From an archaeon (GTDB lineage: Archaea; B1Sed10-29; JAJSAI01), in the NCBI GenBank assembly GCA_024274695.1, contig JAJSAI010000023.1:1-41980 (forward strand): a stretch of 41,980 nt of DNA, read 5' to 3'. Within the stretch, counting starts at the first letter, position 1. Each line of letters begins with the position of its first letter. A model generated the notes under the pieces. It had not been told where the DNA came from and made no database searches. It saw only the letters and a list, made by a program, of their open reading frames with translations. The position numbers and the translations under genes were made by a program. This document shows positions 1 to 41,980 of the stretch, piece by piece.

Positions 1-694
1 CTATGGCAAGGTCACTCTTGCCCTTAGCAGCGGCCATAACCGAAACAACAAGTTCAGGAAGGGATGTCCCGAGGGCGACTGCCGTTGCCGCGATCACGCT
101 AGTGCCAACACCTAAAAGGCCGGAAAGGACGACAACAGACTTCACCACGTACCTCGCTCCAAAGTACAGTAGTATCGAACTCACCGTAACCCCCAGGACC
201 GCTGACCACGCGCTTCCCTCAGGTTTCGCTCCAGTGTTGTTCCTCTTCATCCCAACAAGGTAAAGAGAGTATATCACGAAAAGAAGAAGGCCTATGACCG
301 CCTCCGCGAATGAGAAGACCCCGTCAATTGCGGAGATTATGAGGAAAAAAGTAGACCCAAACAAAAAGCAGATATCCACGTGCAGAAAGTTATATCCTAC
401 TTTTATAGTCTTCCCCACGAGGGCCGCAAGACCCAGCACCAAGAACACGTTAGCAATATTAGACCCGATCACGTTCCCAGCAACTATGTCAGGACTTCCC
501 TGCACCACCGCGAATAGTGATGACGCGAACTCAGGGAGGGATGTTCCAACGGCCACAACAGTAACACCAAGAATGAACGAAGGTATTCCGAAAAACAGAC
601 CCAACCTTTCAGCGGATTTTGTAAAATATTCTGCGGAGTACAGTAGCGTGAAAAGACTGGCCGCGAATACAAGTGCCCACCATAACAACAGCAT
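1..694 (-). CDS. Ca2+/Na+ antiporter, CaCA (YrbG-like) family; runs off the window start
   Basis: Not in the ORF track. Manual minus-strand translation from ATG at 694 gives MLLLWWALVFAASLFTLLYSAEYFTKSAERLG...VAVGTSLPEFASS...AGNVIGSNIAN...VALGTSLPELVVS, with both alpha-repeat GTSLPE motifs and GSNIAN. The + strand ORFs 3..263 and 294..770 are its antisense shadows. Confidence 0.93.
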   Translation of the reverse strand, partial: MLLLWWALVFAASLFTLLYSAEYFTKSAERLGLFFGIPSFILGVTVVAVGTSLPEFASSLFAVVQGSPDIVAGNVIGSNIANVFLVLGLAALVGKTIKVGYNFLHVDICFLFGSTFFLIISAIDGVFSFAEAVIGLLLFVIYSLYLVGMKRNNTGAKPEGSAWSAVLGVTVSSILLYFGARYVVKSVVVLSGLLGVGTSVIAATAVALGTSLPELVVSVMAAAKGKSDLAI

Positions 695-724
695 GCGAGA
701 TCACTTTGTGAAACCGGGTACTGT

Positions 725-746
725 TAAAAAAGAAACATTTATAAAT
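725..746 (+). promoter_or_regulatory. Putative BRE/TATA promoter for the Lys/Thr-rich gene
   Basis: A purine run (aaaaaagaaac) is followed by TTTATAAA at 738-745, about 50 nt upstream of the ATG at 791. GGAG RBS at 784-787. Confidence 0.55.
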
Positions 747-790
747 AATTCCATATTTTTAAAACCATAGAAAAGATTTTGAAGGAGATA

Positions 791-1090
791 ATGATGGCCG
801 TCAAAAAAACGACCAAAAGGACTGCGAAAAGAAAGTGCGCCAAGAAGACAGTGAAGAAGAAGACAACCAAAAAGAAGACCACAACCAAAAAAACAACCAC
901 CAAGAAAAAAACAACCAAAAAGAAAACAACAACAAAGAAAAAGACAGTGAAGAAGACAGCAAAGAAAGCCACCAAAAAGAAAACAACCACGAAGAAGAAG
1001 ACAACCAAAAAGAAGACCACAACCAAAAAAACAACCACCAAGAAAAAAACAACCAAAAAGAAAACAACAACAAAGAAAAAGAAGAAGTAA
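791..1090 (+). CDS. Highly basic Lys/Thr low-complexity protein (histone H1-tail-like, candidate nucleic-acid condensing protein)
   Basis: MMAVKKTTKRTAKRKCAKKTVKKKTTKKK...KKKKK. Hand count: 50 K and 36 T in 99 aa, with no acidic or aromatic residue. It has an RBS (GAAGGAG), an upstream TATA box and a T-run after the stop. Mixed AAA/AAG and ACA/ACC codons support coding. Confidence 0.8.
   Translation: MMAVKKTTKRTAKRKCAKKTVKKKTTKKKTTTKKTTTKKKTTKKKTTTKKKTVKKTAKKATKKKTTTKKKTTKKKTTTKKTTTKKKTTKKKTTTKKKKK
853..1082 (+). repeat. Exact 92-bp direct repeat (853-944 and 991-1082) inside the Lys/Thr gene
   Basis: Base-by-base identical copies, offset 138 nt (46 codons), in frame. Confidence 0.9.
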
Positions 1091-1094
1091 ATCC

Positions 1095-1176
1095 TTTTTT
1101 CAAACGCAGTCCGGCTGACGTGTTTGCTCCTGTCCGGAGGACAGGAAGGAGTCAAAACCCCGCCATTCTCTTTTTT
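1095..1176. terminator. Intergenic hairpin and T-tracts between convergent genes
   Basis: TCCTGTCC (1128-1135), GGA loop, GGACAGGA (1139-1146) form a perfect 8-bp stem. T6 runs at 1095-1100 and 1171-1176. Confidence 0.45.
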
Positions 1177-2431
1177 AAATTATTTTTCCAGGGAAAACCC
1201 ATCCCGGACCAAAGTAGTGGTCTCTTTGCTCAGGGTCTCCTGCGAGGGAAATATTCTTCATGACATTGAAGAAGTTGCCTACGAGGACACAGTTTCGGAC
1301 AGGCCTCACTGGAACGCCTTCTTCCAGTACCGCTCCAGAGGAAACCTCCAGGCTGAAATCACCCGTCAGGTGATTGCACGTGTGGACTCCTAAAACATCG
1401 CGCACCATCACTCCAGAAACTTCTTCCATCTTCATCTGTTCTTTGGATGAGAACACGAGGTTTGTGGGGTGCTCGTGAACGCCGCCCGCGCTACGGTGCG
1501 CGTGGCCGGTGGGGTTCTCGCCTGAAAGCCAGCAGGACGTCAGGTCGCGCACAAGGTTTTTCAGTACACCGTCTTCTATTACAGGCAGTACTCTGGATTT
1601 TACTCCCTCGTGGTCGTAATCTCTGGAGTACAGTCCCTTCTCAAGCTTAGGCTCGTCAATCACGCGCAGGTGTTCTGCCGCGACCTCCTTTCCTATCATG
1701 CCCCTGAAGATGGACTTCTTTTGTATGACCCTGTACTGGCTCAAAGCAGGCGACAGGAACGCTTCCACCAGCTCTGAGACAGTTTCAGGGGGGATGAAGA
1801 CAGTTGTTTCTCCTGAAAATCTTTTGCCCCCGCACGTGCTGGACGCGAGCCAGGCTATCCTGTCACTCAGTTCGTCTAGACTGAATTTTTCCATGCGCGT
1901 TTTCCCTTCCCACGTTTCAGTACCCTTGTAGGATATGTTGGCGTACGCGGAGTAAAAGGCCTCCTTCCATTCTATCCTTGTCCCGGAGGAGGACACTAGC
2001 AGGGACTCCTCAAGGTGCTTTGAAACACCGCACTGGGTCGGGCTCACTCCTTTTTCGGTTATGCTGCTCGTTAGGACGGCGAGCTCCTCAGCCATGTCCA
2101 GAGGGTCAGCGTGCAGGATGCTTTCGTGTGTCCTCCTCTCCCTGTTTCTTACTGGGTCCGGGAAGAAGATTCCGCCGTACTCTCTTGAATATTTTACAGT
2201 TTTCAGAACCGTTTCCACCACCTTCTCAGGGGATATGTTCCCCCAGAAGGAGCACATTCCAATTTTTTTCCCGCGGGCTACCCTAACCTGGCAGTATTCG
2301 TCAGACTCATCGCGCGCGAACTCAAGACTTCTGCCGACGGATTTCACTTCTGTACCCGATGACTTGCGCACGAACACTTCCGCGTAGTCTGCTTTCTCCG
2401 CGAGTCTCATGACCAGCTCTTCAGGATCCAC
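1175..2431 (-). CDS. pmbA: TldE/PmbA family protein
   Basis: 418 aa directly downstream of tldD. Motifs YDHEGVKS..IEDGVLKN, TGHA and GVHTCNHLTGDFSL. Lacks the HExxxH motif, as expected for the non-catalytic partner. Confidence 0.88.
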   Translation of the reverse strand: MDPEELVMRLAEKADYAEVFVRKSSGTEVKSVGRSLEFARDESDEYCQVRVARGKKIGMCSFWGNISPEKVVETVLKTVKYSREYGGIFFPDPVRNRERRTHESILHADPLDMAEELAVLTSSITEKGVSPTQCGVSKHLEESLLVSSSGTRIEWKEAFYSAYANISYKGTETWEGKTRMEKFSLDELSDRIAWLASSTCGGKRFSGETTVFIPPETVSELVEAFLSPALSQYRVIQKKSIFRGMIGKEVAAEHLRVIDEPKLEKGLYSRDYDHEGVKSRVLPVIEDGVLKNLVRDLTSCWLSGENPTGHAHRSAGGVHEHPTNLVFSSKEQMKMEEVSGVMVRDVLGVHTCNHLTGDFSLEVSSGAVLEEGVPVRPVRNCVLVGNFFNVMKNISLAGDPEQRDHYFGPGWVFPGKII

Positions 2432-3770
2432 CTATTCTCACCTTCCTAACAAGGAGGTAGGGCCCTCCGCTGGACACCCTCACGCTCTGACCTCCCTTCC
2501 CGCAGAAGCCGGGGCTGAGCTCGCCGAGTTTTCTGCCCGCGCATTCTACAGAGTGCAGGGTGTCCAGTATGCTTCCCGAGAACATCACGTTCCGGTAGAC
2601 TGTCTTCTTTTCTCCTTTTTCTATCAGGTAAGCCTTGACCGCGGCGAACTGGAATTCCCCGTTCAGCGTGGACACCTGCCCTCCGTTATCCCCTTCCAGT
2701 AACAGGCCCCTGCCGAGTTCTGACATCATCTCTTCTTCTTTCCAGTCTCCTGGAGCGAAGAATGTGTTGCTCATCCTGACCAGGGGTATTTGCCCGACCT
2801 CTTCTGCTCTCGCGTTACCCGTGGAGTGTGTTTTCATCCTGCCCGCGCTCTCTCTTGAGTGCAGGAAGGAAGACAGGATCCCGCGGTCTATTAGCACAGT
2901 CTTACGCGCGGGGACACCCTCGTGGTCCGCGTGGTATGACCCGTACTCTCCAGGCAGGGTTGGGTCGTCCACTATCGTAACCTGTTGTGAGCCTATTCTT
3001 TCTCCAAGCCGGCCCTTCAGTATGGACTCTCCTGCGAGCACTGCGTCCGCCTCGCACGCGTGCCCTATCGCTTCATGCGCCAAAAGCCCTGCTAATTCTG
3101 GGCCCATTATCACATCGTATTTTCCTGACTTCACCAGCCGTGCTTTCAGGAGTTCTAGAGCCTCTTTTTTGGCTTCTTCCGCTCTTGTGATGTCAAAAAT
3201 CTCCATTCCCGCAAGCCTGCCTATCCTTTTGCATGACTCTTGCACGCCTTTTCCGTTCTTCGCCACCGCGCAGAACATCACGAATGTTTCAGGGTACGAC
3301 TCCCAGAATTCTGTGCCTGTGTTGTCCAGGTACCCTGTTTTCACGTCAGAGTATATCATGGTCGCGGTAGTGTTCACTATCCCTTCCCCGGACATGACCT
3401 CGCACGCGTGCTTCAGCATGTCAACTGCCTCGTCAAGATCAAACTCTTTTTCTGGCTTGACCTCTGTCCTCCCGGAAGCTGTTTTCTCGTCGGATAAATC
3501 GTTAGACAGCCCTTTCACACTGCAGACTTCTGCCATACGCGCTGCTTTTTCCACAAGACCGTCCGGGCTCGGGGAGGATGCTATCCCCATGCCATTTCTA
3601 CCGATCACTCTCACAGAGTAGTCTGTGGAAAGGGTGTTCGTGAGCCTTTCAACTTTCCCGTTCCTCACGGTAATCCTGAGGGTCCTGGATGAAGAAGTTC
3701 TTCCTATGACCAGCTTTCCGGTGCTGGCGGAGAACACTGATTCCGCGAAGTCAGCCGCCAAGATGATCAC
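2421..3770 (-). CDS. tldD: TldD family metalloprotease
   Basis: HEAIGHACEAD zinc motif, DHEGVPA, STGNARA, RMSNT and C-terminal CGKGGQSVRVSSGGP. GTGA overlap with the upstream gene. Confidence 0.92.
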   Translation of the reverse strand: MIILAADFAESVFSASTGKLVIGRTSSSRTLRITVRNGKVERLTNTLSTDYSVRVIGRNGMGIASSPSPDGLVEKAARMAEVCSVKGLSNDLSDEKTASGRTEVKPEKEFDLDEAVDMLKHACEVMSGEGIVNTTATMIYSDVKTGYLDNTGTEFWESYPETFVMFCAVAKNGKGVQESCKRIGRLAGMEIFDITRAEEAKKEALELLKARLVKSGKYDVIMGPELAGLLAHEAIGHACEADAVLAGESILKGRLGERIGSQQVTIVDDPTLPGEYGSYHADHEGVPARKTVLIDRGILSSFLHSRESAGRMKTHSTGNARAEEVGQIPLVRMSNTFFAPGDWKEEEMMSELGRGLLLEGDNGGQVSTLNGEFQFAAVKAYLIEKGEKKTVYRNVMFSGSILDTLHSVECAGRKLGELSPGFCGKGGQSVRVSSGGPYLLVRKVRIGGS

Positions 3771-5116
3771 TTTTCTTTGAAGAATGATGTGATCGCACGG
3801 TACATGTTGTACAGGTCAATCTTGCTGGACACTTCAGCAGGGGAGTGCATGCTGAGCAGGCACACGCCCATGTCTATTACGTCCCCGCCGTGCTTCGCGA
3901 GAAAAGCTGCTACCGTGCCTCCTCCGCCGAGGTCTACTTTTCCGAGTTCTCCGGTCTGCCACGGGATCCCGGCCTTGTTCAGGACATTTCTTATCCACGC
4001 GAAGTACTCCGCGGTGGCCTCGCTGGAGTCGTACTTTCCTTTCCTGCCGGTGTACTTGAACACACCCACTCCCCTTCCGAGGTATGTTGCGTTTGAGGGG
4101 TCATACGCGTCCTTGTATAAGGGGTTCAGGGCAGCGCCCACGTCCGCTGATATCATCTTGGAGTCCTCCAGGAGGCGCTTGGCGTTCTCCAGGCCGCACA
4201 CTTTAGCGAAAACGTTTTCCAGAAAGCTCGTGCTGGCCCCTCCCTTGCCCACGCTACCAATCTCCTCCCTGTCAAGCAGGAAGACCGCCAGCGTGTTCTG
4301 GGGCACTGTCTTGTAGTCAAACAGGGCCCTGAGCACGGCATAGCAGCTGCTCCTGTCATCCTGACCGTAGCCGAGGACCATGCTGTTGTCCAGGCCGAGG
4401 TCCGCGGGCGGGCCCGCGGGAACAAGCTCTAGTTCTGCTGACGTGAGGTCCTCTTCTGTTATCCCGTACTTTTTGTTGAGTATCTCCAGAAGGCCCAGCT
4501 TGAATCTTTTCTTGGACCCGTTCTTTCTCCTGGAGGGCGTGTTTCCTGCGAGCACTGCCAGGGCCTCTCCTTCTATAACCTCTTCTGCCGTTTTTTTCAT
4601 TTGCTTGGCGGCAAGGTGTGGGAGCAGGTCAGGTATCACAAACACGGGGTCTCCTTGTTTTTCTCCGATGATGATGTCAACTCTTTTCCCGTCCTGCTTG
4701 AAGACAACACCGTGCATGGCGAGCGGGTGGTTGACCCACTGGTATTTTTTTATCCCGCCGTAGTAGTGGCCCTTTAGGAGCGCGAGGTCTGAGTCCTCAA
4801 CCACAGGCCGAGGCTTCAGGTCTATTCTTGGAGAGTCAGCGTGCGCCGCGGCTATCCTGAGTTCCTTCCTCCTGCCTATCACGATAAATGCAGCGGCCTT
4901 TTCTCCTGCCGTGAAATAGTATTTTTTCCCTGGTGACGGTTTCCCATCGTACTCCGTGAACCCTTTTTTCTTCGCCTGCCTAACCGCCCAGGAGACCGTC
5001 TCCCTTTCGGTCTTGCACTTTCCCAAGAATTTTTTATAGTCTTCGGCGAAGGACATGACCTTCTTCTTGTCAGCAGAGTCCCAGGATGATTTTAGCTCCC
5101 ATTCCACGCCAGCCAA
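3767..5116 (-). CDS. M18 family aminopeptidase
   Basis: Motifs AHADSPRIDLKP, HYYGGIKKYQW, IPDLLPHL, GQDDR, DREEIGS, GGGGTVA and LSMHSP. Start placed at TTG 5116 behind a GGAGGTG RBS (5124-5130). Confidence 0.92.
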   Translation of the reverse strand: MAGVEWELKSSWDSADKKKVMSFAEDYKKFLGKCKTERETVSWAVRQAKKKGFTEYDGKPSPGKKYYFTAGEKAAAFIVIGRRKELRIAAAHADSPRIDLKPRPVVEDSDLALLKGHYYGGIKKYQWVNHPLAMHGVVFKQDGKRVDIIIGEKQGDPVFVIPDLLPHLAAKQMKKTAEEVIEGEALAVLAGNTPSRRKNGSKKRFKLGLLEILNKKYGITEEDLTSAELELVPAGPPADLGLDNSMVLGYGQDDRSSCYAVLRALFDYKTVPQNTLAVFLLDREEIGSVGKGGASTSFLENVFAKVCGLENAKRLLEDSKMISADVGAALNPLYKDAYDPSNATYLGRGVGVFKYTGRKGKYDSSEATAEYFAWIRNVLNKAGIPWQTGELGKVDLGGGGTVAAFLAKHGGDVIDMGVCLLSMHSPAEVSSKIDLYNMYRAITSFFKEK

Positions 5117-5202
5117 GTAACAGCACCTCCTGAACTGTTCTATGAAAGTCCCGCCCAGCATATAAAGTTATCATTTTATAAGCGGGCGCCGTAATTTTGG
5201 TC

Positions 5203-6099
5203 ATGGAACTGACCTTTCTGGGCACAGCGAGCACCATGCCGACCAAGAAGAGGAATCATCCCGCGATCCACCTCAAGTTCAGGAACTCAAGCCTGCTGTT
5301 CGAGTGCGGGGAAGGCACCCAGAGGCAGCTCACAATAGCAGGGATATCGGCCCAGAAAATAAACGCTGTGTTCATATCCCACATGCACGGGGACCACTCG
5401 TTCGGCCTTGGGGGCCTGCTTCATTCCATGGACTTCAGGGGGAGGCAGGATGAGATATTCGTGTACGGACCGAAGGGAGGGGAAAAGGTTGTCAGGTTCT
5501 TCTGCGAGTGGCCTGGAATACAAATGCTCTTCCCCATACGCGTTACAGAAATAGAAGGTGAGATGGAACTGTACTCGGACTGCAACCTTACCGTGAAAGC
5601 GTTTCCACTTGACCATGGGATCCCCTGCTATGGGTTCTTGGTTGAAGAAAAGGTTGAAAGGAACCTTGACAAGAAGAAGCTGAAGAAGGTCGGCCTGCTG
5701 AACAGCCCACTCTGCCGGAAGCTGAAAGAAGAGGGGAGGGTCACAGTGAACGGAAGAGAAGTGAGACTGGAGGACGTCTCCAAGCCGCTCCGAAGGCCCC
5801 TGCGCGTGGGGATAGTAATGGACACCAGGCCTTTCCCGAAGCTCGTGGAGCACGTGAAGGGATGCGACCTGCTAGTATGCGAGGCGACGTTCTCCGAAGA
5901 ACTTAAAGAAAAAGCGCATGACTATGGGCACATGACAGCAAAGGACGCGGCGCGGCTCGCTAAAAAGGCAGGGGCTAAGACCCTGGTGCTCACACACTAC
6001 AGCTCAAGGTACGAGGACGAAAAGGTCTTAGAAAAGGAGGCCCGCGAGATCTTCAGAAACTCTTTCGCCTCGTACGATTTTTACAGGATTGTCCTGTGA
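5203..6099 (+). CDS. rnz: Ribonuclease Z
   Basis: MELTFLGT, ECGEGTQRQ, SHMHGDH, flexible arm region, DTRP, EATF, GHMT and LTHYSSRY. Confidence 0.95.
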   Translation: MELTFLGTASTMPTKKRNHPAIHLKFRNSSLLFECGEGTQRQLTIAGISAQKINAVFISHMHGDHSFGLGGLLHSMDFRGRQDEIFVYGPKGGEKVVRFFCEWPGIQMLFPIRVTEIEGEMELYSDCNLTVKAFPLDHGIPCYGFLVEEKVERNLDKKKLKKVGLLNSPLCRKLKEEGRVTVNGREVRLEDVSKPLRRPLRVGIVMDTRPFPKLVEHVKGCDLLVCEATFSEELKEKAHDYGHMTAKDAARLAKKAGAKTLVLTHYSSRYEDEKVLEKEAREIFRNSFASYDFYRIVL

Positions 6100-6137
6100 A
6101 GCGCATTTTTTTATACCAGTAGTGAGTCGTGTTAATC

Positions 6138-6911
6138 ATGAAAGCCCGTGTTACCTTGCTGTTGCTCGTCCTGTTAACCGCAGGGTTCTGCGTGCAGGTG
6201 GAATGGCAGGACATAAACATCAAGCTCGGGGAAAAAGGCAGTGTCAAGGTAACAGAAAGGATAATGGTCTCCTTCGAGAACGAGACGGAGGAGGCTGCGT
6301 TTGACGCGATGTCTAACGCGCATGACCTTGCGTCCTGGCAGGAGCTCGTGCCCGGCCTCCAGACTCACGTCACGGGTGCTGAAGAACCCCTTATCATAAC
6401 ATCCGGCAAGTCAGGGGGGCTTGGGATAATCTCTTTAGAGTACCCTGCAAAATCGCTGTCCCCTTCAAGGGAAGGAAGGTATCTTGTCTACCAGTTTCCC
6501 GCGAACCGGCTCTCCTTCTACTCAGAAGAAGAAAGGACCCTGAGGATTCCCGCAAAGACTACTCTCGCTATAAGCGTGCCAAACAACGACAAAATAAAAA
6601 TAACAGGGCTGGCCCCAACTCCCGTGATACCAACGTACATTGCCAACGGGGTTGAAAGGGTCACCGAATGGAGAGGTCCCTTGTCAACCCCAGAGTTCTA
6701 CTTCAAGTACAAGGTGGAGGAAACCTTGAGTGAGGCGTTCTCACTGCAGGACTTTGCAGAACAGCTGGGAAGGTTCCTTGTATCAAACCCCGCGTACACG
6801 ATCACCCTCGCGGTTTTCCTAGGGTTAATAATCGTGTACCGCAGGGAGATCTTCGGACTGCTCTCGGAGGGAAGCGTGTCAGAAGAGGAAATAGAACTCC
6901 CAAAGGAATGA
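6138..6911 (+). CDS. Hypothetical secreted, C-terminally membrane-anchored protein
   Basis: Signal peptide MKARVTLLLLVLLTAGFC, a beta-rich body, then a TM helix (YTITLAVFLGLIIVY-RR) and an acidic tail. Confidence 0.75.
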   Translation: MKARVTLLLLVLLTAGFCVQVEWQDINIKLGEKGSVKVTERIMVSFENETEEAAFDAMSNAHDLASWQELVPGLQTHVTGAEEPLIITSGKSGGLGIISLEYPAKSLSPSREGRYLVYQFPANRLSFYSEEERTLRIPAKTTLAISVPNNDKIKITGLAPTPVIPTYIANGVERVTEWRGPLSTPEFYFKYKVEETLSEAFSLQDFAEQLGRFLVSNPAYTITLAVFLGLIIVYRREIFGLLSEGSVSEEEIELPKE

Positions 6912-6918
6912 GACCCCA

Positions 6919-7299
6919 TCAAGCCTTGTTCTTCCCACGGCCTTCTTTTATCCCTCTCCTGAACACAGGAGAGAAGGGTATCCCGAGCCTGGCGGCGACC
7001 ACCTGCACCGCGTAGTCGTCGGTCATTATACCACAACCAAGGTCCCGGGCGAGGGCGAGCACGCTAACGTCCGCCTTGCTGAGCCTCGGCAGGACCCTGC
7101 CCGCAGCCTTCTTTACCTTTTCAACGCTCTCGTCAGAAGGCGCGAGGACTCTGAGCTCCCTTGAAGCCACTGCAGCCTCGGCCAGCATCCTGGACCGTCT
7201 GTCCTTAAGTTCTGCCAGCACTTCTCTGGTGGTAGCCTTTTCTCCGGAGGGGAGAGAAAGGGCGTTCAAGAACGCTGGAGCGTCCAGGACTATCATCAC
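6919..7299 (-). CDS. Nob1-like PIN-domain endonuclease without zinc ribbon
   Basis: IVLDAPAFL, TTREVLAELKD, LSKADVSVLALA and MTDDYAVQVVA match the Nob1 PIN pattern. No CxxC pairs at the C-terminus. Confidence 0.82.
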   Translation of the reverse strand: MMIVLDAPAFLNALSLPSGEKATTREVLAELKDRRSRMLAEAAVASRELRVLAPSDESVEKVKKAAGRVLPRLSKADVSVLALARDLGCGIMTDDYAVQVVAARLGIPFSPVFRRGIKEGRGKNKA

Positions 7300-7402
7300 G
7301 TAAAGGTTCTGCGCTGAAAGTTTTTATTTCAGTACGACAGAGAAGAGCAGGACCACAACGATTATTAAACAGGGAAACAGTAAACTGTGATGGTGCGGCC
7401 AA

Positions 7403-8896
7403 ATGCATGAGTACGAAAGGAAGCTCTTGCAAGCACTGGCAGACGCCGGAGGAAAGGGGGATTTTGAGGATCTCGCTGAAAAAGCGGGGCTGAATACTGG
7501 AGCGGCTAACTACGCGCTTGCAATGCTTGCTGAAAAAGGGTTTATCAGGGTGCACGAGAGCAAGCGGGAAGAAGTTTCCTTGGACGACGAGGGAAAAGAG
7601 TATCTTGAGAAAGGGCTTCCTGAAAGGCGAGTTCTGGATGTAGTGGAAAAAGAGACAGGCGTAAAGGAAGTCATGAAAAAGGTTCCAGGGAACGTTTTCA
7701 GGATAGCGAGCATCTGGCTCGTTAGGCTTGGTCTTGCCAGGATAAGGTCAGGAACCATCTCCCTTACGGAGAAGGGGCTTGAGTACAAGAAAAAGAAGAT
7801 GGGCCAAGAGAAGGTCCTTGAACTGCTTGCCGAAGGAAAGACAGTGCCTGAGGAGCTCAAGGAAGACTTTAACCTGCTAAAGGGAAGGGGCAGGATAGTA
7901 AAAACAAGAGAAGTGACAGAACGCGTTCTTGAGATAACAGAACAAGGGAAGAAGGCATTGTCTGAAGAGAGCGAAGGTGAGGAGATCGTACAGCTGGACT
8001 CAGAGGCAATAGTCACAGGGAGCTGGAGGGGAAAGAAGTTCAAGAGGTACAACATTAACGCCCCCGCGCCCAGGGAATATGCTGGAAGAGTCCACCCAAC
8101 CGTGAAGATAATGGGCCTCGTGCGCAGGATCTTCACAGAGATGGGCTTCAAGGAGATGAGAGGACCGTGGGTTGAAAGCGCGTTCTGGTGCTTTGACAGC
8201 ATGTTCGTACCCCAGGATCATCCTGCCAGGGAAGTGCAGGACACATTCTACCTGGAAGGAAAGGCGAGGCTCCCTGACAAGGACCTCGTGGAGAGGGTGA
8301 AGAAAGTGCACGAGAACGGGTACGATACAGGTTCTAAAGGATACGGGTACAAGTGGGATCCAGAACTCGCCATGAAGCGGGTTCTCAGGACGCACACCAC
8401 CGCGACCACGTTTAGGTACTTCGGTAAGGGCATAGAAAGGCCCGCGAAGTACTTCAGCATAGACAGGGTCTTCAGGAACGAAACAATAGACAGGACCCAT
8501 CTGCCAGAGTTCCATCAGATAGAAGGGTTCGTGCTCGGTGACGTTGACTTCAGGGACCTGGTAGGCTACCTGAAAACGTTCTACCGCAAGATGGGCATAA
8601 AGAAGATCAGGCTTAAGCCGTATTATAACCCGTACACCGAACCGAGCACCGAAGTGTTCGCCAAACACCCTAAGTTCGGCTGGCTTGAGCTCGGGAACTC
8701 GGGCCAGTTCAGGCCAGAGGCCCTCGCCCCGTATGGGATAACCGACAACGTAGTAGCGTGGGGGCTGGGCCTTGAACGGCTTGTGATGCTCGCGTACGAG
8801 AAGCACTCCATAAGGGAGGTGCTGGGACCAGCCTGCGACCTGGAATGGCTGAGAACATACAGGATACCGGGAGGGTACGAGAGTGGTAGTGCTTGA
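7403..8896 (+). CDS. pheS: Phenylalanine-tRNA ligase alpha subunit (archaeal type)
   Basis: GLPE, GRVHP, PQDHPAREVQDTFYL, LRTHTT, DRVFRNETIDRTHLPEFHQIEG, PYTEPS and AWGLGLERL. Confidence 0.97.
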   Translation: MHEYERKLLQALADAGGKGDFEDLAEKAGLNTGAANYALAMLAEKGFIRVHESKREEVSLDDEGKEYLEKGLPERRVLDVVEKETGVKEVMKKVPGNVFRIASIWLVRLGLARIRSGTISLTEKGLEYKKKKMGQEKVLELLAEGKTVPEELKEDFNLLKGRGRIVKTREVTERVLEITEQGKKALSEESEGEEIVQLDSEAIVTGSWRGKKFKRYNINAPAPREYAGRVHPTVKIMGLVRRIFTEMGFKEMRGPWVESAFWCFDSMFVPQDHPAREVQDTFYLEGKARLPDKDLVERVKKVHENGYDTGSKGYGYKWDPELAMKRVLRTHTTATTFRYFGKGIERPAKYFSIDRVFRNETIDRTHLPEFHQIEGFVLGDVDFRDLVGYLKTFYRKMGIKKIRLKPYYNPYTEPSTEVFAKHPKFGWLELGNSGQFRPEALAPYGITDNVVAWGLGLERLVMLAYEKHSIREVLGPACDLEWLRTYRIPGGYESGSA

Positions 8897-10541
8897 AACA
8901 GACAAAAAAACTCTTTTAGGGTACGTAGGAAGGGACATTACTGACGAGGAACTTGAAGAGACTTTGTTCAGCATGGGCTTTGAACTTGAAAAAGCGGATG
9001 ACGGAAAACTGAGAATAGAAATAACCCCTGAAAGAGTTGACATGATCTCTGTTCAAGGGTGCGCGAGAGCCCTGAGACAGTACCTGGGTATAGAACCTGG
9101 GCTGAAGAAGTACGAGGTGCGCCCGAGCGGGATAGAAATATTCATTGACGAGTCCGTAAAAAACGTCAGGCCGTACACTGTTGCTGCAGTGGTCAGGGGA
9201 ATAGAGTTTAACGACGAGAGGATAAAAGAGATAATCTGGCTTCAGGAGAAACTGCACGACACCTACGCTCGGGGACGGAAACAAGCGGCCATAGGAATAT
9301 ACCCTCTGGAACCAATAACCCCCCCAATAAGGTACTATGCTGAGGCTCCTGAAAAGATAAGGTTCGTTCCCCTCGGAGCAGAAGAACCCATGACAGGCAG
9401 GGAAATCCTGGAAAAGCACCCCACCGGGATAAAGTACGCGCACCTTCTCCAAGGCAAAGAGAAGTATCCTCTGTTCGTTGACGCTGAAGGAAAAGTGCTC
9501 AGCATGCCCCCGATAATAAACTCAAGAGATCTTGGAATGGTGACAGAGGACACCAGGAACGTGTTCGTTGAGTGTAGTGGACACGACCTGAAAAAATTGA
9601 ACACTGTCCTGAACGTGATAGTGACGAGCTTGGCTGACATGGGAGGCAGGATAGAATCTGTCAGGGTTCACGCTTACGGTCAAGGATACTCCCCTCCAGA
9701 CCTTTCCCCGTGGAAGATGACTCTTGACTCAGACCAGCTGGAGAGATGGTCTGGAATAAGACTCTCCGCCGCGGAGATGAAGCCCCTGCTGGAGCGAATG
9801 GGATACGATGCTGAGGAGATTTCAAGCACTGAAGTGGAGGTGAGCATTCCAGCTTACCGGGCCGATGTGCTCCATCCTGTTGACATCATTGATGACGTGC
9901 TAAGAGCGTATGGTTTTGACAATATTCCGGAGAAGATCTCCAACCTTATGACCGTCGGAGGCCTGACTAAGGACACGGTGCTCTCAGAGGATGTGAGGGA
10001 GATCATGACTGGCATGGGCTTCCAGGAAGCGCTCACGCTCGCGCTGACCAGCACTGAAGACCAGTACCATAAGATGAACGTGGAAGAAGGCCCTCATGTC
10101 AGGCTGACAGAAAGAAAAGAAAAGAGCATTAACATGGTCAGGACATGGGTACTGCCCGAACTGATGAAGGTGCTGCAGAGTAACAGGAGCAAGCCATTCC
10201 CGCAGAGGGTGTTTGAAGTAGGGTATGTGGTAATCCCTGACAGCAGTTCCGACACGCTGGCAAAAAATGAGCTTAGACTGGCCGCGGTCATCTCGGATGA
10301 CAAGGCCAACTATTCTGATGCCAAGGCAGTGCTTGAAATGTTATGCAGGGTAATGGGCTGGGAGCTCGCACTCAATGAAACAGGGCACGGGTCGTTCATT
10401 CCAGGAAGGACCGCAAAGATCCTGCTGAACGGAAAAGAATGCGGGATTATAGGTGAAGTTCATCCTCAGGTGCTCGAGAACTACGGGCTTGAACACCCCG
10501 CGTCCGCTTTTGAAATCAGCTTACAGCAGTTCATCACTTGA
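8883..10541 (+). CDS. pheT: Phenylalanine-tRNA ligase beta subunit (archaeal type)
   Basis: Follows pheS. Motifs IEITPERVD, QEKLHDT, LSMPPIINS, PAYRADVLHPVDIIDDV and GEVHPQVLENY. Confidence 0.97.
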   Translation: MVVLETDKKTLLGYVGRDITDEELEETLFSMGFELEKADDGKLRIEITPERVDMISVQGCARALRQYLGIEPGLKKYEVRPSGIEIFIDESVKNVRPYTVAAVVRGIEFNDERIKEIIWLQEKLHDTYARGRKQAAIGIYPLEPITPPIRYYAEAPEKIRFVPLGAEEPMTGREILEKHPTGIKYAHLLQGKEKYPLFVDAEGKVLSMPPIINSRDLGMVTEDTRNVFVECSGHDLKKLNTVLNVIVTSLADMGGRIESVRVHAYGQGYSPPDLSPWKMTLDSDQLERWSGIRLSAAEMKPLLERMGYDAEEISSTEVEVSIPAYRADVLHPVDIIDDVLRAYGFDNIPEKISNLMTVGGLTKDTVLSEDVREIMTGMGFQEALTLALTSTEDQYHKMNVEEGPHVRLTERKEKSINMVRTWVLPELMKVLQSNRSKPFPQRVFEVGYVVIPDSSSDTLAKNELRLAAVISDDKANYSDAKAVLEMLCRVMGWELALNETGHGSFIPGRTAKILLNGKECGIIGEVHPQVLENYGLEHPASAFEISLQQFIT

Positions 10542-11718
10542 TGCTTTCAAGTAACCTTTTTTCGTCCTCGTCCAGCTCGAAGTAGTCCGCCAGGCCTGGG
10601 AAAAGTTTCAGCAGGACGAAGTACGACTCAGCCGCTTTTTTCGAACTGAGGTGGCACTTCCGCCCAACCTTCCTGAATATGGACCTAAGCAGGTACCCCT
10701 CTCGCTTTATGCCCGAACGTATCCTAAGACTCTGGGGAAAGTCAAAGGGCATGAACTTTTTCCGGTGATGCTTCTTTTCCTCCGAAACTAACGCCATCTC
10801 GTCCAGAGCGTACCGGATGTTACCGTAGTCCTGTCTTTTCATCACCCTGCCGAGGTAGACGTCGGCCCTGCTCAGCCGCTCAAACCCTCCCGCCAGGTCC
10901 TCTGGATGCTGGTGGGTCCTCGGGAGGTTTTCCTCAAGCCAAGCGAGCAGGAACCCTGGATCTTCTCCGGATTCCATCAGCGCTTTTCTTGCCATGGAAA
11001 AGCTTCTTGACTCAAGCACTATTTTCAACACGTCAAAGATCCCCTTCTCCCGATCCCTGTACGACAGCACGCTCAGATCCTCTACAGTCACCCTCTTTTT
11101 CCCTCTGGCAAGCATTTCCAGGTCGTTTATAGCCGACCTGACGTCCCCCTCGCTGTACTCCGCGATCCTTCTTATGACCTCATCCTCCACCGAGATGTCC
11201 TCAGCTTCAGCAATGTCCTTCAAGAGCTTTTCAATGGTCCTCGTGCTGACTCTCCTCAGCTTGATAACCTTGCACAGCCGCCGTATTTCCCTGAGCCTCG
11301 GGTCAAAAGCGTTCTCCGCGGTCAGGATGATGGGCGAAGTGTTCTGCTTGAGTATTTTGGCCACTGCAGAAAGCCCTCCCCTGTCCCCTGATGTCATCAG
11401 GTCAACCTCGTCAAACAGAATGAGCCTCATCTTCCCGAAGAGCGAGAGGGTCATGCTGGCCTGTCCCGCTGTCCTCTCAACAGTCTTCCCAGTCCTCTGT
11501 TCCCCAGTGTTCATTTCCAGCAACTGAAACCCGTACTCTTTAGCGCACGCGAGGGCAATGCTTGTCTTGCCAGATCCCGTGGGTCCTGTGATCAGCAGGG
11601 GAGGCTGCCTCTCGCCCCTTTTCCACGCCTCCGCCCATTCCTTAACCTGCTTGACCGCGCTGGGGTTCCCGAGCACTTCGTCAAGCCTGCTGGGAGCGTA
11701 CTTGTCGGCCCATAACAT
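10534..11718 (-). CDS. rfcL: Replication factor C large subunit
   Basis: Start trimmed to ATG 11718 (MLWADKYAP). Walker A GPTGSGKT, LILFDEVD, GDVRSAINDL, WLEENLP and LSRAD. Confidence 0.92.
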   Translation of the reverse strand: MLWADKYAPSRLDEVLGNPSAVKQVKEWAEAWKRGERQPPLLITGPTGSGKTSIALACAKEYGFQLLEMNTGEQRTGKTVERTAGQASMTLSLFGKMRLILFDEVDLMTSGDRGGLSAVAKILKQNTSPIILTAENAFDPRLREIRRLCKVIKLRRVSTRTIEKLLKDIAEAEDISVEDEVIRRIAEYSEGDVRSAINDLEMLARGKKRVTVEDLSVLSYRDREKGIFDVLKIVLESRSFSMARKALMESGEDPGFLLAWLEENLPRTHQHPEDLAGGFERLSRADVYLGRVMKRQDYGNIRYALDEMALVSEEKKHHRKKFMPFDFPQSLRIRSGIKREGYLLRSIFRKVGRKCHLSSKKAAESYFVLLKLFPGLADYFELDEDEKRLLESIK

Positions 11719-11773
11719 ATTCGTATATAATAAGAGGGTGAATAAAAAAGAAGGCGTACGCGGGGGAGTTAGA

Positions 11774-12922
11774 GTGATAAAGGTAGGCGTCTGCGGCAAA
11801 CCTTCCTCCGGAAAGTCCACTTTCTTTAGTGCTGCCACTATGGTTGATGTGCCCAGGGCCGCGTATCCATTCACCACCATAGAACCGAACGTGGGGATGG
11901 CAGCGGTTTCCAGGAGATGCGCGTGCCAGGACATTCCAGAGATACGCGGGAAATGCAGGCCGCGGAACTCAAGGTGCGTTAACGGAACCAGGATAATACC
12001 CATCCAGTTAGTGGACGTGGCGGGACTGGTCCCAGGAGCACACTTAGGAAAGGGCATGGGCAACGAGTTCTTGAGCGACTTGATCGACGCGGAGGCCCTC
12101 GTGCACGTGGTTGACCTGAGCGGGACCACAAACGAAAAAGGAGAACCCGCAGAGGGATACGATCCCGGGAACGACATAGAGTGGTTGCAGGACGAGATAG
12201 ATTACTGGATAAAAGGGATCCTTGACAGGAACTGGAAGAACATTGAGAGGAAGGCTAAAACAAGACCCTTGTGGGAATGTGTTTTTGAACAAGTCAGCGG
12301 CCTGAGGATTGACCCAGAAAAAGTGAAAGGGATCGTTGAGTCGGGGTTCTCAGACACTCTTGATCTCGCGAGGAGGATAAGGGAGGCCAACAAACCGATC
12401 GTGCTGGCAGGGAACAAGATAGACCTGCCTTCAGCCAAAGAAAACTACGAGCGGCTGAAGAAAGAGTACGATATAATCCCTGTGTCGGCAGAAGCCGAGC
12501 TGGCCCTCAGGAAGGCGGAAAAAGCGGGCCTGATAAGGTATTACGGGAACGATTTTGAGATCTTGAAAAACCTTTCCCCGGCGCAGGAGAAGGCGCTGCA
12601 GGCCATCAGGGAAAACGTGCTAGAACCATACGGGTCCACGGGAGTCCAGGAGGTGCTGAATAGGACAGTGTTCCAGGTACTCGGATACATTGTGGTCTAT
12701 CCCGTGGAGGATGAAAGGAGGTACTCTGACAAGAACGGGAACGTGCTGCCTGACGCGGTGCTGATGAAGAAGGGATCCACGGTAATACATCTCGCTGAAA
12801 AGGTGCACTCTTACCTTGCGAGAGGGTTTATCGCGGCTGTTGACTGCAGGACAAAAAGAAAAATCGGTAGGGACCACGTCCTATCCGACTCGGACATAAT
12901 AAGCATAAAAGCAAGGTCTTAA
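11774..12922 (+). CDS. ychF: YchF/Ola1-related Obg-family NTPase (archaeal type) with TGS domain
   Basis: GTG start at 11774. Motifs GKPSSGKSTFF, YPFTTIEPN, DVAGLVPGAHLGKGMGNEFL, NKID, VSAEAEL and VYPVEDE...LPDA. Confidence 0.9.
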   Translation: MIKVGVCGKPSSGKSTFFSAATMVDVPRAAYPFTTIEPNVGMAAVSRRCACQDIPEIRGKCRPRNSRCVNGTRIIPIQLVDVAGLVPGAHLGKGMGNEFLSDLIDAEALVHVVDLSGTTNEKGEPAEGYDPGNDIEWLQDEIDYWIKGILDRNWKNIERKAKTRPLWECVFEQVSGLRIDPEKVKGIVESGFSDTLDLARRIREANKPIVLAGNKIDLPSAKENYERLKKEYDIIPVSAEAELALRKAEKAGLIRYYGNDFEILKNLSPAQEKALQAIRENVLEPYGSTGVQEVLNRTVFQVLGYIVVYPVEDERRYSDKNGNVLPDAVLMKKGSTVIHLAEKVHSYLARGFIAAVDCRTKRKIGRDHVLSDSDIISIKARS

Positions 12923-13194
12923 AAGGGGAACAGGCTTCCGCCCGGCTTGTCGTCCTCCTGTTCCTCGTCCCCAGGAAAGCTTATTTTTTCCACCTGGAAC
13001 TTTTTCTCCCTCTCCTCAAGCTCTTCTCTCGCCCTCTGCATCTCCTCTTTTTTGTTCTGCAGTCTTGTGAGGGTGTAGAAGTACGCGTTTATTATGGTGT
13101 CCAGGCCCATCTGCCTTTTCTCTCCTCTCTGGGAGACCTCTTGCACGTACAACTGGACTATCTTGAACGCCATTTCCTCCACGGGGTCAATCAT
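12919..13194 (-). CDS. Hypothetical small helical protein
   Basis: 91 aa, overlapping the upstream gene and preceded by a GGAGGAGGGG RBS-like run. Amphipathic helices followed by a coiled-coil and acidic tail. Confidence 0.75.
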   Translation of the reverse strand: MIDPVEEMAFKIVQLYVQEVSQRGEKRQMGLDTIINAYFYTLTRLQNKKEEMQRAREELEEREKKFQVEKISFPGDEEQEDDKPGGSLFPF

Positions 13195-13813
13195 TCTTCT
13201 TCCCCTCCTCCGCCTTTTGGAGTATCGCGAGCTCTTCCGCGGTTATCTTTTCTCCTGCGAGGAACTTTTTCATTATCTTGTCCGCGAGCTCGCTCACCTC
13301 TTCCGCGGGCATCTCCTTGGAGTACCCGACGGTTATTATCTTGCTCTCTCCTTTTTTAGCCTCTTTAGGGACTTTCTCCAACAGTTTTTCAAGCTTCTTC
13401 TCGTGGGCTTCTATTTCCTTATGAAGTTCTTTCATCTGCTTTGACAGTTCAGCGAGCCTGTTCTCCGCGGCCTGAAGTTCTTCCTTCCAGTGCCTGGACT
13501 TGAAGAAATTCTTCTTCATGGTCCGCAGTTTTTCAAGCTCTGCCTCCATCTCATCCAAGCGCGCGACTATCTCCTTCTCGCGGGACATGGGCGTTTGTCC
13601 CGTCTGGTACTTGAAGTACAAGGACTTGTATTTCCTTTCAAGCTCCTTGAGCCTTCTTCCAGGAGGCTTGACCTCGCCTACTTTCTCCAGTTTTGATTTT
13701 AGGAACTTGATCCTCCTTTCAAGAAGGGATTTCTCTTTCCTCAGGTTACGCAGGTTTTGTCTTTTTTCTTTTAACACTTTCTTCTCTTCTGATATTTTCT
13801 GGCTTATGTTCAT
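13187..13813 (-). CDS. Archaeal coiled-coil protein (COG1340-like C-terminus)
   Basis: K/E heptad-rich, with YQT..PMSREKEIV and C-terminal ADKIMKKFLAGEKITAEELAILQ resembling the COG1340 signature. Confidence 0.75.
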   Translation of the reverse strand: MNISQKISEEKKVLKEKRQNLRNLRKEKSLLERRIKFLKSKLEKVGEVKPPGRRLKELERKYKSLYFKYQTGQTPMSREKEIVARLDEMEAELEKLRTMKKNFFKSRHWKEELQAAENRLAELSKQMKELHKEIEAHEKKLEKLLEKVPKEAKKGESKIITVGYSKEMPAEEVSELADKIMKKFLAGEKITAEELAILQKAEEGKKND

Positions 13814-14529
13814 CGTGCTCCCTCTTTTTTCATCCAGTCTAGACCATACTCCTTATACTCCTTGGTCTGCGTGGACAGGTAAACGTCAACACCAAACTTG
13901 GCGAACACCGCGCCCAAGATTATCATGACCGCGTAAACGGACATGGGCACGAGGTCTGTGGAAAGCGCGAACTTTGAGAGCATGGCGTGAAGTCCCAGGA
14001 AAGAGTACAGGGCGATAAGTGATCCTGAGAGCATTAGCACTATAGAAACCATTATCTTTGTGGTTCCCTTGACCTTCATCTGGTTCAACTGCTTTTGGAC
14101 GTCCTGCACTGCGGAGTTGAACTGTATCTTGAAGTTAAACAGGTCCGACTTCACTGACTCCACCATTGCTTTCATGTCCTCTATCTTTTTCTCTAGGACC
14201 TCGTGTCTTTCCATGGATTTAAGGTCTGTCTTGAGCAGGATTTCTTTTTCTGTTTTTCTGAGCTCTTCTCTCAGGAAGGACTCGAAGTTCTTTTTTTCTT
14301 CCTCAAAGAGCCTGTGGACCTCAAGCTTTAGTTTGGAGGCAAGGTACCCCTCGTACTCTTTTTTCACCTGCTCGTATACCCTTCTGGCCTCTGATTCTGA
14401 GAGCCCTGTGCTCACGAGCGTGGTTATTATCTTGTCCTCTGGAACGCTCCGTGTTATCATTTCCAGGACTACGTCAGAAAGCTTTCTTGAAGGCGTCTCT
14501 TGTGCTTCCTTTTTGCCGAAAAGAGGCAT
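13810..14529 (-). CDS. Hypothetical coiled-coil protein with two C-terminal TM helices
   Basis: N-terminal helical motif (EDKIITTLVSTGLSESEARRVY), a long coiled coil and two hydrophobic segments. ATGA overlap with the next gene. Confidence 0.78.
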   Translation of the reverse strand: MPLFGKKEAQETPSRKLSDVVLEMITRSVPEDKIITTLVSTGLSESEARRVYEQVKKEYEGYLASKLKLEVHRLFEEEKKNFESFLREELRKTEKEILLKTDLKSMERHEVLEKKIEDMKAMVESVKSDLFNFKIQFNSAVQDVQKQLNQMKVKGTTKIMVSIVLMLSGSLIALYSFLGLHAMLSKFALSTDLVPMSVYAVMIILGAVFAKFGVDVYLSTQTKEYKEYGLDWMKKEGAR

Positions 14530-14618
14530 GAGAATATTACCTTCCGGGAGTTTAAAAAATTAACCGGAACCAACCGTCATGGCGCAGGAAGCCTGTTTTT
14601 ATCCTCTTCTGAGAACAT

Positions 14619-15152
14619 GTGCCCGTGTGGCTGTCTGCATCGGCGGGCGTCGCGGTGATCGTGACGGGCCTGCTGTTGTTCGGGAGCATAACGAGCATGC
14701 GGCCGGGACAGGAGTGGAACACTCTCCTGGCGCACTACAACACCACCGAGACAGTGTACAGGATGGAGCACGGGTTCGAAAACGCGGTCAGGGAGAGTAT
14801 TACTCCGGGGCTGTCGGAACCAGAACAGGTGACCAGAACCTGTGAGAGTGTCTGGACCTGGGCGTCGGGGGAGAAAGTCAGAGTCAGAGTCTTCTTCGGC
14901 CTGGAGACCTTCGGGTTTAGGGAAAACATTGTGAACAGGCTCTCTGACGAAGGCAGAAGACTTCTGAGGGTGACCTTGGAAACGTGCCCGTGGGCGTGCG
15001 CGGCTGTCCTCCGGCGGGATACCCGGGGGTGTATTGTGATTAGGAACGACGGCCTGGTGTCAGGAAGAGGGATGGTCGCCGTGGGCATTATCCTAGAGAA
15101 GGAGGGCGTCAGGACTGTTATTCCCGAGGGGAGGGTATTCTGCGGAGGGTGA
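14619..15152 (+). CDS. Hypothetical protein with N-terminal TM helix (possible pilus-associated protein)
   Basis: Hydrophobic N-terminus, Cys-containing C-terminal part, 4 nt upstream of a class III signal peptide gene. Confidence 0.6.
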   Translation: MPVWLSASAGVAVIVTGLLLFGSITSMRPGQEWNTLLAHYNTTETVYRMEHGFENAVRESITPGLSEPEQVTRTCESVWTWASGEKVRVRVFFGLETFGFRENIVNRLSDEGRRLLRVTLETCPWACAAVLRRDTRGCIVIRNDGLVSGRGMVAVGIILEKEGVRTVIPEGRVFCGG

Positions 15153-15156
15153 GACC

Positions 15157-15525
15157 TTGAGAGGACAGTACTCCCTGGAGTTCATGCTGATTTCAGCGGT
15201 TTTCCTAGTGTTCTTGGTACTCCTGCTACACCCTGTGAGCCTGCTGCTGGCAGGGTCAAGAGACGTTGCCGAAAAAGAGAATGCCAGAACCCTTCTGGAA
15301 TCCTGCGCCCGAAAGTGCAGGGAGGCGAGCGTGTTCGGCGCTAGTTCAAGGCTGGAGGTAATCTCCCTGACCAAAGGAAGGCTGGCCTCAACGGGAAACA
15401 GGCTCGTTTACACTACAAGAGAGTTTAACGTGTCCATCAGCCCTTTTAGGTGCGCTGTGGACTTAAACATTTCCAGAGGAAAGAACATGGTAGTTATTCA
15501 CGCGCCTGATCCCGAAATGCACTAG
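15157..15525 (+). CDS. Type IV pilin-like protein with class III signal peptide
   Basis: MRG|QYSLEFMLISAVFLVFLVLLL: basic residue then Gly, Q+1, E+5 and a hydrophobic helix. Confidence 0.8.
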   Translation: MRGQYSLEFMLISAVFLVFLVLLLHPVSLLLAGSRDVAEKENARTLLESCARKCREASVFGASSRLEVISLTKGRLASTGNRLVYTTREFNVSISPFRCAVDLNISRGKNMVVIHAPDPEMH

Positions 15526-15825
15526 TCTTCCAGCGCACTCTCTTACAAAGTTTATCTGTCCGCAGTTCTTCTGAACGCAGTATTCAAGTCCGCTGGCTTC
15601 CACTACACTAAAGCACTCTGGCACGGGAGTCCCCCTAGTGCAGCATGCCTCCAGAACATCCTGGCCGAGAGCATATGCTTCCAGGGGTGATGTGTTCTCC
15701 CCAGGTCCTGCGGACGCCACGACAAAAGCGCTCCAAACGCACACGAGCGCGAAGACAAAGGCGTCGTACGCCATGAACTGCCCCTTGCGCTTCCGCAGAC
15801 TACTCGCCGCAGAGCACGATCGCAT
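15463..15825 (-). CDS. Pilin-like protein with class III-like signal, Cys-rich
   Basis: RKRKG|QFMAYDAFVFALVCVWSAFVV with an acidic residue at +6. Several Cys in the globular part. Start codon uncertain. Confidence 0.62.
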   Translation of the reverse strand: MRSCSAASSLRKRKGQFMAYDAFVFALVCVWSAFVVASAGPGENTSPLEAYALGQDVLEACCTRGTPVPECFSVVEASGLEYCVQKNCGQINFVRECAGRLVHFGIRRVNNYHVLSSGNV

Positions 15826-16189
15826 GCACTTCACCTGCAAGCAGTCCTGCTCTTTTCACGCACGCCTTGCCCGGGACTGGTTCCAGCCATGCTCTGCGGA
15901 GCCCCAGCCTCCGCCCGAGGTCTTCAGGAGAAAGGGACTTCAGGAACCTTAGCTTGGAAGGGTCTATGACGTGGTGGAAGACCTTGTTCTGATCGTATAC
16001 TGCCAGGCCCTTTTCTGCGCTGGTCATCAGCAGTTCTGACGCGAGGAGGACTCTTATCTTCCGGCAGTAGTCAGCGTACTCTCCGGCCCTGTTGTATGCT
16101 GTCGCGTGAGAAACGCTAGTGAAAAACACGAGCGCTGCGAGGACTACCAGAAGAGAGGCAGGGGCTTCCAGCACGTTCACTTGAGCCAC
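15800..16189 (-). CDS. Pilin-like protein
   Basis: GTG at 16189 gives MA|QVNVLEAPASLLVVLAALVFF. An alternative GTG at 16180 forms a GTGA overlap with the upstream gene. The longer 16465 start in the ORF track overlaps the upstream gene and is unlikely. Confidence 0.65.
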   Translation of the reverse strand: MAQVNVLEAPASLLVVLAALVFFTSVSHATAYNRAGEYADYCRKIRVLLASELLMTSAEKGLAVYDQNKVFHHVIDPSKLRFLKSLSPEDLGRRLGLRRAWLEPVPGKACVKRAGLLAGEVHAIVLCGE

Positions 16190-16497
16190 CTTTTTTCCGC
16201 GAGTACCCTGATCCCTTCTCTCCCGGGCACAAGTTCTCCAGCGCAATCGTAGGAGTACTCTCCAGAGGTAAGGGAGCCTGCCGCCAGTTCTGTTCCTTGA
16301 GTGAGATTGAACGAAGCGTCGCGGTAGTCGTTGTCCAGGAATATCGTGTCGCACGCCACCTTGGCCTGCAGTAACACTTTTTTCGCGTTCGCTGACGCTA
16401 TTAGTTCTCTGGAGCCCTTGACCGGGAGGGATGATGCGATTAGTATGGACGTGCTGATCCAGCACGAGAGCACGAGCATTGTTTCTAAGGAGTTCAT
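16177..16497 (-). CDS. Pilin-like protein apparently lacking the basic leader
   Basis: MNSLETMLVLSCWISTSILIASS has the SLE-plus-hydrophobic pattern. ATGA-coupled to the upstream pilin-like gene. Confidence 0.65.
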   Translation of the reverse strand: MNSLETMLVLSCWISTSILIASSLPVKGSRELIASANAKKVLLQAKVACDTIFLDNDYRDASFNLTQGTELAAGSLTSGEYSYDCAGELVPGREGIRVLAEKRWLK

Positions 16498-16667
16498 GGT
16501 CTTTTCCTCAGCATCTCAAGCGCTTTCCGGGAATTGGACTTGGCCCTTGACACGGCTTTTGATGACGTGCTCGTGTACGATGAGACAAACCATGCTGCCA
16601 CGAGCAGTACTGCCGCAAGCACGAGGATCGTTTCCAGTGACACCTGAGCTCTCGCGTCCATTCTCAT
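16494..16667 (-). CDS. Small type IV pilin-like protein with class III signal peptide (57 aa, not in ORF track)
   Basis: Manual translation MRMDARA|QVSLETILVLAAVLLVAAWFVSSYTSTSSKAVSRAKSNSRKALEMLRKRP*. ATGA overlaps at both ends. Confidence 0.8.
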   Translation of the reverse strand: MRMDARAQVSLETILVLAAVLLVAAWFVSSYTSTSSKAVSRAKSNSRKALEMLRKRP

Positions 16668-16840
16668 CCTTCCGCGAGTATTTCATCTATTTCTTTCAGC
16701 AGAGCGTCCGACTTGTTGCTCATGCTAGCAGAAGCTTTTCTGGCGGTTGTTTTCATGCTAGTGACCAGCAGGATGGCTACTGCGAGCACGGCCGCGATTA
16801 GGATCAGGAGCTCTGCGGAAACCTGCCCTCTTTTGTCCAT
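16664..16840 (-). CDS. Small type IV pilin-like protein with class III signal peptide (58 aa, not in ORF track)
   Basis: Manual translation MDKRG|QVSAELLILIAAVLAVAILLVTSMKTTARKASASMSNKSDALLKEIDEILAEG*. Textbook KRG|QxSxE motif. Confidence 0.88.
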   Translation of the reverse strand: MDKRGQVSAELLILIAAVLAVAILLVTSMKTTARKASASMSNKSDALLKEIDEILAEG

Positions 16841-16906
16841 GGGAGACTATCCCTCAAAATGGGGATATAACAGAAGAAGAAAGGGGTTCGGGTTAGAACC
16901 GGTTTT

Positions 16907-17479
16907 TTAGTACTCCTCGCACTTCAGGTAGAAGTACTCCTTGGGGTGTCCGCAGCTCGGGCAGTGTTCCGGCGGCATCTCTCCTATGTGCACGTAACCG
17001 CACTTGCTGCACACCCAGGCCACAGGACCCTGTTTTTTCCATAGCGTTCCGTTTTCTATTTGTTCTATGAGCTTTCTGTACCTCTCCTCGTGGTGTTCTT
17101 CTGCCTTGGCTATTGCCCTCAGCCTTCCTGCTATTTCAGGGTGGCCTTCTTCCTCTGCTTTTTTGGCGAACTCCGGGTACATGGTGGTGTTCTCGTAGTG
17201 CTCCCCTTCTGCCGCGTACTTGAGGTTTTCAAGAGTACTCCCAATTTTGTTTATCATTGGCACTTCTACTTTTATCTCGGGGTCTGCTCCCAGCGACTGC
17301 AGCATCTTAAGAAGCCACTTGGCGTGCTGTCTCTCCTGCTCCGCGGTTTCCAGGAAGATGTTACCTATCTGGTGATACCCTTCCTTGAAGGCCTGCTTCG
17401 CGTAAAGAGTGTATCGGTTTCTGGCCTGGCTTTCGCCAATAAATGCAATTGCAAGGTTCTTGATCGTTTCCATGTCCAT
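16907..17479 (-). CDS. rbr: Rubrerythrin
   Basis: [42 protein letters not shown], and a C-terminal rubredoxin knuckle CSKCGY...CPSCGHP. Start at ATG 17479 or 17473. Confidence 0.95.
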
Positions 17480-17506
17480 CACCACCAATAAATACGGTGA
17501 TATCTT

Positions 17507-17535
17507 TTTATAAATTTTTGGTACGAAAATAGAAC
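17507..17535. promoter_or_regulatory. Divergent promoter: palindromic TATA box (TTTATAAA 17507-17514) and Ptr2/LrpA-like operator (17521-17535)
   Basis: GTACGAAAATAGAAC matches 11/15 positions of the Ptr2 consensus as I recall it (GGACGAAAATCGTCC on this strand). It lies between rbr and lrp. Confidence 0.5.
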
Positions 17536-17536
17536 C

Positions 17537-17965
17537 ATGGATGCTCGTGACAGGAGGATTTTGAACATCCTTTCTGAAAACGCCAGAACAAGCTTTTCTG
17601 AAATAGCCCGGAGGATCGGGATCACAGAAGCCGCTGTTAGAAAAAGGATTCAAAAGCTTGAACGGTCTGGAGTCATCCTAGGATACACCGTCGTAATCAA
17701 TCCGCAGAAGACAGGAGAGATGATATCCCTCACGGGGATTGATGTAGCACCGGAATACCTCGTGGAAGTTTCCAGGAGGGTAGGGAGAATGCCCTGCGTG
17801 CGCAGGGCATGGTTTTCAAGCGGAGACCACACAATAATGGCAGAGGTTGTCTGCAGGAACACCTCGGAACTGGAAGAAAGGCACAAGAGGATATCCAGAA
17901 TAAAAGGGGTGAAAAGGGTTTGCCCGTCCGTACTATCAGGAACGATCAAGTGGCCCGGAGAGTAG
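17537..17965 (+). CDS. Lrp/AsnC family transcriptional regulator (LrpA/Ptr2-like)
   Basis: [45 protein letters not shown], then [16 protein letters not shown] and GVKRVCPSV as in the LrpA/Ptr2 subfamily. Confidence 0.93.
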
Positions 17966-18513
17966 AGGAGTTCAGGAAAAAGAGGGACTGGAAGCAGTTG
18001 TTCTCAGAACTGTGCTTCTGCGTGCTGACCGCGAACGGGAGCGCGGAGAAGGGAATAAAAATCCAGAAGGAGGTTGGGGCCGAAGGTTTTCTTACGCTGA
18101 ACGAGAGGGATCTCTCCAGGAGGCTGAAGGAGCTTGGGCACAGGTTCCCTAACTCAAGAGCAGGGTACATAGTACACAACAGGAAACTGGCGAACGCCCT
18201 GCCCCGCGTTTACAGGATGAGTCCTGAGAACGCGAGGGAGTGGCTCGTGAACAACTTTAAGGGCATAGGGTACAAGGAGGCCAGCCACTTCCTGAGAAAC
18301 ATTGGAGTGTTTGACCTTGCCATACTTGACAAGCACGTGCTCAGGTGGATGAAGCGGGAGGGGCTCTTGAATGAAGTCCCCAAGACCTTGACGCGCAAGA
18401 GGTATCTTGAAATAGAGGAGATCTTCGTCAGGGAGGCCAAGAAAAGAGGTCTTGCTCCAGGAGTGTTTGACCTTTTCGTCTGGGCTGAGATGACAGGCCG
18501 TGTCCTGAAGTAA
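17950..18513 (+). CDS. ogg: 8-oxoguanine DNA glycosylase/AP lyase (Ogg2 type)
   Basis: LFSELCFCVLTAN, GHRFPNSRA, HhH motif KGIGYKEASHFLRN, AILDKHVLR, and C-terminal DLFVW..MTGRVLK. GTG start at 17950 overlaps the end of lrp. Confidence 0.92.
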   Translation: MARRVEEFRKKRDWKQLFSELCFCVLTANGSAEKGIKIQKEVGAEGFLTLNERDLSRRLKELGHRFPNSRAGYIVHNRKLANALPRVYRMSPENAREWLVNNFKGIGYKEASHFLRNIGVFDLAILDKHVLRWMKREGLLNEVPKTLTRKRYLEIEEIFVREAKKRGLAPGVFDLFVWAEMTGRVLK

Positions 18514-18520
18514 CCTCGGC

Positions 18521-19990
18521 TTACTTCCTCAGTAACAGTACTACCACCACAGCCGCGCCGAGCAGTGCGAGTAAGACCTCCAGGCTGTACCCTGGAGCGC
18601 TCGTGACCACAACCGTTCCTGACTGAGGAGTGCTGACGGTCACGGTGGTGGAGTTGTACGCCCAGTTGCCCGCTGGGTCAGAACAGTTAGCCCAAGCGGT
18701 GTGCGCCCCGGAAGACTGGGGAGTGTAAACGTAGTAGTATGTTCCTCCGCCTGAAGAGTTCATGGTGCCTATGGGAGACCCGTCCCAGTAGAACGTGCAG
18801 TTGGACACTCCCACGTTGTCCGTGGCGTTGACGGTGAAGTTGGTCGCCTGCCCGAGCGTTGCAACCGTGGGATAGACTTGAGTAACGTTTGGCGGTGTGA
18901 GGTCCTCTCCTATCGCGTAAAGGTGAGTGTCAGCAGTGAAGTACACCATCCCTCCCGAGACCGCAGGGGAAGCGGACACATCATAGGCTGCCTGGTACTT
19001 CCAGATAAGCGCGCCCGTGCTAGCGTTCAGCGCGTAGAGGTTATCGTCAGCGGACCCGAAGTACACCACCCCGTTCGCGACCGCGGGAGCAGATTCTATA
19101 AGGTCCCCGGTAGTGTACGACCATATCTCTGTCCCGTTGTCCGCGTACAGCGCGTGGAACACTCCTGAAGAATCGCCTATGTAGAGAACTCCGTTCCAGA
19201 CGGCGCTTGAGGTCGTCCAAGCGCCCAGGGTAATGTTCCACAGCTGCACGCCATTGCTTGCGTTAAGCGCGTACAGGTACGTGTTGTCAGTGATGTACAC
19301 TGTATCATTCCATATGGTCGGGGACGCGGTCAGGCTTGAGCCCGCGTAGGCGTAGCTCCACAAGAGTAGCCCGCTGGTCGCGTTAACCGCGTAGAAGTTG
19401 TCGTCCGCGGAGTCAAAGTAGACTACCCCGTTGTAGACAACGGGAGAAGAGTGCACGGCGCCTCCTGTGGTATAGTTCCAAATGGATACGCCGTTAGTCG
19501 CGTTAATCGCGTGAAGCTTGTAGTCAGGGGCTCCGATGTACACTATCCCGTCAGAAACTGCAGGGGATGATCTTATAGTGAACGTGTTCCCTGTAGTGTA
19601 GTTCCAGACCTCTGCGCCAGTGGTCGCATTAATCGCGTGGACGACCCCGTTACCGTCCCCAACAAAGACCATACCGTACGCTACCGCGGGAGTGCAGTCT
19701 AACACGCCAAAGTCTGTCCTCTGCCATATGAGCGCTCCAGTGGTCGCATTCAGGGCCTCGAATACTGCGGATGGACCGCCCGAGTACACGATCCCCCCAG
19801 CAACAACCGGGGAATTCCTTCCTAAGAACGTGGAGGAGTAGGTTCTGGTCCAATTGACCGCAGGGTTCAGGGGACCGTAGTCAGAGGTAAGCCCTGTGTT
19901 GTTAAGGTCCTTCTGGAACTTCGGCCAGTCTACAGCGGCCAGAGCAAGGGACACTGCGAGGCATAACAGCAGAACTATCTTTAGCCTCAT
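18521..19990 (-). CDS. Secreted PQQ-like (BamB-type) beta-propeller protein with Ig-like domain and PGF-CTERM-like anchor
   Basis: Signal peptide, WPKFQKDLNNTG, repeated SSPAV..G.VY.GS.D..LYALNA.TG..IW blades, a DLTPP...NCSDPAGN domain, a S/T linker and terminal APGY-TM-RK. Confidence 0.9.
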   Translation of the reverse strand: MRLKIVLLLCLAVSLALAAVDWPKFQKDLNNTGLTSDYGPLNPAVNWTRTYSSTFLGRNSPVVAGGIVYSGGPSAVFEALNATTGALIWQRTDFGVLDCTPAVAYGMVFVGDGNGVVHAINATTGAEVWNYTTGNTFTIRSSPAVSDGIVYIGAPDYKLHAINATNGVSIWNYTTGGAVHSSPVVYNGVVYFDSADDNFYAVNATSGLLLWSYAYAGSSLTASPTIWNDTVYITDNTYLYALNASNGVQLWNITLGAWTTSSAVWNGVLYIGDSSGVFHALYADNGTEIWSYTTGDLIESAPAVANGVVYFGSADDNLYALNASTGALIWKYQAAYDVSASPAVSGGMVYFTADTHLYAIGEDLTPPNVTQVYPTVATLGQATNFTVNATDNVGVSNCTFYWDGSPIGTMNSSGGGTYYYVYTPQSSGAHTAWANCSDPAGNWAYNSTTVTVSTPQSGTVVVTSAPGYSLEVLLALLGAAVVVVLLLRK

Positions 19991-20059
19991 GTCGTTTAGA
20001 AGGAGCAAAGGGGGATTTAAAAGATTATGTTTTTAAACTCTTTCCCCATAGGTGATATT

Positions 20060-20623
20060 ATGAGCTTCTTTTACAAGGGAGAACTGGTGCACATTTTCAT
20101 TTCCATTTTCACCATCACCTTAGCGTTCTCAATAAACTTTCTGCAGGACTTTTTCCTGGTCCTCTTCACGGTAGGCCTTGGCTTCTTCTTGCACGAGATG
20201 GGCCACAAGGCAGCTGCCATCAGGTACGGGGCTGTCGCGGTTTACAGGGCGTGGATGTGGGGGCTGGTAATGGCAGTGTTCCTGGCAGCCGCCACCCACG
20301 GCAGGTTTGTTTTCGCTGCCCCGGGCGCGGTGTACATATGGAAAGAGAATCTCACGAGAAGGGAAGATGGGATCATCTCGCTCGCGGGACCAGTGATGAA
20401 CGTCCTGCTCGCGGTTTTCTTCTTTTACCTCTTGTACGCTTTTGGAAGCATTCCCCTTGTTTTCGCGATCTCTGTTCCCGGGATTTACGTGAACCTGTTC
20501 TTAGCCCTGTTCAACCTGATCCCTGTCTACCCGTTAGACGGGTCAAAAGTGTGGGCTTACAATCCCGGCCTGTGGGCCCTGGTGACAGTACCCCTGGGCA
20601 TCGCGTTCCTCTTGCTGTTGTGA
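20060..20623 (+). CDS. Site-2 protease family (M50) intramembrane metalloprotease
   Basis: HEMGH inside a TM segment, AAPGAV, ISLAGPVMN and FNLIPVYPLDGSKV. GGTGA RBS before ATG 20060. Confidence 0.92.
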   Translation: MSFFYKGELVHIFISIFTITLAFSINFLQDFFLVLFTVGLGFFLHEMGHKAAAIRYGAVAVYRAWMWGLVMAVFLAAATHGRFVFAAPGAVYIWKENLTRREDGIISLAGPVMNVLLAVFFFYLLYAFGSIPLVFAISVPGIYVNLFLALFNLIPVYPLDGSKVWAYNPGLWALVTVPLGIAFLLLL

Positions 20624-20635
20624 AACATAGGGGTT

Positions 20636-22816
<2,181 letters not shown>

Positions 22817-22868
22817 TTATCTAAGGTGGTAGGTGTTTTTAATGTTGTCGGACAGAAATAAGGAACGG

Positions 22869-23504
22869 ATGATACCTACTGGTTGCAGGGGTCTTGACAG
22901 GCTCTTGGGAGGCGGCCTGCCCGAGCAGGTCATAACACAGTTTTACGGAGAGCCGGGCTCGGGGAAAACCAGCGTCTGCCTGCAGACCGTTAAGTCCAAT
23001 CCTGGGAAGAGGATCGTGTTCGTGGACACTGAGTCTTCTTTTCACCCGATAAGGGTTGACCAGGTGCTCGCGGGCCTGGACCGGAACGTGCTCAGGAACG
23101 TTAGGGTCTTCAGGGTGACGGACTTCTCGGAGCAGACTGAGGTGTTGAACAGTCTTCCTGACTGCGATCTTGTGATAGTGGATTCAATATCCAGTTTGTA
23201 CAGGCTCCAGAGGGCTGATGACGGTCTTGAGGCTTCAAGGGTTCTCGGGAACCAGGTGGCTTCTCTTCTCGCGTTCGCGAGAAAAAACAACATTCCTGTG
23301 CTCGTGACCAACCAGGTGTACACTGATCCTGAGACTGGTAGGCTGGAGCCTGTGGGGGGAGACGTGCTAAGGTACGCCAGCAAGATTATTGTAGAGTTAA
23401 GAAGGGAGGAGGGTGCTATGAGGAGGGCTTTTCTGCGCAAGCATTTTTCAAGACCTGATGGCCAGGATACGTTGTTCAGGATCGTTGGAACAGGCGTCAT
23501 CTGA
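22869..23504 (+). CDS. radB: DNA repair and recombination protein RadB
   Basis: IPTGCRGLDRLLGGGL, YGEPGSGKT, VDTE, IVDSISSLYR, VTNQVY and PVGGDVLRY. ATPase core only, with a basic LRKH patch. Confidence 0.88.
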   Translation: MIPTGCRGLDRLLGGGLPEQVITQFYGEPGSGKTSVCLQTVKSNPGKRIVFVDTESSFHPIRVDQVLAGLDRNVLRNVRVFRVTDFSEQTEVLNSLPDCDLVIVDSISSLYRLQRADDGLEASRVLGNQVASLLAFARKNNIPVLVTNQVYTDPETGRLEPVGGDVLRYASKIIVELRREEGAMRRAFLRKHFSRPDGQDTLFRIVGTGVI

Positions 23505-23525
23505 AAACGGCTAAAACGGTTACAA

Positions 23526-24305
23526 CTACTTCTCGGTTTTTATTATCTTGCTGCCTCCGTTCGGAAGGATTTGCATGAGCCAGTCAACGTCCGCTTGGAT
23601 TCCTGGAAAGATTTTTTCAAGCTCTGCGAGGATCTTTTTGGCTGCCTCGTGCTTTGTTCCAGGTCCGGGGGAGATGATCACTCCCTTGCCCTTTATCGCT
23701 TCAGGGGGTCCGGCCAGAAGCTTTTCGCCATCGTAGGAGATCTTGAGTTCTAGGGGAAGGTTCTTGTACCATTCCCTCTCGCCGGTTATGACGAAAGCGC
23801 CCTTGGCAAGGTATTCTCCTGCCTTCGCAGCGGTCCTCACTTGGTCTGGTCTGACGATGAACGCGTCAGCCACTTTTACTCCAGCAGCCCACAGTCTGGA
23901 GTAGCATGCTGCGAACCGGGCCACCATTCTCTTTTCTTCCTCAGGAGCCTCTTGGCCCTTCTTGAAAACGGTGGCATGAGCCCCGTGAACGTCAGCGTGC
24001 GCGAACAGGTCCTGCTTTTCAAGATGCTTTCTTACGAGATCCTGATTGCTTCTGGCGTCCTTTCCGCCTAGAACGAGTCTTCCGGAGGGGGTGAAAAACC
24101 AGTGGTACTTCTCGTACCATTCTTTTTTTCTCACGATCTTTTTCCGGAGAACCTGCCTTTCGGGCTTCTGCTCGCTGATCTTCCGCATGCTTTCTTGTAT
24201 GGCCCTTTTTATTCCCTCTATTTTTTTCTTGTACTTCTTGCTCTTCTCATAGTGCTCTGCAGCATTCTCGTACGCGCTTTTTCTGGGGTCTATTATCACT
24301 TTCAT
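23526..24305 (-). CDS. Short NFACT-R (Rqc2/RqcH-related) RNA-binding protein
   Basis: IDPRKSAYENAAEHYEKSKK, WYEKYHWF, GGKDARSN, HADVHGA, ACYSRLW and GEYLAKGAFVITGER. No NFACT-N or HhH region. Confidence 0.88.
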   Translation of the reverse strand: MKVIIDPRKSAYENAAEHYEKSKKYKKKIEGIKRAIQESMRKISEQKPERQVLRKKIVRKKEWYEKYHWFFTPSGRLVLGGKDARSNQDLVRKHLEKQDLFAHADVHGAHATVFKKGQEAPEEEKRMVARFAACYSRLWAAGVKVADAFIVRPDQVRTAAKAGEYLAKGAFVITGEREWYKNLPLELKISYDGEKLLAGPPEAIKGKGVIISPGPGTKHEAAKKILAELEKIFPGIQADVDWLMQILPNGGSKIIKTEK

Positions 24306-24790
24306 TCTTCTAACGCCCTCTTGAACGCGTCTTCTGTCCTGTCGTCTATCGCGACCAGCAGGACGGTCATGTCATCGTGACCTATCTCGTTTATTGCTTT
24401 TACCATTTGCCTGGCCGCTATCAGGGGAGGTACCCCTCCTACTCCCGCGCCCATGCACGGGAACGCTACTGTTCTCGCTCCCTCGTCTTTTGCTTTTAGC
24501 ATGGCTGCTCTGGTGGCAAGGTAGACTTTGTCAGGACTTGTTCTTTCTGCAGGCCGTTTCATTGTGGGAGCGTGTATGACCATTTGGGCGGGCAGCCTGC
24601 CTGCTGATGTTGTTATGGCCTGTCCTACTGGAGTCTGACCTTGTTGTATAGCCTGCTTCTCTATCCATTCTCCGCCGTGTCTTTTTATCTGTCCCGCCAC
24701 TCCTCCTCCCATTATGTGCCAGGAGTTCGCGGGATTGACTATCGCATCAACCTTTTGGTTGAGAAGATTTCCTCTCACGATTTTTATCAT
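24302..24790 (-). CDS. Macrodomain protein (ADP-ribose binding/hydrolase)
   Basis: VDAIVNPAN, MGGGVAGQI, GQAITTSAGRL, VIHAPTM and AFPCMGAGVGG. Confidence 0.93.
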   Translation of the reverse strand: MIKIVRGNLLNQKVDAIVNPANSWHIMGGGVAGQIKRHGGEWIEKQAIQQGQTPVGQAITTSAGRLPAQMVIHAPTMKRPAERTSPDKVYLATRAAMLKAKDEGARTVAFPCMGAGVGGVPPLIAARQMVKAINEIGHDDMTVLLVAIDDRTEDAFKRALEE

Positions 24791-26804
24791 TTTTCTTACC
24801 CCAGTGTTTTTTGGTTTCGCAGTCTGGGTTCACGCACATTTCAAATGATCTTCTCCCTTTCATGCTTACCCTGACCACGGGAGTCCCGCATGATTCGCAT
24901 GCCTTGTTCAGCGGCTGGACTCTTCCTTTTGCGGGAAGCGGGAACGTTACCCTGCACCCTTTCTTGTAGTTGGAGCAACCCACGAACCGTGTTCCCTTCC
25001 TGGTTCTTATCATCACAAGGTCTCCTCCGCACTCGGGACACTTTCCGAGGATGTTGTCCTTTGATATGGACTGCCTCAGCTCCTGCGAGATCGTTTCCTT
25101 GTTCTCCTGGAGTTTTCTGACTATCCTCTCTAGGATTCCCCGTGACTCCTGCACAACTTCTTCTTTTGTTTTCTTTCCTTCTGCTATCAGGTCCATCTCT
25201 TTTTCTATCATCGCGGTGAGGCTCGGTGAGGTTATGTCCTTGGCGTACTTTTCAAGGGTTTCTATGACCGTGAACGCTATCTGGGAGGGTGTGAAGGTTT
25301 TCCTTCCCAGGAGGTAGCCTCTGGAGATTATTTTCTGGATTATGCCTGCCCTGGTGGATTTTGTTCCCAGCCCCAGGTCCTCCATTGCCTTGAGCAGGGT
25401 CGCTGCGGAGTATCTTGGTTTGGGTTTCGTGTACTCTTTCTTCTCTTCTACCTTGATCACTTTCACTTCTTCTCCTTTTTCCAGTGGAGGGAGTTCTGTT
25501 TCCTTCAGCTGGTTGTAGGGATAGTATTCTCTCCAGCCGGGGTCAATGATCCTCTTGCCCTGCGCTTTGAAGTCTTCTCCAGCGCACTCTATAACGGCTG
25601 TGGTGTTCTGAGTGATGCTGGGGGGCGCGAGGGTTGCGAGGAACCTGTCAACCACCAGGCAGTATATCCTCCATTCCTTTTGGTCGAGTTTTTTCTTGTC
25701 CGCTGCGGCCACGGGGTGTATGGGAGGGTGGTCTGTTGTCCGTTTTTTGCCTTTTGAGGGCGTGATCTTAGGCTGGGAGAGTATCTTCTTCGTTTTTTGA
25801 GAGTACTCAGGAAGCTTGCCTATTTCCCCGAGAATTTTCTTAAAGTTTATGCTGCCAGGGTACACTGTGTTATCCGTTCTGGGGTATGAGATGTATCCGC
25901 GCATGTAAAGCCTTTCGGCTATTTCCAGAACCCTTTCGGGGGAGTAACCGAGGTTCGCTGCCGCGCGCAGGAAGTCGTTGGTGTTGAAGGGGGTCGGCGG
26001 GGACTGTTTACTCTCTCTTACGGAAACCTTTTTCACTACAGCCGTCTTTGCGGCTTTTACTTTCTGGTACACCTCTCTCGCGGCCAGCTCATCTTTTATA
26101 CCTGTCTTTTCCGCCTTGAATTTTTTGGACTGCTTTTCGCAGTGTAAGAATATGTTCCAGAAGGGTTCCGGCTTGAACGCGCGTATTTCCTTTTCTCGGT
26201 TCACGCACAGCGCTAAGGTAGGGGACTGAACTCTTCCCACGGAAAGGAATGCCTTGCCCATTCTCCTGGCTGAGAGGGAGATGAACCTTGTCAGGACCGC
26301 TCCCCAGAGCAGGTCTATCTCCCTTCTCGCGTCAGCAGAGTCTGCCAGGTTGTGGTCAAAGTCAACCAGGTTCTTGAACGCTTTCGTGACCTCTTCTTTT
26401 GTGAGCGCGGAGAACTTTGCTCTTCTCACGGGGAGCCCAGGCTTCTCTTTGAGTATTATCTGGAGCGCTTCTTTTCCTATGGATTCCCCTTCCCTGTCGT
26501 AGTCACAAGCGATTATGACCTCGTCCGCTTCTTTCGCGTATTTTCTCAGCACCCTCGCGAGAGAAGGGGATGTTTGCTTGTACACTATTTTGGCTCTTAC
26601 AAGATCCGCAAGGTCTACCGAGGACCAGTTGGCGTATTCTTTGGGAAAGTCAGGGTTTGTGATGTGCCCCTTCAGTGGGATTATGGTGTACTCTCCTGAA
26701 ATGAAGACTTTTACCTTACCCTCTGAAACGAGCTTTGGAGAACCAAGTATTTTCGCTATCCTCTCCGCCGCAAGCGGTTTCTCCGCTATTACGAGCTTCA
26801 TCAA
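24747..26804 (-). CDS. topA: DNA topoisomerase type IA with C-terminal zinc ribbons
   Basis: IAEKP, DYDREGE, SVGRVQSPTL, catalytic YISYPRTD, HPPIHP, GLGTKSTR, then CPECGG/CSNY and CESCG/CVNPDC. Confidence 0.96.
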   Translation of the reverse strand: MMKLVIAEKPLAAERIAKILGSPKLVSEGKVKVFISGEYTIIPLKGHITNPDFPKEYANWSSVDLADLVRAKIVYKQTSPSLARVLRKYAKEADEVIIACDYDREGESIGKEALQIILKEKPGLPVRRAKFSALTKEEVTKAFKNLVDFDHNLADSADARREIDLLWGAVLTRFISLSARRMGKAFLSVGRVQSPTLALCVNREKEIRAFKPEPFWNIFLHCEKQSKKFKAEKTGIKDELAAREVYQKVKAAKTAVVKKVSVRESKQSPPTPFNTNDFLRAAANLGYSPERVLEIAERLYMRGYISYPRTDNTVYPGSINFKKILGEIGKLPEYSQKTKKILSQPKITPSKGKKRTTDHPPIHPVAAADKKKLDQKEWRIYCLVVDRFLATLAPPSITQNTTAVIECAGEDFKAQGKRIIDPGWREYYPYNQLKETELPPLEKGEEVKVIKVEEKKEYTKPKPRYSAATLLKAMEDLGLGTKSTRAGIIQKIISRGYLLGRKTFTPSQIAFTVIETLEKYAKDITSPSLTAMIEKEMDLIAEGKKTKEEVVQESRGILERIVRKLQENKETISQELRQSISKDNILGKCPECGGDLVMIRTRKGTRFVGCSNYKKGCRVTFPLPAKGRVQPLNKACESCGTPVVRVSMKGRRSFEMCVNPDCETKKHWGKKNDKNRERKSSQPKG

Positions 26805-27535
26805 ATCCCTGCCAGAGGATATCTTGTTAGGTAGAGTTCGCTAGCGTACATCTGGGTCAGAGGAAGCACCACCAGAGAGACTATCAGCACGCTCACTATG
26901 TTGTGCTCGAAGAACAGGAACTGGCCTAGAACGGTTTCTATTACCAGCACGAGTATTAGCAGGACAAAACCTATGAGAAGATACTCCAGCAGGGCCCCAG
27001 GATGTTTTGCCACGAATTCTTTTGAGTCAGCCATCGCTCTCAGCACGGGATAGTCTTCCAGCACGATCACCTGGGGAGAAAAGAGGAAGAGAGCCCACAG
27101 CACGAGGAGCACGAACTGCGCCAGTGCTGGAGGCGCGTTCACGAAACTGGCTACTGCTGCCACGGCTACGGTGGCAACGGTCATTATCACCAGGAATATG
27201 AACACTCTGAGCACGTAGTCGGGGAACACGTTGATTATCTTGGCGAACCCGGACTGGTCTAGTGTTTCCTTTAGCTTGGTTATGCTTATCACGCTAGCAA
27301 GGGTTATAGAGAACAAGGCTGTTGATGCCAGGGAAACAGCGGCGAAGAAGACTGCTTCTGTCAGGGTCATGTCAAGTCGTATGCTGGAAAACCGTATCAT
27401 GCCCGCTCCTGCCGCAAGATAGCTTGACAGGAACAGCATCATTGAAAGGGACAGCAGGGCGAATATGCTGAAGGAGACGGTGACCTTGTACGTTTCCTTG
27501 TACATTCCGCAGGCTTTGATGAACGCCTCAAACAT
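26801..27535 (-). CDS. Hypothetical polytopic membrane protein
   Basis: About six hydrophobic segments. ATGA overlap with topA. Confidence 0.78.
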   Translation of the reverse strand: MFEAFIKACGMYKETYKVTVSFSIFALLSLSMMLFLSSYLAAGAGMIRFSSIRLDMTLTEAVFFAAVSLASTALFSITLASVISITKLKETLDQSGFAKIINVFPDYVLRVFIFLVIMTVATVAVAAVASFVNAPPALAQFVLLVLWALFLFSPQVIVLEDYPVLRAMADSKEFVAKHPGALLEYLLIGFVLLILVLVIETVLGQFLFFEHNIVSVLIVSLVVLPLTQMYASELYLTRYPLAGI

Positions 27536-27556
27536 GATTCTGATTAAGTTTTGGTA

Positions 27557-28804
27557 CTATAAAACTTTTGCCTTCAGGTGGCTTGGGCCAGCGCCTGTTA
27601 TTCTGAAGGAAGCCCACTCGCCCGGGACTGCCTTGCCCGAGAAGAAGACTGTCTTGTAGTTTGTGGTGCGAGCCATGCCTTCTGAAACCACGAGGCCTCT
27701 CATTGTCCTGCCAACATACCTTTTGTTATTCTCCTCGCTTATTCTTCTCACGAGATCCGACAGGAGTTTTGACCTTCTTTTGATCACCTGGGTTCTTATC
27801 CTGGGCATCTTTTCCGCAGGGGTTTTCGGCCGTGGGTAGAACTTGGACACGTTGGTAACGTCCGGCCTTGTTTCCTCCAGCAGTCTGATGGTATGATGGT
27901 AGTCTGTCTCGGTTTCTCCAGGCAGGCCCACTATAATGTCAGTGGCTATGGTAACGTCAGGAACGTTCTCTCTCATGTAATCCACTATTCTCACGAAGTC
28001 CCTTGCTTTGTAAGGTCTTCTCATGTTCTTCAGAATCCTGTCAGACCCTGACTGGACAGGAGCGTGCAGGAATGAGTAAACTCGGGGATGATTGAGCAGG
28101 CTGGAGAGCTCCTGCAGCATTCCCAGCGCGTGGTTCGGGTTCATCATCCCTATTCTTATCACGTAGTCCCCGTCTACTTCCAGCAGGGAACGCACGAGCT
28201 CTGGCAGGCTGGTCCCGATGTCAAGCCCGTAGCATCCTGTGTCCTGCGCGGTCAGGAAGATCTCTTTCTTCCCTTCCCTGACCATCTTCTCAAAGGCCAT
28301 TCTTATCTGCTTGGGATCATAGCTTTGGAGGTCTCCTCTCGCGTTCTTCGTCCCGCAGTAAGCGCATCTTCCCAGGCAACCTTCAGATATGGGGAGTATC
28401 CCGGTAATTCCCGGCTGGACCCCGACGGGAACGCCTGGTTTTTCTCCTTCACGGTAGTCCACAATCTTTCCCGAGAGCGTTTTCTTGACAGCGTCAGCGA
28501 TCCTGTTTATTGCCCTCGCGCTCACGACAGAAATCTTGTACCTTTTCAGGAGCACGGGATTGACGTCAGGAAGGCAGCCTGCAACAACGACCCTTTTCCC
28601 CATCTCCAGAAAGTTTTCTATTCTTGAGACCATTCTGGACTCTGTGGGGTTCTTGACAGCACACGTGTTTATCACTACAACGTCCGCGCTCGCAGGATCT
28701 GAGATAGTGAACCCTGCTTTCTCAAGTTCTGCTATAATGTAGTACGTTTCCGCCTTGTTCAGGGAACACCCGTACCCTTCAACGTACACTCTCCTGCTGC
28801 TCAT
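27557..28804 (-). CDS. tRNA methylthiotransferase, MiaB/MtaB (CDKAL1-like) radical SAM family
   Basis: Start trimmed to ATG 28804. UPF0004 cysteines (YGCSLN, INTCAVK, VAGC), CLGRCAYC, IRIGMMNP, VQSGSD, TDIIVG and a degenerate TRAM domain. Confidence 0.92.
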   Translation of the reverse strand: MSSRRVYVEGYGCSLNKAETYYIIAELEKAGFTISDPASADVVVINTCAVKNPTESRMVSRIENFLEMGKRVVVAGCLPDVNPVLLKRYKISVVSARAINRIADAVKKTLSGKIVDYREGEKPGVPVGVQPGITGILPISEGCLGRCAYCGTKNARGDLQSYDPKQIRMAFEKMVREGKKEIFLTAQDTGCYGLDIGTSLPELVRSLLEVDGDYVIRIGMMNPNHALGMLQELSSLLNHPRVYSFLHAPVQSGSDRILKNMRRPYKARDFVRIVDYMRENVPDVTIATDIIVGLPGETETDYHHTIRLLEETRPDVTNVSKFYPRPKTPAEKMPRIRTQVIKRRSKLLSDLVRRISEENNKRYVGRTMRGLVVSEGMARTTNYKTVFFSGKAVPGEWASFRITGAGPSHLKAKVL

Positions 28805-29085
28805 CGTCTGTTCACTGCAAAAGAAGCGATTGCGCCGCCGGCCAGTAGTGCTATAATGAAACCCTGGAAGGTGCTTGTCACCGGGGGGTTTGACTGCCAG
28901 AGTCCGAGAAACCCTGGGACCACGGAGACCGAGACGAACGCCACAAACGCCAGGAAAACCGGCAGGGCAAGATCTTTTTTCTTGTCCCCTGACAGGGGCA
29001 GCAGGATGCTCGCAAGTCCTGCTCCTATGAGAAGACCTCCTGCCCACACCATCCACTGCGACAGCCAGAACATTTTGCTTTTCAC
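28801..29085 (-). CDS. Small hypothetical membrane protein (3 TM)
   Basis: 94 aa with three hydrophobic helices, coupled by 4-nt overlaps on both sides. Confidence 0.72.
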   Translation of the reverse strand: MKSKMFWLSQWMVWAGGLLIGAGLASILLPLSGDKKKDLALPVFLAFVAFVSVSVVPGFLGLWQSNPPVTSTFQGFIIALLAGGAIASFAVNRR

Positions 29086-29429
29086 TTCCTCTTCTTTTTG
29101 ACGGGCCTTATTTTGACCGCGGTACCGTACGCGAACAACTCAACCGTTCCAGGGATAACCTGCGCGGTCGAGCCTATTCTCACGCCCACCACCGCGTTAG
29201 CCCCGAGGGCCCTCGCGTTCCTAGCCATCCTCTGTAGCACAAATCTCCTCGCGTCGTTAACCATGCTAGTGTATTCCTTGACCTCTCCTCCCAGGAGGGT
29301 CCGGAAGAACGCTATGATATCCTTTCCCAGAAACTTTGACCTAACACTAGTGCCCCATACCAGGCCCTTGACCTCCACAATCTCGTAGCCCGGGACTGTT
29401 TCGGTAGTGACAACGTGCACCGGTTCCAT
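29082..29429 (-). CDS. YbjQ / UPF0145 family protein
   Basis: VVTTETVPGYEI, GLVWG, GGEVKEYT, ARALGANAVVGVR and AYGTAV. Start at ATG 29429 behind GGTGAGAGG. Confidence 0.9.
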   Translation of the reverse strand: MEPVHVVTTETVPGYEIVEVKGLVWGTSVRSKFLGKDIIAFFRTLLGGEVKEYTSMVNDARRFVLQRMARNARALGANAVVGVRIGSTAQVIPGTVELFAYGTAVKIRPVKKKRK

Positions 29430-29505
29430 TCCTCTCACCATAAGATTAAAAAGAACCAGGTATTTAAAGTTATTCGGAGTTGACGAAGAGCGGAAAAAGG
29501 AGAGG

Positions 29506-30480
29506 ATGATCATGGACCGCGAGGACCTGCCGTGGACTGAAAAGTACAGGCCTGAAAGGCTCAAGGACGTTGTCGGACACAAGCACATCGTGGAAAGGCT
29601 CGAGAAGTACGCGAAGACCAAGAACATGCCTCACCTTCTTTTCGCAGGCCCCGCGGGAGTGGGAAAAACAGTGTGCGCAATCGCGCTGGGAAAAGAGCTT
29701 TTCGGGAAAACGTTTAACCAGAATTTTCTTGAGCTGAACGCGAGTGACGAGAGGGGAATAGACGTTATCAGGGGCAAGATAAAAGACTTTGCCGCGGTCC
29801 TGCCTTACGGGGACGCTGACTTTAAGATAATATTCTTGGACGAGGCTGACGCGCTCACCCGGGACGCTCAGGCGGCTCTCAGGAGGACCATGGAAAAGTA
29901 CGCCAGGACCTGCAGGTTCATACTCTCCTGTAATTACTCCAGCCGGATAATAGACCCGATACAGTCAAGGAGCGCTGTGTTCAGGTTCAAGCCACTGTCA
30001 GAAGAGGAGATAATGAAAAGGCTCGAGTACATAGCAAAACAGGAGCATTTGCAGGTCTCAAAAGAGGCGTTGAAGGCCCTTGTTCACGTTTCCGAGGGAG
30101 ACATGAGAAAGGCGATCAACTTCCTGCAGTCTGCTAGTGTTCTGGGCAAGAAGGTTGACGAGGAGACTGTTTACAAGGTCGCCGCGAGAGCAAGGCCGAA
30201 AGAAGTTCAGGAAGTAATAGAAACTGCCCTGAAAGGAGATTTCATGAAGGCCAGAGAAAAGCTTTACACCCTATTGTACGAGTACGGGCTTTCAGGAGAA
30301 GACGTGATGAAGCAGATGCACGGCAGGATAATAGAGCTGAAGATCCCTGAAGAAAAAAAGGCCAGGATAATAGACAGGATGGGAGAGTATTCCTTCAGGA
30401 TAGTTGAAGGAGCTAATGAGAGGATACAACTGGAAGCCCTGCTGGCCTGGCTGGTCATGGAAAGGTCTAAACAGGACTGA
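29506..30480 (+). CDS. rfcS: Replication factor C small subunit
   Basis: PWTEKYRP, PHLLFAGPAGVGKT, LELNASDERGIDVIR, LDEADALT, ALRRTME and IQSR. No intein. Confidence 0.96.
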   Translation: MIMDREDLPWTEKYRPERLKDVVGHKHIVERLEKYAKTKNMPHLLFAGPAGVGKTVCAIALGKELFGKTFNQNFLELNASDERGIDVIRGKIKDFAAVLPYGDADFKIIFLDEADALTRDAQAALRRTMEKYARTCRFILSCNYSSRIIDPIQSRSAVFRFKPLSEEEIMKRLEYIAKQEHLQVSKEALKALVHVSEGDMRKAINFLQSASVLGKKVDEETVYKVAARARPKEVQEVIETALKGDFMKAREKLYTLLYEYGLSGEDVMKQMHGRIIELKIPEEKKARIIDRMGEYSFRIVEGANERIQLEALLAWLVMERSKQD

Positions 30481-30519
30481 AAAAAGAAAGGTTTTACAAA
30501 AAGAGGAGAAAGGGGTTTT
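30481..30519 (-). terminator. Pyrimidine/T-rich terminator of the large surface-protein gene
   Basis: Minus strand after the TGA reads AAAACCCCTTTCTCCTCTTTTTGTAAAACCTTTCTTTTT. Confidence 0.55.
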
Positions 30520-33500
30520 TCACTTTCTTCTCGTCATTTTCTTTCCAGCGCCGGATATGGGAGGTGTTCTCTTCTGTTTCCAGTATAGTACTGCTGAGAG
30601 CAGTACTGCCACTATTGCGACCACTCCTGCCACGAGCACCCACGTGTAGTCCTGTGCTGTTGGTGTTACCTCCTGCGCTGGTTTAGTGGGAGCCTGCGGC
30701 GCTGAAGGAGCTGCTGGCTGCTGTTCTTCCGCCGGTTTCTCCTCAGGAGCCTGTTCTTCTGGGGCTGGAGCCGCTGGCTGTTCTTCTGTTGGCGCGGTTC
30801 CTGCAACGAACACCTTGGATGCAGGCTTTTCCTCCACTATGTTCAGGTTCTTCCAGCCGCTTGTCTGGTACTCTACCGTGAGCTCGTCCCCTGGGTTCAC
30901 CTGGTCGTACACGAGCATGAACACAGGGTCTTCCCTCACGACGCGCACCGTCGCTCCCGGAGCATTCACTGTTATCTCTGAAGCGTTCGCCGCAAAGTCT
31001 TTGGGCACCTCGTCGTAGACCACGACGTTGTGCAGTGTCTCGGTTCCAGTGTACTTGAGCGTGACCTTGAGCGTTGACGCGCTCGTGCTTGAGATCATGC
31101 TCGCGGTATGAGTGAAGTCTCCGGCGTACTTGTAGGATTGTTCTGCGAGCCTGTTCAGCGCGTCCTCTGTCAGCTGCTCTCCGAGCACGTCTTCAAGAGC
31201 CTTCTTGAGGGACTCGTCACTTGTTATCTCCTGCACTACTTCCTCTGCGCTCTTGTACTCCTGCACTGGTTCTGGCTCTCCTTCCATTGTCACACTCCCT
31301 GTCGGGACGCTTCCGCCCGCGAGACCTCCTGCTGTTGTGGTGGTGGTCGTGCTTGGAATGTGATAGTTGACTTTTATGTTGTGTACTCCTGGAGAGAGGG
31401 TACCGTCCAGGAGGATAAGGCTTCCCTTCTTGTACGTTCCCTGCCATGGGGCGCCGTCAACGAGGATTTCTATCTGGTCTGCGTTCGTTATGCCTGGAAC
31501 GTCATCGTTCGTGAGTTTTATGTTACCCTGCTGTGCCATGTTTATTGTTGCACTGTAGTTGTTGTCTCCGGCGGTCCCTTGTGGAACAACCTCTTCTATT
31601 GCAGGGAAGGAGAGCAGGGCGTTTGCTTTCAGCACGAACGTTTTGCCTGCAAGCCATGCGTCAGGCAGGTCAGTGTGGTTCACTACTGCTACCGTGATCT
31701 TGTACCTGTATACTGAGAAGCAAACGGTGATGTTCGCTCCATGCGTAGGAGACCCTGATATCGCGTCCGTCACGTTATAGCACGCTGAATACGCGCTGGT
31801 CCTGGTAGCGTTTGGAGCCGCCCACGCTGTTCCGTTCCACTCTTGTAGTGTAACTCCTGACGATATGTTAAGTGTCTTCACCGTGCCGTCAGGAAGTGAA
31901 ACGGTCACGTTCTTCGGGAACACGAAGTCAAGGTACACGTTGTCCTGAGTGTAGAACTGGTTCAGCGCTGAAATGTTCACCGTGTACGTCGTGTTCACAG
32001 TAGCGCCGAGTTCAGGAGGCGCTGTTGTCGGGTCGAACCCTGTGACTGTCTGGCTTGACACGTTAATCGGAGGTATCGCGCTCAGGTAAAGGGTAACTGG
32101 CACAACAGTCTGGTTGGTGGCGTTAACCTGGAGGGTTATTACTGTTTTCCCTGACGCGAAGTCAAAGGAGAAGCTTCCGTTAATGGGCTGGCTGGCCAGG
32201 TCTCCTGTGTTAGCGTACTTCGTACCGTTGTACTCTATGGTGAACAAGTTGCTGAACCCGTACTGTCCCGGAAGAGCGTCAGGGGCTATCAGGGTCAGGT
32301 TCACTGGCCCTGCGGGGGTGTAGATAGTCTGAGTACTCACCTTCGCTGGGATGAGTCCTGGGGTGGTCAGGGTGATCGTGACGATCTCGTTTGATGCTGC
32401 AAGGTTGCTTGCGTTAAGCTGGAAAGTATAGTTGTACGCGAGGTTCTCCATGCTGGTGGCTCCCGCGAACACTGGCTTATCAGTGTATACTGGGTCCACC
32501 CAGAATCCTTCAAGGAAAGACTCGTCATCCTCCCTGTATATTGGGACAGGAACACTGTACTCGCTCCTCAGGGTGGTCAGGTTAGCGTCCTGCAGGGTTA
32601 TCTTGCTGGAATCGTAGGACTGCTTGGGCAGCCCGTTCACGACGTACACTGTCAGGTACTGGCCGGCGTTAATGTTTCCTGCCGAGTCGTTGGCCCTGAC
32701 CGCGAAGGTGTAAACTCCGGACTGGGAGGGAGTGAACTGGCAGTTCACTGGTGACGTTCCCGTGCATGAGTATACTGTGGTGTTGGTCATGTCAATAACA
32801 CTAACCACTGTAGTGTTCACTCCTGACGTGGCGTCAGTGACGGTCACGGGAACAGTGATCGCTTCTCCTGCTGTAGTGTACCATCTTCCGTTTATCTGGA
32901 CCGCGTTGGTGACTGCACCGAACGAAACTGCAGGGGGCGTGTTGTCCACGGTAACGTTAATGGTTGAATCGCTTGACCATCCCGCCTGGTCCCCGGCGCT
33001 GAAGGTCAGGGAATACGCTCCGTCAGGCAGGCCTGAAAGGTTCCAGTGGAAGTTGCAGACTATGACTCCAGGCGCTGATCCAGATTTTGTACAACTTGTG
33101 GCCTGGCTAAAGTCTGTTGTCCCGTTTGGTGCCGAAACAGTCGCGCTTGATATGCTCGTGCCCGCGTCAGTCGCGTTCACGACCACCGTCACGTAGGAGG
33201 TGTACTGGTTGAACGCGCTGTTGTTCGCGGGAGTCTCCCACGCGATCACAGGCGGATTGTTGTCCACGTACACGGGCTGTACCCCGGTGGTGTCATTGTA
33301 GTTGCCTGCCTGGTCGGTTATGTTAAACTGGATTGCGTACATTCCGTCTGCAACACTTGCCGAGGCGAGCAGGCCCCTCCACACTCCCTGGGTCAGGTTT
33401 CCTGAGTACAGGCTCATTGCAGTCCACGGGGTCACGTTAACTCCGCTGCTCATCAGCGCAAAGTTGACGCCCGCGATTCCCGTGAAGTAGTCGGAGAAGT

Positions 33501-35112
33501 TACCGTACACGTAAGAGTTTCCTGTGATTATCCAGTTCGGAACGGTGGGGTATACTTGCCCCGCAAACTGCGGGTTCGTTAGGTCTATGTTGTACGTCCG
33601 GGTCTCTGAAACGTTCCACCAGCCCACCTGGTCAGAACAGTTCACGTACCAGTAGTGCGTTCCTTCTGCCAGTCCTGTGACTGACAGTGTTGTCGGGGTG
33701 TTGTTGGTCGCGGAGGTGTTTTGTGCTACTATCGCCCCGTCAACGTACAGGTAGCAGCTTCCTGGAACGGACATAGTGTCAGTAAAGTTGAATTGTACTG
33801 ATAGGGTGGTGCTCGTGGTGTTGGTGTCGTTGACAGGAGATCCGGACATGAGGTTAACGATGGGAGGAGTAAGGTCAACTCTTATAACCTGACTGGCGGA
33901 TTGCCCGATATTGCCCACGTTGTCAGTACAGTTAACGTAGTAGGTGTGCTCTCCTTCTGTCAGGCTTCCTGTGGAGTACACTGCGGGAGTGTTGTTCTGT
34001 TCTGTCCCTGAAGCAGTGCTCACCCCATCAACATACAGGACACACGATGCTGTCGGGGACAGAGCGTCAGTGAACGTGAAGTTAATCAGGTTGGCTGCGC
34101 TGGACGTGTTGTAGTAGTTTACTGGCGAGTTGATCGTGACCGTCGGAGGAGTCTGGTCAACGGTGATTGTTCTGATAGATGTGGTGTTAAAGTTTCCAGC
34201 AGCATCCGTACAGTTGACATAGTACTGGTGCTTTCCTTCTGAGAAGAGTTGGGAGATCCCTAAACTGGTTTGAGGCAGTGGAACTGTCCCTCCGTTACCT
34301 TGAGAGCCATCAACGTACACATAACAGGTCGCGTTTGGCGATAGGTTATCCGTTACGTTAATGGTTATGCTGTTAACCGCGGAGGAAGTGTTGTAGTTGT
34401 CAACTGGGCTCAGTTGCGCTACTGCGGGGGGAGTCCAGTCCACGTGGAAGGTTACTGTTTCTGAAATGTTCTGGTTCCCTGAACCTCCTAACACGTTGGA
34501 GACCGCGTTATCCCAACATGTTATGTTGAATGTGTAGTCGTTCTCTGATTTAGAAAGCGTGAACACTGTTGGCGTGTTGTTCAGGACACTCGTGTTAGAG
34601 TATATCACAGCACCGTTTTCGGTAACGTTACATGTGAGGTTGGACGCCAGAACATCAACCGCGGTAAAGTTGTACAGGACAGTTGAGGATGTGGTCCAAG
34701 AATCGTTGGCAGGAGCGGTGATTGTTATTGATGACGGGGGAGTGTTGTCAATTATTGCCGTCACGGTCGTGGTGTCATTATACGTTGTCCCGTTGGTAGC
34801 GTTGTACGTGAAAACCCTGGGACCGTCGGGCATTGTGGTGAGGTCGAGAACAACGCTCCAGTTCCCGCTCTGGTTAGTGCCTTCTGTGAGCGTCATTGCG
34901 ATCCAATTGCCGCCAGTACCGTTTTGTATCTGGACGCTTGTCACTTCCTCTCCTGCGGTGGTCACAACAGTCGCGCTGAAGTTATACTGACAGTACATGC
35001 GCACGTTGTCCTGCGCAGGAGTGTTCAAGGTGACTTGGATCGCACTGGCTCCTATCTGGAGCAGAAGAACAGCACACAAAAGAGACAGAACCGTCCTGCC
35101 CAAAAAACTCAT
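30520..35112 (-). CDS. Large cell-surface glycoprotein with tandem Ig-like repeats and C-terminal TM anchor
   Basis: 1530 aa. Signal peptide, repeated D.TPP.V....P.N...TD......C.LYVDG...YYVNC.D.AGN units, many N-x-S/T sequons, a TTTTTTAGG linker, a P/A/E-rich stalk, then a TM helix and basic tail. Confidence 0.9.
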   Translation of the reverse strand: MSFLGRTVLSLLCAVLLLQIGASAIQVTLNTPAQDNVRMYCQYNFSATVVTTAGEEVTSVQIQNGTGGNWIAMTLTEGTNQSGNWSVVLDLTTMPDGPRVFTYNATNGTTYNDTTTVTAIIDNTPPSSITITAPANDSWTTSSTVLYNFTAVDVLASNLTCNVTENGAVIYSNTSVLNNTPTVFTLSKSENDYTFNITCWDNAVSNVLGGSGNQNISETVTFHVDWTPPAVAQLSPVDNYNTSSAVNSITINVTDNLSPNATCYVYVDGSQGNGGTVPLPQTSLGISQLFSEGKHQYYVNCTDAAGNFNTTSIRTITVDQTPPTVTINSPVNYYNTSSAANLINFTFTDALSPTASCVLYVDGVSTASGTEQNNTPAVYSTGSLTEGEHTYYVNCTDNVGNIGQSASQVIRVDLTPPIVNLMSGSPVNDTNTTSTTLSVQFNFTDTMSVPGSCYLYVDGAIVAQNTSATNNTPTTLSVTGLAEGTHYWYVNCSDQVGWWNVSETRTYNIDLTNPQFAGQVYPTVPNWIITGNSYVYGNFSDYFTGIAGVNFALMSSGVNVTPWTAMSLYSGNLTQGVWRGLLASASVADGMYAIQFNITDQAGNYNDTTGVQPVYVDNNPPVIAWETPANNSAFNQYTSYVTVVVNATDAGTSISSATVSAPNGTTDFSQATSCTKSGSAPGVIVCNFHWNLSGLPDGAYSLTFSAGDQAGWSSDSTINVTVDNTPPAVSFGAVTNAVQINGRWYTTAGEAITVPVTVTDATSGVNTTVVSVIDMTNTTVYSCTGTSPVNCQFTPSQSGVYTFAVRANDSAGNINAGQYLTVYVVNGLPKQSYDSSKITLQDANLTTLRSEYSVPVPIYREDDESFLEGFWVDPVYTDKPVFAGATSMENLAYNYTFQLNASNLAASNEIVTITLTTPGLIPAKVSTQTIYTPAGPVNLTLIAPDALPGQYGFSNLFTIEYNGTKYANTGDLASQPINGSFSFDFASGKTVITLQVNATNQTVVPVTLYLSAIPPINVSSQTVTGFDPTTAPPELGATVNTTYTVNISALNQFYTQDNVYLDFVFPKNVTVSLPDGTVKTLNISSGVTLQEWNGTAWAAPNATRTSAYSACYNVTDAISGSPTHGANITVCFSVYRYKITVAVVNHTDLPDAWLAGKTFVLKANALLSFPAIEEVVPQGTAGDNNYSATINMAQQGNIKLTNDDVPGITNADQIEILVDGAPWQGTYKKGSLILLDGTLSPGVHNIKVNYHIPSTTTTTTAGGLAGGSVPTGSVTMEGEPEPVQEYKSAEEVVQEITSDESLKKALEDVLGEQLTEDALNRLAEQSYKYAGDFTHTASMISSTSASTLKVTLKYTGTETLHNVVVYDEVPKDFAANASEITVNAPGATVRVVREDPVFMLVYDQVNPGDELTVEYQTSGWKNLNIVEEKPASKVFVAGTAPTEEQPAAPAPEEQAPEEKPAEEQQPAAPSAPQAPTKPAQEVTPTAQDYTWVLVAGVVAIVAVLLSAVLYWKQKRTPPISGAGKKMTRRK

Positions 35113-35237
35113 AAGAACTTCACCTGCGGTTATTACCTCCCGAAAGATATAAAAAGCTTGTGATTACCGTAACCACTTTTTCGTGGTTTCAGTGCGTTCG
35201 GCAATTGTTATATTCTTTTGAGGTTATAGAGAAGAGC

Positions 35238-35816
35238 ATGCGTTTTGACCAGCTGAAGAAAAGGGCGTTATCCAAGCTTGAAAAAGCTGTGGCCGCTGGA
35301 GAGGCGGACGAGCCCGTGCTCCCGTACCTTGAGTTAATTAACAGACACCCAGACTACTTTACGAGCAGCTCGTGCTACGGGAGGACAATCTTCATACACA
35401 TTGACAGGAGAAAGGACCTGTCAAGGTTTCTGGGAAAATGGCACAGAAAAATATCGTTCGAAGAGGCGTGGGAGACACTGCAGAATGTTGAGGGGAACGT
35501 CTGGTTCAGGTTCGACCCGCTCATACTGCACATCAGCTGCAGGAACATTGACGCAGCGAAAAAGGTTCTTGAAATAAAAACGAGCACAGGGTTCAAGAGG
35601 GGAGGAATATTCAGCATAAAGCCTGAAAGAGTTCAGATAGAGCTTGAGGGCACGGACATGCTCGCCGCACCAGTAAAATCAGGCAAAGAGATTCTGGTGT
35701 CTGAGGACTACTTTAAGACCCTCGTGGAAAAGGCGAACCAGAAGTTTGAGAGCAACGAGAGGAAGTGGAAGAAGTTCGGGTCAGCGTGGGAGGACTACTT
35801 TTCTATTCATACTTGA
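35238..35816 (+). CDS. taw3: tRNA wyosine-pathway methyltransferase Taw3 (TYW3 family)
   Basis: ADEPV..YLELIN.HPDYFTSSSCYGR, KWH, PLILH and GFKRGGI. Confidence 0.88.
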   Translation: MRFDQLKKRALSKLEKAVAAGEADEPVLPYLELINRHPDYFTSSSCYGRTIFIHIDRRKDLSRFLGKWHRKISFEEAWETLQNVEGNVWFRFDPLILHISCRNIDAAKKVLEIKTSTGFKRGGIFSIKPERVQIELEGTDMLAAPVKSGKEILVSEDYFKTLVEKANQKFESNERKWKKFGSAWEDYFSIHT

Positions 35817-36813
35817 ATCTGAGTATTCCGACTATGCCCCCGAACGCGCTTACTTTTTCTGATTCAGGGTTCTCGTGAGAGATTATGAGAACCTCTGCCC
35901 TTGTCTGTTCTGCCTTGTCAAGCAGGGGTTCTATCTCCTCTCTTTTGCTCATGAACAGGGAATCTGTGATGATAAGTTTTTCAATAGCCCCGTAGTCAAG
36001 CGCTTCCTCAATCTTTCCTATCCCGTAGACCGCGTTGTCCTTTGCCAGCGCGGCGGTGAATTCCTCCACCGCCCTCACTTCTTTTGCAGCTCTGGCGTTC
36101 TGAACGATCTTCTGAAATTCCTCTGATTTTATTACTTCAGAAACTCCTCTTGCCCCGATATCGTTGGAGGACACTATCCTGGCCCTCTTGGCAGTGTCCG
36201 GGTCGTCCTCTTTCATTCTCTTGTACAAGTCTTCCGGCCAGAATCCTGGGCCTGCGATCACCAGGAGGCCGTCCAGCCTCTTGAGCACCTCAAGCAGTTC
36301 AGAATACTTCTCTTTAGCCTTTTCAGGATAGTACTTCCCGGATGGGAAGGTGAAATGAGCTCTTTCCGAGAGCCCGAACGGCCGGATAGTGTGCACGTAC
36401 GCTTCCCGATCGTCAAGGGTCACGACGTGAACGAGCTGCTTCTTCTCCTGAGCTTCCTTGAGTCTGTCAAGGTCATGTTTCTTCCAGACGTCTTTTTCCA
36501 CGGATAGCTCGGATCCTGGGGAAACGTCTATTGAATGGTGCTCGCCTGCCTGGACGTACTCTTCGGGCTTTCCGGAAACTATCACCCCGAGAATCTTGAG
36601 GCTGTTCGTGCTGGGCCTGTATGCTACTCTCTCAACCCGCAGGGTAACCGTCACTGGCTTTCTTTCACTGGCCCCTGACTCGAACACCACCTTACGGGTG
36701 GTCCTCGCAGTGACAAGGTCTCCTGGTCGGATCACTTTTTCAAGGTGCCAGAGGTCGTCAGGATCCTCTGCCCTTAGTCTTATCCTGTTGTCCTTCCTGC
36801 CGAGCAACAGCAT
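35803..36813 (-). CDS. pelA: Pelota (aPelota/Dom34) ribosome rescue factor
   Basis: EDPDDLWHLEKVIRPGDLV.ARTTR, GEHHSIDV, IAGPGFW, VYG...AL.YGAIEKLIITD and FGGIVGILRF. Confidence 0.95.
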   Translation of the reverse strand: MLLLGRKDNRIRLRAEDPDDLWHLEKVIRPGDLVTARTTRKVVFESGASERKPVTVTLRVERVAYRPSTNSLKILGVIVSGKPEEYVQAGEHHSIDVSPGSELSVEKDVWKKHDLDRLKEAQEKKQLVHVVTLDDREAYVHTIRPFGLSERAHFTFPSGKYYPEKAKEKYSELLEVLKRLDGLLVIAGPGFWPEDLYKRMKEDDPDTAKRARIVSSNDIGARGVSEVIKSEEFQKIVQNARAAKEVRAVEEFTAALAKDNAVYGIGKIEEALDYGAIEKLIITDSLFMSKREEIEPLLDKAEQTRAEVLIISHENPESEKVSAFGGIVGILRFKYE

Positions 36814-36872
36814 AATCTTTTTTAATCCCGGCCAGTTTATAACCAGTAGTGACAACCGGAGGTTGATGGAAA

Positions 36873-37076
36873 ATGACCTTTGACAAGTTCGGCGTTGGAT
36901 CGCTCGTGGCGGGACTCCTGTTAGTGCTTGGAATACTGCACTTTTGTTTCATGGCCCCTGCAGGAGGCTGGAGCGTTGCAGGCCTTTTGAACGCAGTGTT
37001 CGCCACTGTTACAGGCGGCCTCATACTGTTCGGACTGCTTCTGATTGTTATAGGCGTGCTGTTGCTCGTCTTGTAA
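36873..37076 (+). CDS. Small 2-TM membrane protein
   Basis: 67 aa, Gly/Leu-rich helical hairpin, with a GGAGGT RBS upstream. Confidence 0.7.
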   Translation: MTFDKFGVGSLVAGLLLVLGILHFCFMAPAGGWSVAGLLNAVFATVTGGLILFGLLLIVIGVLLLVL

Positions 37077-37120
37077 AACCCCCTTCTTCTCAAAACCTTT
37101 CAATCTGATGGTGGTCTGGG

Positions 37121-38869
37121 TTGAGAATCGCGGTTATTGACAAGAAAAAATGCCAGCCGAAAAAGTGCGCTCACGAGTGCGAAAAGTACTGCCCCGGAGT
37201 CAGGATGGGTGACGAGACGGTCACGTTCGATCCTGAAACAGGGTACCCTGTAATAGACGAGAACCTCTGCACCGGATGCGGGATATGCGTTAAGAGATGC
37301 CCGTTTGGGGCCATAAGCATTATCAACCTTCCAGAGGCTGTGGGAAAACCCGTTCACCAGTACGGAAAGAATGGGTTCAGGCTCTTCGGGCTCCCTGTTC
37401 CTAGGAAAGGAATCGTTGGGATCATAGGACGTAACGGGACTGGGAAGACCACCCTGCTGAAGATCTTGTCAGGAACCCTTGTGCCCAACCTAGGTCACGA
37501 GAAACTAGAGTACTGGGGACCTGTCCTGGAAAAGTTCAAGAGGAGCGAGACAGGGAAGTACCTGGAACTTGTGGCGAACAAGAGGGCAAAACTGGCAGTA
37601 AAGCCTCAGGAAGTTGACATGATACCAAAGGTTTTCAAGGGGACTGTCAGGGACCTTATAGAAAAATATGATGAGACTGGTCAGGGCAGGGAGCTTGCGA
37701 AAGAACTCGGGCTCTCGGAATGCCTTGACACCCCAGTGTCCAGAGTGAGCGGAGGAGAACTACAAAGGGCCGCGATAGTGTCCACGATGTCCCGGGACGC
37801 GGAGTACTTCTTCTTTGACGAGCCAAGCTCTTTCCTTGACGTGAAGCAAAGGATAAAAATGGCGAGGCTCATCAGGGAACGCCTCGGGAACAAGCACGTT
37901 TTTGTCATAGAGCACGACCTTGCAGTGCTCGATTACCTCACAGACTATGTTCACATAGTCTACGGCAAGCCTGGAGCATACGGGATAGTCTCGGGACTCA
38001 AGCCGAGCAGGAGCGGGATAAACGAGTTCCTGGAAGGGTACCTGAAAGCAGAGAATGTTAGGATAAGAGAGTACGCTATAAGGTTTGAGGCAAGGCCCCC
38101 AGCGGACGCTTGGAAGGGAAAGGAGAGAATTCCTTACAATGGTTTCACCAAAACATTCCCAGGGTTCAGGCTTGAGGCCGAGCCAGGAGAACTGATAAAA
38201 GGAGAAGTCGTCGGAATACTCGGGCCTAACGGGATCGGGAAAACCACTTTCGTGAGAGTGCTTGCCGGAGAGGACAAGCCTGACTCAGGAGAGCCTGGGC
38301 TGTCAGAAACTGTTTCATACAAGCCACAGTACATAAGCATAGAGTACGAGGGGACCGTGAGAGAATGGGTTGCAGAACAGGATATTGACAGGGAATTTTT
38401 CAAGTCAGAATTGGAGCCGATAGTTAGAGACCTGTATGACAAAAGGATTACCGATCTTTCTGGCGGAGAAAAACAGAGGGTCATGACAGCCGTAGCCCTG
38501 GCCAGGAAAGCAGGGATAATGCTCTTGGACGAACCTTCAGCATACCTTGACATAGAACAGAGGCTCGTGATCGCGCAGAAGATAAAAAGGGCCAGCGAAA
38601 AGCGTGAGGCTACGTGCATGGTAGTGGACCATGACATCGTCTTCCAGGACTCTGTGGCTAACAGGATCCTGGTATTCCAGGGCACTCCTGGAAGAGAGGG
38701 TAAGGCCGGAAAGCCTGAGGGCATGGAGGAGGGAATGAACAGGTTCCTGGCAGAAATGCAGATAACCTTCCGCAGGGACATGGAAACCGGAAGACCGAGG
38801 GTTAACAAGCCAGGGTCACAGCTTGACAGGGAGCAGAAGAAAACCGGAAGATATTATTACACTGGATAA
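37121..38869 (+). CDS. rli1: ABCE1/Rli1 ribosome recycling ATPase
   Basis: N-terminal Fe-S cysteines (CQPKKC..EC..YCP, CTGCGICVKRCP), two NBDs (GRNGTGKT, GPNGIGKT, SGGE x2) and RPRVNKPGSQLD. Confidence 0.97.
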   Translation: MRIAVIDKKKCQPKKCAHECEKYCPGVRMGDETVTFDPETGYPVIDENLCTGCGICVKRCPFGAISIINLPEAVGKPVHQYGKNGFRLFGLPVPRKGIVGIIGRNGTGKTTLLKILSGTLVPNLGHEKLEYWGPVLEKFKRSETGKYLELVANKRAKLAVKPQEVDMIPKVFKGTVRDLIEKYDETGQGRELAKELGLSECLDTPVSRVSGGELQRAAIVSTMSRDAEYFFFDEPSSFLDVKQRIKMARLIRERLGNKHVFVIEHDLAVLDYLTDYVHIVYGKPGAYGIVSGLKPSRSGINEFLEGYLKAENVRIREYAIRFEARPPADAWKGKERIPYNGFTKTFPGFRLEAEPGELIKGEVVGILGPNGIGKTTFVRVLAGEDKPDSGEPGLSETVSYKPQYISIEYEGTVREWVAEQDIDREFFKSELEPIVRDLYDKRITDLSGGEKQRVMTAVALARKAGIMLLDEPSAYLDIEQRLVIAQKIKRASEKREATCMVVDHDIVFQDSVANRILVFQGTPGREGKAGKPEGMEEGMNRFLAEMQITFRRDMETGRPRVNKPGSQLDREQKKTGRYYYTG

Positions 38870-38899
38870 TGCGTTTTGCATTGTTCCCACAGGCCCCTT

Positions 38900-39559
38900 T
38901 TACTTTACCGCAAGGACGTAGAATCCTTTTATCCTGCCCTTGCGCATCTCGTGTTCTGTTATAATAACCTGGCCCCAGTCCTTCAAGAGTTCAAGGAGCT
39001 CTTCCTTAGTGAAAAAGTGGTGCAGTTCTTTTATGCCCTTGCCGTATCCGTACTCTTCTGTCAAGAACGTTCCAGGTTCTACCTCCTCGCCCTTCCCGTA
39101 TCTTGAGTCTCCCCTGCTCGGGACGTTGAAAAAGAACAGCCCTCCTTTTCTCAGGACCCTGTGCACTTCCCTGACAGCCTGTTCTATCTCTTTCTTCCTG
39201 GCGTGCGCGAGCGTGGTTATGCAGAGGACAGCGTCAAAGTGGTTGTCTGGGAAGGGTATTCTGATCATGCTGGAGTGCACCAGCTCGGCCTGCAGGCCCT
39301 TTTCCTCCAGCGCCCGCCGGCACATCCTGAGCGCGGTCTCAGAGAGCTCCTGTCCAGACACGTCAAAACCCTGTTCCAGAAGGTACAAGAGGTGCCTCCC
39401 GAACCCGCACCCGAGGTCAAGAATCCTTTTCACTCCCCTTTTTTTGAGCAGGGGCACTATGTCCCTGACCTGCTTCCTAGGGCCCTTCAGAGGCTCGGGG
39501 ATTCCTTCTTTTTCAATCTTCTGGTAGTACTCTTCCCACACTTCTGTCATCAGGATCAT
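38900..39559 (-). CDS. Class I SAM-dependent methyltransferase
   Basis: ILDLGCGFGRH, PFPDNHFDAV and EVHRVLRKGG. Confidence 0.9.
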   Translation of the reverse strand: MILMTEVWEEYYQKIEKEGIPEPLKGPRKQVRDIVPLLKKRGVKRILDLGCGFGRHLLYLLEQGFDVSGQELSETALRMCRRALEEKGLQAELVHSSMIRIPFPDNHFDAVLCITTLAHARKKEIEQAVREVHRVLRKGGLFFFNVPSRGDSRYGKGEEVEPGTFLTEEYGYGKGIKELHHFFTKEELLELLKDWGQVIITEHEMRKGRIKGFYVLAVK

Positions 39560-40809
39560 ATTGTGTTCAAGCTCATTAAAAACGGCATCAGCTCAGGGCC
39601 GGTCATTCGTCCCAGCCTGCCCTGGGAGCATGCTTTTTCCCCGAACTTTCTCACGGGCCCTGGGACGGTGATCCCTCCTGCTATCAGCAGGGGCACGGGA
39701 TCGGACGAATGTGCTTTCAGCTCGCAGGGAGTCGAGTGGTCAGAGGTCACACAGATTAGAGTCCTCTTGAGAAGAGTTTTGGTCAGCAGGCTGCCGAAGA
39801 AGTGCTCGTCTATCCTCCTTATGCTTTCTGCCTTGCCAAGACAATCCCCATCGTGACCGTGCACGTCAGGCCCTTTCAGGTGAACGTACACGAAATCGTT
39901 TTCTTTCAGGGCCTGTTTTGCGAGACCAGCCCGCTTCTCGTATCCTTTGGGCGAATCGTCTGGCGCGAGTCGTTTGACTTTCATTCCAGCCAGCCGGGCT
40001 ATGCCTATCTCCAGTGGCATGTCCGCGATCATAAAAAACCGTTTGCTGTACTCCATTGGCAGGGGCGTGATGTCAGGCAGCCGGTTCCCAGCATCCCTGC
40101 ACAGGACAGTGTTCGCTGGAGGCAACCCTCTCTTTTCTCGTTCTCGGTTGAAGCGCGCGCGGGAAAGCACGCGGTACGCTTTTTCAGTGAACGCGTTAAC
40201 TGCCTCGGCGGCTGGCACCGCGTCCTTGGACAGGGGCCTGCACTTTCTAACTTTCATCATGTAGCGGGGTCTGGCCACGGAGTAGTGGCCCCTCCGGTCG
40301 TAGGCAGGGTCAGTGTTGGTTATCTTGTCGGACAAGGGTCTGCCGTCCCTCCGGCGTATTACCAGGACCCCCCGGTGCCCTGCAGTCATCTTGAACCGGA
40401 GCGTGAACCCGGGGATTTTTATCTTGTTAAGCAGGACCTCTATTTCCCTAGCCTCTTTTTTTGCGATCTTCCTGCCAGCCCTCCTGTCAACCAGTTTGAC
40501 ACCGTCCTCCGAGCTTGCTATGTTGCACCTGAGCGCAAGCTCCCCCTCGTTTATCCTTATCCCCGCGCCCAGAGCCTCTAAGGGACCCCTACCGGTGTAC
40601 TTTTCAGGAGGGTAACCGAGCAGGCTCATGACCGCAATGTCTGACTCTGGAGCAACTCCTGGCACGGGGTGTAGGAGTCCGACCCTGCCGATTGACGCAA
40701 GAAAGTCCAGCCTGGGCGTGTCAGCGTACTCTAGGGGAGTCATACCCCCTAGTGCCTTGACCGGCCTGTCTCCCGCGCCGTCCAGCACGACCAGCAGGAC
40801 CTTCATCAC
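39556..40809 (-). CDS. apgM: 2,3-bisphosphoglycerate-independent phosphoglycerate mutase (archaeal type)
   Basis: LDGAGDRP..LGGMTPLEYA.TP, PESD, YTGRGPLEALG, HLKGPDVHGHDG and TSDHSTPC...HSSDPVP. Confidence 0.93.
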   Translation of the reverse strand: MMKVLLVVLDGAGDRPVKALGGMTPLEYADTPRLDFLASIGRVGLLHPVPGVAPESDIAVMSLLGYPPEKYTGRGPLEALGAGIRINEGELALRCNIASSEDGVKLVDRRAGRKIAKKEAREIEVLLNKIKIPGFTLRFKMTAGHRGVLVIRRRDGRPLSDKITNTDPAYDRRGHYSVARPRYMMKVRKCRPLSKDAVPAAEAVNAFTEKAYRVLSRARFNREREKRGLPPANTVLCRDAGNRLPDITPLPMEYSKRFFMIADMPLEIGIARLAGMKVKRLAPDDSPKGYEKRAGLAKQALKENDFVYVHLKGPDVHGHDGDCLGKAESIRRIDEHFFGSLLTKTLLKRTLICVTSDHSTPCELKAHSSDPVPLLIAGGITVPGPVRKFGEKACSQGRLGRMTGPELMPFLMSLNTI

Positions 40810-40857
40810 AACACCCCAGGATTCAGAAGTTTTTAATAGTTTCCAGACCCCTTAGGT

Positions 40858-41508
40858 ATGATGCTTTTCAGGAAGGGCAAGAAGCAGAGGACGCCCGGAG
40901 AGAAGAAAAGGCTTCCAAGGATACTCGGCGAGTCCAAGGAGGACATCTCAGGAAAGAGACTTAAGGTGGACAGGGTGGTCCTGTCCCCCAGGATATCGCA
41001 GCTCATCCCCATACTCAGAAAACGGCAGGAGAGATTAAGGAGCAGGGGACTGGAAGATCAGATATACCTGACGGGCAGGATAGAAAACAACAGGATAGTT
41101 GTGGAAAATATTGGCCTTATGCCAGCAAGGGATATTGAAAAGTACGCTAAGCGCAACGCGTTCAGAGGGGGAAGGCTCGTGAGCGAGAAGGGAGGTCTGC
41201 CCGAGAACACGGTGGGAATGCTTCATTCTCACGTGGACCAGGTGACCCCTGAACAGGTCCCGAAAGGAGCAGAGGAGGAATTCTGGAAAGAACCGGGCAA
41301 GAAAAGAGGGTACCGGAAGGCAATCCCTTCAGAGGCGGACGTGTTCCATATCACGAGTATTGCCGCGGCAAGAGAAAAGCAGACCAAGGTCATACTCATG
41401 TTTGACCCTGACACTGGAAAACTCGTGGCGTGGGCAGCCCATCCTGACGGTAGCGTGACCAGGATAGACAAGTTCACTCTCAGGCTGGGAAAACGCGGGA
41501 AGCACTAA
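40858..41508 (+). CDS. Hypothetical protein, probable divergent JAB/MPN domain with basic termini
   Basis: LEDQIYLTGRIENNRIVVENI resembles the JAB Glu strand, followed by VGMLHSH, a 32-residue spacer to the Ser of PSEAD, and the hydrophobic strand VILMFD. Lys/Arg-rich N- and C-termini. Confidence 0.65.
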   Translation: MMLFRKGKKQRTPGEKKRLPRILGESKEDISGKRLKVDRVVLSPRISQLIPILRKRQERLRSRGLEDQIYLTGRIENNRIVVENIGLMPARDIEKYAKRNAFRGGRLVSEKGGLPENTVGMLHSHVDQVTPEQVPKGAEEEFWKEPGKKRGYRKAIPSEADVFHITSIAAAREKQTKVILMFDPDTGKLVAWAAHPDGSVTRIDKFTLRLGKRGKH

Positions 41509-41858
41509 ACAACCTGCAGGGGCAGTCTCCTGCCCCTGGAGTCATACGCTCTGACGTTCTCCTCGGTGTACGGCCACCCGATCACCAGGTGCTCTCTTCC
41601 TGTCTTCGCGAACAGTCCCAGGTCAGCCTGACTAGGGACAGGGAGCCCGCGCGGGTGGGAGTGAAACGTCCCGACAGCGTCAGGATATATTGGCAGGTTG
41701 TGCAGTTGCATGTAAATGCTGTCCCGATAGTACTCCCCTGGAAGGAGGATAAAGTCCCTGACAACGTCCTTGCCTAACAGTATTCCCCCAATCTCGTTCG
41801 GGTACGCTTGCCTGCACAGTTCCAGGATCCTCTCCAGAACCTCTTTTTTTATTCTCAT
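41505..41858 (-). CDS. JAMM/MPN+ (Mov34) metalloprotease, archaeal type
   Basis: YPNEIGGILLG and VGTFHSHPRGLPVPSQADL give the canonical E...HxH-x7-S-x2-D motif, followed by HLVIGWPY. Start at ATG 41858. Confidence 0.92.
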   Translation of the reverse strand: MRIKKEVLERILELCRQAYPNEIGGILLGKDVVRDFILLPGEYYRDSIYMQLHNLPIYPDAVGTFHSHPRGLPVPSQADLGLFAKTGREHLVIGWPYTEENVRAYDSRGRRLPLQVV

Positions 41859-41980
41859 AAGACCATCCTCAGCCAGACGGGAAGTATTATCGCGCTCATG
41901 CAATTAATTCTTTCCGCCCGCGCGGACAGGCTCAGTAGGCCTATGCTTGTGCTGGCGAAGAACACGAGCAGGCCAAGCCA
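41855..41980 (-). CDS. 3' end of a membrane protein, resembling the archaeal TctA/DUF112 family C-terminus (partial)
   Basis: Manual translation ...WLGLLVFFASTSIGLLSLSARAERINCMSAIILPVWLRMVL*. ATGA overlap with the JAMM gene. Confidence 0.6.
   Translation of the reverse strand, partial: WLGLLVFFASTSIGLLSLSARAERINCMSAIILPVWLRMVL

Follow-up and report, generated by a model that had tools for sequence, protein, structure and literature searches.

A Lysine/Threonine-Rich Mini-Gene Convergent with PmbA, a Candidate Fold-Less DNA-Binding Polycation of a Micrarchaeota Lineage

The chlamydial proteins Hc2 and Hc1 condense the nucleoid, and the repeats of Hc2 are rich in Lys, Ala, and Arg. In the accessible portion of a report on AlgP, the Lys-rich KPAA repeats of this protein are described as binding DNA and its C-terminal domain (CTD) as a rearrangement hot spot (PMC9239181). 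Lysine repeats also stabilize the complex of topoisomerase TopA with DNA and give the enzyme processivity, according to excerpts of PMC5714199, and DNA-binding proteins are enriched in Lys-rich low-complexity regions, according to part of PMC6821194. Archaeal chromatin surveys count folded families, namely histones, Alba, MC1 (93 aa in its canonical form), Cren7, Sul7, HU, and TrmBL2, and some of the lineages surveyed have few or no known nucleoid proteins (sections of PMC7613761, with Table 1 for MC1). Stand-alone Lys/Thr polycation proteins of DPANN or other archaea were not found in the full-text literature searched, which lay mostly outside subscription journals.

The window analyzed here is a 41,980-nt stretch of archaeal DNA (contig JAJSAI010000023.1 of assembly GCA_024274695.1; the source genome has 825 kb in 32 contigs and is 91% complete). 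The translation of positions 791 to 1090 on its + strand, MMAVKKTTKRTAKRKCAKKTVKKK...KKKKK* (99 aa), agrees with the initial annotation of this DNA: K50, T36, A5, V3, M2, R2, and C1, with no Pro and no acidic or aromatic residue (D, E, F, W, Y, and H are all absent, as are L and I). The predicted product is small and basic (11.4 kDa, pI 11.8, net charge +52). Lys runs are 1 to 3 residues long, except for a single K5 at the C terminus, and Thr runs are 1 to 3. A TATA box, a ribosome-binding site, and a T tract belonging to the ORF itself had also been noted, and all three are seen among the features of the locus:

731-746, + strand: archaeal promoter, in which the TATA box TTTATAAAT is preceded by agaaaca, a BRE-like and purine-rich element; it lies about 45 to 60 nt upstream of the start codon
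784-787, + strand: Shine-Dalgarno (SD)-like GGAG, 3 nt before the ATG at 791 and 6 nt before the ATG at 794
791-1090, + strand: Lys/Thr (K/T) polycation ORF, 99 codons plus TAA (98 aa if the start is at 794), no predicted fold
853-944, + strand: copy 1 of an exact 92-nt in-frame duplication, offset by 138 nt (46 codons) from copy 2
991-1082, + strand: copy 2 of the duplication, identical to 853-944
1095-1100, + strand: T6 tract, archaeal terminator-like, five bases past the TAA stop
1128-1146, no strand assigned: hairpin with an 8-bp stem and a 3-nt loop, between the convergent K/T ORF and PmbA

Oligo-T tracts terminate archaeal transcription. The true start of the ORF may be the ATG at 794, which would give 98 aa, because this codon is better spaced from GGAG and yields the MAVKK... 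beginning seen in the orthologue of a genome of the same order (G002). The hairpin is present in both the MFE and the centroid structures; the z score of the whole region is −1.45, which is not significant. Every repeat spacing inside the ORF is a multiple of 3. The repeat number would be expected to change rapidly through in-frame slippage or duplication, and the copy number seen here could be a mis-assembly.

Further analysis of the protein showed no folded domain, as had been proposed. Pfam returned nothing above threshold, and the AF2 model has a pTM of 0.15 with no secondary structure by DSSP. At E ≤ 10, only HC2 was listed (PF07382; 11.7 bits, E = 0.27), and against a gathering threshold of 40 the protein is not a member of that family. 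It is not a member of NF038053 (hist_H1_lk_Burk) either, with 8 bits and E = 3.1 against a cutoff of 80. The globular winged-helix GH1/GH5 domain of linker histone H1/H5 (PF00538) is absent from it in the Pfam search at E ≤ 10, and the MC1 domain (PF05854) gave no match in the ORF. Unlike protamines, the protein is not Arg-dominated (R2 versus K50).

Some likenesses to the known systems were nevertheless apparent. First, like Hc2 and Hc1, the K/T protein is small, extremely Lys-rich, repeat-built, and of low complexity, without a classical fold, and Hc2 is its best Pfam match; it differs in that Thr replaces Ala/Pro, in that it is archaeal, and in that it has its own syntenic family beside PmbA. 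Second, it shares with the H1 CTD and with AlgP/PhaF the character of a disordered Lys-rich polycation of variable repeat number and, by analogy, probably also non-specific DNA binding. However, it has neither a winged-helix domain nor a helical N-terminal domain and is all tail. Set beside the disordered, Lys/Ala/Pro-rich H1/H5 CTD, it is rich in Lys and disordered, but Thr takes the spacer position (A5, P0), and compared with H1-like proteins in general, it is a mini-protein of K/T rather than K/A/P composition. Third, the tract is of the same kind as that on type IA topoisomerases (Streptomyces/actinobacterial TopA), where it is an appendage that tethers the enzyme, whereas the K/T protein stands alone and therefore could act only by charge neutralization, bridging, or competition. 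The best reading of these analogies is that the protein would act like an H1 tail, Hc2, or the TopA lysine tail, while it falls outside every family for which it was scored. Of the H1-like DNA binder proposed in the initial annotation, an H1-tail-like, DNA-binding role is best supported, by the MC1 and topoisomerase tails described below; membership in the H1, Hc2, or Burkholderia family is not supported. It differs from the known kind in being archaeal, in having Thr in place of Ala/Pro and no folded part, in its synteny with PmbA, and in its presence alongside a tailed MC1 in a genus with no detectable histone.

Because the protein has no folded domain, its function can be argued only from what such sequence is fused to elsewhere. 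When all ORFs of the source genome were scanned for basic windows, K/T-type tracts were found on only three other proteins, MC1 and two small membrane proteins with K/T/R tails. The MC1 gene (G000:C20:21672-22082) matches PF05854 over residues 2 to 87 (6e−28, 97.4 bits) and ends in a K/T/A tail of about 50 aa. Among the 31 genomes of the phylum, MC1 occurs in 10, all within this order, and all 10 genes carry a polycationic C-terminal tail of roughly 10 to 60 aa, K/T-rich in the source genus, K/A/V in others, and Arg-rich (R/A/S) in one genome (G003). The tail of the source-genome MC1 has the same K/T/A composition and repeat style as the ORF and is its closest natural counterpart, but it is about 50 aa long and is attached to the folded, DNA-bending PF05854 domain. 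Since both sequences are of low complexity, homology between them cannot be established at the sequence level; the MC1 tail is possibly an evolutionary source or sink of the K/T repeats.

The same kind of tract was sought in public genomes. A scan for KKKTTKKKT gave at least 120 stretches, and 80 loci were analyzed, 54 of which are larger ORFs. Among the matches listed, these 54 comprise 22 type IA topoisomerases, 1 Topo VI A, 1 HU, 1 MC1, 2 ribosomal proteins S2, 2 trigger factors, 1 HATPase, 9 other enzymes or surface proteins, and 15 ORFs with no family. Topoisomerases, HU, or MC1 therefore account for 25 of the 54 listed, and the other 29 are not DNA-binding. Of the remaining 26 loci among the matches listed, 17 read as stand-alone polycation mini-ORFs of 21 to 158 aa. 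Their sources, again among the matches listed, include archaea (Micrarchaeota, Woesearchaeota, Pacearchaeota, Nanobdellati, and Thermoplasmata) and bacteria (Saccharibacteria, Dependentiae, Omnitrophota, Cloacimonadota, Planctomycetota, and Polyangia). The suggestion that such a protein serves a very small cell is thus too narrow, as similar mini-ORFs occur in Planctomycetota, Polyangia, and other groups. Six of the 17 mini-ORFs among the matches listed are shorter than 36 aa and are doubtful genes. Among the relatives, a TFB has a K/S/T N-terminal extension of about 200 aa, and a K-rich zinc-ribbon protein adjoins ScpA/ScpB.

The main reading, to which we assign a probability of roughly 0.55, is that the ORF is translated into a disordered polycation that would bind DNA non-specifically and neutralize or compact it. 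The product, intrinsically disordered and 11 kDa in mass, would be a polycation in which about every second residue is positively charged. It would bind the phosphate backbone of DNA without specificity and with high avidity, some RNA being unavoidably bound too, and once on DNA it would neutralize charge and bridge or compact the nucleoid. One molecule could neutralize about 26 bp. As the whole protein is tail, its action would come from charge neutralization and bridging, and it would be something close to a free-standing version of the MC1 tail of this lineage, working alongside MC1 and Alba. Nothing ties the Thr residues to a kinase, and kinase-like matches in the source genome are weak, so the phosphorylation switch suggested for them finds no footing. 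SIR2-like matches in the source genome are likewise weak and are not tied to the K/T gene.

A translated protein could instead have RNA or the ribosome as its main partner, acting as a polycationic RNA chaperone or a ribosome-associated counter-ion. Of all polyanions in a cell, rRNA is the most plentiful, and a polycation cannot discriminate DNA from it. Moreover, K/T tracts are carried by the two S2 proteins and two trigger factors among the matches listed, and uS3 of one genome (G011) is fused to a K/T tract; Lys-rich low-complexity regions are also frequent in ribosomal proteins, as stated in part of PMC6821194. However, DNA-handling partners outnumber ribosome-associated ones by 25 to 4 among the 54 larger ORFs of the matches listed, MC1 is the only folded nucleic-acid-binding protein with such a tail in the source genome, and the ORF shows no synteny with ribosomal genes. 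A primary role on RNA is therefore unlikely, though it retains some weight.

Another explanation is that the tract is not coding at all but is a fast-evolving A-rich spacer, such as one in which transcription of the convergent PmbA terminates, and that the ORF is a by-product of its composition. On the + strand, the 297 coding bases of the ORF include just 7 T, and four of the six frames are open, as expected of T-poor DNA under this explanation. With such a coding strand, an open frame alone is no evidence of a gene, and the evidence must therefore be comparative. Database searches also gave the spacer explanation some support. None of eight exact K/T ORF sequences with ATG starts was found in a collection of 15 billion proteins, which means that these ORFs are either uncalled by gene callers or called with another start. 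A phmmer search of the K/T protein against 8,000 candidates gave none at E ≤ 1e−3, a result that is uninformative on relatives because composition correction defeats the query. The look-alikes returned by ESM Atlas, with low recognition, were purely compositional, being bacterial clusters labeled "hypothetical protein." One of these look-alike clusters has HC2 on 17% of its members.

Comparison of the tracts nonetheless argues for a gene. The K/T tract is not due to chance: a pattern coding for KKTTKKKT has four matches in the source genome, all in the K/T ORF, and 39 matches in 13 of the 31 phylum genomes, compared to 0 and 1, respectively, for the reversed control pattern. Signals and frames were then compared in nine stand-alone K/T ORFs (those of the window, G002, G009, G005, G021, G024, G028, G035, and G022). 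All nine have a (g)aaa-TTTWTAAAT box 45 to 60 nt upstream, an SD-like motif (GGAG/GGAGGT/GAGGTG-like) before the start, an ATG at the edge of the tract, and T tracts after the stop. In G035, where the ORF starts with GTG, this ATG is codon 4. Each of the nine tracts opens with a start codon and closes with a stop codon of the K/T frame and has BRE/TATA and SD signals upstream, and this, with the repeat units that are always multiples of 3, stands against a spacer. So do the occurrence of the same ORF type in unrelated contexts without PmbA, the occurrence of the same sequence type in frame with MC1, topoisomerases, and TFB, and a search of the K/T locus against Rfam, which gave no RNA family match.

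The other frames were considered in the same set. The other two sense frames contain stops in all nine K/T ORFs except for the +2 frame of the window. That frame holds an ORF at 835 to 1263 (142 aa, with a weak CAF1A_acidic match), which was rejected as a candidate on account of the stops that the same frame has in the eight other K/T ORFs. Two antisense frames are open in nine of nine, since AAR, ACN, AGR, GCN, and GTN codons cannot yield antisense stops there. Periodicity cannot decide the strand, because by codon structure the wobble position is common to the K/T frame and the antisense F/V frame, and the strand call therefore rests on boundaries, signals, context, and fusions. The antisense strand has 12 runs of at least five T, directly downstream of PmbA, a position that would suit a terminator region. 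Archaeal RNA polymerase should not read through such runs, and they consequently speak against an antisense F/V ORF just downstream of PmbA, where it would otherwise lie. The antisense ORFs at 739 to 1155 and 801 to 1103, F/V/L and S/W/L polymers, were set aside as composition-forced and full of T runs, frame analysis alone being insufficient here. Lys codon use in the K/T ORF equals that of the genome (P = 0.71, versus 402 long ORFs), and Thr codon use deviates from it with a skew to ACA/ACC (P = 0.001, versus the same ORFs). The codons in this test are not independent, because of the duplication in the ORF.

Stand-alone K/T ORFs were found when 40 related genomes were searched; the phylum set comprises 31 genomes and the order 18. 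A search of genome contigs by pattern gave 599 matches, and none was confirmed by tblastn, given their low complexity. With neighbors identified by Pfam, five genomes from three families have a stand-alone K/T ORF that lies tail to tail with PmbA and converges on its 3′ end:

G000 (the window genome): K/T ORF of 99 aa, convergent with PmbA
G001 (same genus): K/T ORF interrupted by a 100-N gap, convergent with PmbA
G002 (same order): K/T ORF of 100 aa, MAVKKTTRGKKK...KRKC..., convergent with PmbA
G009 (same order): K/T ORF of 91 aa, convergent with PmbA
G005 (same order): K/T ORF of 77 aa, convergent with PmbA

When the syntenic mini-protein is defined as one with an M-[AV]-[VT]-KK(K)-T start and at least 80% K+T+R, stand-alone and convergent with PmbA, it is found in all five. 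The search for PmbA, a TldD/PmbA peptidase, detected it in six genomes out of the 18 in the order (25 to 53% identity), and five of these six have the K/T ORF. In the sixth, G013, LonB follows PmbA directly and there is no K/T ORF; PmbA thus does not need the tract, which is a further point against a spacer that serves it. The gene on the other side of the K/T ORF varies, being a Na/Ca exchanger, LonB, or a methyltransferase. A second context was found in G027 and G019, where a K/T ORF with a non-repeat N-terminal part of 45 to 60 aa lies between Kae1/TsaD and a methyltransferase. In all, at least 10 of the 31 phylum genomes carry a pure K/T ORF that stands alone (the five listed above plus G021, G022, G024, G028, and G030). 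The syntenic stand-alone orthologues in four other genomes are as anticipated for an independent unit rather than the tail of another gene, and they answer the proposal that small K/T ORFs be sought in related genomes. They also make a role for the single Cys in dimerization unlikely, as Cys is present in only two of the five orthologues. The best explanation of these comparisons is that 791 to 1090 is probably a real, independently transcribed mini-gene, and a non-coding spacer is correspondingly improbable.

It is still less likely that a translated K/T polycation targets something other than the nucleic acids of its own cell, such as a host cell or the polyanions of membrane or envelope. 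Attachment to a host is the way of life of DPANN archaea, and K/T/R tails occur not only on the two small membrane proteins of the source genome mentioned above but also on membrane proteins of Woesearchaeota (L084 and L089, both among the matches listed) and of a Micrarchaeota genome (L163 in G026). Such tails would fit the tethering of DNA or RNA to the membrane equally well, however, and the ORF encodes neither a signal peptide nor a hydrophobic stretch, F, L, I, W, and Y being absent, and shows no synteny with secretion or pilus genes. Finally, organization of polyphosphate granules can practically be dismissed, for although AlgP of Pseudomonas, with its Lys-rich disordered CTD, localizes to such granules and spaces them (accessible portion of PMC9239181), PPK1 (PF02503) and PPK2 (PF03976) were not found in the 91%-complete source genome, in which controls were detected.

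The DNA-binding polycation favored here can be set against the chromatin proteins of the genus and order. With the Pfam model, no histone fold was detected in the source genome or in its genus mate G001 (95% complete), compared to matches in 27 of the 31 phylum genomes. A 70-aa histone of G009 used as the query found a homologue in G002 (6.5e−26) and nothing at E ≤ 1 in G000, G001, G005, or G007. HU was looked for in the source genus and not found, and Alba and MC1 are present in the source genome. The genus therefore appears to rely on Alba, a tailed MC1, and possibly the K/T polycation. Among the kin genomes of the order, all five with a syntenic K/T ORF have MC1, and G013 has neither. The six genomes of family f4 have one to four histone-fold matches each, with no MC1 and no K/T pattern. 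Outside the order, the K/T gene also occurs without MC1. The link between the K/T gene and chromatin proteins is thus loose. The gene as a strict histone replacement was considered and rejected, because G002 and G009 have histones and the K/T gene together.

A broader proposal is offered tentatively. Fold-less stand-alone Lys/Thr polycations may be a major chromatin component of this histone-less Micrarchaeota lineage, acting as free tails with tailed MC1 and Alba, and may have arisen convergently in small-genome lineages. These would include DPANN, CPR, Dependentiae, and Omnitrophota, in both domains, and the arrangement would be the prokaryotic parallel to DNA packaging by protamines or H1 tails. 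The conserved place of the ORF beside a peptidase of unfolded peptides, TldD/PmbA, and beside LonB in one family might point to regulated turnover. Surveys would have missed such polycations because they rely on folded domains and tryptic proteomics.

Should K/T mini-proteins prove to be made, they would represent a whole class of proteins that coat nucleic acids and have so far been invisible. Three factors would have hidden them: they are apparently uncalled by gene callers, their low complexity defeats homology searches, and trypsin would destroy them. The K/T gene would also offer a simple, testable system for DNA packing in an organism with a 0.8- to 0.9-Mb genome and no detectable histone, and it bears on the question of whether a polycationic tail and a free polycation are modules that can stand in for each other.

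A histone-fold gene was not detectable in whole genomes of the genus (G000, the window's own genome, and G001) using the Pfam model, in contrast to 27 of the 31 genomes of the phylum set, where a match was found. When a histone of the same order was used as the query, no match was obtained in G000, G001, G005, or G007, and the control for this search was found. HU was also not found in this genus. Alba was present, and so was MC1, which in G000 carries a polycationic C-terminal tail of ∼50 aa composed of K, T, and A.

G000:C20:21672-22082 (contig C20; L150:1351-1761 in the extracted locus), minus strand: MC1 (PF05854); relatives' loci, L145 to L154

Polycationic tails were found on all the MC1 genes detected across the phylum (10 out of 10), all of them within the window's order, and were K/A/V-rich, K/T-rich, or, in G003, R/A/S-rich, depending on the genome. 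A literature search found no description of a tailed MC1 in Micrarchaeota.

The stand-alone K/T ORF occupies a constant position beside a PmbA/TldD peptidase pair, and its opposite neighbor is variable (the window, L005, L008, L012, and L014). In family f2, it is flanked by PmbA and LonB. A functional tie to proteases acting on unfolded chains is conceivable. The K/T and PmbA genes converge, and a hairpin lies between them, in a region that, taken whole, folds no better than shuffled sequence (z = −1.45). Three more ORFs of 100 to 142 aa overlap the K/T gene; these, rejected as genes, are by-products of its T-poor composition and could be a source of error for gene callers.

1175-3770, minus strand: PmbA/TldD peptidase pair
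1128-1146: hairpin, 8-bp stem (CCTGTCC-GGA-GGACAGG plus one pair)
739-1155, minus strand: F/V/L polymer ORF
801-1103, minus strand: S/W/L polymer ORF
835-1263, plus strand: N/E/K/Q-rich ORF

Assemblies of relatives are broken within K/T ORFs by runs of ∼100 N, at L020:1048-1434 (G001), at L170:1459-1863 (G011:C5), and in L097. It is the repeats that cause these interruptions. Repeat copy numbers are therefore uncertain, and such breaks may be a partial reason for the under-annotation of K/T genes.

Similar tracts occur on other proteins.

L165:1414-2904 (G021:C34): TFB-like protein, K/S/T-rich N-terminal extension of ∼200 aa
L015:1357-1971 (G011:C6): zinc-ribbon protein, 204 aa
L009:115-1728 (G008:C21): topoisomerase-like ORF, K/A/T-rich C-terminal tail
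L002:1498-1974 (G000:C14:5253-5729), minus strand: small protein, hydrophobic N-terminal part, K/T/R/S-rich tail
G000:C13:4882-5475, minus strand: second such protein

By eye, the first resembles transcription factor B (zinc ribbon and cyclin-like repeats), and the third, also assigned by eye, contains intein-like motifs. The 204-aa protein, K/T/A-rich over its N-terminal two-thirds with a C-terminal zinc ribbon, is encoded next to the condensin partners ScpA and ScpB. Finally, the two small G000 proteins have membrane-like N-terminal parts and long tails, and are possible membrane tethers for nucleic acid.
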